Part shown: positions 1 to 58,945 of the stretch, one piece after another | Layout: each line of letters starts with the position of its first letter | How positions within the stretch are numbered: position 1 is the first letter of the stretch | From: Chloroflexota bacterium | Lineage (GTDB): Bacteria > Chloroflexota > Limnocylindria > Limnocylindrales > CSP1-4 | Length of the DNA stretch: 58,945 nt | Reading direction: 5' to 3' | Assembly (NCBI GenBank): GCA_042408925.1 | Contig: JBHOQO010000078.1 | Span: forward strand, 1-58,945 | The notes under the pieces: generated by a model | What the model was told of the DNA's origin: nothing | The model's input: only the letters and a program-made list of their open reading frames with translations | Database searches by the model: none | Position numbers and translations under genes: made by a program

Positions 1-79
1 GGGCGAGGAGGATGAGGGACCGCCGGCCGAGGAGCCGGCGGAGGCCGAGCGGACGCCCGGCAGCGACGGCGACGCGCAT
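1..79 (-). CDS. 5' end of a hypothetical protein, truncated by the window edge; probably co-transcribed with the metalloprotease
   Basis: ATG at 79 with GGAGGA SD just after the upstream stop; reads MRVAVAAGRPLGLRRLLGRRSLILLA..., signal-peptide-like. Confidence 0.55.
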   Translation of the reverse strand, partial: MRVAVAAGRPLGLRRLLGRRSLILLA

Positions 80-92
80 CCGGAGGTCCTCC

Positions 93-740
93 CTACTGAC
101 CGAGCGATTGGCCCCCGAAGGGCTGGTAATGAGCGTTCCGCTCGTTGACGTCGTGGCTGACGATGACGGCGCTCGTTGCCTGATTCGGAAACAGACACGA
201 GCTCTGGTTGCTGCTGTGGCGGAGGCCGAAGGAGTGACCGAACTCGTGGCAGGCGACGTAGCGGCGCTCGGTAAGGGTATCGAAGGCGTAGCCGTCGGAC
301 AGGTCGTAGCGGATGAGCTGCGGTCGACACCGGCGGGCGGGGTCCGAGCCGCCGTACGTCGCCCCGCTGGCGCACGTCGTCCAGGCCCAGACTCGATCGA
401 CGTCGTACGTACCAGCCTGGACAATGACATCGACGTTCGTCGCGCTCCCTTGCTCGACGACGGCGATGTCGGCAACCGGGTCGTAGACGCTCACGGCCGC
501 GTAGCGGGTCGCGGCGAGGAGGTCCGGGGCGCTCGACGCGAGGCGGTCCGGGTACCAGAGCTGTCGATAGTCGGGGGCCACGCACTGACTGGCGAGCGAC
601 GTGTCACAGGCGTGGGCCGGCTCCTGGTACGCGGCGGTGTTCGAGCCGAAATTGCTTGCGGTCGCCGTCGCCGCGAGAACGGTCGCGGCCACGACGCCGG
701 CCGCGATCCCGAGCCATCGCCGCCGTTCGGTGCGGTCCAT
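93..740 (-). CDS. Secreted zinc metalloprotease, metzincin/matrixin-like
   Basis: ATG 740 with GGAGGA SD; signal peptide; HEFGHSFGLRH fits HExxHxxGxxH; several Cys. Confidence 0.8.
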   Translation of the reverse strand: MDRTERRRWLGIAAGVVAATVLAATATASNFGSNTAAYQEPAHACDTSLASQCVAPDYRQLWYPDRLASSAPDLLAATRYAAVSVYDPVADIAVVEQGSATNVDVIVQAGTYDVDRVWAWTTCASGATYGGSDPARRCRPQLIRYDLSDGYAFDTLTERRYVACHEFGHSFGLRHSSNQSSCLFPNQATSAVIVSHDVNERNAHYQPFGGQSLGQ

Positions 741-946
741 CGCATCCTCCCCATGATCCGATGGGCGGTTGCGCCAGAAGCAGGCTAGCACCCCCCCGCA
801 TTTCGTCAAGTCCCCAGCGACGGCCTCGTCCAGCGTCGACGGAGCCCACGCCCACCGCTGGTCGTATGGGCAGCTCGGCGCCGCCCGGCGGGCGCTATGA
901 TCCGGAGCGGTTCTCCCCGCCGTTTGACCTCCCGAGCCGGAGTCCG

Positions 947-2608
947 ATGCCGAGCCCTCGCCCCCTCGTCCCCGCCGCCCTCGCCCGCGGCGCCCGCGGC
1001 GCCGTCGTCGCCCCGCACCACCTCGCCGCCGAGGCGGGCCTCGGCGTCCTGCGGGCCGGCGGCTCGGCGGTCGACGCCGCCATCGCCACGAACGCCGCCC
1101 TCGCCGTCGTCGCCCCGAACAGCTGCGGGCTCGGCGGCGACGCCTTCTGGCTCATCTGGGACGAGGCGAACCGCTCGCTCCTCGCCCTGAACGGCTCCGG
1201 CCGTGCCCCGGCCGGCATCGACGCCGCCGCCCTTCGGGCCGCAGGACTCGACCGCCTCCCCCTCCGCGGGCCGCTCACGATCACCGTCCCCGGCGCCGTC
1301 CGCTCCTGGGCCGACGCCCACGCCCGCTTCGGCCGCCTCTCGTTGCCCTCGATCCTCGATCCGGCGATCGAGCTCGCCGCCGACGGCTTCCCGGCCTGGG
1401 ACGGCTTCATCGCCTCGGTCGAAGCGACGGCCGAGCTCCTCCCGCGCGAAGGGGTCGACCCGGCCGGCTGGGCCGCCGTCTTCCGACCGGCCGGTCGGCC
1501 CTGGCGAGCAGGCGAGCGGGTCCGCTTCCCGGCCCTCGCAGCAACCCTCGGCCACCTCGCCACGGTCGGCCTCGACGACTTCTACCTCGGCGAGCTGGCC
1601 GAGCGGCAGGTCGCCGCCCTCGCTGCCGCCGGCTCGCCGCTTCGCCTCGACGACTTTCGGGCCCACACCTCCACCTGGGGAACCCCGATCTCGATCGACT
1701 ATCGGGGGGTGACGGTGGCCAGCCACCCGCCGAACAGCTCGGGGCTCGTCGCCCTCGAGATCCTCGGCATCCTGGACGCCTGCGAGCCGCCGCCACGGGA
1801 GGCGTTCGGGGCCGCGGGCGTCGAGGACCCGGGCTGGATCCACCTGGGGATCGAGGCGGCGAAGGTGGCCTTCGCCGACCGGGACGCCCACCTCTCCGAC
1901 CCGGCGGTCGTCGACGTCCCCGTGGCCCGGCTCCTCGACCCCGACCGGCTCGCCGGCCTGGCCGCGGCGCTCGACCGGTCGCGGGCACGCCTCCCCGAGC
2001 CGGCCCGGAACCCGGTCGGCGGCGGAACGGTCGCCTTCGCCGCCGTCGACGCCGAGGGCAACGTCGTGAGCGCCATCGAGTCCCACTACATGGGCTTCGG
2101 GTCGGGGATCGCCGACCCGGCGACCGGGATCCACTACCACAACCGGGGCGCCTACTTCAGCCTAGATCCCGACCATCCGAACGTCCTCGCCCCGGGGAAG
2201 CGGACGCTCCACACGCTCCTCCCCTGGATGCTCCTCCGGGACGGGCGGCCGTGGATCGCCGGCGGTTCGATGGGCGGCGACGCCCAGCCGCAGATCTGCG
2301 CCCAGCTCGTCTCGGCGCTCGTCGACGGCGGCGTCGACGTCGCGACGGCGGTGGCGGCGCCGCGCTGGTTCGTGGAGCCGGAGGCGCACTTCGCTCCGCC
2401 GGTGGCGGTCCGGATCGAGCCCCGCGTCGGGGCGGGCGTGATCGAGGCGCTCCGGGAGCGGGGCCACCCGGTGACGCCGGTCGGCCCCTTCGACTCGCTC
2501 CTGGGGCACGCCCACGCGATCGAGCTCGTCGACGGGGGGCCGGCCCACGGCGGGGCGCTCGCCGCAGCGACGGATCCGCGGAGCGCGGGGCTTCCGGCGG
2601 TCTGGTAG
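947..2608 (+). CDS. ggt: Gamma-glutamyltransferase family protein
   Basis: GGSAVDAAIA, GLGGDAF, ALNGSGRAP, nucleophile Thr in GGTVAFAAVDAEGNVVS, APGKRTLHTL, MGGDAQPQ. Confidence 0.93.
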   Translation: MPSPRPLVPAALARGARGAVVAPHHLAAEAGLGVLRAGGSAVDAAIATNAALAVVAPNSCGLGGDAFWLIWDEANRSLLALNGSGRAPAGIDAAALRAAGLDRLPLRGPLTITVPGAVRSWADAHARFGRLSLPSILDPAIELAADGFPAWDGFIASVEATAELLPREGVDPAGWAAVFRPAGRPWRAGERVRFPALAATLGHLATVGLDDFYLGELAERQVAALAAAGSPLRLDDFRAHTSTWGTPISIDYRGVTVASHPPNSSGLVALEILGILDACEPPPREAFGAAGVEDPGWIHLGIEAAKVAFADRDAHLSDPAVVDVPVARLLDPDRLAGLAAALDRSRARLPEPARNPVGGGTVAFAAVDAEGNVVSAIESHYMGFGSGIADPATGIHYHNRGAYFSLDPDHPNVLAPGKRTLHTLLPWMLLRDGRPWIAGGSMGGDAQPQICAQLVSALVDGGVDVATAVAAPRWFVEPEAHFAPPVAVRIEPRVGAGVIEALRERGHPVTPVGPFDSLLGHAHAIELVDGGPAHGGALAAATDPRSAGLPAVW

Positions 2609-2785
2609 GGCTCGGGGGTCGGTCGGGCCGACGACCGCGGCATGTCGCGCGCGCGGCGTTCCGAGGGTCGCGTCACCGTGCCGATCGGGTCGTCGCGCGC
2701 AGGTCGGGAAGGCCCGCGGGCGGCGACTCGGGTCGTTCACGCCGGCTCGGAGGGCGTGACCGGTCGGTGTCTTCGCCTGACCGCT

Positions 2786-3119
2786 CCGGGAGTGGGCGTC
2801 GTTTTCTCCGTTACTCACCGACTTGCCAGCGTCGATCGCGCCGGCCGCCACCTTCGGCCCGGGAGGGGGCGGCGTTTTCTCGGTTACTCCTCGGGGTAGT
2901 GAAGTGGTGGAGCGGCCCGCCGTTTTCCACGGCGCTGGGCCCGCGGTCGTGCAGGGGGATGCGCGTTGCCGGGGCTGCGAGCCCGGGGGAATTTCCAATC
3001 TACTATCCCGGTGCGTACCGCGGAGGATTGGTTCATCAGTTCACTATTCCCACGAGTATCTGAGACTTTCCGACCTCCTCGACCGGTAGTCCACCATCGG
3101 CACGAGTAAACAGGGAAAT
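2786..3119. repeat. Intergenic cluster of a ~25-30 bp repeat family (2 forward and 3 reverse copies)
   Basis: CCGGGAGTGGGCGTCGTTTTCTCCGTTACTC (2786) vs CCGGGAGGGGGCGGCGTTTTCTCGGTTACTC (2859); reverse copies near 3000, 3040, 3090; same motif at 49627-49990. Confidence 0.75.
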
Positions 3120-3145
3120 GGGCCCGGTTCGGGTCGACCCGAGGA

Positions 3146-3223
3146 GCCGAGTCGCGGCGGACAGCGGCCGAGTCGCGGCGGACAGCGGCCGGAGCGGGCG
3201 GGCGGCGGCCGGAGCGGGCGGGC
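3146..3223. repeat. Short tandem duplications
   Basis: GCCGAGTCGCGGCGGACAGCG x2 (3146-3187), then GCCGGAGCGGGCGGGC x2. Confidence 0.8.
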
Positions 3224-3444
3224 ACGGACCCGGCGGGGCCAGCACCGAGCGGGCCACCCCGGACGGAGGGGCGGCGGACCGGCCGGGCGTCCAGAGACCC
3301 CCCGGCCGCCGGTCTATACTCGCCGACGCCGGTGACAGCGCTGCGCTCACACGTTCCTGTCACCGGCGTCGACCGTCCGCGACCCCCCGGCACATCTGGC
3401 CCGCGGAGCGCGGACCCGAACCGACGCCACCTCGGGAGCCCAGC

Positions 3445-3717
3445 GTGACCTCGAACATCGGCCAGAACTACCCGTACACCTCGGAGACCGAGACCGACCG
3501 CCGGACGGCGATCGAGCGACTCACCGGCGAGCGGAGCGACCTTGCCGCGGCCCTCGCCGAACGGACGACCCCGCTCGACGAACGGGACCGGTGGTGGGTC
3601 TGGAAGTGCCCGACCCCCGGCTGCCGGGGCCGCCTCCACGTCGCCGGCTACGCCCGCGACGCCCATGCCCTCGTCGTCGTCTGCGACGGGACCTGCGGCC
3701 GGATCTTCCAGCGCTGA
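3445..3717 (+). CDS. Small hypothetical protein with a putative zinc ribbon (90 aa)
   Basis: GTG 3445 after GGGAG; typical codon usage; CPTPGC...H...CDGTC; TATACT -10 at 3315-3320. Confidence 0.7.
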   Translation: MTSNIGQNYPYTSETETDRRTAIERLTGERSDLAAALAERTTPLDERDRWWVWKCPTPGCRGRLHVAGYARDAHALVVVCDGTCGRIFQR

Positions 3718-3738
3718 GCCGGCGCCGACGGGCGCTGG

Positions 3739-4866
3739 CTACCCCCCGAGGACCTCGGCGAGGATCGCCGCCCAGAGCATCCCCTCGTCGGCGACGAAGA
3801 GGCCGAGCCGGCCCCGGTACGGCCCGAGCCGACCGTCGCGAACCTCCAGAACCTCCCAGAGCGTCCCCTCGGCCTCGATGCACCGCCGGTAGCGTCCCAG
3901 CACCGGTGCCGCCGCGGCCGGGTCCACCCTGGCGAGGAGCGCCACGTACATCGCCCCGAGGGACGTCCAGATCGCCGTCCCCTGGTAGTCCGGGACGAAC
4001 CAGCCCTGGATCGGGTCCTCGGCCGCCGGATCCCGGCGGGCGGCGTAGCGGAGCGGGAGCGGCTCGGCGAGGCCGGCCGCCTCGGCCGCCCGGAGCGCGG
4101 CACGGAGACCGAGGGCATCGGGGACGACCCCGAAGAAGAACGGCACGACCGTCGCGTCGCCGGTCACCTCACCGGTATCGGGCCGGTCGACGAAGCGGTC
4201 GCCCCGCCAGAAGCGCTCGACGAACCGCTCCCTCGACCGCGGCGGGATCGGCGAGGGGAACCATTCGGTCTCTCGGAGGAGCCGGTCGAGGAGCACGAGC
4301 ATCGCGTTCGCGTAGGCGTTCGAGCGAGTCCGGATCGTGTCCCGGTGGGTCGAGAAGACCCGGTCGTCGCGAACGAGGCCAGTCCGCCGATCGAGGACGG
4401 TCGCCCCGTACCGTTCCACCTCCCGGGCCAGCCAGCCGCCGTGCCGGGCGACGAGGTCGTCGGCTCTCGCGACCCGGAGGGCATGGAGGAGGAGCGGCAG
4501 CGAATCAACCCCGAAGGTCCAGACGTCGCGAGCGCGTCGCCCCGGGAAGACCGTCGTCGTCACCCGCCCGGCCGTACCGAAGACCTCGAGGAGCCAAGCG
4601 AGGGAGGCCCGGAGCCGCTCCCCCTCGCCGATCCGGACGAGGGCGGCGGCGGCGAAGCCGAGGTCGCGGGTCCAGGCCTGGCGGAAGTGGCCGGCCGACG
4701 CGGCGAAGACCCGGCCGGTCCAGCAGGCATCGACGATCGAGCGGCAGATCGCCGCCGCGTCCCCGCCGAAGCGCCGCGGACCGGTGAGGCGCCGGCGCAG
4801 GATGCGGAGGGCGCTCGAGGCGTAGGCCGGCCAGATGGCGGGGTCGAGCTGGGCGGCGACGCTCAC
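3739..4866 (-). CDS. Six-hairpin glycoside hydrolase-like protein
   Basis: HFRQAWTRDLG motif and C-terminal DYQGTAIW...LWE, typical of (alpha/alpha)6 GH clans. Confidence 0.6.
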   Translation of the reverse strand: MSVAAQLDPAIWPAYASSALRILRRRLTGPRRFGGDAAAICRSIVDACWTGRVFAASAGHFRQAWTRDLGFAAAALVRIGEGERLRASLAWLLEVFGTAGRVTTTVFPGRRARDVWTFGVDSLPLLLHALRVARADDLVARHGGWLAREVERYGATVLDRRTGLVRDDRVFSTHRDTIRTRSNAYANAMLVLLDRLLRETEWFPSPIPPRSRERFVERFWRGDRFVDRPDTGEVTGDATVVPFFFGVVPDALGLRAALRAAEAAGLAEPLPLRYAARRDPAAEDPIQGWFVPDYQGTAIWTSLGAMYVALLARVDPAAAAPVLGRYRRCIEAEGTLWEVLEVRDGRLGPYRGRLGLFVADEGMLWAAILAEVLGG

Positions 4867-4895
4867 CGGGGTCGAGCTGGGCGGCGACGCTCACC
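4840..4895. repeat. Perfect 28-bp tandem duplication spanning the start codon of the GH-like gene
   Basis: GGGGTCGAGCTGGGCGGCGACGCTCACC at 4840-4867 and 4868-4895. Confidence 0.92.
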
Positions 4896-4991
4896 GCAGA
4901 GCTCGGCCAGGCGAAGGTGACCGGGGCCCTCGCGCGGGAAGGCTCACCCCGACCGCCCCCCGGAGGCGGGAGCGGTGCCCGGCCCGCCGGC

Positions 4992-6209
4992 TCACGACGC
5001 CGGGGCGAACCGCGCATCGCGGGCCACGGCGAGGGCGAGGCCGGCCAGGAGCACCGTCCGGGGGACGATCGAATCGAGGACGAGGTACTCCCCCGGGCTG
5101 TGGTCGTCCCCGCCGATCGGGCCGAGCCCGTCGAGGGTCGGCAGACCCAGCCCGGCCGTCGTGTTGCCGTCCGACGCCCCGCCGGTCGCCGCGTCGCGGA
5201 GCTCGAAGCCCAGATCCCCAGCCACGGCGGCGGCGAGCTCGACGAGCCGAGCCGTCCCGGCGGTGCGCTCCATCGGCCAGTGGCGGGCGACCTCCTCGAC
5301 CGCCACCGCCACGTCCGACACGGCCGGGGCGGCGGCGAGCCGCCGGATCTCCGCCTCCGTCTCGACGAGCCCCGCCCGGTCGACGGCCCGAACGTCGACC
5401 TCGAGGCGCGCCTGCTCGGCGACGACGTTCGGCCGGGTCCCGCCCTCGACGACCCCGACGTTCACCGTCACGCCCGGCCGGTGCCCGTTGAGGGCATGGA
5501 GGGCGACGACCAGGTGGGCGGCGGCGAGGACGGCGCTCCGGCCCTTCTCGGGTTCGACCCCCGCGTGAGCGGCCCGGCCGCGGAGGACGATCCGGAGGTG
5601 GAGGTTCCCCTTCCGGGCGCTGACGACGTCGCCGTTCGCCCGGGCGCACTCGAGGACGAGGGCGACGTCGTGCTCGGCGGCGAGGCGGGTGATGATCGGG
5701 GTCGAGGCCGGCGAGCCGATCTCCTCGTCGGGGTTCGCGACGACCGTGCAGGTCGCCGGCGGCCAGCGGTCCGGGAGTGCCGACTTGAGCGCCTCGAGGG
5801 CAACGAGCGCGGCGAGGAGCCCGCCCTTGTCGTCGGAGACCCCCGGCCCGAGGATCCGGCCGTCGCGGATCTCGAAGGGGCGGGCGGCGGCGGTCCCCGG
5901 CGGGTAGACCGTGTCGAGGTGACCGATCCAGAGGATCCGCGGCGCACCCGGGGGGCCGGCGACCCGGCCGACGACGGTCGGGCCGTGGCGCGGGTCGCGC
6001 TCGATCTCGACGCTCGCGCCGAGCCCGGCGAGGCGGTCCGCGATCCGGGCCGCGACCCGCTCGAGCCCGGCCAGGTCGCCGGAGCCCGAATCGATCCCGA
6101 CGAGGGTCGCCAGCTCGTCCAGATACGCCGGCAAGCGCTCGGCGACGGCGGCCCGCAGCCGTTCGAGTTCGTCGGGTGTCGGGCGGGGCGGGGCGGGGCG
6201 CGCAGCCAT
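4992..6209 (-). CDS. M20 family metallopeptidase (glutamate carboxypeptidase-like)
   Basis: GHLDTV, GPGVSDDKGG, DEEIGS, AAHAG, GGASDGN, HSPGE. Confidence 0.92.
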   Translation of the reverse strand: MAARPAPPRPTPDELERLRAAVAERLPAYLDELATLVGIDSGSGDLAGLERVAARIADRLAGLGASVEIERDPRHGPTVVGRVAGPPGAPRILWIGHLDTVYPPGTAAARPFEIRDGRILGPGVSDDKGGLLAALVALEALKSALPDRWPPATCTVVANPDEEIGSPASTPIITRLAAEHDVALVLECARANGDVVSARKGNLHLRIVLRGRAAHAGVEPEKGRSAVLAAAHLVVALHALNGHRPGVTVNVGVVEGGTRPNVVAEQARLEVDVRAVDRAGLVETEAEIRRLAAAPAVSDVAVAVEEVARHWPMERTAGTARLVELAAAVAGDLGFELRDAATGGASDGNTTAGLGLPTLDGLGPIGGDDHSPGEYLVLDSIVPRTVLLAGLALAVARDARFAPAS

Positions 6210-6280
6210 CCTCGCCAGTGTAGGGCGCCCGCGGGTCGCGGGCTCCGCCGGAACGGGCGACGGTGCGACAATCGGCGCCG

Positions 6281-7246
6281 ATGGACGAGCGCATCGCAGC
6301 CCGCCTGGGGAGCGTCGAGCGCCTCATCGATCGCCCGACCCGCCGTCGGGCGGGCGTCCTCCGGCGAGCCCTCCGCCGCGAGCTCTCCCGTCTCCGAGAT
6401 CGGCGCCGCCAGGCCGCCGTCGTCATCCTCGCCCTGGTCTTCGGCCTCGGGGTCGCCGGCCTCGTCGCCCGGGGCGAGGCGGCGGGGGCCGACGCCCGGG
6501 CCTACTGGGCCGCCGTTCGGATCTGGCTCGCCGGCGGCGACCCCTACCACCCGACCGGCCCCTTCCTTCCCTACGTCTACCCGCCCTGGATGCTCCCCTT
6601 CTTCGCCCCGTGGGCGCTCCTGCCCTGGGACGTCGCCTGGTTCGTCTGGCGGGTCGGCTCGTTCCTCCTCCTCTTCTGGACGATCGACTGGGCGTACCGC
6701 CGCAAGCCCCTCGAAACGGCGGTCCTCGTCGCTCTCCTCGCCTTCCCGATCGCGGCAAACCTCGACACCGGCAACGTGAACCTCCACCTCGCCCTCATGC
6801 TCTGGGCCGCCCAGTTCAGCGGACCCCGCCTCGGCGGCGCCCTCTGGGCCCTCGCGACCTGGATGAAGTGGGTGCCGGCCCCGTTCCTCGTCGTCCTCGC
6901 GCCCCGGGCGCGGGCGTGGGGTATCGTCTGGCTCCTCGTGGCGGCGGCCCTGAGCCTCCTCACCCTGCCGCTCACGATCATCCAGCTCCAGGCGGTGTTC
7001 GGCTTCGGGCCGCGGCCGATCCGCCTCGACTACCTCGTCCTCCTCTGGGCCGCCGTCCCGTGGCTGTGGCGCCACCCGAACCCGCTGTGGTGGCTCCGGC
7101 CCGAGGGTCGACGCCGGCTCGCGACCCGGCTCGCGGCGCTGATCGAGGCGGTCCGGGCCGACCGGCGGCCGTTCGGGGTCCGGCTCGTCGACCTCGGGCG
7201 GGCGGTCGTCGCCCGGGGCCGAGCGTTCTTCGGCCTCGGGACCTGA
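6281..7246 (+). CDS. GT87/DUF2029-type membrane glycosyltransferase
   Basis: DARAYW, GGDPY, YVYPP, GNVN, KWVP motifs; multiple TM helices. Confidence 0.78.
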   Translation: MDERIAARLGSVERLIDRPTRRRAGVLRRALRRELSRLRDRRRQAAVVILALVFGLGVAGLVARGEAAGADARAYWAAVRIWLAGGDPYHPTGPFLPYVYPPWMLPFFAPWALLPWDVAWFVWRVGSFLLLFWTIDWAYRRKPLETAVLVALLAFPIAANLDTGNVNLHLALMLWAAQFSGPRLGGALWALATWMKWVPAPFLVVLAPRARAWGIVWLLVAAALSLLTLPLTIIQLQAVFGFGPRPIRLDYLVLLWAAVPWLWRHPNPLWWLRPEGRRRLATRLAALIEAVRADRRPFGVRLVDLGRAVVARGRAFFGLGT

Positions 7247-7269
7247 GCCGCCGGGGGCGACGGGCGGAG

Positions 7270-7569
7270 TCAGCGCCGCCGGATCGTCGCCTCGTACTCG
7301 GGGAAGTAGCGCCCGATCACCGGCAGGTCGAAGGTCCGCAGGATCGACTCCTTCGGCTCCCGCTCGAGGAGGAAGACGAACGAGCGACGGACGAGTTCGG
7401 TCGGGTCGGCACTCCCGGGGGCGAGCCGGTCGAGATCGGCCTGGGTGACCCGGACCCGATGCTCGGTCCGCGAGCGGGCATCGGCGACGATGACGCGGCA
7501 GAGCCAGTCGCCGCCCGGCTGGGGTTGCGCCGTGACCTCGATGCTCGGCGGCGGGTCGGGGGTCGGCAT
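7270..7569 (-). CDS. Small conserved-looking hypothetical protein (99 aa), in frame with upstream nei
   Basis: ATG 7569 preceded by TACCAT 8 nt upstream; compact domain ...RRSFVFLLEREPKESILRTFDLPVIGRYFPEYE. Confidence 0.72.
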   Translation of the reverse strand: MPTPDPPPSIEVTAQPQPGGDWLCRVIVADARSRTEHRVRVTQADLDRLAPGSADPTELVRRSFVFLLEREPKESILRTFDLPVIGRYFPEYEATIRRR

Positions 7570-8433
7570 CGGGAGCGATGGTACCGCGGGGTCGGCCCGA
7601 TCGGGCTCGGCGGCCCGACTCCCGGCCCCCCGCTGGCAGCGCGGGCCCCAATCCGTCCGCCGCGGGGGGTCGCCGTGACTCCGGCCGGCGAGCGGCGTCC
7701 CGCCGCGGCGGCACGGCCGGCCGGCCCGCCGGTAGACCCAGAGCGCGCCGGCGACCGCGCCGTCGGCCGGACCCGTCGTCCGGCGCCGCACCGGGGCCCC
7801 GGGCCGGGCGTTTTCGAGCATGAGTCGCCGGGCCGTGGCGACGATCGCCCGGCGGGCGGCCGCCGACAGGGCTCCGACCGGCGTGAAAGGATCGATCCCG
7901 GCGACGAAGCAGACCTCGCTCTTGTAGACGTTCCCGATCCCGGCCACGACCCGCTGGTCGAGGAGGACCTCGGCGATCGGCCGCTCCGCGAGGTTCGGGG
8001 CCGCGAGGCGCCCCACCGCCGCGTCTAGGTCGAACTCGGGGGCGAGGAGATCCGGGCCGAGGCCGGCGAGGGCCGGGTGGATCCGCTCGGCACGGCCGTC
8101 GAGGAGCTCGACGGTCGGGGCGTCGAAGCAGACCGCGACGGCGCCCTCGACCTCGAGGACGAGGCTCGCCCGGGCCGCCGGCCGGCGCCATGGCTCGCCG
8201 GGCCGGTAGCGGTGCCAGGCGCCCCGCATCCGGAGGTGGGTTCGAAGCGTCCGGCCGTCGTCGAAGCGGAGGAGGAGGTTCTTGCCGACCGCCTCGACCC
8301 CGACGACCGTCCTCCCGACCAGGGTCCGGACCGCCGGTCCCGACTCCCGCGCCCGGGCGGCGACGACCCGGCGCCCGACGAGGTGGGGCCGGAGACCGGC
8401 CGCGGTCCGGTGGAGGGTGTCGCCTTCGGGCAC
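7570..8433 (-). CDS. nei: Fpg/Nei family DNA glycosylase; zinc finger degenerate and no stop before the next gene as sequenced
   Basis: N-terminal (M)PEGD, GKNLL, HLRMRG, LGPDLL, LLDQRVVAGIGNVYKSE (H2TH), VYRRAGRPC. Confidence 0.85.
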
Positions 8434-8473
8434 GAGGCGGGCGAGGTGGCGGCCGCTCGGGCGTCCTGCCGGG

Positions 8474-11400
8474 TCAGGCCGTCCGGGAGCGAACGGCTCG
8501 GAGGACGAGGCCCCGATAGCCGGGGACGAAGCCGGCGGCGAGGAGCCGCTCCCGCCACGGCGAGCCCCCGACCGGCAGCCCGTCGACCCGCTCGATGGCG
8601 AGCTCCCGGGAGCGACCGTCGAGGACGAGGGTCCGGAGGCCGGCGAGGGCGGCCGCCGCCACGGCCGGATCGTCGGCCGCGGGGAGCATGACGAGGGAGG
8701 TACCGCCCCGCTCGAGGTAGGCGACCGGCTCGCCGTCGACCAGGACGACGAACGCCCCCGCCGCCCGAGCCGGGCTCCGGCCCGGACCGTCGTCGCGCTC
8801 CGGCCACGGCAGGGCGGCCCCGTACGGGTTCGCCGGATCGGTGGCGGCGAGGACGTGGACGGCGGCCTCCGACCCGTTCGCGGACCGCAGCGCCCGGAGG
8901 CGATCGACGGCCGCCGGTGCCCCGAACTGGGCGCCGCCGAGCCCTTCGACGAAGTAGCCGCGCTGGACCCGGCCCGCCTCCTCCATCGCCCGGAGGACGC
9001 CGTAGACGGCCCCGAAGCCGCCGCCGGGACCGTCGGCGACGAGGCTCGCCCGCCCCACGACCCCGTACCGCTCGAGGAGGACGGTCGCCCAGGCGTGGGC
9101 CCGCTCCGTCGCCGCCGTCGCGACCCGGGGCGAGGCATCGGTCGCCCCGCCGACCGCCCCGTCGGTCGCCCCGCCGACCGCCCCGAACCGGACGAGCGAC
9201 CAGCGACCGGCCGCCTCGGGCGGACCGAGGCGGACGAGCCGCCCGGGCGGGGAAGCGCGCCGTCCGCTCGGCCGCCTCCAGCGGAGGGCCCGGAGCGGAG
9301 CAAACGTGTCGTTCGTCACCTCGCCGGCCCAGACGAGATCCCAGAGGGCGTCGAGGAGATCGCGCTCCCGGTGCGCGCCGACGAGGGCGGCGACGCCGGT
9401 CGCGATCGAGCGGAAGAAGGACGCCCCCCGGCGGGCGAGGTGGTCCCGGATCGCCTCATGGAGCGGTCCCGCCGGCCGCTCCTCCGGCGGGCGCGGCGGC
9501 GGAGCGAGCGAGTCCCGGCCGGGCCGCAGGAGGACGATCCGGCCGTCGTCACGCCCGCCGAGCGACCCGGCCCCGACCCAGCCGACCTCCCCGAGGGCGC
9601 CGAGCTCGTCGAGGAGACGGGGGACGTAGCCCGGGATCCGGGCCGGGAGGACGTCACGCTCGAGGACCGAGGCCGGGATCGGGTAGCCCGCGAGCTGGTC
9701 GAGGACGGCGACGAGCCGGTCGAGGGTCGCGGCGGGTCGGTCGAGGCTCGCGGCGGGTCGCGCGGCGGGAGCGTCGCCCGGCGGCAGCGGCGATACCTCC
9801 GCCGCCCGGACCCCCTGCCAGGCCAGGAGGAAGCGGGCGTACGTCGCCCCGTCAACCGGTTCGACCTCGCGCCGAAGCCGAGCGACGGAGCGCCGTCGAA
9901 GCGCCCGGAGGACACCGGGCTCGCACCATTCGACCCCCTCGCCCCCCGATCGGAAGGCGCCCCGGACGACGGCGTCGCGGGCCGCGAGGCCCTCGAGGAC
10001 GGCCGCGACCGTCGCCTCGGCGATCCCCCAGCGGAGCGCCGGCTCGCGGGCGACGAAGGGACCGTGGGTCCGGGCCCAACGGACGAGGAGCGTCTCCAAC
10101 GGCGCCGGCTCGGCGGCGAGGAAGGCGTCCGGGACCCCCGGCGGCGGCGCGGCACCGACGGCGTCCCGGTACCGGCCGACGTCCTCGACGGCGACGTAGC
10201 GCTCCTCGCCAGCGATCCGGAGCCGGACGATCCGGCGGGCGGCCTCGAGCTCGCCGAGCCAGCGTGCGACCGTCGCAGCGTCGGCGGCCGCCCGGTCGGC
10301 GAGTTCGTCGGCCCGGAGGTCGCCGAGGCGCCGGAGGAGATCGGCGAGCCCGTCGGCCGAGCGGGCCCGTCGCGACTCGGCGAGGGCCTGGAGCTCGAGC
10401 TCGTGGGCGGCAACGGCGTCGGGGTCGAGAAGCTCCCGGAGCTCGTCGGCCCCGAGGAGCTCGCGGAGGAGGCCGCGGTCGAGGCTGAGCGCCCCCGCCC
10501 GCCGCTCGGCGAGCGGGGCGTCGCCCTCGTACATGTAGAGGGCGACGTAGTCAAAGAGGAGGGAGCTCGCAAAGGGCGAGGGGCGCGGCGTCTCGACCCG
10601 GTGAACCTCGACCTCCCGCCGGGCGACGGCGGCGAGCAGCTCGCGGAGCGCCGGGACGTCGAAGACGTCGACGAGGCACTCGCGGACCGTCTCGACGAGG
10701 ATCGGGAACGAGGGATGGCGGCGGGCGACGGCGAGGAGATCGGCGGCCCGGCGGCGCTGCTGCCAGAGCGGCGTCCGGCTCCCCGGTCGACGACGCGGGA
10801 GGAGGAAGGCGCGGGCGGCGTTCTCCCGGAAGCGGGCGGCGAAGACCGGGCTCGCCTCGAGCCCCTCGAGGACGAGACCCTCGATCTCCTCCGGGGTCGG
10901 GAAGAGGAGCGCCTCCGCGGCGCCCGGTTCGCCCTCGGGGAGCCGGAGGGCGATCCCGTCGTCGGACCAGATCCCGGCGACCTCCGTGCCGAGCCGCTCG
11001 CCGAGCCGGCGCTGGAGGGCGAGGGCCCAGGGGGCGTGGACCCGACCGCCGAAGGGCGAGAGGATGACGAGCCGCCAGTCACCGAGCTCGTCGCAGAAGC
11101 GCTCGACGACGATCCGCCGATCGGTCGGCAGCGCCCCGCAGATCGCCCGCTCCTCCTCGACGTAGGCGAGGAGGTTCTCGGCCGCCCGCTCGTCGAGGTC
11201 GTGCTCGACCCGGAGGCGTCGGGCAGCCGCCGCCCGACCCGCGGATCCGTCGGCGAGGGCCCCCTCGAGCTCGCGGACAAACGCCCCGAGCGCCCGTCCG
11301 AGCTCGACCGGCCGGCCGACCCCGTCGCCCTTCCAGAACGGGAGCTTGCCGGGTTCGCCGGGGGCCGGGCTGACGAGGACCCGGTCGGGCGTGATGTCCT

Positions 11401-13150
11401 CGATCCGCCAGGCCGTGGCGCCGAGGACGATGACCTCCCCGACCCGGGTCTCGTAGACCATCTCCTCGTCGAGCTCGCCGACCCGCCGCCCGGGGCGCCC
11501 GCCCTCGCCGACCATGAAGACCCCGTAGAGGCCCCGATCGGGGATCGTCCCTGCCGAGGTGACGGCGACGGTCCGGGCGTCGCGCCGCCCCTCGATCCGC
11601 CCGGCGACCCGGTCCCAGACGATCCGCGGCCGCAGCTCGGCGAAGGCCTCGTCCGCGTACGCCCCGGCGAGCATCCCGAGGACGGCCTCGAAGGCGCTCC
11701 GGGAGAGGTGCTCGTACGGGGCGGCCCGGGTCACGACCCGCCACAGCTCGTCGACCGACCAGGCGTCCATGACGGCCATGGCCACGATCTGCTGGGCGAG
11801 GACGTCGAGCGGGTTTCGGGGGATCGTCGTCGTCTCGATGGCACCGTCCCGCATCCGTCGGGCGACGACGGCGGCCTCGAGGAGGTCGCCGCGGAACTTC
11901 GGGACGATCCGGCCCCGGCTGGCAAGCCCGACCCGGTGCCCCGCCCGGCCGATCCGCTGGAGCCCCGAGGCGACGGACGGCGGCGATTCGACGCAGACGA
12001 CCGCGTCGACGGCGCCCATGTCGATCCCGAGCTCGAGGCTGCTCGTCGCGACGAGGGCCGGGAGCCGCCCCGCCTTCAGCGCCTCCTCGATCGCCCGCCG
12101 CTCTTCCGGCGCGACGCTCCCGTGATGGGCCCGGGCGATCGGCTCGCCGGCGAGCTCGTTCAGGCGCCCGGCGAGGCGCTCGGCAAGGCGACGGCTGTTC
12201 ACGAAGACGAGGGTGCTCCGGTGCGCCCGGATCTCGGCAAGGAGGGCCGGGTAGATCGCCGGCCAGATGCTCCGTCGGGCCTCGGCCTCGGCGAGGACGG
12301 CCGGGCCGCCGGGCTGCTCGTCGGGCGGTAGGACCTCGCCGAGGCGGGCCATGTCGTCGACGGGGACGACGACGGCCAGGTCGAGGTTCGGGCGTTCCCC
12401 GGCATCGACGATCCGGACGGCCCGGTCGGGGCCGATCCCGCCGAGGAAGCGGGCGATCGTCTCGAGGGGTCGTTGCGTCGCCGAGAGGCCGATCCGCTGG
12501 AGGCGGGGGGCGTCGGGGCTGCGAAGGGCTTCGAGCCGCTCGAGGCTGAGGGCGAGGTGGGCCCCGCGCTTCGTTCCGGCGAGGGCGTGGACCTCGTCGA
12601 CGATGACGACCTCGATCCGCCGGAGGATCTCCCGGGCGGCGCTCGTGAGGAGGAGGTAGAGCGACTCGGGGGTCGTGACGAGGATGTCCGGCGGGTCGGC
12701 CGCGATCCGCCGTCGGTCCTCGGCAGGGGTATCGCCGGTCCGGACGGCGATCCGGACGTCCCGGACCGGCGTCCCCAGGCGCTCGGCGGCCCGGGCGATC
12801 CCGGCCAGCGGCGCCCGAAGGTTCCGTTCGATGTCGTAGGCGAGGGCCTTGAGCGGTGAGACGTAGAGGACACGGACGCCCGCGCGTCGCGCTCCGGTCC
12901 CGGGGTCGACGGGCTCGCTCACCCCCGGCTCGGCGTCCGGGGCGGTCAGGCGGTCGAGGCAGGCGAGGAAGGCGGCGAGGGTCTTGCCGCTGCCGGTCGG
13001 GGCGTGGATGAGGACGTGCTCGCCCGAGGCGATGGCATCCCAGCCGCCGACCTGGGCCGGCGTCGGGGCCTCGAAGGTCGCCCGGAACCAGGCCCGGACC
13101 GGGGGCCGGAAGCGCTCGAGGGGGTCGGCGGGAGCGGAGGCGGGGGCCAC
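8474..13150 (-). CDS. lhr: Full-length Lhr helicase (~1558 aa)
   Basis: APTGSGKT, DEVH, SAT, AHHGS, TSSLELGIDMG, QRIGRAGH; C-terminal DPANPYG; GTG 13150 with TATACT 9 nt upstream. Confidence 0.95.
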   Translation of the reverse strand: MAPASAPADPLERFRPPVRAWFRATFEAPTPAQVGGWDAIASGEHVLIHAPTGSGKTLAAFLACLDRLTAPDAEPGVSEPVDPGTGARRAGVRVLYVSPLKALAYDIERNLRAPLAGIARAAERLGTPVRDVRIAVRTGDTPAEDRRRIAADPPDILVTTPESLYLLLTSAAREILRRIEVVIVDEVHALAGTKRGAHLALSLERLEALRSPDAPRLQRIGLSATQRPLETIARFLGGIGPDRAVRIVDAGERPNLDLAVVVPVDDMARLGEVLPPDEQPGGPAVLAEAEARRSIWPAIYPALLAEIRAHRSTLVFVNSRRLAERLAGRLNELAGEPIARAHHGSVAPEERRAIEEALKAGRLPALVATSSLELGIDMGAVDAVVCVESPPSVASGLQRIGRAGHRVGLASRGRIVPKFRGDLLEAAVVARRMRDGAIETTTIPRNPLDVLAQQIVAMAVMDAWSVDELWRVVTRAAPYEHLSRSAFEAVLGMLAGAYADEAFAELRPRIVWDRVAGRIEGRRDARTVAVTSAGTIPDRGLYGVFMVGEGGRPGRRVGELDEEMVYETRVGEVIVLGATAWRIEDITPDRVLVSPAPGEPGKLPFWKGDGVGRPVELGRALGAFVRELEGALADGSAGRAAAARRLRVEHDLDERAAENLLAYVEEERAICGALPTDRRIVVERFCDELGDWRLVILSPFGGRVHAPWALALQRRLGERLGTEVAGIWSDDGIALRLPEGEPGAAEALLFPTPEEIEGLVLEGLEASPVFAARFRENAARAFLLPRRRPGSRTPLWQQRRRAADLLAVARRHPSFPILVETVRECLVDVFDVPALRELLAAVARREVEVHRVETPRPSPFASSLLFDYVALYMYEGDAPLAERRAGALSLDRGLLRELLGADELRELLDPDAVAAHELELQALAESRRARSADGLADLLRRLGDLRADELADRAAADAATVARWLGELEAARRIVRLRIAGEERYVAVEDVGRYRDAVGAAPPPGVPDAFLAAEPAPLETLLVRWARTHGPFVAREPALRWGIAEATVAAVLEGLAARDAVVRGAFRSGGEGVEWCEPGVLRALRRRSVARLRREVEPVDGATYARFLLAWQGVRAAEVSPLPPGDAPAARPAASLDRPAATLDRLVAVLDQLAGYPIPASVLERDVLPARIPGYVPRLLDELGALGEVGWVGAGSLGGRDDGRIVLLRPGRDSLAPPPRPPEERPAGPLHEAIRDHLARRGASFFRSIATGVAALVGAHRERDLLDALWDLVWAGEVTNDTFAPLRALRWRRPSGRRASPPGRLVRLGPPEAAGRWSLVRFGAVGGATDGAVGGATDASPRVATAATERAHAWATVLLERYGVVGRASLVADGPGGGFGAVYGVLRAMEEAGRVQRGYFVEGLGGAQFGAPAAVDRLRALRSANGSEAAVHVLAATDPANPYGAALPWPERDDGPGRSPARAAGAFVVLVDGEPVAYLERGGTSLVMLPAADDPAVAAAALAGLRTLVLDGRSRELAIERVDGLPVGGSPWRERLLAAGFVPGYRGLVLRAVRSRTA

Positions 13151-13294
13151 GGGGCTCCGAGTATAGGCAGCCGGGCCGACCGCCCCATTGGGGGCCGCGA
13201 AATGACGACCGGCCGGAGTTCCGGCCGGTCGTCCTCGGCGGGGGTGGGTCGTCGGCGGTCGTTCGGTCGCCTCCGGGCGACCGAACATGGGTCG

Positions 13295-13852
13295 TCAGGC
13301 GGCCGCGGGCGCGGGATCACCCGAGAAGAGCCAGCGCCGCAGGCCGGGCCCGACGCTGTCCATGAGGTAGGCGTCGAGGCCGTAGTACTTACCGGCGCCG
13401 AGCCCGTAGAGCGTCGCGCCGACGAGGGCGTACGTGAGGTGCTGGTTCACGATCCCGAACTCGAAGTCCCAGGCGGCGACGAAGAAGATGAGCATCATCA
13501 GCGTCGCCATCGCCGCCCCGAAGCGGGTCAGGAGCCCGAGGATGAGGCTGATCCCGATCCCGATCTGGCCGAGCGGAACGAGGTAGTTGATGATCGTCAG
13601 CGCCGTCTCGTTGTTCGCCAGGGCGACCCAGAAGTCGTGGGTCGGGTTGAAGACCGTCCCCTCGGCGACCTCCCCGGTCACGAAGGGCCAGCCGAGGGTA
13701 CCCAGGGTCCCGAACTTCAGGAACCCCGCCGCCGACCAGGTCCCGAGACCCGACCCGACGGCCTTCTCGAGGCCGGCCCACAAGAAGATGACGCCGACGC
13801 CGATCCGCAGGAGCGCGACGCCGAGCTGGTGATACTTCGCCGTGATCTGCAT
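13295..13852 (-). CDS. DoxX/DoxD family membrane protein
   Basis: AAGGAGG SD; LLRIGVGVIFLWAGLEK, LILGLLTR, GAGKYYGLD. Confidence 0.85.
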   Translation of the reverse strand: MQITAKYHQLGVALLRIGVGVIFLWAGLEKAVGSGLGTWSAAGFLKFGTLGTLGWPFVTGEVAEGTVFNPTHDFWVALANNETALTIINYLVPLGQIGIGISLILGLLTRFGAAMATLMMLIFFVAAWDFEFGIVNQHLTYALVGATLYGLGAGKYYGLDAYLMDSVGPGLRRWLFSGDPAPAAA

Positions 13853-13931
13853 GGTGGACCCTCCTTGTCCCGACCCGTCCAAGCGGTCCCTCGGGACAAC
13901 CCTACGACGGATCGTTCTCGAGGACAAGCAT

Positions 13932-13948
13932 GCAGATTCGATATCTGC
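13932..13948. promoter_or_regulatory. Palindromic operator candidate upstream of doxX
   Basis: GCAGAT-TCGAT-ATCTGC in an AT-richer patch. Confidence 0.45.
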
Positions 13949-14008
13949 GCATGTGCTGCCGATGGTCACGAAAGCGGGGGGCGACATCGACCGCCGACGA
14001 GGGCCCGG

Positions 14009-14044
14009 TCGGCCCCGAAGGCCGTATCGGCCCCGAAGGCCGTG
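14009..14044. repeat. 18-bp tandem duplication of a small hairpin, possible terminator after acuC
   Basis: TCGGCCCCGAAGGCCGT(A/G) x2. Confidence 0.7.
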
Positions 14045-14058
14045 CGCCCGGCGCAGAC

Positions 14059-15849
14059 TCAGCGAGGCCGGGTGAGCCGCCCCGCCACCGCCTCGGGGTC
14101 CGCGGCGGCGACGGAGGGAGGGACCGCCTCGAGCCGCATCCCGGCTCCCTCGAGGAGCCGGACGGCGGCCTCGCGCCGTTCGCGCCGGGAGACCGGGGCG
14201 ACGACATCACGCTCGGCGGCCGTCACGAGCACCACGAGCGACCGCCCGGGCGGCACGGCCTCGCCGAGGTGTCGGAGGAGGGCCCGACCGAGGCCGCGGC
14301 CACGCCGGCCCGGAGCGACCCCGACGACGAGGAGGCGATCGACTGCGGGCCCGGTCGGAGCGACCCCGCCGGCAACGGCGTCGGCGCCCGGAGCCCGGTC
14401 CGGGGCCGCCACGGCCAACCCGACGACGAGGTCCCCGGCGACCGCCGCGACCCCATAGGCCCCGTCGGCGAGGGCGGCACCGAGGATCGCCCGGAGGTCG
14501 GCGGCGTCCCGCGGCGGGCCGAGGCGCTCGGCGAGGCGGACCCGGTCGAGGAGCCCCTGCTCGAGGGGCACGATCGCCGGCTCCAGGGCCGGGTCGTCGG
14601 GGGCTCCGACCTCCACGGCCCGATCGCCCGGCTTCCGGCCCTCGTCGGGCGCCGGGGCATCGTCGAGGGGCGACCACCAGCCCCGGTCGACCGCCTCCCG
14701 GACGAGCGCCGGCACGACGAGCGTCCGGACGAGGGCGACGGCCGCCGCCGCCTGCTCCTCCGCCGCCTCCTGTTCGGGCCGGACCGGCAACCCGGCGTTC
14801 GGCGGATCCTCGAAGATCGTCGGCAGCGGCGCCTGGCCGTACCGGGCCGCCTCGGCCGCCCACCGCTCCCGCCAGCCGGGGTCGATCGCGGGCGGGCTCG
14901 GGCGGTGCGCGCCGGCGAGCCAGGTCAGGGCCCAGGTCCTCGGCACAACTCGATAGACGTCGTAGCCGCCGCCCCCCGTCGCGAGCCAGCGCCCGCCGGC
15001 ATAGCGGTGGGCGACCCGATCGACGAGTCGGGCCGCCGCCCCCATCGCCGTCGTCGTGACGCGGAGGTGGGCGAGCGGGTCGAAGGCGTGGCTGTCGGCT
15101 CCGTGCTGGCTGACGACGAGGTCCGGTCCGAAGGTCGCCCCGAGCTCGGGCACGAGCCGCTCCACGGCGGCGAGCCAGGCCGCCTCGCCCGTGTACGGCT
15201 CCAGGGGGACGTTGACGGCCGTCGCCGCGGCCGCCCCCGGCCCGAGCTCCTCGACGAAGCCGCTCCCCGGGAAGAGGTAGCGCCCCGATTCGTGGATGCT
15301 GAAGGTGAGGACGCCCGGATCGGCGAGGTGGAGCGCCTGGACGCCGTCGCCGTGATGGACGTCGAGGTCGACGTAGAGGACGCGCAGGCCGGCCGCCCGG
15401 GCCCGGGCGACGGCGAGGGCCGGGTCGTTGTAGATGCAGAAGCCCGAGGCGCGGTCGGCGCGGGCGTGATGGAGACCGCCGCCCGGATGGAAGGCGTGCG
15501 CGACGTCGCCCCGGAGGATCGCCTCGACGGCCGCCAGGGAGCCGCCGGCGACGGCCGCCGCCGCCTCGTGCATCCCGGGGAACGGCGGGTTGTCCCCCGG
15601 CCCGATCCCCGCGGCCGGCGGGAGGCCCGGCTCCTCCGAGAACCGGCGAACGGTTCGAATGTAGGCGGCCGTGTGGCAGGCGAGGAGCGCCTCCTCGGGC
15701 GCCGGTAGCGGAGCCAACCCCGGCTCGCCGCCGAGGGTTCGAATGAGGTCGATCCCCGGCCCGAAGCGGCGCGGGGTGAGGGGGTGGCCGGGGCCGAAGT
15801 CGTAGCGCTCCGACCACGGCCCGAAGACGAGGAGCGGTTCGGACGCCAT
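14059..15849 (-). CDS. acuC: AcuC/HDAC-family Zn deacetylase fused to a C-terminal GNAT (AcuA-like) domain
   Basis: GHPLTPRR, GGGLHHA, SGFCIYND, DLDVHHGDG, SIHESG, GADSH, GGGGY; C-terminal VGVAPGRRGRGLGRALL (GNAT motif A). Confidence 0.88.
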   Translation of the reverse strand: MASEPLLVFGPWSERYDFGPGHPLTPRRFGPGIDLIRTLGGEPGLAPLPAPEEALLACHTAAYIRTVRRFSEEPGLPPAAGIGPGDNPPFPGMHEAAAAVAGGSLAAVEAILRGDVAHAFHPGGGLHHARADRASGFCIYNDPALAVARARAAGLRVLYVDLDVHHGDGVQALHLADPGVLTFSIHESGRYLFPGSGFVEELGPGAAAATAVNVPLEPYTGEAAWLAAVERLVPELGATFGPDLVVSQHGADSHAFDPLAHLRVTTTAMGAAARLVDRVAHRYAGGRWLATGGGGYDVYRVVPRTWALTWLAGAHRPSPPAIDPGWRERWAAEAARYGQAPLPTIFEDPPNAGLPVRPEQEAAEEQAAAAVALVRTLVVPALVREAVDRGWWSPLDDAPAPDEGRKPGDRAVEVGAPDDPALEPAIVPLEQGLLDRVRLAERLGPPRDAADLRAILGAALADGAYGVAAVAGDLVVGLAVAAPDRAPGADAVAGGVAPTGPAVDRLLVVGVAPGRRGRGLGRALLRHLGEAVPPGRSLVVLVTAAERDVVAPVSRRERREAAVRLLEGAGMRLEAVPPSVAAADPEAVAGRLTRPR

Positions 15850-15940
15850 CGGCGGCCCACGATACCCGGTCGGCGCGCGCCGGGATCGGGGTTCCTGCGC
15901 GCGACAGCCCGACGCTCGTCGATTCGGCTACGATGCCGCC

Positions 15941-16144
15941 GTGAGCGACGTCGCCCTCGTCCTGATCCTCCTCATCATCCTCGCCCTCATCGCCCGCGGC
16001 CCGAAGACGCTCCCGAAGCTCGGCGAGGCCCTCGGCCGCGGCATCCGCGAGGCGCGCCGCGAAGCCCGGGAGCTGAGCGGCGGAGAGACGGAGACGAAGG
16101 AGCGGGACGCGTCGGCGCGGGACGATCAGTCCGGGAGCACCTAA
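15941..16144 (+). CDS. tatA: Twin-arginine translocase TatA/E subunit
   Basis: TM helix then GPKTLPKLGEALGRGIRE; TACGAT 6 nt before GTG. Confidence 0.88.
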   Translation: MSDVALVLILLIILALIARGPKTLPKLGEALGRGIREARREARELSGGETETKERDASARDDQSGST

Positions 16145-16518
16145 TCCCGGCTCCGCTCCGGATCGGTCGCCCGGCCCTCCCCACCGGGGGCCCGAATCGC
16201 CCCCTCGATGCTGTCGCGGACCCAACCAGCGTACGCCTCGTCGACGCCGGCCGGCTCGAGGAGGACGATCTCCGGGACCTCGTACGGGTGGAGCTCCCGA
16301 AGCCTCAGGACGAGGGCGTCCGAGCGGTCGCGCGTCGTCTTGCAGCGAAGGAGCCATTCGCTCGCCCCGGTCACGGCGCCCGCCCACCAGTAGACGCTCT
16401 GGAGCGGGCCGACGATCTGGGCGCAGGCGGCGAGGCGCTCGGCGACGAGGGCGTCGGCGAGGACCCGGGCGTCGTCCTCCGACCCGACGGTCGTCTCGAG
16501 GATCAGAACGTCGGTCAT
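16141..16518 (-). CDS. cutA: Divalent-cation tolerance protein CutA
   Basis: LVAERLAACAQ, SVYWW, KTT, HPYEVPEI. Confidence 0.92.
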   Translation of the reverse strand: MTDVLILETTVGSEDDARVLADALVAERLAACAQIVGPLQSVYWWAGAVTGASEWLLRCKTTRDRSDALVLRLRELHPYEVPEIVLLEPAGVDEAYAGWVRDSIEGAIRAPGGEGRATDPERSRD

Positions 16519-16815
16519 CGGTCACCTCCGCGCTCGGTCGTGTCTCCCCCACCCGGTGAGCCGGGCTTTTCCGCCCCAGGCCAGATCGTCGCACTCGGAT
16601 GCGCGAGGCGCCGGGCTGACATCAACACCGCCCGGGGCCAGTCGCCGGAGTCGCCTTCGGCAGGTCGAGGAGTGGTCGCTGGCCCGTGAGGTCACGGGCG
16701 TAGGCCGGCCGGGTGCCCCGCGGCGGCCAGCTCCTGCGGAAAGCCACGCGACACTCGGCGCCGCGCCTTGGCGTCCCGCGTTCGTTCAGAGCTGCGATCG
16801 ACGCTATCTTTCTAG

Positions 16816-16845
16816 TTGACCACGGATGGCCCTCCGTGGTATACA
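16816..16845 (+). promoter_or_regulatory. Sigma70-type promoter with embedded palindromic operator
   Basis: TTGACC-N18-TATACA with TG extension; ACCACGGA-N6-TCCGTGGT at 16819-16840. Confidence 0.7.
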
Positions 16846-16881
16846 TTATCATTTATTCAAAGCACGGTCGGAGGACGCGGC

Positions 16882-17487
16882 ATGAACGCGAAGCGGCTCA
16901 CAACCGTCGTCTTGGCTCTCGCTGCCGGCGTGGCACTTCTCTCACCCCTGTCCAACCCGAGTGCAACAGCGGCGGATCTGCCTCGGCTTCCTCGAGACGC
17001 CGCAGACTGGGAGACATTTACACCTGACGAGCGTAAGGCAGCGCTCGACTATGAGTGGCAACGCTTCCAGGCCGCGCTCGCGGCCGGAACGGCGCGGATC
17101 GAAGCCATCCTTGGGACTGCCGGGGCTGGTGACAGCACCTCCGTCTCTGCCACGAGCGCCTGGGCGCAGTGCGGATTCCAGGTTTCGAACGCGGGGCTGA
17201 GTCGGTACGTCCGCGGCGGCGGCACCACGACCGCCAGCACGCTCATGGATTACATCTACGCGAGCAAGAGTACCCGTCAGGGCCAGTTCATCCGGGATGG
17301 GGTGCTCAAGGGGAACTGGTACCGTTCCCTCACGGACGCCTCCTACGTGGAGGCCTGGACGGGGTGGGACCATAGCTGGCAGTGGGAACATCCCCGGTAC
17401 ACATCGAACGGATGGCACGGCGCGCTCAAGGATTCCACCTGGTACCTCGGCCCGGATGCACCCTGCTCCTACAGCTGGACGCCGTAG
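16882..17487 (+). CDS. Secreted hypothetical protein (201 aa), candidate bacteriocin-like precursor
   Basis: GGAGGA SD; Sec signal ending ATA-A; Trp/Tyr/Gly/Ser-rich C-terminal domain with two Cys; lower GC than flanks. Confidence 0.75.
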   Translation: MNAKRLTTVVLALAAGVALLSPLSNPSATAADLPRLPRDAADWETFTPDERKAALDYEWQRFQAALAAGTARIEAILGTAGAGDSTSVSATSAWAQCGFQVSNAGLSRYVRGGGTTTASTLMDYIYASKSTRQGQFIRDGVLKGNWYRSLTDASYVEAWTGWDHSWQWEHPRYTSNGWHGALKDSTWYLGPDAPCSYSWTP

Positions 17488-17494
17488 GGAGAAG

Positions 17495-18499
17495 TTGGAG
17501 ATCCACCATCGCGAGCGGGCAACCGGGGCTGACGGCCGGCAAGAAGCGGGAGGGAGCGCAGGATCGGCCGTCGAGCTTCGCCGCGTCTCGAAGCGGTTCG
17601 GGCGCGTCCGGGCAATTGATGCGCTCTCGCTTCAGGTTCCGCTCGGCAGCATCTTCGGTTTGGTCGGCCCGAACGGCGCGGGCAAGACGACCCTCCTCCG
17701 CCTCCTCGTCGGGTTGCTCCGCCCCGACGAGGGGACGGTCCTCGTGCTTGGCGCGCCTCCCCGCACGGCGCTCCGTCACGTCGGAGCGATGATCGACCGA
17801 CCCGCTTTCTATCCGCACCTGTCGGGTCGTGACAATCTGCGCGTCATCGCCCGTGCCGGAGGCGTTCCAGGTCGGGAGATCGAGGCCCGCTGTTCCCAGG
17901 TCCTCGAGCTCACCGGGCTCGCATCGGCGGGCGACCGGCGAGTTTCGGGCTACTCGACCGGCATGAAGCAGCGCCTGGGAGTCGCAGCCGCCTTGCTCGC
18001 AAGCCCACGCCTCGTCCTGCTCGATGAGCCGACGAGCGGGCTCGATCCACAGGGAATCGTCGACCTCCGGGCACTGATCCGCCAACTCGCCGGGGAAGAC
18101 GTCACGATCATCCTCTCGAGCCACCTCCTCGGGGAGGTCGAGCGCATCTGCTCAGCGATCGCCCTCATCGACCGAGGCCAGCTGCGCTGGTCCGGCCCGA
18201 TGTCCGCCCTCTTGGACCAAAGTGAGCTCCGTGTTCGTCTCGAGAACGACTCGGCGCTCACGCGGGCCGAGCTCGTCCTCAGCAACCTCTCCCTCCGGGT
18301 CCGACGAGACCCGGCAATGCCAGATGCACTCCTCCTCTCGTCGGTCCCGCCGGGCCTGAACATCACCGCCGCCCTGGCTTCGAACGGCCTCTATCCGACG
18401 GAGCTCACCGCGATCAAGCCGACGCTCGAGGAGTCGTTCCTGAAACTCCTCGCCGAGGTCCAGGCCCCGAGTCCGGAGCCAGGCGAGTCGGGGCGATGA
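17495..18499 (+). CDS. ABC transporter ATP-binding protein (BcrA/multidrug type)
   Basis: GPNGAGKTT, YSTGMKQRLG, LLDEPTSGLDP, SSHLL; probable TTG start at 17495. Confidence 0.92.
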   Translation: MEIHHRERATGADGRQEAGGSAGSAVELRRVSKRFGRVRAIDALSLQVPLGSIFGLVGPNGAGKTTLLRLLVGLLRPDEGTVLVLGAPPRTALRHVGAMIDRPAFYPHLSGRDNLRVIARAGGVPGREIEARCSQVLELTGLASAGDRRVSGYSTGMKQRLGVAAALLASPRLVLLDEPTSGLDPQGIVDLRALIRQLAGEDVTIILSSHLLGEVERICSAIALIDRGQLRWSGPMSALLDQSELRVRLENDSALTRAELVLSNLSLRVRRDPAMPDALLLSSVPPGLNITAALASNGLYPTELTAIKPTLEESFLKLLAEVQAPSPEPGESGR

Positions 18500-19452
18500 C
18501 CCGAGCTTTCCTCGCACGCGACCCCGTGGTCGAGGTCGGGCAGGCAGGACGCACCCACGGCCGGCTCATCACGCTCGGTGGGGCGCTCCTGGCGGATTGG
18601 GTCCGTTGGCGCTCCAGATGGGACCTCTGGTTCGGGGCCTTGGCTGCCGTCGGGCTCTCGGCGCTCTTCTTCGCGGGCTCGTACCTCGAGAGCATCGGCC
18701 ACTTCGGTTGGGGCGGGAGCTCATTTCCCCCGCCGGGCATCGATCTTCCGGCGGAGGCCGCCGCCCTCCGGGCACCGTACGCCTTCCCGCAGAGCCTGGT
18801 CACGGTCCTGGCAGGGACATGGCCGATCGCGCTCTTCGCAGCATACGCGGGCATCGCGACCGTTGGCAGCGAGTTCGCGTTCGGGACGATCCGGACGTCG
18901 CTGACCGCCGAGCCGTCCCCGGTCGTGTTCCTGGGTGCGCGCCTGACCACCCTCCTCGTCCTCCTCACCGCCCTCTTCGGATTCGTCCTGGCGCTGGCGG
19001 CCCTCCTCCCTGGCCTATTCGCTCTCCTGGGCGACCGCTTCCCGCCGGTCCCGGCCCCATCGCCGGTCGGGCTCAGCGCCGAGATCGGAGCGCGGCTCCT
19101 CGCCGCCTTCGGCTTCGCCGCGCTCGGGGTCTTCTGGACGGTCGTGACTCGTTCGCTCACGTCCGGCACGATCGTGACCGTCGTCCAGCTCGTCCTGGAA
19201 TCGGTCCTCCTCAGCCGACCGGAACTGAACCCGATCCCGGCGTTCACCCTGACCGGCGCGACTGACGAAGTCGTCCGCCTCGCCCACCGGATAGCCGGAG
19301 CGGTGCCTCCCGTCTCGGAGGTGGAACAGATCGCGCTCGCTCCGCGATCAGTGCTCGAGCCGCACGTCAGCCTCATCGTCGCCGGTGCTTGGCTCGTCGG
19401 CCTCATCGTCGCCTCCATCGCCCTCCTCGAACGCGCCGACGTGACGGAGTAG
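18496..19452 (+). CDS. ABC-2 type permease
   Basis: ATGA overlap with ATPase; about 6 TM helices; GSEFAFGTIRTSL; C-terminal ERADV. Confidence 0.85.
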   Translation: MTRAFLARDPVVEVGQAGRTHGRLITLGGALLADWVRWRSRWDLWFGALAAVGLSALFFAGSYLESIGHFGWGGSSFPPPGIDLPAEAAALRAPYAFPQSLVTVLAGTWPIALFAAYAGIATVGSEFAFGTIRTSLTAEPSPVVFLGARLTTLLVLLTALFGFVLALAALLPGLFALLGDRFPPVPAPSPVGLSAEIGARLLAAFGFAALGVFWTVVTRSLTSGTIVTVVQLVLESVLLSRPELNPIPAFTLTGATDEVVRLAHRIAGAVPPVSEVEQIALAPRSVLEPHVSLIVAGAWLVGLIVASIALLERADVTE

Positions 19453-19548
19453 CGGGACCCCCACCCGCGGCGGCCACCGTTCGCTGTGGTCCGCTCGCTC
19501 GCCCGCGGCCGATCGAGGAGGTCCGGGTCCCGCGGTGCCTGCGTTGCC

Positions 19549-20129
19549 CTACTCGCCCACGTCGATCTCGTAGCCGAGGAGCCACTCCCCGGGAGCGAAC
19601 TCCCAGTCCCGGGCCGGCGCCCGCCGGAAGCCGAGCCGCGCATAGAGGCGCTGGGCAGCCGTCATCGAGGGTCGGGTGAGGAGGACGAGCCGGCGTCGAC
19701 CGGCCGCCTTCGCCCGCTCGAGGCAGGCCTCGACGAGGCGCCGCCCGATCCCTCGGCCCTGGAGCGCCGGGTCGACGGCGAGCATCCGGATCCCGGCCTC
19801 GTCGGGCGCTTCGGACTCGGAATACGGCGTCCCCGGCCCCGGCACGTACGTCACCCCGCCGAGGACGCGGCCCCGGGCGTCGACGGCGACGAGGACCGGC
19901 ACCTCGGCCGCCCGGCGGGCGACGTCGCGGAGCTCGGTGAGGTAGTCGGCGTCGAGGGCCGGCTCGTCGTCGGCGAGCGCTCGGTAGGCAGCGACGGTGA
20001 GCTCGCCGAGGGCCTCGTACTCCTCCGGTCGGACGGGCCGGACGACGACCGGCGGCGCGATCGAGGGCGAGCCCTCGGGGAGCCGCTGGTCAAGCCCGTG
20101 TCCGGACGCGGCCGGGCGATCGCTCCCGG

Positions 20130-20133
<4 letters not shown>
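19549..20133 (-). CDS. GNAT N-acetyltransferase
   Basis: [30 protein letters not shown]; ATGA overlap with upstream gene. Confidence 0.9.
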
Positions 20134-22322
<2,189 letters not shown>

Positions 22323-22534
22323 CGGTCGTGGCGCTCACTCTAGCGCAGCCGAGGTGACCGGACCTTCGACCGGAGCGCGGGACCCCGCCGTCGGCGGCCG
22401 TTGCGGCACGCCCCAACGGAGTGGGCAGGCGTCGACGCGCCATATGACAGGCCTCGTCAGGAATTCAGGCGATCATCCTCCTCGACTGATCTCCAGTCAA
22501 TCTCCACCCCGACCGAAGCATCGGAGGACCGCCC

Positions 22535-22966
22535 ATGGCGACCCGCATCCAGATCGTCTTCGACTGCGCCGACCCGGCTCGCCAGGCCGAGTTCTGGCGC
22601 CAGGCCCTGGGCTACCGCTACCCCGACCCACCCGAGGGCTTCGCATCGTGGGAGGCGTGGGCGCGCCAGACCCTGCCGGAGGACCAATGGAACGCCGCGA
22701 GCGCTCTCGTCGATCCGGACGGGATCGGGCCGCGGCTCTACTTCCAGCGGGTTCCGGAGCCGAGGGTGGCGAAGAACCGGGTCCACCTCGATTTGAACGT
22801 CTCGACACGGGGTGCGAGCCTCGAGGAGCGGAAGGCGCAGGTGGACGCGGAGGTCGCCCGGTTGAAGGCCATTGGCGCGAGCGACCACCGGGGCGCCATG
22901 GAGGAACGCGGCGAGTACTGGGTCAGGATGAACGACCCGGAGGGTAACGAGTTCTGCGTCCAGTGA
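22535..22966 (+). CDS. VOC/glyoxalase family protein
   Basis: FDCADP, FQRVPEP, KNRVHLDL, DPEGNEFCV; GGAGGA SD. Confidence 0.92.
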   Translation: MATRIQIVFDCADPARQAEFWRQALGYRYPDPPEGFASWEAWARQTLPEDQWNAASALVDPDGIGPRLYFQRVPEPRVAKNRVHLDLNVSTRGASLEERKAQVDAEVARLKAIGASDHRGAMEERGEYWVRMNDPEGNEFCVQ

Positions 22967-23090
22967 CGTGCCCGCGCTGACGGCTGCCCGAGGTGGACGG
23001 CGCGTCGAAGCTGTCGGGGCCCCGGCGGCGCCCGTCCCCAGGGCCCGAGCAGGCGGCCGCGGGTTGCCGCTCCCGGCCTACCATGTCGAC

Positions 23091-23846
23091 ATGGACGGCG
23101 TCCGCGTCGGCGACTTTCGGCCCTCGGTCCACGGCCTCCACTTCCCGAACGCCTGGCCGCCCGGGCCGACCCTCCGGCTCGGACCCCTCGACCCCCGGTG
23201 GTTCGGGATCGGGGATGCGAGTCAGGGCCTCTGCGGCGGGATGTGCTTCGTCGTCGGCGACCTCTGGGCGGCGGGCGTCCTCCCGCCGGCGGATCGGGAA
23301 CCGCCGGCCTTCGATACGCCCCGCTTCCGGCGGCTCGTCCACCGTCAGGTCGAGTCCCTCGACTGGCTCCGGCTGCCGGCGAGCCTGTGGTTGCGGTCCG
23401 TCCTGCCCGACGACCCGCGCCCCGAGTCCGGTCCCGCCGGCGGTCCCGCGCCGCGGTCCGAACCGACCCCCCGGATCACGACGGTCCGGCGGCGACTGGG
23501 CGCCCGCACCCTCGGGCGGCTGACCGTCGAGCGCCACTGCCCGGCGATCCGGGCGCGGCTCGAGGCCGGTCGTCTGGCGATGCTCGGCCTCGTCCGCGTC
23601 CGCTCGGCGAGCCCGTGGGCCCTCGTCAGCAACCACCAGGTCGTCGCCTACGGCTACCGCCTCGCCGGCCGCGAGATCCGGATCGCCGTCTACGATCCGA
23701 ACCATCCGGACCGCGACGACGTCGAGCTCGTCCTCCGGCTCGACCGGGACGGCAGCGTCCGCTGCGGTCAGACGACGGGCGAGCCGCTTCGGGGGTTCGT
23801 GCTCGTCCGCTACCGCCCCGAGCCGCCGGGACCCTGGCGGGGCTGA
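23091..23846 (+). CDS. Hypothetical protein, probable papain-like (Cys-His-Asp) fold
   Basis: GLCGGM, NHQVVAYGY, VYDPNHP; TACCAT 6 nt before ATG. Confidence 0.65.
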   Translation: MDGVRVGDFRPSVHGLHFPNAWPPGPTLRLGPLDPRWFGIGDASQGLCGGMCFVVGDLWAAGVLPPADREPPAFDTPRFRRLVHRQVESLDWLRLPASLWLRSVLPDDPRPESGPAGGPAPRSEPTPRITTVRRRLGARTLGRLTVERHCPAIRARLEAGRLAMLGLVRVRSASPWALVSNHQVVAYGYRLAGREIRIAVYDPNHPDRDDVELVLRLDRDGSVRCGQTTGEPLRGFVLVRYRPEPPGPWRG

Positions 23847-23880
23847 CGAGAGGTAGCCCGTCGCGTCGCCGCCGCAGTCG

Positions 23881-26808
23881 CTACGGGAGCTCGGGCAACT
23901 CCTGCGCGTCGGTCTGGACCGGAGCAAATGGATCCCCGACCACCGCGATCCGGTCGAGGATTGTCCGGATCGTCCAGCGGTCGGAACGGAGGTCCGGGTC
24001 GGCCAGCTCCTCCCAGGTGATTGGCGCCGAAACCGGGGCACCGGGGGCCGGCCGGACGGCGTAGGCGGCGACGAGGGTCCGGATCGGGCTGTTCTGGGTG
24101 AAGTCGAGGCGGGCCCGACCGCCCCGCTCGGCCACGGCCCACTCCCACGAGACGAGGTCGGGGACGACGGCGGCGACGGTCCGGGAGAGGCGCTCGACCC
24201 AGCGGCTCGTCTCGGCGTACGTGTAGCGACGGACGATCGGGATCCAGATCTGGATCCCCCGCCGCCCCGTCAGCTTCGGGTAGCCGCGAACCCGAAGGTG
24301 GCCGAGGGCGTCGCGGAAGAGCGTCGCGAGAAGGACGGTCTCCTGCCAGGTCGTCTCGGTCCCGGGATCGATGTCGACGAGGGCGAAGGTCGGATGGACG
24401 GGGTCGTCGCAGCGGACCGTCCAGGGATGGAGCTCGAAGGCCGCCCGGTTCGCGAGCCAGGCGAGGGTCGCCACCTCCTCGGCAACGAGGTGGACGTTCG
24501 GCTCCCGCTTCGACCCGGCCGGCAGCGGCTCCTGCCAGCGCCGGAGCCAGGCCGGGTCGCTGGGGCGGAGGTCCTTCTGCCAGAACCCGGGAGCCTCGAC
24601 CCCGTCGGGGAAGCGATGGAGGTTCAGGGGTCGCTCGGCGAGGTGGGGGAGCATGGTCGGGGCGACCCGGACGAAGTACTCGACGAGGTCTCGCTTCGTG
24701 ATCGGCGGCTCGCCCGACCCGGGACGGGGCGGGAAGAGGACCTTGTCGAGGTTCGTGAGCTTCACCTCCCGCCCGGCGACGCGCCAGACGCCCTGGCTGC
24801 CGATCCGTCGGAGGGCGGCCAGCTCGGCCTCGGTGACCGACCACGGCCGGCCGTTCGGGCCGAGGAGGCGGCCGGCGGGGTCGCGCTCGAGGGGCGGCCC
24901 GCCCGATCCGGGCAGCGGTGACGACGCGGCCGATCCGGGCCGCGGTGACGGCCCGCCTGACCTGGGTAGCGGTGACGGCGCGGCCGCTTCGGGAGCCACC
25001 GGCGGTCTCGGAGCTCCGGCCGCGGGCGACGGCCCGGCAGGTCCGCGCTCGAAGGCCGGCCTGGCCCTCCCGGCCGCTCCCGGTGCTTGGGGCGCGCTTG
25101 GTCCCTCGGCCGCTGCGGCCGCCCGCGATCCCCTCCGTCCCGTCGCCCTCGAGCCCCCGGCCGGTACCTCCCGGACGACCTCGCGGGGATCGCGGTCGAG
25201 CTCGAGGCCCTTGAAGCTCGTCTGGCGGACGAGGCCGTCGCGGGTCCAGCCGCCGATCTCGGCCCGGATCACGAGCTCGGGGCGGACCCAGCGAACCGCG
25301 GCGAGCTCGCCCCGGCGCTCCGGCGGCGGGTCGAACGGGGGGTCGTCGGTCGCGAGGGCATCGAGCCGCTCCCGGAGGCGCCGCCGGGCCGCGGCGTCGA
25401 AGCCGGAGCCGACCCGGCCGGCGTACCGGAGACGGCCCTCGTCGTAGACGCCGACGAGGAGGGCCCCGAGGTCGCGGGCGCTCCCCTGCCCCGGCAGCCA
25501 GCCGCCGACGACGAGTTCCTGGGTCGCCCGGATCTTGAGCTTCAGCCAGTGCTGGCTTCGCCGTCCCGGCTCGTACGGGCTCCGGCGGCGCTTGGCCACG
25601 ATCCCTTCGAGGCCCCGGCTCCGGGCGGCCTCGAAGAAGGCTCGCCCGTCGGTTTCGACGTGGCCGGCGTAGCGGATGCGGGGCCCGTCGAGGAGGGCGG
25701 CCCGGAGGAGGCGCTTGCGGTCCTCGAGGGGGACGGCGAGGAGCGAGCGGCCGTCGAGTCGGAGGAGGTCGAAGGCCTCGTAGACGAGGGGCACCCGGGC
25801 GGCCTCGGCCTCCCCGGCGATCCGCGCCTGAAGGAGCCCGAAATCCGGCCGCCCGCCCGGATCAAGGGCCACGACCTCCCCGTCGAGGATCGCCTCCTCG
25901 GCCCGCAGCCATTCGGCGGGCGGGGGCAGGAGGTGCGGGAAGTAGGCGGCGGCGTCGTGCCCGTTCCGGGTGAAGAGGCGGACGGCCCCATTGGCGACGA
26001 CCGCTTCGACCCGGAAGCCGTCCCACTTCACTTCGAAGAGCCAGTCGGGGTCGTCGAAGGGGCGCTCGGCGAGGGTCGCGAGCATCGGCGGGATGAACGC
26101 GGGCGGCCCGTGGGCGGGCGTCGCGGCGGAGAGGTCGATCTCGGCGAGGGACGGCGGGGCGGCCCCGATCCAGAGGGCGTCGCGAGCGGCTCGGACCTCG
26201 TCGTTCGTCCGGCCGGTCTTCACCGAGCGGGGATGGGCATCGGGGTCCCAGCCGGGGACGGCATGCTCGTCGCGCTTCTTGATGAGGAGCCAGGGTTCGC
26301 CGTCACCGCCCCCTCCGGCGTCCTTTCGGCGGCGACGGTCCGTTCGGACGAGGACGAAGCGGCCGCCGAGCTTTTCGCCGCGGAGGCGAAACTTTAGCTC
26401 GCCGTCGGCGAGGGCTCGTTCCGGGTCGGGGGTCTCGGGCTCGGGCTCCCACGTCCCCCAGTCCCAGACGATGACGTCGCCGCCGCCGTACTCGCCCTTT
26501 GGGATCACGCCCTCGAAATCGAGGTACTCGATCGGGTGGTCCTCGACGCGCACGGCCATCCGGCGGGCGGCGGGGTCGAGGGTCGGCCCCTTCGGGACCG
26601 CCCACGAGACGAGGACGCCGCCGATCTCGAGGCGGAGGTCGTAGTGGAGGCGGGTCGCCCGGTGGCGCTGGACGACGAAGCGGCCGCCGGCGGCGGGAGG
26701 GTGGGCGCCCGGGCGGGACGGCGGCGGCTCGGCGGCCGGCGTCCGCCCACCCGAGGGCTCGGGCGTCTTCGCGAAGTCCCGCTTCCGGCGGTACTCGTCG
26801 AGCGGCAT
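23881..26808 (-). CDS. ligD: DNA ligase D (phosphoesterase-ligase-polymerase order)
   Basis: YRRKRDFAKTPEP, HYDLRLE, SWAVPKGP; EVKWDGFR, LDGEVV, EGIVAKR, WLKLK; LTNLDKVLF, RFPDG, DIDP, VSAPITWEEL. Confidence 0.95.
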   Translation of the reverse strand: MPLDEYRRKRDFAKTPEPSGGRTPAAEPPPSRPGAHPPAAGGRFVVQRHRATRLHYDLRLEIGGVLVSWAVPKGPTLDPAARRMAVRVEDHPIEYLDFEGVIPKGEYGGGDVIVWDWGTWEPEPETPDPERALADGELKFRLRGEKLGGRFVLVRTDRRRRKDAGGGGDGEPWLLIKKRDEHAVPGWDPDAHPRSVKTGRTNDEVRAARDALWIGAAPPSLAEIDLSAATPAHGPPAFIPPMLATLAERPFDDPDWLFEVKWDGFRVEAVVANGAVRLFTRNGHDAAAYFPHLLPPPAEWLRAEEAILDGEVVALDPGGRPDFGLLQARIAGEAEAARVPLVYEAFDLLRLDGRSLLAVPLEDRKRLLRAALLDGPRIRYAGHVETDGRAFFEAARSRGLEGIVAKRRRSPYEPGRRSQHWLKLKIRATQELVVGGWLPGQGSARDLGALLVGVYDEGRLRYAGRVGSGFDAAARRRLRERLDALATDDPPFDPPPERRGELAAVRWVRPELVIRAEIGGWTRDGLVRQTSFKGLELDRDPREVVREVPAGGSRATGRRGSRAAAAAEGPSAPQAPGAAGRARPAFERGPAGPSPAAGAPRPPVAPEAAAPSPLPRSGGPSPRPGSAASSPLPGSGGPPLERDPAGRLLGPNGRPWSVTEAELAALRRIGSQGVWRVAGREVKLTNLDKVLFPPRPGSGEPPITKRDLVEYFVRVAPTMLPHLAERPLNLHRFPDGVEAPGFWQKDLRPSDPAWLRRWQEPLPAGSKREPNVHLVAEEVATLAWLANRAAFELHPWTVRCDDPVHPTFALVDIDPGTETTWQETVLLATLFRDALGHLRVRGYPKLTGRRGIQIWIPIVRRYTYAETSRWVERLSRTVAAVVPDLVSWEWAVAERGGRARLDFTQNSPIRTLVAAYAVRPAPGAPVSAPITWEELADPDLRSDRWTIRTILDRIAVVGDPFAPVQTDAQELPELP

Positions 26809-27137
26809 GCGGGGAGTGTGCCATCGGCCGACAGGAGGAGCGGGCAGGGCTGCGCGGGGCCGGGCGGCTGGGCCGGGCGGCGGGCTACCCCGACCCGAGC
26901 TCCTGCGGTCTCGGCACCGGCGGCTGCCAGGTCGGCCATCGCGGCACGAGCCGCTCCGGGCCGGTTGCTGCCCCGCTACAAGACGTTCCGGGCCGTGCTC
27001 CGAGCGGTCCGAGCCGAGCTGTCGCGTGTCGGCCTTACCCCCGGCAACGGCCGGCCCGTTGTCGGCGGCGCCCCCGACTCGATCCGGCGGTCGGGTCCTC
27101 GCGCCCCCCACCCCGACCGGGCAGTTCGACGACCGGC

Positions 27138-27485
27138 GTCCGCTGACATTGGACATCTTCCCACCAGGCGCGCGCAATCGGCTTCGTCGCCGCGCTCGGG
27201 CGCAGCTCGGGCACCTTGGAGGGCGTGACTGAGCGTGGCCGAGCCCGTAGTCGTTGCATCGGGGTGCTCGTCGCCGCCTGCCGACGGACATACGCTCGCA
27301 CCATAGGCGTATGTCCGTCCGGTCGCCGTCGCGCAGGTCGGTCGCCGTAGCTTCCGCGGCCTCGATGCCCTCGATCACGCTCGGCACGGCACGTGCTGCG
27401 CCGGCCCATGGCCCGCCGCCGCCTTCCCGCGGTCCCACCACCGGCGTAACGCGCGCCTCACGGGAAGATGTCCGAGTTCCGGACG
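27138..27485. other. Nested inverted-repeat element (MITE-like or structured RNA) between ku and ligD
   Basis: GGACATCTTCCCACCAGGCGCGCG (27151) pairs with CGCGCGCCTCACGGGAAGATGTCC (27450-27473), 21/24; central perfect 13-bp stem 27283-27319. Confidence 0.6.
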
Positions 27486-27518
27486 GCGGCGGCGCTCGCG
27501 CCGCCAGGCCGCCGGCGA

Positions 27519-27680
27519 GGGACAGTTCTCGCGGACGAGCAGGCTCGGGTCGCGGTCCGGGAGGGGCCGGGTTGGGTCGGCGTCCGGGAGGAGTAGGCTC
27601 GGGACAGTTGTCGCGGACGAGTAGGGCTCGGGTCGGCGTCCGGGAGGAGCGATCCCGGGTCAGTCTCCCGCGGCGGGTTC
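27519..27680. repeat. Degenerate 27-29 bp tandem repeat, 5-6 units
   Basis: GGGACAGTTCTCGCGGACGAGCAGGCTC, GGGTCGGCGTCCGGGAGGAGTAGGCTC, GGGACAGTTGTCGCGGACGAGTAGGGCTC and similar. Confidence 0.7.
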
Positions 27681-27874
27681 GTTCGCGAGTGCAGCGCCCG
27701 AGAGGAGTTCGGGGGCCCGGTCGATGTCGCGGACTCAGTGTCGGGGACTCCGTCGGGCGGCCGGCAACGCGGAGCCGACCACGTCGGGAGACGCACCCGG
27801 GGTCAAGCCGATGGACGCGAAGTCCGTCGACGGATCGGCCGGTCGAGGTAACCGGGATCGGCGCCCGGGCCCAA

Positions 27875-28948
27875 TCAGGCGCTCTTCCGGCGTCGAGCGG
27901 GCCGAACCTCCCCCGCAGGTTCCTCGGCGTCCGCGGCTCCGGCCGCAGCCGGCGAGCCCGTCCTCTTCCCGACCGTCGCCCGTCGAGCGTCGTCGGCTTG
28001 GCTCGCTCCCTCGCTCACGTGGCGGACCGCTCCCGCCTCCGGTCCCGCCGCAGCCTCCCGGGCCGCACCGCGCCCAGAATCCGCACGACGCCCGGCAGCA
28101 GCACCACGCCTTCGTGCCCCGCTCCCGGCCCCGGCGAGCGACACGGGCGCCGCTTCATCCCGCTGTCGTCGCGCCGCCGCGACGCTCGCCTCCAGGACCT
28201 TCATGAGATCGATGACCGCCGCCGCCGGCTCCTCGCTCGGTGCTGCCTCGAGCTCCAGGCCCTCGGCCTTGGCCCGGATGATCTCCATGACCGCCTCCCG
28301 GTACTCGTCCCGGTACGCGGCCGGGTCGAAGGGGGCCGTCATCGCCTCGACGAGCTGTCGGGCCATCGCCCGCTCGGCCGGCTTGATCTCGATCTCGCCA
28401 TCGGGGAGGTCGAGCTCGGCGACGGAACGGATCTCGTCCGGCCAGTGGAGGGTCGACAGGAGGAGCGCCCGGTCGAAGGGGTCGATGGCGGCGAGGACCT
28501 CGCGATCCTTGATGACCACCTTGCAGATCGCCGTCAACCCCGCCTCGGCGAGCACCTCCCGGAGGAGGGCGAAGGCCTTGCGGCCGATCGGCTCCGGCTC
28601 GACGTAGTAGGCCTGCTTCACGAAGCGGACGGCCGACTCGGCTGCCGCGCGCTCCACGAACTGCTCGATCTCGATCGCCCGGACGGTCTTGAGCGGAACC
28701 TTCGCCAGATCCTCGTCGCTGACGACGACGTAGCGATCGGGAGCGATCTCGTAGCCGCGGACCGTCTCGCTCCGCGGGATGATCTTCTCCTCGACGGGGC
28801 ACCAGATCTTCATCTGGATCCGGGCGCCGTCGGGGGCGTGGAGGAGGTGGAAGGCGATCTGGGTCTTCGCCTCGGTCGCCAGGTAGAGGCGGACCGGGAT
28901 CGTGACGAGCCCGAACTGGATCGCCCCCTTCCACATGGCACGGGCCAT
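27875..28948 (-). CDS. ku: NHEJ Ku protein with basic C-terminal tail
   Basis: MWKGAIQFGLVTIPVRLY, VRGYEI, YRDEYRE, VIDLMKVLEASV; GGAGG SD. Confidence 0.95.
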   Translation of the reverse strand: MARAMWKGAIQFGLVTIPVRLYLATEAKTQIAFHLLHAPDGARIQMKIWCPVEEKIIPRSETVRGYEIAPDRYVVVSDEDLAKVPLKTVRAIEIEQFVERAAAESAVRFVKQAYYVEPEPIGRKAFALLREVLAEAGLTAICKVVIKDREVLAAIDPFDRALLLSTLHWPDEIRSVAELDLPDGEIEIKPAERAMARQLVEAMTAPFDPAAYRDEYREAVMEIIRAKAEGLELEAAPSEEPAAAVIDLMKVLEASVAAARRQRDEAAPVSLAGAGSGARRRGAAAGRRADSGRGAAREAAAGPEAGAVRHVSEGASQADDARRATVGKRTGSPAAAGAADAEEPAGEVRPARRRKSA

Positions 28949-29023
28949 GAGCGTCGCCTCCGTTCTCGGCCCCGGTCCCGGCCGGGGCACCAGAACGGGG
29001 ACGATACCACGAGCCCGGCGAAG

Positions 29024-29065
29024 CGGCGACGCCCCGCGGACCGGCGACGCCCCGCGGACCGGCGA
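29024..29065. repeat. 18-bp tandem duplication
   Basis: CGGCGACGCCCCGCGGAC x2 plus a partial third copy. Confidence 0.8.
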
Positions 29066-29080
29066 TCCGACCCGCGCTCG

Positions 29081-30364
29081 CTACCCGTCCCCGCGGAGCC
29101 GTCGCTCGGCCTCGGCGACCTGCTCGAGGATCCCGGCTCGGAGGCCGTCGAGCCCGCTCCAGACCGCCTTCGTGGCGTTCCCGATCGAGGTGAGCTGCGC
29201 CTTCAGGCTCTTGATCGCCTCGAGCTGGCGCCGAATCCCCTCGAGCGCCTCGGCGACGGCAGCCGCATCGACCTCGACCGCCGGCTCGTCGGCCGAGGCG
29301 AGGGCGAGGAGCCGAGCGAGCCGGATCGCCGCCTCGAGGGTCGCCCGGTCGGGAGCCTCCGGGTCGACGACGCAGTAGACGTCGCCGGCGCGGACGTCGA
29401 ACGGGGCCACGCCCGAGGGGGCGTGCTCCGGCGTGAAGACGACGACGCCCACGACGGCTCCCCGGTTCGCTTTTGCCTCGCGGAGCTCGTCGCGGATCCG
29501 GGGACCGGAGACGGCCCGGTCCTTCGCCTCGACGACGATCCGCAGCTCCCGACCCCGGGTCAGGTCCGGATCGAGGGTCAGGACGAAGTCGCCCTTCTTC
29601 GAGCGGAGCAGGTCACCGGCCTCCGTCGACGTCCGCTCGAGGAGATCGCCGGACCCGCGCGCCAGCTCGCCGAGGAGCGACTCCAGGAGATCCTCGAAGT
29701 CGGTCCCCTTCGCCGCCGACTTCGCCCGCTCGGCGGCCCGGGCGGCGGCCGCGGCCTCGATCGCGGCAAGCCGCTCGTGGAGGCGGCCGAACTCGGCCGT
29801 GATCTCGGTCCGGAACTGGTGCAACGGCGAACCGAGGCGGGTCGGGTCGAGGAGTCGGGCGAGTTTCGAGGCGTCGCCGTCGAAGTACGCCCCGAGGAGC
29901 GTCGAGAGGCGCCCGAGGGCCGAATCACGCTTCGTTTCGTCGAAGAGCTCGGTCACGAACTGGCGGAGCGCACCCCGATCGCCGAGGAAGGCCTCGAGCG
30001 TCCGCGGCAGGCGCCCCTCCCCGTCGGCAAAGTTCTGACGGAGGATCGCTTCCAGGGCCGCCGTCGCCCGCTCGTTCGCCGCTTCGGTTCGGCGGACGAG
30101 CTCCTCGAACTCGCGCCGGACGACGTCGACGTCGATCGTCGTCGTCGCGTCGGCGATGGCCCGGAGGCCGACCTTGAGGGCCCGCTCGATGAGGGCCGGC
30201 CGATCGGCCTCCGCTCGGGCGGCGACGATCGCCGCGACGGCCGGATCGACGACCTCGAGCCGCTCGACGACGAGCCGGTCGCCCTCGACGACGACCCGCG
30301 GTGCCCGCGGCGGCTCGGACGATCGGGCGAGGGCGCCGTCGAGGGGAAGGATCCGTGCTTCCAT
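29081..30364 (-). CDS. Coiled-coil protein with PD-(D/E)XK nuclease-like domain (RmuC/DUF2130-like)
   Basis: KGTDFE...KGDFVL...IVVEAKD catalytic-type pattern flanked by helical coiled coils. Confidence 0.68.
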   Translation of the reverse strand: MEARILPLDGALARSSEPPRAPRVVVEGDRLVVERLEVVDPAVAAIVAARAEADRPALIERALKVGLRAIADATTTIDVDVVRREFEELVRRTEAANERATAALEAILRQNFADGEGRLPRTLEAFLGDRGALRQFVTELFDETKRDSALGRLSTLLGAYFDGDASKLARLLDPTRLGSPLHQFRTEITAEFGRLHERLAAIEAAAAARAAERAKSAAKGTDFEDLLESLLGELARGSGDLLERTSTEAGDLLRSKKGDFVLTLDPDLTRGRELRIVVEAKDRAVSGPRIRDELREAKANRGAVVGVVVFTPEHAPSGVAPFDVRAGDVYCVVDPEAPDRATLEAAIRLARLLALASADEPAVEVDAAAVAEALEGIRRQLEAIKSLKAQLTSIGNATKAVWSGLDGLRAGILEQVAEAERRLRGDG

Positions 30365-30465
30365 GCCGGCGAGTCTGCCGCACCCCCGTGCCACCTAGCC
30401 TGACACGGCGCCGGAGCGGCCGCGAAACCGCCGCCGGACGGACACCGCCGCGCGCGGACCGAACC

Positions 30466-30915
30466 CTACGCCGAGGGCCGCCGGACCCCCTGGAGGACGA
30501 GGAGGAGGCCGACCGCGACGAGGGCCGCCGGCCAGACGAGGTCCCAGTCGATCCGGATCACGAACCAGCGATCGACGAGGAAAACGAGCCCGACGAGGAC
30601 GAGGAGGGCTCCGAAGACGACCGCGAGGTCCTCGCTCCGGGTCTGCCCGCCCGACGGCGCCCCAGCGCCCGGCGCCCCGGATTCCGACGACACCGGCCCC
30701 CCGGCGGGCGGCGCCGCCGCACCGACCGGTCGCTCGGGGACGACGACCGCCATGACGATGTAGAGGACGACGAAGGGGACGACCGCCGTCGCCAGGGCGA
30801 GGACGACCCACGCGATCCGGATGAGCGACGGGTCGACCTTCAGCCACTCGGCGAGCCCGCCGCAGACGCCCGCGAGGACCCGATCGCTCCGCGACCGGTA
30901 GAGCCGCTCGGTCAT
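30466..30915 (-). CDS. pspC: PspC domain protein with C-terminal LiaI/LiaF-like TM region
   Basis: RLYRSRSDRVLAGVCGGLAE, YIVMAVVVPE, LVWPAALV. Confidence 0.88.
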   Translation of the reverse strand: MTERLYRSRSDRVLAGVCGGLAEWLKVDPSLIRIAWVVLALATAVVPFVVLYIVMAVVVPERPVGAAAPPAGGPVSSESGAPGAGAPSGGQTRSEDLAVVFGALLVLVGLVFLVDRWFVIRIDWDLVWPAALVAVGLLLVLQGVRRPSA

Positions 30916-30969
30916 CGACACCATCCTACGCCACGACCCGCCCCGTCGGTCCGCCGAGGCGGTCCGTCG

Positions 30970-32403
30970 CTACACCATCTTGCCCGGGTTCAGGATCCCG
31001 GCCGGGTCGAGGGCGGCCTTGATCCGGCGCATGACGGCGACGACCTCCGGACCCCGCTGGACCTCGAGGTACGCCTTCCGGGCGACCCCGATCCCGTGCT
31101 CGCCGGTCACCGTCCCGCCGAGGCCGATCGCCGCCCGGTAGAGCTCGTCGCGGACGAGGGCGTCGCGCTCGGCCGCCGTCGGGTCGTCGCGGGAGAAAAC
31201 GAGGGTCGGGTGGAGGTTCCCGTCGCCGGCGTGGCCGAAGGTCGGGATCGGGACCCCCTGGCGGGCCGAGATCGCCTCGATGGCCCGGAGCATCTCCGGG
31301 ATCCGCGCCCGCGGCACCCCGACGTCTTCCATGTGGGCGATCCCGAGTCGTTCGAGGGCCCGGTAGGCGAGCCGCCGACCCTGGCGAAGCCAGTCCGCCT
31401 CCTGGGGGTCGGCCGCCCGAAGCGTGAACGACGCCCCGGCCGCCCGACAGGCCGCCTCGGCCGCCTCGAGCTCCGCCTCCGCCGCCGCGCCCGGGAGGTC
31501 CGATTCGACGAGGAGGAGGGCCGCCGCCTCGCGATCGAGGCCAAGCTGCTGCCAGTCGTCGACGGCGGCGATGGTCGCCCGGTCCATGAGCTCGAGGGTC
31601 GCCGGTCCCAGCCCCCGGGCGGTCATCGCGCTGACGGCCTCGCCGGCCGCCTCGAGGCTCGGGAAGAAGGCGAGCATCGTCAGCTTCGGGGGCGGCGCCG
31701 GCCGGAGCCGGAGCGTCGCCTCGGTGACGATCCCGAGGGTCCCCTGGGAGCCGACGAAGAGCTGCATGAGGGCGTACCCGGCGACGTCCTTGACGTTCTT
31801 CCCGCCGAGCCGGAGGACGGTCCCGTCGGCCGTCACGACCTCGAGGCCCAGGACGGCGTCCCGGGTGACGCCGTACTTCACGCAGCAGAGCCCACCGGCG
31901 TTCGTGCCGAGGTTGCCGCCGATCGAGCACTGCTCGTAGCTCGCCGGATCGGGCGGGTAGAAAAGGCCGTGCTCGGCGACGGCGGCCTTCAGCTCGGCGT
32001 TGATGATCCCCGGCTGGACGGTGACGGTGAGGTTCGCCGGGTCGATCTCGAGGATCCGCTTCATCTGGGTGAAGGCGATCGTCAGGGCGCCTTCGATGCC
32101 GGCCGCCCCGCCCGAGAGCCCAGTTCCCGCACCGCGCGGGACGATGGGCACCCGGTGGGCAGCGGCGAGGCGGACGAGCTCGACGACCTCGGCGGTCGTC
32201 GTCGGCAGGGCGACGGCGCCCGGGAGCCCGGCCTCGAGGAAGGCGGTCTCGTCGCGGCGATACGACTCGCGGTCGAGCGGGTCGGTGAGGAGCCGCAACC
32301 CGGGGAGGCGGTCGCGGATGGCGCCGACGAGGGCCGCCGTCCGATCGGGCGGGACGGTCGGGAGCTCGATGGTGGCCGCAGGCCCGGCCTGACGCTCGTG
32401 CAC
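30970..32403 (-). CDS. FAD-linked oxidase, GlcD/D-lactate dehydrogenase family
   Basis: PRGAGTGLSGG, YPPDPAS, IGGNLGTNAGG, GHAGDGNLHP, GEHGIG, DPAGILNPGK. Confidence 0.93.
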   Translation of the reverse strand: MHERQAGPAATIELPTVPPDRTAALVGAIRDRLPGLRLLTDPLDRESYRRDETAFLEAGLPGAVALPTTTAEVVELVRLAAAHRVPIVPRGAGTGLSGGAAGIEGALTIAFTQMKRILEIDPANLTVTVQPGIINAELKAAVAEHGLFYPPDPASYEQCSIGGNLGTNAGGLCCVKYGVTRDAVLGLEVVTADGTVLRLGGKNVKDVAGYALMQLFVGSQGTLGIVTEATLRLRPAPPPKLTMLAFFPSLEAAGEAVSAMTARGLGPATLELMDRATIAAVDDWQQLGLDREAAALLLVESDLPGAAAEAELEAAEAACRAAGASFTLRAADPQEADWLRQGRRLAYRALERLGIAHMEDVGVPRARIPEMLRAIEAISARQGVPIPTFGHAGDGNLHPTLVFSRDDPTAAERDALVRDELYRAAIGLGGTVTGEHGIGVARKAYLEVQRGPEVVAVMRRIKAALDPAGILNPGKMV

Positions 32404-32525
32404 GGCGGGATCGTACCGCGGGCTGGATGCGGGATGCCCGCGGATGCGGGCCGCGCGACGACCGGCGTGGCGAACCCGACGATCGGGCGGGTGACACGGA
32501 CGGCCGGCCGGCGCAGAATGCCCCC

Positions 32526-34190
32526 ATGACGGCCACCTCGGTCATCGCCCGGCTCGCGCCCGGCCCCCGACGGCGCACCGTGCTTCTCGTGCTGGCCGTG
32601 GCCTGGGTCGCCGTCGCCACCGGGCCGGCCTGGTCGTCGAGGAGCCCGACGCCGCCGCTCGCCCCGGGCGCCGACCTCGGGCAGCTCCGGCTCGCGGAAG
32701 CGAGTCGCGCCCCGGCATCGACCGGCCTCCGGCTCGAAGCCATCGGCGGCCTCGACGACGAAGCGCCGGGGCCGTCGAGCCCAGCGCGGAAGGCACCGAC
32801 GACCGCTCCGAGCGGGCCCTCCGGCGAACCGTCGCGCCCGGGGCCCTCGAGCCTCGCCCCCGGCCTCCGGGCCGAGCCGGTCGCCGGACGCGCCGCCGGC
32901 CCGGACGATCCGGCCGGCGCCCCGAGCGGCCTCGAGCCGGGAGCCGTCGATCGGACGAGCCTCGATCTCGCCGCGACGTACGCCGTCACGGCGACGATCG
33001 GCTGGGCGAGCCGTTCCCTTGCCGTGACGACCCGGATCTCGATCACGAACCGAAGCGGGGGACCCGTCGACCACGTCCTCCTCAACACCGTCGCCGGGCC
33101 GCTCGGTCGCCTCCGAGGACTGTCCGTCGAGGTCGGGGGGCGGACCGTCCGGGCAACCCTGGACGACCAGACGATCCGCGTCCCCTTCAATGGGGTCCTC
33201 CCCGACGGCGGTTCCGTCGACGTCGTCGTCCGCTACCGGGCGACCGTCCGGTCCGACCTCGCCGGGCCCTCCCACTCGGCCTGGCAGTTCACCCGAACGA
33301 ACGGGATCCTCGACCTCTACCGCTGGATCCCCTGGTTGAGCCGCGCCCACCCCTTCGCCCGGCCGAACCACGGCGACCCCTTCGTCACCGTCGTGAGCCC
33401 GAAGGTGACCCTCGACCTCGTCGCCGACCGGCCCCTCCGCTACGCGATCAACGCCCGGCGGGTCGCCGTCGCCGACGGGGGTCGGCGGCAGCGCTTCGTC
33501 GCCGAGCAGGTCCGCGACGTCGTCCTCACGGCAGCCGCGGACCTGCGGACCCTGACCGGCACGGTCGGGCGGACCCGGATCGTCGTCGCGACCCGCCCCG
33601 GCGGCCCGGCGGCGACGATGCTCCGGGTCGCCCGCGACGCCGTTCGATCCTTCGAGCGGTTGCTCGGGCCGTATCCGTATCCGACCCTCGTCGTCGCCGA
33701 ATCGGCCGGCGGGTACGGCGTCGAGGGGCCGGGGATCATCTGGATCCCCCGCGGCATCGAGACGTACCGCCTCCGGTACTTGGTCAGCCACGAGATCAGC
33801 CACCAGTGGTTCTACGGCCTCGTCGGGAGCGACCAGGCGACCGACCCGTTCGCCGACGAGGCGGTCGCCGACATGGTCACCCGGTACGTCCTCGGGATGC
33901 GCCGCGCACCGCGTTGCACCTCGGGCCGCCTGGACCTGACGATCTACGACTACTCGGCCGCCTGCTACTACGAGCGGATCTACATCGCCGGCGGGAACCT
34001 CCTCGACGACCTCCGTCGGCGGATGGGGACCGCGACGTATTTCGCCGCCCTCCGGACGTATCTCGACGCCCACCGCTTCGGGATCGGGAGCACCGCCGAG
34101 CTCGTTGCGACCCTCGACGCGGCGACGCCCATCGACGTCCGGTCGTTCCTCGGGCGGCTCCTCCCGAGGCTTCGGGCGGGCGGTCCCTAG
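32526..34190 (+). CDS. Secreted M1/gluzincin-type metallopeptidase
   Basis: Signal peptide, Pro-rich linker, GYGVE, HEISHQWF plus downstream DE. Confidence 0.8.
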   Translation: MTATSVIARLAPGPRRRTVLLVLAVAWVAVATGPAWSSRSPTPPLAPGADLGQLRLAEASRAPASTGLRLEAIGGLDDEAPGPSSPARKAPTTAPSGPSGEPSRPGPSSLAPGLRAEPVAGRAAGPDDPAGAPSGLEPGAVDRTSLDLAATYAVTATIGWASRSLAVTTRISITNRSGGPVDHVLLNTVAGPLGRLRGLSVEVGGRTVRATLDDQTIRVPFNGVLPDGGSVDVVVRYRATVRSDLAGPSHSAWQFTRTNGILDLYRWIPWLSRAHPFARPNHGDPFVTVVSPKVTLDLVADRPLRYAINARRVAVADGGRRQRFVAEQVRDVVLTAAADLRTLTGTVGRTRIVVATRPGGPAATMLRVARDAVRSFERLLGPYPYPTLVVAESAGGYGVEGPGIIWIPRGIETYRLRYLVSHEISHQWFYGLVGSDQATDPFADEAVADMVTRYVLGMRRAPRCTSGRLDLTIYDYSAACYYERIYIAGGNLLDDLRRRMGTATYFAALRTYLDAHRFGIGSTAELVATLDAATPIDVRSFLGRLLPRLRAGGP

Positions 34191-34210
34191 GAGCCGGGCG
34201 GCACGCCCGG

Positions 34211-34318
34211 CCGCACGCCGGCCCCCGCACGCCCGCCCCCGGCACCTGCGAGCCGCTCAGCGACCTCACGGATGTCGTCGGCCCGCACGCCGGCCCCCGC
34301 ACGCCGGCCCCCGGCACC
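34211..34318. repeat. 36-bp direct repeat between convergent genes
   Basis: CCGCACGCCGGCCCCCGCACGCC(C/G)GCCCCCGGCACC at 34211 and 34283. Confidence 0.75.
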
Positions 34319-34330
34319 CCCCGTCGCGCG

Positions 34331-35290
34331 CTACGTGCCGACCCGCCGTTCCGCCGCGAGCGCCTGCGGCATCGTCCGCCACCCGACCGGCAGGCACCGC
34401 GCCCACGCCCGCCAGGTCCACGTCAGCCAGGCCGCCACGACCCGCTCCCGCCGTCCCCACCGGATCCCGAACTCGGCCCGGACCGGCTCGGGGAGGAGCC
34501 CGAGGGCCGGCCAGAAGACCCAGCCGTACGCCGCCGGAGGGACCGCTTCGAGGAGCGGCCGAACCGTCCGCCCGAGCCGTCCGAGCGGCCCGCCGATCAT
34601 GAGCCCGTCGGCGAGCGGCCCGAGGGGCGGGGTGAGGATCGCCCGGGCGAGCTCGCGTGCCGTCGGGGTCACGACGATCGGGCCGTCGGGGCCGAGCATC
34701 CGCTCCAGATACGCCTCGAAGGCAGCGAGATCCGCCGGCAGGAGCCGCTCCGGAATCCCGAAGGCGAGCCCGACCGCCCGCGTCTCGGCGTAGAAGCGGG
34801 CCCGCCGCGCCCGATCGAGCGGTTCGAGCCAGGCGTCGACGGCGACGATCGTCGAGTCGACGAGGGTCGCGTGGACCCAGAGGAGGAGGTCGGGGTCGAG
34901 GGCTTCGTAGGCGGACCCGAACCGCGAGCGGGCCGCCGGGTCGAGGATCGGTCCCCGGATCCGGCGGTGGAGCTCGACGAGGCGCCGGACCTCCCGTCGC
35001 GCGGCCGCCGGTTCGCCGTAGACGATCGTCAGGTACGAGCGGAGCGTGGCCCGAAGCCTGCGCCACGGGTCCTCCCGGAACGTCGAGTAGGCTGCGACCC
35101 CCTCGGCGACGAGCGGGTGGGCGATCTGAAGGAGGAGGGCCCGCGGTCCGGCCCCGAGGAGGAGGACGGCTTCCCGGTTGAGCCGCCAGGCCTCGCTCCC
35201 CGGGCCGTACCAGCCGTCGTTGCGCCGGGGTTCGGGCGGCGCCGTCTCGGACCCCGTCAGCGCTCCGCCGGCAGCCGCCCGACGACCCAC
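34331..35290 (-). CDS. Oxygenase MpaB (DUF2236) family protein; start uncertain
   Basis: GPGSEAW, ALLLQIAHPLVAEGV, RLRAT, YEALDPDLLLWVHATL. Confidence 0.82.
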   Translation of the reverse strand: MGRRAAAGGALTGSETAPPEPRRNDGWYGPGSEAWRLNREAVLLLGAGPRALLLQIAHPLVAEGVAAYSTFREDPWRRLRATLRSYLTIVYGEPAAARREVRRLVELHRRIRGPILDPAARSRFGSAYEALDPDLLLWVHATLVDSTIVAVDAWLEPLDRARRARFYAETRAVGLAFGIPERLLPADLAAFEAYLERMLGPDGPIVVTPTARELARAILTPPLGPLADGLMIGGPLGRLGRTVRPLLEAVPPAAYGWVFWPALGLLPEPVRAEFGIRWGRRERVVAAWLTWTWRAWARCLPVGWRTMPQALAAERRVGT

Positions 35291-35925
35291 CAGGCGACCG
35301 GGAACGCTGCCCCGGCCAGGGCGAGCTTCAGCATGTCGCCCGGCAGGAAGAGGAGCATCCCCTTCATGACGGCGTCGATCGGCGACATCCCGGTTGCGGC
35401 CATGAGCCACGGCACGCCGAAGACGTAGATGACGACGTTCCCGACAGCCATCGCGGCGACCGCCCCGAGGAGGCGTCGATCCCAGCCGAGCTCGGCGAGG
35501 CGGCCGACGACCGCCGCCGCGACGGGGAAGCCGAGGAGGTACCCGCCGGTCACCCCGAGCACGAGCCGCCCCTCCTTGAAGCCGAGGATCCGATCGAGCC
35601 CGGAGGCACCGTCGGCGTAGACGGGCAGGAGGGCGCCCATGAGGAGGTAGAGCCCGAGGGCCAGACCGCCCCGCCGAAAGCCGAGGGCGCCGCCCACGAG
35701 GAGGACCCCGAAGGTTTGCCCCGTGATCGGGACGGGGGTGAACGGCAGATGGATCGTGAAGCGGGCGGCGAGGGCGACGAGGAGTGCCCCGGCGACGATG
35801 AGGGCGGCGTGACGGGCGGCGGGCCCGATCCGCTCGCCGATCCGCACCGGGACGAGGAAGTCGGCAATCGTCAGCCCGCGCTCGGCCGCGGGGACGCGGG
35901 TGAGGGACGGAACGGAGATCGTCAT
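35257..35925 (-). CDS. bioY: Biotin transporter BioY
   Basis: LPFTPVPITGQTFGVLL, TGGYLLGF, FLPGDMLK. Confidence 0.93.
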   Translation of the reverse strand: MTISVPSLTRVPAAERGLTIADFLVPVRIGERIGPAARHAALIVAGALLVALAARFTIHLPFTPVPITGQTFGVLLVGGALGFRRGGLALGLYLLMGALLPVYADGASGLDRILGFKEGRLVLGVTGGYLLGFPVAAAVVGRLAELGWDRRLLGAVAAMAVGNVVIYVFGVPWLMAATGMSPIDAVMKGMLLFLPGDMLKLALAGAAFPVAWWVVGRLPAER

Positions 35926-36067
35926 GCGGCGAATGGTTCCTCCTCGTCACCGGCCGTCGGCCGGCCGGTGAGCCTACGGTCGAAACGACGGCGGCCGACC
36001 GAGGCGAGACCGGGTGCCTCCTCTTCCCCCGAGGCTGAGTCTCGCCACGCGGCCACCCGGCAGTCTA
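35926..36067 (-). promoter_or_regulatory. Structured 5' leader of bioY (three hairpins) with TAGACT -10
   Basis: Stems 36003-36046, 35977-36001 and 35947-35971, the last next to the GAGGAGG SD. Confidence 0.45.
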
Positions 36068-36137
36068 CCCGAACCGGCGGTCCGTCCACCGCCCCGACGC
36101 TCGTCCAAGAACCCGGCAGTCGCTGGGCCCGACAGCC

Positions 36138-38690
36138 TTACTCGTGGGCGAGCGCCGCGACGATCGGCAGTCGACTCGCCAGGCGGGCCGGGTACGCCGC
36201 GGCGAGGACGGCGACGAACGTCCCGAAGCAGCCCGCCAGGACGACGACGAGCCACGGGACCGCCGGTGGCCACGACCCGTTCCCGGGCCCCCGGGCGAGC
36301 TCGACCATGAGGAGGCCGGCCCCGACGCCGGCGACGACCCCCAGGAACGACCCGACGAGCCCGAGAACCCCCGCCTCGACGAGGATCGCCCGCCACATCT
36401 GGCGCCGGGTCAGCCCGAGGGCCCGGAGGATCCCGATCTCCCGGGTCCGCTCGACGACGCTCATCGTCAGCGTGTTCACGATCCCGAGCCCGGCGACGAC
36501 GACGGCGACGACGGCGAGCCCGTCGAAGAGCCCGAAGACCCGGTCGAGGGCCGCCGAGATCGCTCCGTGGATCGCCTCGAGCGAGCTCGGTTCGAGGGCG
36601 TATTCGCGGGCCGTCGCCTCGACGGCCGCCCGGTCGGGGGCCCGGGCCCCCGGCACGAGCCGGACCGCGAAGGCGTCGGCGCCCTCGACCCCGAAGACCT
36701 CCCGCGCCGTCGCCCAGCCGACGAGGATCGCCTCCCCGGCCCGCCCCGGGAGCGAGCGCTCGACGACCGCCGCGACCCGGAGCTCGACGCTCCGCCCGGC
36801 GCCGAGGGAGACCGGGAGGGCATCCCCAGGCCGGAGGCCGAGGCGATCGGCGACGGCCCTCGGAACGAGGACCGCCGGCCCCGCGTCGATGGCCGGCAGC
36901 GCCTCGGCCCGATCCGGTCCGGCGACGACCCGGAGCCGCCCGTCGGCGAGGAGATCCGCACCGACGACGGCCGCGGCGTCGAGCCGGTAGCCGAAGGCGG
37001 CGACGTCGAAGCTCGCGATCGGGCTGACCCGGGCGACCGCCGGCAGCGAGCGGAGCTCCTCGACCGCCGGCTCGTCGAGCCCGACGGGGCGGACCGAGGT
37101 GAGGACGAGGTCGCCCGGCACGACCCCTTCGATCCAGGCCGCGGCCGCTCTCCGGGCGTCGCCGGCGACGAGCCCGAGGGCGACGATCATCGCCAGCCCG
37201 ACCATGAGCGCCCCGGCCGTCACCGCCGTCCGGCTCCGGTCCCGCAGGAGCGCGACCCGGGCGAGCCGCTCCTCGAGCCGGACGGCGAGGGCGAAGGGGA
37301 GCCCGGCGAGGCGGCCAAGGGGGCCGAGGAGGAGCGGCGAGACGAGGGTGACGACGAGGAGGAGGGCGTAGACGAGGAGGGCCCGGAGGGCGTCCGGGTC
37401 GAGGGGGCCCGTCGGCCAGAGGAGCCAGCCGACGACGGCGACGATGCCGAAGACGAGGACGAGCCACCGCAGGCGGGCCGGACCGAGGGCCGGGCGGCCC
37501 CGGGCGGCGACGGCTTCGATCGGCGAGACGCTCCCGGCCCGGAGCGCCGGCTCGAGGCCGGCGACGACGGTGACGACGAGCCCGACCGCCGCCGCCGTCG
37601 CCACGATCGGGAGATCGACGGCGAGCGCGTCAAGGCGGACCGGGGTGAGGGCCCGGACCCAGGCGACGACGATCGCCCCGAGGCCGACTCCCCAGACCAG
37701 CCCGAGCCCGGAGCCGACGACGGCGAGGACGACGGCCTGGACGACGACGATCCGGCCGACCTGCCCGCGGCTCGCCCCGGCGGCACGCAGGAGGCCAAGC
37801 TCGCGGACCCGCTCGGCGAGGGTCATCGAGAGGGTGTTGAAGCTGAGGAAGGCGGCCACGAAGAGGGCGAGGGCCGCGACGAGGGCGGCCATCGACCGCA
37901 GGTCGGCCGTCGAGGCCCGGAGCCCGTCGGCGAGGTCGGCGGGCGAGGCGACGACGTACGGCTCGGCGGTGAGGCGCTCGGCGAGACGCCGGCGGACCGT
38001 CGCCGGGTCGACCCCGGGCACGACGACGACGTCGACCCGGTCGGCACCGCTCCGGGCGAGGAGCGCCCGCGCCCGCCCGATGGGGACGACGACGGTCCGG
38101 CCGGCACCGTCGACGAGCGGGCCGGGGCCGGCCACGATCCCGACGATCCGGACCCGCCCGGCGTCGGGTGGCGCCTCGGGGGCGCCGAGGATCGAGATCG
38201 TGTCGCCGACCTGGAGCCCGTCGGCCGCGGCGAGGGGTTCACTCACGAGGGCGACGGCGTCTCCGTCGGCGGCGCTCGCCGACGCCAGGTCGGTCCCCGC
38301 CGCCAGGAGCCAGTCCCGGACGAGGGGGTCGCGGACCGGGTCGATCCCGAGGAGCGTGACCGGGGCCGGGAGCGTCCCGCCCGAGCCAGCCGCGGGCGTC
38401 AGGTACGTTCGCCGCTCGATCGCCGGCGCCGCAACGGCGACGCCCTCGGTCGAAGCGATGGCCTCGAGGGTTGCTGCCGACAGGCCGACGCCCCGGAAGC
38501 CGCCGATCCGGAGCTCCGCCCGCCCGACGATGTCGCGGACGGTCCGATCGACGCCGGCCTCGACGCTAGCGTTCGTCGCCAGGGTCGCAAAGAGGATGCC
38601 GACGCCGAGGGCGACCCCGACCGCCGTGAGGGTGGTCCGCAGGGGTCGGGCGACGAGGCTCCGGACGGCGTAGCGGACGAGCCCGGCCAT
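36138..38690 (-). CDS. FtsX/MacB-like ABC permease (duplicated architecture)
   Basis: NTLSMTLAERVRELGLLRAAGA and NTLTMSVVERTREIGILRALG. Confidence 0.92.
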   Translation of the reverse strand: MAGLVRYAVRSLVARPLRTTLTAVGVALGVGILFATLATNASVEAGVDRTVRDIVGRAELRIGGFRGVGLSAATLEAIASTEGVAVAAPAIERRTYLTPAAGSGGTLPAPVTLLGIDPVRDPLVRDWLLAAGTDLASASAADGDAVALVSEPLAAADGLQVGDTISILGAPEAPPDAGRVRIVGIVAGPGPLVDGAGRTVVVPIGRARALLARSGADRVDVVVVPGVDPATVRRRLAERLTAEPYVVASPADLADGLRASTADLRSMAALVAALALFVAAFLSFNTLSMTLAERVRELGLLRAAGASRGQVGRIVVVQAVVLAVVGSGLGLVWGVGLGAIVVAWVRALTPVRLDALAVDLPIVATAAAVGLVVTVVAGLEPALRAGSVSPIEAVAARGRPALGPARLRWLVLVFGIVAVVGWLLWPTGPLDPDALRALLVYALLLVVTLVSPLLLGPLGRLAGLPFALAVRLEERLARVALLRDRSRTAVTAGALMVGLAMIVALGLVAGDARRAAAAWIEGVVPGDLVLTSVRPVGLDEPAVEELRSLPAVARVSPIASFDVAAFGYRLDAAAVVGADLLADGRLRVVAGPDRAEALPAIDAGPAVLVPRAVADRLGLRPGDALPVSLGAGRSVELRVAAVVERSLPGRAGEAILVGWATAREVFGVEGADAFAVRLVPGARAPDRAAVEATAREYALEPSSLEAIHGAISAALDRVFGLFDGLAVVAVVVAGLGIVNTLTMSVVERTREIGILRALGLTRRQMWRAILVEAGVLGLVGSFLGVVAGVGAGLLMVELARGPGNGSWPPAVPWLVVVLAGCFGTFVAVLAAAYPARLASRLPIVAALAHE

Positions 38691-38705
38691 CGTCCCGTCC
38701 GCCGG

Positions 38706-39458
38706 CTAGAGCCCGAGCCGGGCGAGCCGGGCGATGAGCGGCGCCGCGGTGTGGTCGGACCGCCGGCCGAGGGCGATCTCCTCGACGATCCGGCCGTCCT
38801 CGACGACGCAGACCCGGTCGGCGTAGGCGGCCGCCTTCGCGTCGTGGGTGACGAGGACGACGGTCTGGCCCTCGTCCTCGGACGACCGCCAGAGGGCGTC
38901 GAGGAGCTCCTTGCCGCTCGCGTAGTCGAGGTTGCCGGTCGGCTCGTCGGCGAGGAGGATGGCCGGTCGGGTGACGAGGGCCCGGGCGACGGCGACCCGC
39001 TGCTGCTCTCCGATCGACAGTTGATCGGGTCGGGCGCGGAGACGCTCGGTCAGGTCGACGAGCTCGACGACGGTCCGGATCCGGTCGGCGATCTCGCGCC
39101 GCCGGGTGCTCGCGCCGGCGATGGTCAGGGGCAGGGCGACGTTCTCGTAGACGGTGAGGAGCGGGATGAGGTTGAAGGCCTGGAAGACGAAGCCGGTCTT
39201 CTCGCGCCGGACGCGGGTCGCCTCGTCGTCGGAGAGGCGGTGGATCGGGACGCCGTCGAGGACGACCTCGCCGCTCGTCGGGCGGTCGAGACCGCCGAGG
39301 AGGTGGAGGAGCGTGCTCTTGCCCGAACCCGACGGGCCCATGATCGCGACGAACTCGCCGGGCGCGACCGAGAGCGAGACGCCGCGGAGGGCGTCGATGA
39401 CCTGGGGGCCGATGGTGTAGCGCTTCGTGAGCTCGCGGGCCTCGAGGATCGCTGCCAT
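38706..39458 (-). CDS. ABC ATP-binding protein (LolD/MacB type)
   Basis: [32 protein letters not shown]; TATCGT 8 nt before ATG 39458. Confidence 0.93.
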
Positions 39459-39519
39459 GGCCCCCGACGATACACGCCGGAGGCCGGCGGCGTCACGCGA
39501 TGGGCGGTTCGGACGAGGG

Positions 39520-40488
39520 TTACCAGCCGAAGAAGGAGCCGGCGACGCCGCCGACGATCGTCTCGACGAGGCTCGACGGCCCGAGGCCCTCGACGACGCC
39601 GAGGCCGGGCGGTTCGACGGCGGCCGGGACGGGGCTCGGCGAGCCGCTCGGCGGGACGCTCGCGGGCGCGACGGGCGGGAACGTGCCCGGACTCGGCCGG
39701 AGGACGTCGTCCGGCGTCGGCGTCGGGGTCGGGGTTGGCGTTGGCGTTGGGGTTGGTGTGGCGACGGGGGTCGGCTTCGGGGTGGCGACCGGGGTCGGCT
39801 TCGGCGTCGGCTTTGGGGTCGGCTTCGGGGTGGCGACGGGGGTGGGCTTGGGGGTCGGCTTCGGGGTCGGCTTCGGGGTCGCTGCCGGCGCCGTCGAGCC
39901 GCACTTGTCGGCGAAGAGGACCGTCCACATCTTCTTCCCGTTCGGGCCCTTGTAGGCGCCGACGCCGATGACATCCCAGGCCTTGCCGAGGATGTTCTCG
40001 CGATGGCCGGACGAGTTCATGAAGGCGTCCTGGATCGCCTGAGTCGCGACGTCGTCGGGATAGTTGTTCCAGCCGATGTTCTCGCCGGCCAACTTGAAGC
40101 AATACCCCCGCCGCGAGAGCTCGGCGAAGACCGAGTCGACGCCGCCGTTCGGAGGCGGAACTTCGTGCGAGAAATAGTCGCGGACGATCATGTCCTTGCT
40201 CCGCCAGCGAGCGACGTCGGTGAGGACCGAATCCTTCTTGAGGGCCGGCAGGCCGGCCGCCGCTCGGGCCTGGTTCGTCAGGGCGAGGAGCTCGCTCTCG
40301 GATTCGGCGCTGAACGAGTTCGCCGCCCAGTCGATGGCCCGGGCCGGGGCGGCCCCCAGTCCGGCACCCAGGAGCGCGACGGCCACGGCCGCGGCGAGAT
40401 ATCCGGGGAGCCGGCGGGCGCGACCTCGGGAGGCCGCGGGGGCGGGGCCGGAGTTCAGCTGGTCGACGCGGGCAGTCGTGGTGGCCAT
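39520..40488 (-). CDS. Secreted CAP/SCP domain protein with Pro-Thr-rich linker
   Basis: Signal peptide; [35 protein letters not shown]; (PKPT)n/(PT)n repeats. Confidence 0.9.
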
Positions 40489-40661
40489 CGATCCTTTCTC
40501 GGACGGGGCACGCGGGGACTCGTGCCGACCCCGAGCCTAGGCGGACCACCTCCCGTCGTCAGCCCGCGCGATCGTCCCCGGGAGCGACCGACCGGGGTAC
40601 CAGGCCGACTCCTGCAAACCGACCAGAACGCCACGCTTCCGCCCCGCCGCCGGCGACGCCC

Positions 40662-40728
40662 GGTGCGGGCCGGCACCGGGGATGCCCGGGGTGTGGGCCG
40701 GCACCGGGGATGCCCGGGGTGCGGGCCG
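40662..40728. repeat. 28-bp tandem duplication
   Basis: GGTG(C/T)GGGCCGGCACCGGGGATGCCCGG x2 plus a partial copy. Confidence 0.8.
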
Positions 40729-40750
40729 CCGTCCGCGACCGCTCGGCGGA

Positions 40751-41500
40751 TCAGCCCCGCCGGACCGTCCGGCCCACGAGCCGCCCGTCGTGGAGGTCGA
40801 CGATCTCGTCGGCGACGTCGAGCATGAGCGGGTCGTGGGTCGCCACGATCGCCGTCATCCCCTCGCTGTCGACGAGGGATCGGAGGAGGACCATGATCCG
40901 GTGCCCCGTCTCGGTGTCGAGCTGGCCGGTCGGCTCGTCGGCGAGGAGGAGCGTCGGCCGGTTCGCCAGCGCCCGGGCGACGGCAACCCGCTGGCGCTCC
41001 CCGCCCGAGAGCTCGTGGGGTCGGTGGGCGGCCCGCTCGGCGAGGCCGACCCGTTCGAGGAGTTCGGCGACCCGGGCCTCCCGCTCGGCCGGCTCGGTGC
41101 CGACGAGACGGAGCGGGACCTCGACGTTCTCGGCGGCGGTGAGGATCGGGATGAGGCCGAAGGTCTGGAAGACGAAGGCGACCGCCCGCCGCCGCAGCTC
41201 CACGAGCTCCGCCTCGCTCAGCGCCGAGACCTCCCGGCCGTCGAGGAGGACGTGCCCGCGGGTCGGCCGATCGAGGCCGCCGAGGAGGTTGAGGAGCGTC
41301 GTCTTCCCACTCCCCGACCGGCCCCGAACGCAGACGAGGCGCCCCGGGGCGACGTCGAGATCGACGTCCCGGACGGCCCGGACGACGCCGCCGGGCGCCG
41401 GGTAGTCGCGGCCCAGGCCGACGGCCGAGACCCGAGCGCCGCGCGACCCGCGGTCGTCGGGCCGCGCCGGCGTCCGGACCGGGCCGATCGGAGCGCTCAT
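40751..41500 (-). CDS. ABC ATP-binding protein
   Basis: GRSGSGKTT, LSGGERQRV, LADEPTGQLD. Confidence 0.93.
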   Translation of the reverse strand: MSAPIGPVRTPARPDDRGSRGARVSAVGLGRDYPAPGGVVRAVRDVDLDVAPGRLVCVRGRSGSGKTTLLNLLGGLDRPTRGHVLLDGREVSALSEAELVELRRRAVAFVFQTFGLIPILTAAENVEVPLRLVGTEPAEREARVAELLERVGLAERAAHRPHELSGGERQRVAVARALANRPTLLLADEPTGQLDTETGHRIMVLLRSLVDSEGMTAIVATHDPLMLDVADEIVDLHDGRLVGRTVRRG

Positions 41501-42504
41501 CGGTCGCCCTCCGCGGCCTCGGACGAGTCGGGCCGCGCTCGTGGTGCCGCCCCCGGGCCGGGCTCGCCCCCCGGCTCCGTCGCCGAGGCCGACCCTGCTG
41601 CCGGACCGGAGGGGGCCGGCTCGCCAGGCTGCCCGCCGCCCCGCGCGCGATCGGGCCAGACCCCGATGTGGTCGGTCTCGAGGCGGAGTCGAACCCGGTC
41701 ACGGAGGGAGAGCGCCTCGATGTGCGCCCGCGGCAGCTGGAGCCGCCCCGCCCGGTCGAGGACCGCGAACTCCTCGGCGACGAGGCGGTGGTCGCCGGCG
41801 TCGGTCCGCTCCGTCCAGCGGAGGGTTTCCGTGGCGGTCCGGCCGTCCCGGATCGCCACGGTCCGGCGGACCTGCTCCGAGACGAGCGGATCGTGGGTCA
41901 CGATGACGATCGTCGTCCCCAGCTCGGCGTTCACCCGCCGAAGAAGCGCGAAGACCTCGGCCGCCGTCGCGCTGTCCAGCTCGCCGGTCGGTTCGTCGGC
42001 GAGGAGAACCGGCGGGGCGTTGGCGAGGGCAACGGCGACGGCGACCCGCTGCTGCTCGCCGCCCGAGAGCTCATCGGGCCGATGGCCGGCCCGATCGGCG
42101 AGACCGACGAGCTCGAGCAGCTCGCGGGCCCGGCGCCGACGGTCGCGCCGACCGTCGAGGACCATCGGCAGCTCGACGTTCTCCTCCGCCGTCAGGTACG
42201 GGAGGAGGTTCTGGCTCGTCTGCTGCCAGACGTGGCCGACGACCCGCCGTCGGTAGGCGGTTCGCCCACGGCCGCTCAGGCGCCCGAGGTCGTGGCCGGC
42301 GACGATCGCCCGACCGGCCGTCGGGACGTCGAGGCCGCCGAGGATGTTGAGGAGCGTCGACTTCCCGCTTCCCGAGGGACCGACGACGGCGACGACCTCA
42401 CCGGCCTCGACGACGAGATCGAGGCCCTGGAGGGCGACGACCTCGATCGGGCCGACGGTGTAGATCCGGACGAGGTTCTCGCAGCGGATGATCGGGTCGG
42501 ACAT
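41497..42504 (-). CDS. ABC ATP-binding protein with C-terminal AbrB-like extension
   Basis: [25 protein letters not shown]; VLDRAGRLQLP; GGAGG SD before ATG 42504 (alternative 42543). Confidence 0.92.
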   Translation of the reverse strand: MSDPIIRCENLVRIYTVGPIEVVALQGLDLVVEAGEVVAVVGPSGSGKSTLLNILGGLDVPTAGRAIVAGHDLGRLSGRGRTAYRRRVVGHVWQQTSQNLLPYLTAEENVELPMVLDGRRDRRRRARELLELVGLADRAGHRPDELSGGEQQRVAVAVALANAPPVLLADEPTGELDSATAAEVFALLRRVNAELGTTIVIVTHDPLVSEQVRRTVAIRDGRTATETLRWTERTDAGDHRLVAEEFAVLDRAGRLQLPRAHIEALSLRDRVRLRLETDHIGVWPDRARGGGQPGEPAPSGPAAGSASATEPGGEPGPGAAPRARPDSSEAAEGDR

Positions 42505-42554
42505 CGCCACCTCCAGATCCTGCCCCTTGGGCGTCGTCGTCATGATGCGTCCCC

Positions 42555-45383
42555 TCACTCCACCTCGCCACGGAGGACCGCCGCCGGCCGGACCGGCCGC
42601 TCGACGCGGGCCGCCCACCAGGCCCCGACGACGGCGATGGCGGCCGCTGCGCCGAGGAGGAGGACGAGCCGCTCCGGCTCGATGGTGACCGTACCGTGGA
42701 GTTGGGCCGCGAGCCCCGGCGGGAGCGGCCGTCCGATCGCCACCTCGAGCCGCAGCCCCTCGGCCAGGAACGCCTCGAGGACCACCCCGGCCGCCACGCC
42801 GAGGAGGCCGGCGACGCCGAGGAGCGGCCCGTACTCGAGGACGAGGAGGCGACGGCGGGCCGCGCCCGGGAGCCCGAGGATCTCCAGGACCCCACCCTCG
42901 AGGGAACGGCCGGCCCCGACGACGAGGATCGAGGCCCAGACGAGGACGACCGCGTACCCGCCGGCAAGGAGCGACGCGCCGAGGAGGGCGGCGCCGAGCC
43001 CGGCGGCGACGGGCTCGGCGCCCAGGCGCCGAGTCTCGGCGGCCCGCTCGGCGAGGACGAGTCCAGGCCGCTCGGCGACGAAGCGCGCCAGGCCGGGGGC
43101 CGCCGACGGATCGGCGGCAACGAAGAGATCGGTCGTCGGCAGCTCGAGCCCCGCCGCCGCCAGGAGCGCCCGGTCGACGACGACGAAGCGACCGTCGGCG
43201 GCGGTCGTCGGCACCGAGGGGACGAGGCCGAGGACGCGCAGGGTCACCGACCGGGGGCCGAGGAGGAGGCCGAGGGTCTCGCCGGGGGCCAGCGCGTCCG
43301 GTGCCGCCCCCAACGGCTCGCCGACGAGGGCCGGGATCGCGCCGTCGGGTCCGCGGACGTCGAGCTCGGGCGGGAAATCGACCGGGAACGGCGCACCGGC
43401 GAGGATCCGCCGGTACGCGCCGACGTCGACGGCGAGGACCTCCACGGGCTCGGCGACGGTCCCCACGACCGACTCGGCCCGGTACGCGCCGGCGACGGCC
43501 TCGACGCCGGCGACCCCGCGCGGATCCGTCCCCTCGGGGAGGATGCCGCCGGGCCGGGTGATCCGGAAGTCGGCCCCGACCGCCTGCCAGGCGACGGCGT
43601 CGCTCGCCGCTCCCAGCCGGGCGAGGGCCGCGGCCGAATAGCCGCCGACGGTCGTCGCCACGAGGAGGGCGAGGACGATCGGGCCGTGGCCGGAGGCCGC
43701 CGCGAGTCGGCGGGCGGCGTGGACCGCGACGAACCCGCGGCCCCTCGCAGCGAGCCGGGCGAGGGGCCGGAGGGCCGGGGGGAGGATCCGGCGGCCGAGG
43801 AGACCGAGGGCGAGCCCGAGCAACGCCGGGACCGCGGCGAGGAGCGGGTCGACGGCGCCCCCGCCGGCCCCCTCGACGCCCCCGGTGGCGACCCCCGTCC
43901 CCGCCGGCGCCGCGAGCCCACGCGCTCGGAACAGGAACGCGGCGACGATGGCGAGCCCCGCGACGGCGAGCTCGAGAACGCGGCGCCGGGCGGACGGCCG
44001 CCGGGTCGCCGGTTCGTCAGCCGCCAGCCGCCCGGCTCCCGGACGAAGCGATCCAAGGCCGGCGAGGGCGGCCGTCGTCGCCGATCCGACGACGAGGACG
44101 GCGACCCCGACGCCGAGGGCAACCGGCAGCCGCGGGTCGTCGACGGGAGCCATCGCTCCCCCTGCCGCCCCGGCGGCGAGACCGAGCGGGACGAAGACGA
44201 GGAGCCCCTCGCCGATGAAACTCGCCGCCACGTGGATGTTCGAGGCGCCGCGGCCGCGCCACAGGGCGAGGCTGCCGCGCCGCCGGCGGACGGCGAGGCC
44301 GGCGACGACGAGGAGGCAGGCCCCGGCCAGGAGGAGCGGGCCCGTCGCCGCCGCCGTCGCTGCGACATCGGCGGTTCCGAAGGCCACCTGTTCGGCCTCC
44401 ACGATGGCCAGGAGGTTCGTCCGCAGGTTCGTCGGCGTCCCCGTCGGATCGCGGAAGACGGTTCCGAGGCGCCGGAGCCCGACGACGAGGGCGTCGACCC
44501 CGCGTGGTGCGAGCCGCTCCGGGTCGACGAGGTAGCGCCAGGTCAGCATCGTCGGCACCGTCTGGTCCCGGGTGGCGGCCATGTACCCCTCGTAGGCGGC
44601 GGGGGCGAGGATAAAGCGGACGTCCGCCGATTCCTCGTTCAGGTTCAGGAAGCGCGTCACCGACCGATCGAGGGGCAGGTCGCCGAACCAGTACGGATCG
44701 CCGGGATCGACGACCTCGAAGAGCCCGACGACGCGGACGGCGAGTTGGCCGAACCGCCCGACAAAGCCGGTCCCGGCGAGCGGGTCGCTCCGGTCGAGCT
44801 CGAGCCGCACGACGTCGCCGACCCCGACCCCGATCGTCTCGGCGGCGGCTCGACCCAAGGCAACTTCGAAGAGCCGGACCGGCGGCAGCTCGCCGATGAT
44901 CTCGATCTGGAACGTCGTCGGCGGCCAGCCGGGAACCGTCTCGAACCGATCCGTCGGCCACCGTCCGGCGACGAGCCGGAGGTGGCCCTCGACGTCCGGC
45001 TGGAAGCGCAGCCGGGCCGCCCGGGGGAACGGCCCCGGGTCGACGAAGACCCAGCGGGGGCTCTCGACGATGACGCTCCGCTCGGCGATGAGGGCCCGGA
45101 CCGGTTCGGGGAGGCGGGCCTCGAGGGCGGTGCCGACTGCCACGATCGGGGCGAAGGGGTCGTCCGGGCCCGCCTCGATCCGACCGGTCCGGGTGAGCTG
45201 GAGGTTCCGACTGGCCGGGGGCGCCGTCGTGAGGGCCGAACGGAGGGCCGTCGCCGCCCACTGCTCGTGAAGCCCCGGGACGAGCCCGAGGACGAAGGCC
45301 GAGACGAGGACGAGGCCGGCGAGGCTCACCGTCGAGGCTCGCTCCGAGCGCCAGCGCAGGAGGGAGAGCTGGAGCCACCGCAT
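42555..45383 (-). CDS. Large FtsX-like ABC permease
   Basis: Two TM bundles, RRRGSLALWRGRGAS, large extracellular domains; operon with two ATPases. Confidence 0.85.
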   Translation of the reverse strand: MRWLQLSLLRWRSERASTVSLAGLVLVSAFVLGLVPGLHEQWAATALRSALTTAPPASRNLQLTRTGRIEAGPDDPFAPIVAVGTALEARLPEPVRALIAERSVIVESPRWVFVDPGPFPRAARLRFQPDVEGHLRLVAGRWPTDRFETVPGWPPTTFQIEIIGELPPVRLFEVALGRAAAETIGVGVGDVVRLELDRSDPLAGTGFVGRFGQLAVRVVGLFEVVDPGDPYWFGDLPLDRSVTRFLNLNEESADVRFILAPAAYEGYMAATRDQTVPTMLTWRYLVDPERLAPRGVDALVVGLRRLGTVFRDPTGTPTNLRTNLLAIVEAEQVAFGTADVAATAAATGPLLLAGACLLVVAGLAVRRRRGSLALWRGRGASNIHVAASFIGEGLLVFVPLGLAAGAAGGAMAPVDDPRLPVALGVGVAVLVVGSATTAALAGLGSLRPGAGRLAADEPATRRPSARRRVLELAVAGLAIVAAFLFRARGLAAPAGTGVATGGVEGAGGGAVDPLLAAVPALLGLALGLLGRRILPPALRPLARLAARGRGFVAVHAARRLAAASGHGPIVLALLVATTVGGYSAAALARLGAASDAVAWQAVGADFRITRPGGILPEGTDPRGVAGVEAVAGAYRAESVVGTVAEPVEVLAVDVGAYRRILAGAPFPVDFPPELDVRGPDGAIPALVGEPLGAAPDALAPGETLGLLLGPRSVTLRVLGLVPSVPTTAADGRFVVVDRALLAAAGLELPTTDLFVAADPSAAPGLARFVAERPGLVLAERAAETRRLGAEPVAAGLGAALLGASLLAGGYAVVLVWASILVVGAGRSLEGGVLEILGLPGAARRRLLVLEYGPLLGVAGLLGVAAGVVLEAFLAEGLRLEVAIGRPLPPGLAAQLHGTVTIEPERLVLLLGAAAAIAVVGAWWAARVERPVRPAAVLRGEVE

Positions 45384-45387
45384 CGGC

Positions 45388-48300
45388 TCAGATCTCCGTC
45401 GCCCGGATCGTCGCCGCCGGCTCCAGGTGGGCCGTGCGGCGGTCGAGGAGGAAGGCCGTTGCGGCGAGGACGAGCGGCGCTCCGAGGACGAGGACCGCGA
45501 TCGTCGGCCAGGGGACGGCGACGACGACCGGCGGAACGGGAGGCAGCCCCTCCGGGGTCAGGACGAGGGCCGGCAGGACGAGCCAGGCGAGGAGCGCCCC
45601 GATGCCGATGCCGGATCCGAGGCCGGTCAGGAGGAGTGCCGATTGCTCGAGGGTCAGCCAGGCGACCACGTTCCACCTCGAGAGCCCGAGGGCCCGAAGG
45701 ACGGCGAGCTCGGTCGCCCGTTCGTCGGCCGCCGCGACGGCGCCGAGCACGACGCCGAGGATCGCGAAGACGAGCCCGGTGAGGCTCGCCAGGACGAGGG
45801 CACCGATGAGCCCGACGGCGATCGGATCGCGGAGCAGCGCCGCCGCCCGGGCCTCGCGCCCGACGACCTCGGCCGGAGCCGTCGGGCCGGCGGCGATGGC
45901 GGCCAGGGCCCCAGCCTCGTGCCCCGGCTCGACCGCGAGCCACCACTCGTCGATGTCGGTTCCGGACCGGGTGGCGGCGAGGGCGGCGAGCTCGAGGCTC
46001 GGGCCGTCGACGACGGCGAAGGGGCGGGCGGGGTCGAGGGGCGCGAACCGCTCGACGACGGCGACGATCCGGAGGCGGGTCGCCAGTCCGAGGGAGTCGA
46101 TCGGGAGGACGTCGCCGACGTCGACCCCGGCCGCATCGGCGAGGGACCGGTCGACGATGGCGGGCAGATCCGGGACGGACGGCAGCGCCGGAGCGAGATC
46201 GAAGGTCGTTCCGGGTTCGGTCACCGGGAGATCGGGGCGCTCGAGATCGCCGCCGATGAGGATGCCGCCGCTGTTCTCGGGCACGACGAGGGTGATCCGG
46301 CCCGGCGCCGAAGGATCGGTCGGATACGGCACGCTCACCGCGGCGCCGAAGCTCGGCGGGTTGATCCGGGTCCACGACCAGCCGGGAGCCGGGACCTCGA
46401 GGCGCGCGAGCGGCGCCCCGGCATCGCCCGGCCCGGCGAGCACCTCCCGAAGCTCGATCGTCCCGACGACCTGGACGTAGCCGGGCGGGTAAACGGCGAG
46501 TCCGATGCCGACGAGCCGGAGCGGACCGGCCGGCTCGACGTGGGCGCTGCCGCCCGCCGCCGGTCCGCTCGGGAGCTCACCCCCGAGGGGGACGTCGACG
46601 AGCTGCTCGCCCCCGGCAGCCGAGATCCGCGGCCCTTCGAGTCGAACGAGCCGCCCGTGGCCGTCGAGAAGGCGAACCTCGACCACGAATTCCGGCGCTC
46701 CGGCCGCCGGGAAGCCGGGGACCTCGGCGACCTCGAGGCGGGCGTCGACGACGAGCCGGAGTCGGACGCTCCCCGGCGGGAGCTCGATCCCGGGGGCCGA
46801 CGGTCGACCCGACCGAAGCGCCTCGAGGGCCCCGAGGACGGCCGGTCGCTCGGGATCGTCGAGGCCCGCGAGGGCGCCGCCCACGACCTCGGGTTCGATC
46901 CCCACGAGCTCGGCGTCACGGACGCTTCGGCCGGCGTCGAAGGAGCGGCGGGTGACCGCGCTCGCGGCGGTGACGCCGTCGAGCCGCCCGTACCAGGCGC
47001 CGGCCAGCCACTCCGGGGCGCGGGGATAGTCGGGGGCGACGATCCGGATCCCGGCCGCCGCCTGATAGGCCGCCTGGTCGCGCTGGGAGCGCTCCCAGGT
47101 CCCGGCATAGGCCGCCGCGAGCGTCGTGACCCCGGTCGCGAGCATGACGAGGAGGGCGAGGCGGAGGAACCGGAACGGCCGTCGGGCAACCTGGCGCGCC
47201 GCGAGGGCGAGGACGGCGCCCCGCCGGCGGCCGGCGAGCCATTGGCCCGCCTCGGTAAGGCGGGGCACGACTCTCAGGGCGACGACGGCCCCACCGAGGA
47301 GGCCGATCGCCGGGCTGGCGATGAGGACCGGATCGAGGCCGACCGCCTCGCTTCGGCCGACGAGCGGACCGCCCGCCCGCCGGAGCTGCCAGACGGCGAT
47401 CGCGGCCGCGACGACGATCACGACGTCGAGCCCCAGCCGCACGACGAGGCTCGCCCGTCCGGCCCGGGCCACCTGGGCCCGGACGACGGCGAGCGACCCC
47501 CCGAGGACGCTGCCGGGTGCGACGAGGGCGGTCGCGACGACGGCCGCCCCGATCGTCGCGAGGGCGACGAGGGCCGCCACGTCGGGGTCGGGCGGTGCCC
47601 CGGTGAGGAGGCCCGCGGCGCCGAGAGGTCCGAGGGAGCCCACGATCCGGACGACGCCGTAGGCGGCGAGCGGCCCGAGGACGACGACGGGCAGGGCGAC
47701 GACCGTCGCCTCGAGGAGGGCGAGGCGGGCGACGTGCCAGGCGCCGGCGCCCCGCGCCCGGAGGAGGACCGCCTCGCCAACCCGCCGGTCGGCGAGGAGG
47801 GCCGAGAGGAGGAGGACGCCGTAGAGGGCGAGGACGGCGAGCTCGATCGTCACGATGAGGACACCGGCCCGGCCGACGAGGGCGATCCGTGCCTCGGTCC
47901 GGAGGGCGTCGGCGAGGCCCAGGGTGAGGGTCGGTGCCCGGTCGCGCGGCAGGGCCGCCGGCAGCCTCGTCGCGAGGGCCGCGACGTCGTCCGCGACGGC
48001 GGCGGCGTCGGCGGCTCGGATCGTGTCGAGGTCCGGGACCGCCGTCCACTCGAGATCGAGGGTCTCCGCCAGCCTCGAGACGTCGCCGAGGGCCGCGAGG
48101 GCCGGCCCGACCGCTGCCCCGGGACTCGCGCCGGCGTCGACCACCAGCGGCGCGGCGGCCCAGCGCGGGTCGCTCGCTTCGGGACGCCAGAGGCCGGTGA
48201 CGACGAGGGTGACGGGCGTCGCCGGACCCGCGGTCGCCGCGAGGCGATCGCCCGGTCCGAGGCCGAGCCGGGCGGCGACCTCGACCGGGAGGGCGACCTC

Positions 48301-48795
48301 GACCACCGCGGCGTTCGCCCCACTGCCGGCGGCGCCGCTCCGACCCGCTCCCTGACCCGCTCCCAGGCCCGCCGGCCAGCGCCCCGCCGCGAGACTCGCC
48401 CGGCTCGAGAGCGTGGCGTCGCCGGCGACGATCGAGAGGGCCGTCGCATCCGACCGGTCGCGAAGACCGACGACGGTCCGGGCCGCCAAGCCCACGCCAC
48501 CGCCCGCCCGGGCGATCGCCCGCTCGAGCTCGCCTCGGACGACGGCGTCGAGGGATTCGAGGGCCTCGCCCGGAGCCAGAAGCCGGGCGCGGATCGCCCG
48601 TTCGTCGGCGGGCCTGGCGAGGAGTGCCCGCCGCAGGCCGCCGTCGGCGACGGTGTCGGCATAGAGGACGCCGGCGGCGAGGGAGCCCGCCGCCGTGAGG
48701 ACGAGGATCGCCGAGACGAGGGCGGTCGTGGGACCGGCCTCGATCCGGCGAAGGGCGATCCGGAGCAAGCCGCTGGGGCCGATCAAGGCGCTCAC
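45388..48795 (-). CDS. Large FtsX-like ABC permease
   Basis: RRVGEAVLLRARGA and ERATELAVLRALG; probable GTG start 48795. Confidence 0.85.
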   Translation of the reverse strand: MSALIGPSGLLRIALRRIEAGPTTALVSAILVLTAAGSLAAGVLYADTVADGGLRRALLARPADERAIRARLLAPGEALESLDAVVRGELERAIARAGGGVGLAARTVVGLRDRSDATALSIVAGDATLSSRASLAAGRWPAGLGAGQGAGRSGAAGSGANAAVVEVALPVEVAARLGLGPGDRLAATAGPATPVTLVVTGLWRPEASDPRWAAAPLVVDAGASPGAAVGPALAALGDVSRLAETLDLEWTAVPDLDTIRAADAAAVADDVAALATRLPAALPRDRAPTLTLGLADALRTEARIALVGRAGVLIVTIELAVLALYGVLLLSALLADRRVGEAVLLRARGAGAWHVARLALLEATVVALPVVVLGPLAAYGVVRIVGSLGPLGAAGLLTGAPPDPDVAALVALATIGAAVVATALVAPGSVLGGSLAVVRAQVARAGRASLVVRLGLDVVIVVAAAIAVWQLRRAGGPLVGRSEAVGLDPVLIASPAIGLLGGAVVALRVVPRLTEAGQWLAGRRRGAVLALAARQVARRPFRFLRLALLVMLATGVTTLAAAYAGTWERSQRDQAAYQAAAGIRIVAPDYPRAPEWLAGAWYGRLDGVTAASAVTRRSFDAGRSVRDAELVGIEPEVVGGALAGLDDPERPAVLGALEALRSGRPSAPGIELPPGSVRLRLVVDARLEVAEVPGFPAAGAPEFVVEVRLLDGHGRLVRLEGPRISAAGGEQLVDVPLGGELPSGPAAGGSAHVEPAGPLRLVGIGLAVYPPGYVQVVGTIELREVLAGPGDAGAPLARLEVPAPGWSWTRINPPSFGAAVSVPYPTDPSAPGRITLVVPENSGGILIGGDLERPDLPVTEPGTTFDLAPALPSVPDLPAIVDRSLADAAGVDVGDVLPIDSLGLATRLRIVAVVERFAPLDPARPFAVVDGPSLELAALAATRSGTDIDEWWLAVEPGHEAGALAAIAAGPTAPAEVVGREARAAALLRDPIAVGLIGALVLASLTGLVFAILGVVLGAVAAADERATELAVLRALGLSRWNVVAWLTLEQSALLLTGLGSGIGIGALLAWLVLPALVLTPEGLPPVPPVVVAVPWPTIAVLVLGAPLVLAATAFLLDRRTAHLEPAATIRATEI

Positions 48796-49080
48796 CTCCG
48801 CTCCCGCCCCGGCCGCGCGCCGCTCGCTCGGAACGCGCAGCCGGCGGAAGTCGCGCCACGGTCGAGGGTGCGGTCGCGACCCACGGACCGTGTCCACCGC
48901 ACAATACCGGCAAACGCCCCGGGATGTTCGTGGCGGGCCTGCCGGCGGGGCGCGATCGCCGGCCGCTGCAGGCCCGCGGCCCTTCCGGGTAGACTGTCGG
49001 ACGCCGCGCGGGTCCCGGTCGCCCCCCGCCACAGGGGGCCGTCCCGAGTGCCGATCGACCGCCGCGCCGGCACCCTCGGC

Positions 49081-49157
49081 GGTGGCCTTAGCTCAACCGG
49101 CAGAGCATCGGATTGTGGCTCCGAAGGTTAGGGGTTCGATCCCCCTAGGCCACCCCA
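49081..49157 (+). tRNA. tRNA-His(GTG)
   Basis: G-1, acceptor GTGGCCT/AGGCCAC, anticodon arm TCGGA-TTGTGGC-TCCGA, T-loop GTTCGAT, C73 and encoded CCA. Confidence 0.97.
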
Positions 49158-49626
49158 CGCCGCCGCATCGCGCGCCGAATCCGAGCGAACCGCGAGGCGC
49201 GGCCCAGCGAGTCGGCTGCCCCGTCAGAGCGGCGATGACGTCGGAGTCCTTGTCGGAGGGCCGGCGACGGAGCGGACCCCGACGGGCACGCTCCCACCCG
49301 GTCCGCCGCGCCCCGAGCCGGCCCGGTCAACGACCTCGCGAAGGGCGGCGTGCGCAGCGTCGGTCGCCAGCTTCGTCCCCGGCGAACGCCGCCGCCGGGG
49401 GCGACGTGTCCAGACCGTACCGTCGAGTGGCGGCGCGCCATCGAGAAGACGCACGATGCTCGCGACTCCTGCGCAGCACGGCAAGCGGTGGACCGCTGCC
49501 TCCAGTCCGGCATACCCGTCCCTCGCGACGGCCGCCCGCTGTTCCGTTCGACCGAAGCTCGTCCCGGTCCCGGCCTCACCCGCATGGCAGCCGCACGGCC
49601 GCCCAGCTGGTCGGTTCGCCCGGCGA

Positions 49627-50010
49627 TTCTCCTGGTTACTCGCGGTGGTGGTAGAGCGCGCGACGGGCCCCGAGATTTCCACGTCCTCGGAGCGGTGATC
49701 GTGCTCGGGCGCCCTCGGCGGGGCAGCGATCCGGGGCTCTGGAGTTCCGAATTACTCGCGGTGGTAGTGAAGCGCGCGACGGGCCCCGAGATTTTCACGT
49801 CCTCGGAGCGGTGATCGTGCTCGGGCGCCCTCGGCGGGGCAGCGATCCGGGGCTCTGGAGTTCCGAATTACTCGCGGGGTGAGTACCGTGGAAGAACCGA
49901 CTCCCGGTCTACTACCCCGGCGAGTATCCGAGAATTCCGGCCGGCTCCGGCGGGCGGCGTACTACCACCACGAGTAACCGAGAATTCCGGCCGGCTCCGG
50001 CGGTCGGCGG
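49627..50010. repeat. 116-bp tandem repeat (x2 plus partial) followed by an inverted 50-bp tandem repeat (x2), sharing the TACTCG..GGTAGT core
   Basis: TTACTCGCGG at 49636, 49752, 49868; TACTAC..CGAGTA.CCGAGAATTCCGGCCGGCTCCGG at 49910 and 49960. Confidence 0.9.
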
Positions 50011-50242
50011 TCCGCGACGGGGCGACCGAGCCCCACGCAGTTCCGGCTCCCCTCGCTCGCGCTCATCCCCTCGCCGCCGGGGGCGTACGCCTCGGCACGG
50101 ACGACGCCGCGGGGCCCTGCTCGCCGAGCCGGCCGCCCAACGGGTGTCACGCGTCCTCGTCGGCGCGATGGCGGCCGGAGCGTCCGGCCGGCGGCCTTGC
50201 GCCGGCGCCTGCCACAGGTCGAGCGCCGTGGGCGCGGACCCC

Positions 50243-50270
50243 TTGACGTTTCGGGATTGGTCTATACAAT
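50243..50270 (+). promoter_or_regulatory. Sigma70 promoter overlapped by a HutC/DasR-type GntR operator
   Basis: TTGACG-N16-TACAAT; ATTGGTCTATACAAT at 50256-50270 resembles dre/NagR sites. Confidence 0.78.
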
Positions 50271-50328
50271 CGCGCCAATTCTGGCCGTCGCCCGAGGCGA
50301 CGGCGTCCCGACAACGAGGAGAGGGAAG

Positions 50329-51117
50329 GTGCACAGCCGCCCAACACGAGCGTCGGTCGCCCGGGGCCGCCCCGTCGCCCCGCCGCGCGCGCCTGCCCGT
50401 CCCGCCCGAACCCTCCCCGTCTACCTCCAGATCGAGGAGGAGCTCGCCGAGCGGATCGAGGCCGGGGAGCTCGCCCCCGGCTCCCGACTGCCGACGGAAC
50501 GCGAGCTCTCCGGAGCCCTCGGCGTCAGCCGGATGACGGTCCGGGCAGCCCTCGCCCGCCTCGAGCAGCGGGGCCTGATCCGGCGCCTCCAGGGGAGCGG
50601 CACCTTCGTCGCCGAACCGAAGCTCCGCCAGGACACGAGCCACCTGCGATCCTTCTTCGAGGCCTCCCTCGGCCAGGGCCTGGTGCCGGCCAGCCGTCTC
50701 ATCGAACGGGCCGAGATCCTCGCCACCCGGCACCTCGCCCAGGAGCTCGACCTCCGGGTCGGCGAGCCCGTCTACAAGGTCGTTCGGGTCCGCTCGGTCG
50801 CCGGCGTCCCGGTCGTCCTCGAGACGTCGTTCTTCCCCGCCCGGATCGTGCCCGGCCTCCTTGACCTCGATCTCGAGGGGTCCTCCATCTACCGGCTCAT
50901 GGAGCAGCGCTACGGCGCCCGCCCCGTTCGCGCCCGTCAGGCGCTCGAACCCATCGCCGCCGGGACTCTCGAGGCCGAGCTCCTCGGGGTCGCCGCCGGT
51001 AGCCCCCTCATGCTCGTCGAGCGGACCGCCTGGGATGCCGGCGGCCGGGCCGTCGAACACGCCCGCGACCTCTATCGCGGCGACCGGAGCCGCTTCGTCG
51101 GCGAGCTGACGCTGTGA
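50329..51117 (+). CDS. GntR family regulator, HutC/UTRA subfamily
   Basis: LPTERELS, VSRMTVRAAL, QGSGTFV; UTRA domain ending YRGDRSRF. Confidence 0.93.
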   Translation: MHSRPTRASVARGRPVAPPRAPARPARTLPVYLQIEEELAERIEAGELAPGSRLPTERELSGALGVSRMTVRAALARLEQRGLIRRLQGSGTFVAEPKLRQDTSHLRSFFEASLGQGLVPASRLIERAEILATRHLAQELDLRVGEPVYKVVRVRSVAGVPVVLETSFFPARIVPGLLDLDLEGSSIYRLMEQRYGARPVRARQALEPIAAGTLEAELLGVAAGSPLMLVERTAWDAGGRAVEHARDLYRGDRSRFVGELTL

Positions 51118-51224
51118 TCCGGAAGCGGACGGGAGGTGCGATGACGAGCTAGGGCAGCGACCGCGTCCTGTCGGCGGACCGATCCGCCGGCGTCCTCCCA
51201 TGAGGGTTCGAGGAGGGAGAACAC

Positions 51225-52835
51225 GTGACTGCCATCGCCACCCCGACTCCCCGTCTCTTCGTCCGAAAGACGTCCGGTCTCATCCGGACCATCGGCGTCG
51301 GCGGCGCCATCGTCTTCGGCGTCCACTGCATCAGCCTCTCGTCGTCGGGGATCCTCACCTTCTACTCGGTCCCCGGCCTCTGGCCCGGCGCGAACATCCT
51401 CGTCGTGCTCACGCTCTCGGCGATCCTCTGCGCGATGCACGGCTACACGTTCAGCCAGATCGGAGCCGCCGCCCCGAGAGCCGGCGCCGACTACACGCTG
51501 GCGAGCCGGACCCTGAGTCCCTGGCTCGCCTTCCCGGCGAGCTTCGCCCTCGTCCTCTTCAGCGGCCTCGTGGCCGGGAGCCTCATCGCCTGGATCCCGA
51601 CCGTCGCCCTGCCGGCCTTCCTCCGGGCCACGGGGATCCTCTACGCCCAGTCGTGGGCGACGGACCTGGCGACGTTCTCCCAGAGCCAGGCCGGGATCCT
51701 CGTCTTCGGGACGGCCGGGGTTCTCATCACCCTGATCAGCCTCTTCTTCCCGACCCGGACCGTCGTCCGGGTCATGGGGATCGGCTTCGTCCTCGGCCTC
51801 GCCGCCTGGGCCGTCATCCTCTTCGCCTTCGCGACCGGCTCGGCAGAGACGTTCCAGACGAACTGGGACAAGTACGTCCCGGGCGGGCCGTACGCCCAGG
51901 TCATCCCGACCGCCGAGGCGAACGGGCTCGTCTTCGACCGGAGCTTTGCGAACACGGCGATCGCCGGCCTCATCATGGGCTTCTGGATCTTCTACGGCTA
52001 CTACATCCCGACCTTCTTCGCCGGGGAGGTGAAGGAGGCGCCGCGAACGCTCCTCTGGGGGGCCTGGGGCTCGCTCGCCGTGACCTGGGCGATCTTCGCC
52101 GGCGGCGTCCTCCTCTTCACCCGCTTCGTGCCCCAGGACTGGATGGCGGCCGAGGGCTACCTCTTCATCAACGGGGTCGAGAACTTCGACTCGAATCCGT
52201 TCGTGACCTTCTACGCCTCCGTCCTCCAGCCGAACGTCATCTTCTTCCTCATCATGGCGGTCGGCTTCATCTACACGCTCATCAACCTCGCCCAGACGTA
52301 CTTCTTCTACGCCAGCCGGATCATGTTCGCCTGGTCCTTCGACCGGATCGTCCCCGAGTGGATCTCGAACGTCCACGCCGAGACCGGCAGCCCCCGGAAC
52401 GCCGTCCTCCTCATCGCCGTCCTCGCCGAGCTCGGCGTCCTCGCCTCGGCCTTCTATTCGGCCCTCTTCGTCCAGCTGAACTTCGTCTTCTACGCCGCGA
52501 TCACGATGATCGTCCCGATCGTCGCGGCGATCGTCTATCCGTACCGCAAGCGCCACCTCTGGGAGCAGGGTGCCGGGCACGTGAAGGCGATGCTCTTCGG
52601 CCTCCCGTCGATGACCGTCGTCGGGATCGGGACCCTCGCCTTCATCCTCCTCCTCGTCGCCTCGCCGTTCCTCTGGCCGGCCGTCGGCTTCGGCGACCAG
52701 CAGGGCCAGGCCCTCGCCATCTTCGGCGTCATCGTCCTGGCCGGGGTCCTCATCTTCGCCGCGGCCCGCTGGTACCGGCAGAGCCGCGAGGGGATCGACA
52801 TCATGGCCACCTTCCAGGAGATTCCGCCGGCCTGA
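51225..52835 (+). CDS. APC superfamily amino acid/amine permease
   Basis: LFVRKTSGLIR, PRAGADY, FFAGEVK, SRIMFAWSFDRIVP; about 14 TM helices. Confidence 0.9.
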   Translation: MTAIATPTPRLFVRKTSGLIRTIGVGGAIVFGVHCISLSSSGILTFYSVPGLWPGANILVVLTLSAILCAMHGYTFSQIGAAAPRAGADYTLASRTLSPWLAFPASFALVLFSGLVAGSLIAWIPTVALPAFLRATGILYAQSWATDLATFSQSQAGILVFGTAGVLITLISLFFPTRTVVRVMGIGFVLGLAAWAVILFAFATGSAETFQTNWDKYVPGGPYAQVIPTAEANGLVFDRSFANTAIAGLIMGFWIFYGYYIPTFFAGEVKEAPRTLLWGAWGSLAVTWAIFAGGVLLFTRFVPQDWMAAEGYLFINGVENFDSNPFVTFYASVLQPNVIFFLIMAVGFIYTLINLAQTYFFYASRIMFAWSFDRIVPEWISNVHAETGSPRNAVLLIAVLAELGVLASAFYSALFVQLNFVFYAAITMIVPIVAAIVYPYRKRHLWEQGAGHVKAMLFGLPSMTVVGIGTLAFILLLVASPFLWPAVGFGDQQGQALAIFGVIVLAGVLIFAAARWYRQSREGIDIMATFQEIPPA

Positions 52836-52926
52836 ACTGTTGCGGCGGGCCGGTGGGACCCTCCCCGAGGCGCCCCCGCCGGCCCGCCGCCCCCCGACCC
52901 CCCAAGCGAACGGAGCCCGCCCACCG

Positions 52927-53916
52927 ATGCCGTCCCTCTTCCGCCGCGCCGACCGACCCGGACCCACCGGCCACATCCGGATCATCCAGACCGCCGACCT
53001 CCACGGCTCGAACGCCGCCTTCCGGAAGTTCCTCGCCGCCGCCCGGCAGCACGGGGCGAACCACGCGATCATCACCGGCGATCTGACCGGCAAGGCGATC
53101 GTCCCGATCATCCGCCAGAACGGCCGATACGAGGCGTGGCTCTTCGACAACCGCGAGGTCATGGAAACCGAGGCCGAGCTCGAGCGCTTCCGGACCCGGG
53201 TCGGCGACGTCGGGATGTACGACCACGTCTGCGACCCCGACGAGGCACGGGCCCTAGCGGCCGACCCCGAACGGCTCCACGCCCTCTTCGTCGAGAAGAT
53301 GAACGGCCGACTCCGGGAGTGGCTGACTCGGGCCGCCGAGGTCCTCGCCCCGGCCGGCATCCCCCTCTGGGTCATTCCCGGCAACGACGACGATCCCTCG
53401 GTCGACCCCGTCCTCGCCGAGAGCGAGTACGCCCGGAACGTCGATCATCAGGTCGTCGAGCTCGACGAGCGGCACGAGCTCGTCAGTATGGGCGACACCT
53501 CGATGACCCCCTGGGCCTGCCCGCGCGACTACCCCGAGGAGCACATGGAGCGGGTCGTCGCCGACCTCTTCGGCCGGGTCCGCAACCCCGCCGGCGCGGT
53601 CGTGAACATGCACTGTCCGCCGCGCGACACGAAGATCGACCAGTGCCCGGCCCTGACGAAGGACCTCCGGATCGAGTACGAGGCCGGCCAGGTCCTCATG
53701 ACTTCGGCCGGGTCGGCCGCGATCCGACAGGGCCTCGAACGGCTCCAGCCGGTCCTCTCGCTCCACGGCCACATCCACGAGGCCCGGGGCGTCCATCGGA
53801 TCGGCCGGACGCTGTGCCTCAATCCGGGCTCCGAATACGCCGAGGGGATCATGAAGGCGTCGATCGTGAACCTCGAGCCGACCCGGGTCAAGGGCTACAT
53901 CCTCATCAGCGGATAG
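52927..53916 (+). CDS. Calcineurin-like metallophosphoesterase (Icc-related)
   Basis: DLHG, GDLTG, PGNDD, HCPP, HGHIHE, NPGSEY. Confidence 0.88.
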   Translation: MPSLFRRADRPGPTGHIRIIQTADLHGSNAAFRKFLAAARQHGANHAIITGDLTGKAIVPIIRQNGRYEAWLFDNREVMETEAELERFRTRVGDVGMYDHVCDPDEARALAADPERLHALFVEKMNGRLREWLTRAAEVLAPAGIPLWVIPGNDDDPSVDPVLAESEYARNVDHQVVELDERHELVSMGDTSMTPWACPRDYPEEHMERVVADLFGRVRNPAGAVVNMHCPPRDTKIDQCPALTKDLRIEYEAGQVLMTSAGSAAIRQGLERLQPVLSLHGHIHEARGVHRIGRTLCLNPGSEYAEGIMKASIVNLEPTRVKGYILISG

Positions 53917-53950
53917 GAGCGTCGATGGGCGACCGACGGGAGGCGCGCGC

Positions 53951-54712
53951 GTGAGCGGCGAGACCAGCTACCCGGCCGATATCCTCGGCGGCCACGCCCG
54001 CCGGGTCATCGAGGCGGCAGCCGCCGCCGGCGTCCTCCTCCGACTCACCGGCGGGCTCGGCGTCCTCGCCCGTAGCCGAGATCTCGGCGGCCTCGATCTG
54101 GCGGGGCGCCCCTTCCACGACATCGACCTCGTCGGCCGACTCCGCGACGTCCGCCGCCACGACGGGCTCTTTGCCGATCTCGGCTACGAGGCGGACCGGG
54201 CCGTGAACACCCAATTCGGGACCGTTCGCCGCGTCTACCACCACCCCGACGGCTTCCACGTCGACCTCTTCCTCGATCGCCTGGAGTTCTGCCACCGGAT
54301 CGACCTCGAGGGGCGCCTCGAGCTCCACCCGGCGACCCTCGCCCCGGCCGACCTCCTCCTCGCCAAGCTCCAGATCGTCGAGCGGAATCGAAAGGACCTC
54401 GTCGACGCCGCACTCCTGCTCCTGAACTTCGATCTCGTGCCCGGCGACCCGACGGCGATCGAGCTCGACCGGATCCTGGCGATCACCGCCGACGACTGGG
54501 GCTTCCACACGACCGCTCGCGACTTCCTCGACATCCTCGAGGCGAGCCTGCCCGGGCTGGGCTTCGCGGGGGACGCCCAGGCCCGGATCGGCGACCGGCT
54601 CCGCCAGCTGGCGACGGCGATCGACGCCGCTCCAAAGTCGCTCCGCTGGCGGGCTCGCGACCGGATCGGTCGCCGGGTCCGCTGGTACCGGGTCGTCGAG
54701 GAGGTGCTCTGA
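53951..54712 (+). CDS. Uncharacterised nucleotidyltransferase-fold protein
   Basis: TGGLG, HDIDL, VDLF acidic triad pattern; DLLLAKLQ...KDLVD. Confidence 0.68.
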   Translation: MSGETSYPADILGGHARRVIEAAAAAGVLLRLTGGLGVLARSRDLGGLDLAGRPFHDIDLVGRLRDVRRHDGLFADLGYEADRAVNTQFGTVRRVYHHPDGFHVDLFLDRLEFCHRIDLEGRLELHPATLAPADLLLAKLQIVERNRKDLVDAALLLLNFDLVPGDPTAIELDRILAITADDWGFHTTARDFLDILEASLPGLGFAGDAQARIGDRLRQLATAIDAAPKSLRWRARDRIGRRVRWYRVVEEVL

Positions 54713-57021
54713 TGCCGCGCGGACGCGCCTCGACGCTCCGCGCCGACGAGCCGGTTTCTTCGCCTCGCTCCGAGCGGGCGGCCGTCGTCGTCATCGGCGG
54801 CGGCGTCGTCGGCTGCGCGATCCTCTGGGAGCTCGCCGAGCGCGGCATCCCGGCGCTCCTCGTCGAGAGGGAGCCGGATCTCTGCGAGGGGACCTCGAAG
54901 GCGAACAGTGCGATCGTCCACACCGGCTTCGACGCCCGACCCGGGACGGTCGAAGCGGCGATGCTCCGCCGGTCGGCGGCCCGCTGGCCGTCGCTGGTCG
55001 AGCAGCTCGGCGTCCCCTTCCTCCCCGTCGGGGCGATCATGCTCGCCCGGACGCCCGACGCCCTCGCCCACCTCCGGCGGGTCGTCGAGCCGAACGGCCG
55101 GGCCCTCGGGGTCGACGTCGCGCTCCTCGACCGGGACGAGGTCCGGGCCCTGGCCCCCTACGTCGCCGACGACGTCCTCGGCGCCCTCTCGATCTCCGAC
55201 GAGGCCGTGATCGATCCGTTCTGGCTGACCCGTGCCTACGCCGAGGCGGCGATCGCCGGCGGGGCGGTCGTCCGCCTCGGACGGACCGTGGTCGGTCTCG
55301 AGGTCGAGCCGCGCCGGGTCCGTATCCGCCTCGACGATGGCGGCGTCATCGTGGCCGACCAGGTCGTCGATGCGGCCGGGATCGACGCCGATGCGGTGGC
55401 CGCCCTGGCCGGCGAGCGGAGCTTCTCGATCCGGCCGCGGAAGGGCCAGTTCCTCGTCTCCGAGGAGACCTTTGGCGTCGATCGGATCGTCCTCCCGGTG
55501 CCCGGCCCGATGGGCAAGGGGATGCTCGTCACCCCGATCGTCTTCGGCGGGCTCCTCCTCGGCCCGACAGCCGTCGACGTCGACGACAAGCGCGATCTCG
55601 GCGTCGACGCCACCGACCGGGAGCGGATCCTCGCCGCCTGCCGGGCGATGGTGCCGGCCCTCGCCGACGCGGTCCCGATCCGGCAGTTCGCCGGGCTCCG
55701 CCACGTCAGCTCCGAGGGCGACTTCATCCTCCGGCCGGCGCGGGTGTCGGACCGGCTCTTCCTCGCCGCCGGGGTCCGCTCGACGGGGATCTCGACCTCG
55801 CCGGGGATCGCGGAGTTCGTCGCCGACGCCGTCGTCGCCCTCCGCGGCTGGCGGCCGCGGACGCGCCGCAGACTCGCCCCGCCGCCCCTCGAGCTGCCCG
55901 AGGCGCCCGGTCCCGTCGTCTGCCTCTGTCGGTCGATCGCCGAGGGCGAGATCGTCGCCGCCGCCCGACGCCCGACGGCGCCCCGGACCCTCGATGCGCT
56001 GAAGCGGCGCGGCGGCGCCACCTTCGGGGACTGCCAGGGCAACCTCTGTGCCGTCGAGGTCGCCCGGATCCTGGCCCGGGAGCGTCACGTCCCGCTCGCC
56101 GCCATCGAGAAGCACCGCCGCGGCTCGTGGTTGTGGCGCGAACCCGACCCGGGACGGGCGCCGTCCGTCGAGCGCGAGGCGACCGCCCGGCGACCGGCCT
56201 CCGACAACCGGCTTGAGCCCCCCGGACCGTCCTGGGACGTCGTCGTCGTCGGGGCCGGCGCCGCCGGGAGCGGGGCAGCGGGGGCGGCCGCCGAGGCGGG
56301 CCTCGACGTCCTCCTCGTCGACCGCGAACGGCTGTCGACCCGGGTCGGGCCGGAGGTCGGGGTCGCCGCTTGCTTCGGGGCCACGGTCGTCGGGCTCGAA
56401 CCCGCATCCGACGGCTGGCGGCTCGCGATCCAGCTGGCATCCGGGCCGCGGTCGATCGGGGCCCGAGCGGTCGTCCTCGCCAGCGGCGCCTACGTGGCTC
56501 CGCGCGAGCACCGCTCGATCGCCGGCCCCCGCCCGGCCGGCGTCATGACGAGTGACCTCGCCCGGCGGATCCTCGATGCCGGGCTCCTGCCCGGCGAGAC
56601 GGTCGGGCTCGTCGGGACCGCCCACGCCGAGGGGCTCGTCGAGCGCCTCGAGGCGGCCGGGGTCCGGGTCGTCCGACTCCCCGAGGCCCCCGACGCCGTC
56701 GCCGGCGAGGCGCGTCTGACGGCCGTCCGGGTCGCCGGCTCCTGGGTCGCCCTCGACACCCTCATCCTCGCCGACCGGCTCGTGCCCCAGACGTTTCTCC
56801 TCCGGACGGTCGGCCTCGCCGACGGACGGCCCGGCGTCCCGGCCCCGGTCGACGAGCTCGGCCGCCTGCCGCTCGAGGGGCTCTGGGCGGCCGGCTGCTG
56901 CGTCCGCCCCGACCCGACCCACCAGCGATGCGCGGCGGACGGGACGGCCGTCGGGCGGCGGCTGGCGGCCGCCCTCCGGCCGGCGGTCGGCCCCGCGGGC
57001 GCCCATCCCGATCGCCGGTGA
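54712..57021 (+). CDS. Fused FAD oxidoreductase: GlpA/LhgO-like + BFD-like [2Fe-2S] + pyridine nucleotide-disulfide oxidoreductase-like
   Basis: IGGGVVG, GTSKANSAIVHTG, RPRKGQF, FAGLR; VVCLC...GDCQGNLC; second VVGAGAAG, GPRPAGV, GLWAAG. Confidence 0.85.
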   Translation: MPRGRASTLRADEPVSSPRSERAAVVVIGGGVVGCAILWELAERGIPALLVEREPDLCEGTSKANSAIVHTGFDARPGTVEAAMLRRSAARWPSLVEQLGVPFLPVGAIMLARTPDALAHLRRVVEPNGRALGVDVALLDRDEVRALAPYVADDVLGALSISDEAVIDPFWLTRAYAEAAIAGGAVVRLGRTVVGLEVEPRRVRIRLDDGGVIVADQVVDAAGIDADAVAALAGERSFSIRPRKGQFLVSEETFGVDRIVLPVPGPMGKGMLVTPIVFGGLLLGPTAVDVDDKRDLGVDATDRERILAACRAMVPALADAVPIRQFAGLRHVSSEGDFILRPARVSDRLFLAAGVRSTGISTSPGIAEFVADAVVALRGWRPRTRRRLAPPPLELPEAPGPVVCLCRSIAEGEIVAAARRPTAPRTLDALKRRGGATFGDCQGNLCAVEVARILARERHVPLAAIEKHRRGSWLWREPDPGRAPSVEREATARRPASDNRLEPPGPSWDVVVVGAGAAGSGAAGAAAEAGLDVLLVDRERLSTRVGPEVGVAACFGATVVGLEPASDGWRLAIQLASGPRSIGARAVVLASGAYVAPREHRSIAGPRPAGVMTSDLARRILDAGLLPGETVGLVGTAHAEGLVERLEAAGVRVVRLPEAPDAVAGEARLTAVRVAGSWVALDTLILADRLVPQTFLLRTVGLADGRPGVPAPVDELGRLPLEGLWAAGCCVRPDPTHQRCAADGTAVGRRLAAALRPAVGPAGAHPDRR

Positions 57022-57527
57022 GCGAGCTCCTTCGGGATCGGATCCGGGTCGCGGTGCCGCCCGCGGCGATCTGGGCGATCGTCGACGACGCCGGCGCCCT
57101 CGGCCGCGTCCTCCCGGGTGTCGAGACCATCGAAGCCCGCGGGCCGGGGGCGTTTGCGGCCACGCTCGCGGCGAAGATCCAGTTCCTGACGATCCGCGCC
57201 GACGTGGAGGCGACCCTCGAGCGGACGGCGCCGAGTCGGGCGCGACTCCGGCTCGCCGGCCGGCCGCGGGGCCTCGTCGGGACGTTCACGGCCGAGATCC
57301 CCTTCGAGGTTCGGGCGGCGGCCGACCCGGTGGGCGGTTCGGAGGCAAGCGAGGTCGAATACGCCGTCGACCTGGCCGTCGGGGGCCGCCTCGCGGCGTT
57401 CGGCGCCCCGCTCCTGCGCGACACCTTCCGGCGCCAGGTCGCGATCCTCGTCGCGAACGTCGAGGCCGAGCACCGCCGCGAAACCCACGAGACGCCGGCC
57501 GGGCAGGCCGCCCCGGACCCCCAATGA
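57018..57527 (+). CDS. CoxG/SRPBCC family protein
   Basis: GTGA overlap; PPAAIWAIVDD..LGRVLPG, VGGRLAAFG. Confidence 0.8.
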   Translation: MSELLRDRIRVAVPPAAIWAIVDDAGALGRVLPGVETIEARGPGAFAATLAAKIQFLTIRADVEATLERTAPSRARLRLAGRPRGLVGTFTAEIPFEVRAAADPVGGSEASEVEYAVDLAVGGRLAAFGAPLLRDTFRRQVAILVANVEAEHRRETHETPAGQAAPDPQ

Positions 57528-58945
57528 GCGCCGATCTCATCCTCGCCGTCGACCAGGGGACGACCTCGACTCGGGCGATCGCCTACGACCGGGCACTCTC
57601 GGTCGTGGCCCAGGCGGCCGTGCCGCTCGAGACCCGCCACCCCCGACCGGACTGGGCCGAGCAGGACCCGCTCGAGATCCTCGATTCCGTCGTCGAGACC
57701 GTCACCCGGGTCCTCGACGCCGTCGGCGGGCGGGCGCGGATCGCGGCTGCGGGGCTCGACAACCAGGGCGAGAGCGTCGTCGCCTGGGAGGCCGACACCC
57801 TCGTCCCGCTCTCCCCGGTCGTCGTCTGGCATTGTCGCCGCTCGCTGCCGATCGTCGAACGGCTCCGGGCCGCCGGCGCCGAACCGGCCGTTCGGGAGCG
57901 GACGGGCCTCCCCCTCGACCCCTACTACTCGGCCGGCAAACTCACCTGGCTCCTCGAGCACGTCCCCGCCGTCGGCGCGGCCGCCCGGCAGGGGACCCTC
58001 CGGGTCGGGACCGTCGACGCCTGGCTGACCGCCCGCCTCGACGAGGGACGGGCCCGGACCGACCCCTCGACCGCCTCGCGGACGCAACTGTTCTCCCTGA
58101 ATGAGCTCGACTGGGACCCCGAGCTCGGCCGGCTCTTCGGCGTCCCCGAGGCCGCCCTGCCGGCCATCGTCCCGACGGCCGGTGACCTCGGCGAGCTCCG
58201 CCATCCGCGCTGGGGCGGCCCGCTCCCGCTCCGGGCCCTCGCCTGCGACCAGCAGGCCGCCCTGGCAGGACACGGCGGCTTCGAGCCGGGAGCGCTCAAG
58301 GCGACGTACGGGACCGGCGTCTTCGTCGTCGGCAACGCCGGCGACCGCCGCCGCGCCGACCCCACCCTCGAGACGTCGGTCGGCTGGCGCCTCGCCGACG
58401 GCAGCCTGGCCACGATCCTCCAGGGCGGCGTCTTCACGGCCGGGGCATTCATCGACTGGCTCCGCGACGATCTCGGCTGCATCGCCGATCCGAGGGAGAC
58501 CGAGACCCTGGCCCGGAGCGTCCCCGACACCGGCGGCGTCGCCGTCCTGCCCGCCCTCGCCGGCCTGGGTCCGCCGTGGTGGCGGCCCGACGCCCGGGCC
58601 GTCGTCCGGGGCCTGTCGGCCGGGACGGGCCGCGCCCACCTGGTCCGGGCCAGCCTCGACGGTCTCGCCCACCTCGTCGCCGATCTCGTCGAGGCGATGA
58701 TCCCGGCCCTCGGGACCGGCCCCGACCGTCTGCGGGTCGACGGCGGGCTCACCGCGAACGGCTACCTGGTCAGCCGCCAGGCCGACGTCCTCGGGCTCCC
58801 CGTCGAGGTCGCCGCGGCCGAGGAATCGACGGCCCTCGGGATCGCCGGGCTCGCCGGCCTCGGGGCCGGGCTCCTCGGCGTCGAGGCGATCCGGCGGGCG
58901 AACCCGGTTCGCGCCCGGTTCGAGCCGGCCCTTTCCGACGCCGCC
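57524..58945 (+). CDS. FGGY carbohydrate kinase, glycerol kinase-like (3' end outside window)
   Basis: ATGA overlap; AVDQGTTSTRA, EQDP, NQGES, DPYYSAGKL, TASRTQL, DQQAAL, KATYGTG, VDGG. Confidence 0.88.
   Translation, partial: MSADLILAVDQGTTSTRAIAYDRALSVVAQAAVPLETRHPRPDWAEQDPLEILDSVVETVTRVLDAVGGRARIAAAGLDNQGESVVAWEADTLVPLSPVVVWHCRRSLPIVERLRAAGAEPAVRERTGLPLDPYYSAGKLTWLLEHVPAVGAAARQGTLRVGTVDAWLTARLDEGRARTDPSTASRTQLFSLNELDWDPELGRLFGVPEAALPAIVPTAGDLGELRHPRWGGPLPLRALACDQQAALAGHGGFEPGALKATYGTGVFVVGNAGDRRRADPTLETSVGWRLADGSLATILQGGVFTAGAFIDWLRDDLGCIADPRETETLARSVPDTGGVAVLPALAGLGPPWWRPDARAVVRGLSAGTGRAHLVRASLDGLAHLVADLVEAMIPALGTGPDRLRVDGGLTANGYLVSRQADVLGLPVEVAAAEESTALGIAGLAGLGAGLLGVEAIRRANPVRARFEPALSDAA

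Follow-up and report, generated by a model that had tools for sequence, protein, structure and literature searches.

What compound does the seven-gene operon at the end of this Chloroflexota contig take up and break down? Its last genes resemble those of glycerol catabolism, and an earlier note on the sequence had proposed an amino-containing glycerophospho- or polyol-phosphate compound as the substrate of a pathway with no described match. By ORF calling and profile searches of the window (the whole stretch of 58,945 nt that was analyzed, which is the entire contig C24), we confirmed seven genes in the same direction on the + strand, so the earlier gene models stood in number and strand, while the gene starts differ and the final kinase gene proved to be incomplete because the contig ends inside it. 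Behind a regulator, the operon is composed of two modules: module A, comprising a permease, a phosphoesterase, and a nucleotidyltransferase (NTase), and module B, comprising a dehydrogenase fusion, a CoxG protein, and a kinase.

Operon structure and transcriptional control

Stop and start codons overlap at three junctions (TGATG at 54710-54714, GTGA at 57018-57021, and ATGA at 57524-57527) and couple the last four genes, those for the NTase, dehydrogenase, CoxG, and kinase, as had been described before. The seven genes occur in identical order in two genomes of the same genus (L021 and L022), with the kinase as the last operon gene in L022, and other Chloroflexota loci carry the same gene set (L041, L042, and L120) or a part of it (L038-L040, L039, and L071), which shows the operon to be conserved.

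Control by a HutC-type regulator, also part of the earlier reading, was borne out by both the domains of the protein and a conserved operator candidate at the promoter. The first gene (50329..51117, +) encodes a 262-aa GntR-family regulator of the HutC subfamily, with a wHTH domain (PF00392, 83.3 bits; cut-off 27) and a UTRA domain (PF07702, 147 bits; cut-off 23.8); we set its start at the GTG that follows GAGGAGAGGGAAG (at its longest, the ORF begins at 50197). Its best equivalog matches, PhnR (146 versus 296.75), HutC (139.6 versus 220), and PhnF (134.8 versus 156.8), were below their curated NCBIfam cut-offs, and no other equivalog cut-off was reached. In 32 of 80 genome-contig loci, and also in L021 and L022, the gene immediately 5′ of the permease is an ortholog of the regulator. 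A sigma-70-like promoter (TTGACG-16 nt-TACAAT; 50243..50270, +) matches at 10 of 12 positions, the one such site found compared with 0.1 expected in shuffles. Operators of HutC-type regulators have the consensus GT-N-TA-N-AC, which is matched here by the core GTCTATAC of a candidate operator, ATTGGTCTATACAATC (50256..50271, +), that overlaps the -10 box. This candidate was the sole match to ATTGGTCTATACAATC with at most two mismatches in the 2.8-Mb genome and recurs unchanged 5′ of the regulator ortholog in L021, L022, and L038, and a TGGTCTA[TG]AC box precedes the regulator gene in all five closer orthologous loci (L038, L039, L041, L042, and L090). No second operator box was found in the 107-nt gap 5′ of the permease gene, and no terminator-like sites in 49600-53000.

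A glycerol-type module with an altered kinase

The last gene (57524..58945, +) encodes a GlpK-like FGGY kinase whose best family match is GlpK (E 6.8e-132), at a TIGR01311 score of 440.3 against a cut-off of 590.35, a score that is lowered because about 25 residues at its end are lost with the contig. In E. coli GlpK, the glycerol ligands are Arg83, Glu84, Trp103, Tyr135, Asp245, Gln246, and Phe270 (PMC2680290). When aligned with the E. coli and Thermus enzymes, the kinase has Gly82 at the Arg83 position and retains the other six of these seven ligands; judged by this alignment, it lacks the arginine that would bind the distal hydroxyls of glycerol, and with six ligands in place it might still use glycerol. 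Within a single alignment, Gly occupies this position in 19 of 19 kinases linked to the module versus Arg in 23 of 23 other GlpK homologs, and three more signature positions split the Gly-type from the Arg-type kinases. The same genome also harbors a canonical cluster of MIP channel, DhaK, DhaL, GlpK, and GlpA-like genes on another contig (C140), with a GlpK scoring 750.1 bits.

The 769-aa FAD dehydrogenase (54712..57021, +) begins with a GlpO/GlpA-like DAO domain (238.4 bits) followed by a BFD [2Fe-2S] domain, to which a short flavin domain of the NADH-oxidase-like kind is fused. The best family match of the DAO domain was type-2 glycerol-3-phosphate oxidase (E 1.2e-57), and the scores of the protein were below the curated cut-offs (NF033460, 195.7 versus 460; TIGR03377, 130.3 versus 552.8). 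The best match of the N-terminal half was M. pneumoniae GlpO (4x9m, E 8.7e-37) and that of the C-terminal half PH1363 (1y56_A, E 5.5e-5); the halves are encoded by separate genes in L149 and L150. His51 is catalytic in M. pneumoniae GlpO (PMC10726252), and its equivalent in the alignment to 4x9m is retained in the stretch IVHTG, which suggests oxidation of an alcohol rather than an amine; with alcohol oxidation, a ketoamine phosphate product would need one more, unassigned step.

Between these two genes lies that for CoxG, an SRPBCC protein (57018..57527, +; COXG, about 51 bits). The set of kinase, DAO-fold dehydrogenase, and CoxG recurs in L021, L022, L041, L042, L120, and L149-L154. All seven further Gly-type loci have DAO+BFD and NOX-like genes next to the kinase, without phosphoesterase or NTase, and in six of the seven, CoxG is present as well, together with another APC permease unrelated to the first. 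The dehydrogenase and CoxG pair was found in none of seven Arg-type control loci, with only a weak DAO match (24%) in L162. The permeases adjoining the module are APC-type and represent two subfamilies that are unrelated to each other; in the annotated loci, the module was not seen next to a MIP (glycerol) channel. Given the lost Arg83 and these permeases, we infer a substrate other than glycerol.

For module B, the absence of a described match that the earlier note had claimed did not stand. In Sulfolobus acidocaldarius, saci_1117-1119 and saci_2031-2033 are experimentally shown operons of a kinase, a GlpA-type glycerol-3-phosphate dehydrogenase, and CoxG, the same combination of FGGY GlpK-type kinase, DAO-fold FAD dehydrogenase, and CoxG as here, and the dehydrogenase is recruited to the membrane by CoxG (Schmerling et al. 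2025, PMC11962113). By analogy, CoxG is probably the membrane anchor of the present dehydrogenase. The operon differs from those of Sulfolobus in a kinase without Arg83, in uptake by an APC permease instead of facilitated diffusion, and in a dehydrogenase with BFD [2Fe-2S] and fused NADH-oxidase-like flavin domains, whereas the Sulfolobus enzymes are without the Fe-S cysteines (PMC11962113). A second relative is the Thermococcus-type glycerol-3-phosphate dehydrogenase GlpTk-NOX-MOX, the genes of which are fused in some protists (PMC11962113). It likewise combines a DAO-fold subunit with an NADH-oxidase-like flavoprotein, here one fused 769-aa protein, the two halves of which best match subunits beta and alpha of the related P. 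horikoshii complex 1y56; in contrast, no MOX/DUF1667-type third subunit was seen here, CoxG coming next instead, and the second flavin domain has a short length of about 260 aa.

A permease accompanied by a phosphoesterase and a nucleotidyltransferase

The 536-aa permease of the APC superfamily (51225..52835, +) passes the Pfam AA_permease model (40.3 bits; cut-off 24.6) and reaches no named subfamily (TIGR00909, 36.5 versus 556.8). It belongs to a distinct subfamily with the motifs MPRSGGDY, GE[IV]K, and FAWSFDR..PE, a conserved tail at the C terminus (G[IV]D[IV]...FKEIPPE), and about 23% overall identity. With a GNDD-type phosphoesterase and a small NTase, it forms an undescribed trio, which is complete in 61 of 80 loci overall and, in bacteria and archaea, in 39 of the 43 loci that are well flanked (at least 4 kb either side of the phosphoesterase gene), the remaining four lacking one member. 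All three genes lie within the examined stretch in 16 of 17 same-family loci, and each family has as many copies as the other two in 39 of 41 related genomes; one genome (G009) has the phosphoesterase without permease or NTase, and one protein (P0121) is a natural NTase-linker-phosphoesterase fusion.

Comparison of these neighborhoods showed an FGGY kinase alongside the trio in 28 of the 43 well-flanked loci, a co-occurrence on which the earlier proposal had depended. The other partners vary and include arginase-, amidase/hydantoinase-, glutamine-synthetase-like, choline-kinase/demethylase-, and aminotransferase-type enzymes, with choline/ethanolamine kinases in several paralogous cassettes, so that the trio adjoins many different nitrogen-compound pathways. 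Across cassette types, identity is about 25% for the permease, 35-43% for the phosphoesterase, and 31-40% for the NTase. Because the kinase and dehydrogenase module also occurs without phosphoesterase and NTase, and because the trio is also found with arginase, amidase, choline-kinase/demethylase, and aminotransferase partners, we conclude that the enzyme pair belongs to the permease type and follows it, not the glycerol-type pathway. On the same grounds, a reading of the earlier note in which the phosphoesterase would cleave the diester of a glycerophospho-headgroup is not supported.

The 329-aa metallophosphodiesterase (52927..53916, +) was assigned the ATG at 52927, from which homologs of 328-329 aa give 100% coverage. 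Calcineurin-like enzymes are recognized by the motifs D-x-H, G-D, G-N-H-[DE], H, and G-H-x-H. The corresponding metal ligands (D24/H26, D52, N153/D154/D155, H229, and H280/H282/H284) do not vary among 26 sequences, with GNDD instead of GNH[DE] as the third motif, and PF12850 gave 33 bits (cut-off 27), which places the protein among the calcineurin-like enzymes. The predicted model (pLDDT 94.9) shares its fold and dinuclear metal motifs with aq_1956 (2yvt, Z 25.2), TT1561 (1uf3, Z 23.2), MPPED2 (Z 21.6), and Rv0805 (Z 18.6), the first two being structural-genomics metallophosphoesterases without assigned function. GpdQ ranked 18th (Z 17.1, rmsd 3.1, 212 residues aligned), and searching the PDB by sequence did not match it. 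Only 234 of the 329 residues align to aq_1956; the roughly 95 extra residues, according to the secondary structure of the model, lie mostly between metal motifs two and three (about 56-145). By fold, it is nearest to phosphodiesterases of nucleotides and nucleic acids, which would fit either cargo or protein as the target.

The 253-aa NTase (53951..54712, +) has no curated family, PF14907 (NTP_transf_5) scoring 22.4 bits, below its gathering cut-off of 31.2. The signature of the Pol-beta superfamily consists of hG[GS], [DE]h[DE]h, and a third acidic residue, and the corresponding G34, D57, D59, and D105 do not change across 24 sequences, which places the protein in that superfamily. Its predicted model (pLDDT 94.8) matched ANT(2'')-Ia (Z 12.8, 154 residues), MenT1 (Z 12.4, 168 residues), 5uvd (Z 12.1), and LnuA (Z 10.8, 136 residues). 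ANT(2'')-Ia and LnuA adenylylate hydroxyl groups on small molecules rich in amines, and MenT1 is a tRNA nucleotidyltransferase. These three share with the NTase the catalytic Gly and three Asp at just 12-19% identity; unlike them, the NTase ends in an additional helical part that is basic and conserved (K229, W233, and R236) and has a catabolic genomic setting, theirs being resistance or toxin-antitoxin. As the nearest folds of the model include small-molecule O-nucleotidyltransferases, cargo and protein would both fit as its target.

Alternative explanations

An ordinary second operon for glycerol and glycerol-3-phosphate, with the permease trio an unrelated neighbor under the same regulator, would agree with the best family matches of the kinase and dehydrogenase, with the six retained glycerol ligands and the catalytic His, and with the two glycerol-active kinase/dehydrogenase/CoxG sets of S. 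acidocaldarius (PMC11962113). We regard it as unlikely, since both enzymes fall far under curated cut-offs, the Gly/Arg split at the Arg83 position is complete, the genome already has its canonical MIP-channel cluster, the module is adjoined by APC permeases of two subfamilies and by no MIP channel in the annotated loci, and the stop/start overlap joins the NTase gene to that of the dehydrogenase. Improbable in our estimate is a pathway, along the lines of the earlier note, in which an amino-containing glycerophosphodiester (for example the lipid headgroups glycerophosphoethanolamine or -choline) would be imported and cleaved in the manner of GpdQ, the NTase activating the phospho-alcohol while the kinase and dehydrogenase burn the glycerol part. 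GpdQ, a glycerophosphodiesterase, does have the same fold, a glycerol-type module is next in the operon, and choline/ethanolamine kinases appear in several paralogous cassettes; yet 17 structures outrank GpdQ, the nearest of them being aq_1956 and TT1561, the C3 module is without phosphoesterase or NTase in all seven further loci, and the arginase, amidase/hydantoinase, glutamine-synthetase-like, and aminotransferase partners of the trio have no glycerol link. Were the product glycerol-3-phosphate, the kinase would be superfluous, and were it glycerol, the loss of Arg83 would be left unexplained.

The pair might instead act on the cargo alone, the NTase O-nucleotidylating an imported amino-alcohol for trapping or activation and the phosphodiesterase resolving the ester, in a way common to all substrates of the permease family. 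The fold matches to ANT(2'')-Ia and LnuA, the resemblance of the phosphoesterase to the nucleotide phosphodiesterases MPPED2 and Rv0805, and the hydroxyl kinases of many partner pathways, which imply hydroxyl-bearing substrates, speak for this idea. We consider it unlikely, as cassettes with arginase or amidase point to substrates without an obvious hydroxyl, most cassettes have separate kinases, the same C3 pathway runs with another permease and without the pair, and the tRNA-modifying MenT1 fits the NTase fold equally well. The similarity of that fold to the MenT1, MenT3/TglT, and MenT4 toxins could also indicate a MenT/AbiE-like toxin within a toxin-antitoxin or defense element, for which we see hardly any chance: the NTase is always located in catabolic operons next to permease and phosphoesterase and overlaps the dehydrogenase gene here, its copy number follows that of the permease, Pfam scans of the neighbors gave no antitoxin-type gene, and the annotated loci showed no two-gene arrangement with a cognate antitoxin.

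Proposed pathway and significance

The explanation that we favor, with about an even chance of being right, is a unit repressed by a HutC-type regulator in which a retuned glycerol-type module is combined with a permease and its nucleotidyl writer/eraser pair, for use of an amine-bearing glycerol analog. The Gly in place of Arg83, the APC permeases without a glycerol channel, and the canonical glycerol cluster elsewhere in the genome together point to a cationic or zwitterionic analog, which may be 3-amino-1,2-propanediol or an N-(2,3-dihydroxypropyl) compound, and the amine-bearing, glycerol-like substrate of the earlier note fits these data. For an aminopropanediol in particular, the evidence consists of a single lost ligand and the type of permease. 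In the proposed route, the kinase would phosphorylate the terminal hydroxyl of the glycerol-like C3 unit and the flavoenzyme would oxidize the adjoining 2-hydroxyl; electrons would pass through the [2Fe-2S] center and the second flavin domain to the membrane, with CoxG holding the enzyme there, and the substrate would end as triose phosphate and an amine or ammonia. E. coli frlABCDR, for fructoselysine, has a GntR/UTRA regulator, an APC permease, and a kinase that targets the hydroxyl portion of a substrate carrying an amine, with release of a central sugar phosphate. This operon and other amine-conjugate catabolic operons follow the same logic as the one studied here; the kinase and downstream enzyme families of frl differ, and it is without nucleotidyltransferase or metallophosphoesterase.

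As to the enzyme pair, our guess is that the NTase writes and the phosphoesterase erases a nucleotidyl group, in a cycle that may regulate the permease, as an electrogenic carrier of amines, or may act on its cargo. A Pol-beta-type nucleotidyltransferase and a removing hydrolase are genetically tied to nitrogen-compound uptake in the nucleotidylyl switches AmtB-GlnK-GlnD and GlnE/glutamine synthetase, as they are here, and the P0121 fusion resembles GlnD in joining transferase and hydrolase. In contrast to AmtB-GlnK-GlnD, there is no PII-like target protein here, the putative eraser is a calcineurin-like metallophosphodiesterase instead of an HD or second NTase domain, and protein modification is only putative. 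Extended to the whole APC permease subfamily of bacteria and archaea, each member would have a private cycle of NTase writing and GNDD-phosphodiesterase erasing on carrier or amine cargo, which here would feed an amino-propanediol-type route through the retuned kinase and the CoxG-anchored flavoenzyme; we offer this wider view tentatively, as possible but on balance doubtful. We know of no secondary transporter for which the principle of such a nucleotidylation cycle has been described, and, if true, the amino-propanediol-type route would be likewise undescribed. The cycle itself would then provide fast control, or trapping, for electrogenic amine uptake.

Operon architecture and conservation

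The operon at the 3′ end of the window, which itself makes up the whole of contig C24 (58,945 bp) in a 2.8-Mb assembly of 156 contigs, is real and conserved. Its GC content is 67-79%, and the best protein matches carry the names Chloroflexota or Candidatus Limnocylindrales. Seven genes run in one orientation from position 50243 to the contig end, all on the forward strand: a GntR+UTRA regulator (50329-51117), whose GTG start is preceded by a Shine-Dalgarno-like GAGGAGAGGGAAG, an APC permease (51225-52835), a metallophosphoesterase (52927-53916), a nucleotidyltransferase (NTase; 53951-54712), a 769-aa flavoprotein (54712-57021), CoxG (57018-57527), and an FGGY kinase (57524-58945) that runs past the contig end. 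TGATG, GTGA and ATGA overlaps couple the final four genes. A promoter-like site on the same strand, TTGACG-16-TACAAT (50243-50270; one such site against 0.1 expected in shuffles), has its -10 box overlapped by the candidate operator ATTGGTCTATACAATC (50256-50271, forward strand). This 16-mer is the sole match in the genome when up to two mismatches are allowed; it recurs unchanged upstream of the orthologous regulator in three comparison loci (L021, L022 and L038), and a TGGTCTA[TG]AC box lies upstream of the regulator gene in all five closer orthologous loci. The gene calls, overlaps and conserved 16-mer bear out the earlier note, which had described a co-oriented seven-gene operon with a promoter and HutC/DasR-type operator and had seen the last four genes as coupled by overlapping stop and start codons. 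An Rfam search of 49500-51300 at E-values up to 0.1 returned no match, and no RNA sequencing run was among those listed for the operon.

All seven genes keep their order in two same-genus genomes (L021 and L022), in which the kinase is full-length, with 71-96% identity for six of the proteins and 89-91% for the regulator, and the same gene set is found rearranged in other Chloroflexota loci, reading dehydrogenase-CoxG-kinase-permease-phosphoesterase-NTase in L041 and L042 and similarly in L120. Short contigs hold part of the set (L038-L040, L039, L071). Because unrelated genes for DUF5666, a MalK-like ATPase and a NUDIX protein come about 220 bp past the kinase in L022, the kinase is the last gene of the operon.

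Several observations concern the surroundings of the operon. DNA nearly identical to window positions 50200-58945 was present in eight sequencing runs (89-98% of sampled words), with a ninth at 72%; these are annotated as subsurface, freshwater and hot-spring metagenomes, from three studies, one of them possibly the assembly's own source. Just upstream of the operon, at 49636-50010, direct and inverted repeats with 69-nt and 50-nt units belong to a family dispersed on eight other contigs of the genome, with copies of 125-261 nt at 86-95% identity on C102, C68, C121, C34, C2 and C146, matches of only 31-33 nt on C60 and C5, and additional tandem 50-nt units on C2; the repeats have no match in Rfam. 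A GntR/UTRA regulator with 64% identity to that of the window heads a distinct operon for an aldehyde dehydrogenase and a thiamine-diphosphate enzyme at L157 (13206-17612), 2.8 kb from a canonical GlpD-GlpK pair.

A variant glycerol-type module

The final three genes are a new form of an already described glycerol-type module. Passages of Schmerling et al. (2025; PMC11962113) describe a glycerol kinase, a DAO-fold glycerol-3-phosphate dehydrogenase and CoxG encoded together in Sulfolobus acidocaldarius, where CoxG brings the dehydrogenase to the membrane, as well as a Thermococcus type that pairs a DAO subunit with an NADH-oxidase-like subunit, the two being fused in protists. The window's three genes are of the same type as the Sulfolobus set. 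In the 769-aa flavoprotein, the DAO domain best matches Mycoplasma pneumoniae GlpO (4x9m, E 8.7e-37) and retains in alignment the equivalent of His51, a catalytic residue according to a passage of PMC10726252; a BFD [2Fe-2S] domain is also present. The C-terminal part opens with a flavin-binding Rossmann motif, and among solved structures it is best matched by PH1363, alpha subunit of the Pyrococcus horikoshii 1y56 complex (E 5.5e-5), with weak NADH oxidase matches lower in the list (E 0.002 and 0.07). L149 and L150 encode the two halves as separate genes. By these comparisons the protein appears to fit the described picture of a DAO plus NADH-oxidase-like dehydrogenase, and this CoxG-anchored dehydrogenase type, newly described in archaea, is extended to Chloroflexota.

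The kinase is GlpK-like (E 6.8e-132), scoring 440 against a curated cut-off of 590 with its last ~25 residues missing. Aligned to E. coli and Thermus GlpK, it retains Glu84, Trp103, Tyr135, Asp245, Gln246 and Phe270, and has Gly82 at the position of Arg83, which hydrogen-bonds glycerol hydroxyls (as stated in a passage of PMC2680290). This exchange is systematic. The corresponding motif is NQGE[ST] in all 11 kinases adjacent to the permease, phosphoesterase and NTase genes (the window and 10 others). Among the 30 best GlpK-like loci of a 201-genome phylum sample, 9 kinases were of this Gly type and 21 of the Arg type. We fetched seven further Gly-type loci and seven Arg-type controls, taking roughly 9 kb to either side of the kinase, or less at contig ends. 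DAO+BFD and NOX-like genes adjoin the kinase in 7/7 of the Gly-type loci and CoxG in 6/7, whereas the dehydrogenase and CoxG pair was found in none of the seven controls. In a single alignment, Gly occupies the position in 19 of 19 module-linked kinases and Arg in 23 of 23 others; positions 183, 302 and 345 also separate the two types. The window's genome itself has a canonical glycerol cluster on contig C140 (3500-10500; MIP channel, DhaK, DhaL, GlpK and a GlpA-like gene), whose GlpK scores 750 bits and reads NQRET, with Arg83 present.

A widespread permease-linked enzyme pair

The remaining structural genes, the trio of permease, phosphoesterase and NTase, make up an undescribed permease-linked enzyme pair together with its permease. 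The earlier note could match the operon to no described pathway; this does not hold for the last three genes, given the Sulfolobus type in the cited passages of PMC11962113, and does hold for the trio, on which full-text literature searches by gene combination and by Pfam names found no paper.

The trio is common. With the phosphoesterase as marker, 5650 of 8000 candidate proteins scored belonged to the family at E up to 0.001, and a search of genome contigs confirmed at least 573 family stretches; among the matches listed are Chloroflexota, Actinomycetota, Spirochaetes, Acidobacteria, Bathyarchaeia and Nitrososphaeria. Permease and NTase lie within 4 kb of the phosphoesterase in 61 of the best 80 loci. 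In 43 of these loci the sequence extends 4 kb or more to either side of the phosphoesterase; both partners are present in 39 of them, the permease alone in 2 and the NTase alone in 2, and an FGGY kinase lies within 6 kb in 28. A cultured carrier, Thermalbibacter longus (L090), has the permease, the phosphoesterase and a Gly-type kinase. Of the 17 loci fetched from the window's own family, 16 contain the whole trio; in L023 the permease and NTase are 7-9 kb from the phosphoesterase, and the 8.4-kb contig L025 has the phosphoesterase alone. Across 41 related genomes, which are kin and not independent samples, permease/phosphoesterase/NTase copy numbers were 0/0/0 in 26, 1/1/1 in 8, 2/2/2 in 4 and 3/3/3 in 1, the exceptions being G003 (NTase fragment only) and G009 (phosphoesterase only). 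One of the eight 1/1/1 genomes, G008, has fragments only, a decayed cassette (C7 541840-542602 and C9 1085333-1085845) in which permease and phosphoesterase pieces contain in-frame TAG stops and a partial NTase is located on a different contig.

The partner pathways of the trio are highly varied and include choline/ethanolamine kinases with DAO+GCV_T demethylase-like fusions, BtpA with an FGGY kinase and a TIM-barrel isomerase-like protein, arginase-family enzymes, amidase, amidohydrolase and hydantoinase, type III glutamine synthetase, and class III and class V aminotransferases. Across cassette types, identity falls to ~25% for the permease but holds at 35-43% for the phosphoesterase and 31-40% for the NTase. 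Even so, the permeases have family motifs in common, and an N-terminal [ST]-G motif and a tail at the extreme C-terminus, G[IV]D[IV]...FKEIPPE, are conserved. Five loci from genomes of the window's family (L026, L030, L032, L033 and L037) hold paralogous trio cassettes next to choline/ethanolamine-kinase genes (one or two per locus) and DAO+GCV_T fusions (likewise one or two) resembling dimethylglycine or sarcosine dehydrogenase, a hint that methylated amino-alcohols are broken down in the form of phosphate esters. In three Anaerolineales loci (L050, L074 and L054), the trio operon ends in every case with a conserved ~230-aa protein, weakly matching the NERD domain, that comes directly after the XylB-like kinase.

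Possible roles of the enzyme pair and the module

The two enzymes appear to be competent catalysts and to be coupled in function. The NTase falls outside curated families (PF14907 score 22.4, below the cut-off of 31.2), and an ESM Atlas search returned only 'nucleotidyltransferase family' clusters, none named; G34, D57, D59 and D105 are kept in 24 of 24 aligned sequences, and the family has 3085 representatives at 50% identity clustering, of which 1080 match at E up to 1e-30. The nearest structure to the predicted NTase fold (pLDDT 94.8) is ANT(2″)-Ia (Z 12.8, rmsd 3.2, 154 aligned), followed by MenT1 (Z 12.4), a fungal NTase-like protein (Z 12.1) and LnuA (Z 10.8). Every metal ligand of the phosphoesterase is conserved, with GNDD as the third motif, and its predicted fold (pLDDT 94.9) most resembles those of aq_1956 (Z 25.2) and TT1561 (Z 23.2), neither of which has an assigned function, then MPPED2, Mre11 and Rv0805, with GpdQ at Z 17.1. 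Together the two look like maker and breaker of a nucleotidyl phosphodiester. A natural fusion of 580 aa (P0121) joins a complete NTase through a 17-residue linker to a complete phosphoesterase; longer fused NTase forms came to one protein among 8000 candidates scored, a weak gauge of how rare fusions are. A second apparent fusion, a 581-aa ORF in L042 (10001-11746), was set aside: it spans phosphoesterase and NTase, but the last ~13 phosphoesterase residues are off-family, probably through a long-read assembly indel.

Genomic context led us to reject a toxin-antitoxin or defence role for the NTase, and a protein Ser/Thr phosphatase role for the phosphoesterase is disfavoured only, with no PPP-family phosphatase in its 50 best fold matches. 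Six of the seven further Gly-type loci are without the trio; between CoxG and the kinase they have instead another APC permease, of a more typical kind (AA_permease_2, E 1.9e-44), although these six come from about three genera and represent few independent cases. Since the module runs with another permease and without the pair, marker phosphoesterase-family genes lie elsewhere in the genome in, for example, G150, G113 and G184, and the trio is joined to many unrelated pathways, our conclusion is that the pair works for the permease type and not for this pathway's chemistry. Any specific role for it is put forward with less confidence than the composite reading below. We lean towards modification of the carrier, which would make the pair a GlnD-like switch on electrogenic amine uptake, over modification of the cargo by ANT-like O-nucleotidylation, which we consider about half as likely.

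The module may handle a glycerol-like C3 unit that carries something other than a hydroxyl at its distal end and would depend on a carrier of the amine type, for example 3-amino-1,2-propanediol or an N-(2,3-dihydroxypropyl) compound. Its phosphorylation and the oxidation of the 2-OH would give a ketoamine phosphate, which by chemical reasoning alone could collapse through a reverse-Amadori route to glyceraldehyde-3-phosphate and an amine. A spirochaete locus has a Gly-type kinase beside a PhnW-like aminotransferase and Anaerolineae loci have a XylB-like kinase beside a HisC-like aminotransferase, cassettes that fit the theme of amino-alcohol phosphates; a literature search on serinol and amino-alcohol routes found no relevant pathway in a titles-level listing. 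The composite reading, a glycerol-type module variant with a permease-linked pair and an amine-type glycerol analogue as substrate, has in our judgement about an even chance of being right.

Soil and water microbes appear to fit the trio into many nitrogen-compound pathways, so that many genomes could be better annotated once its function is established. The window offers a simple test bed: each genome has one cassette, regulator and operator form a clean pair, and the pathway downstream consists of only two enzymes, with a substrate pocket that departs from that of glycerol kinase at one defined residue.
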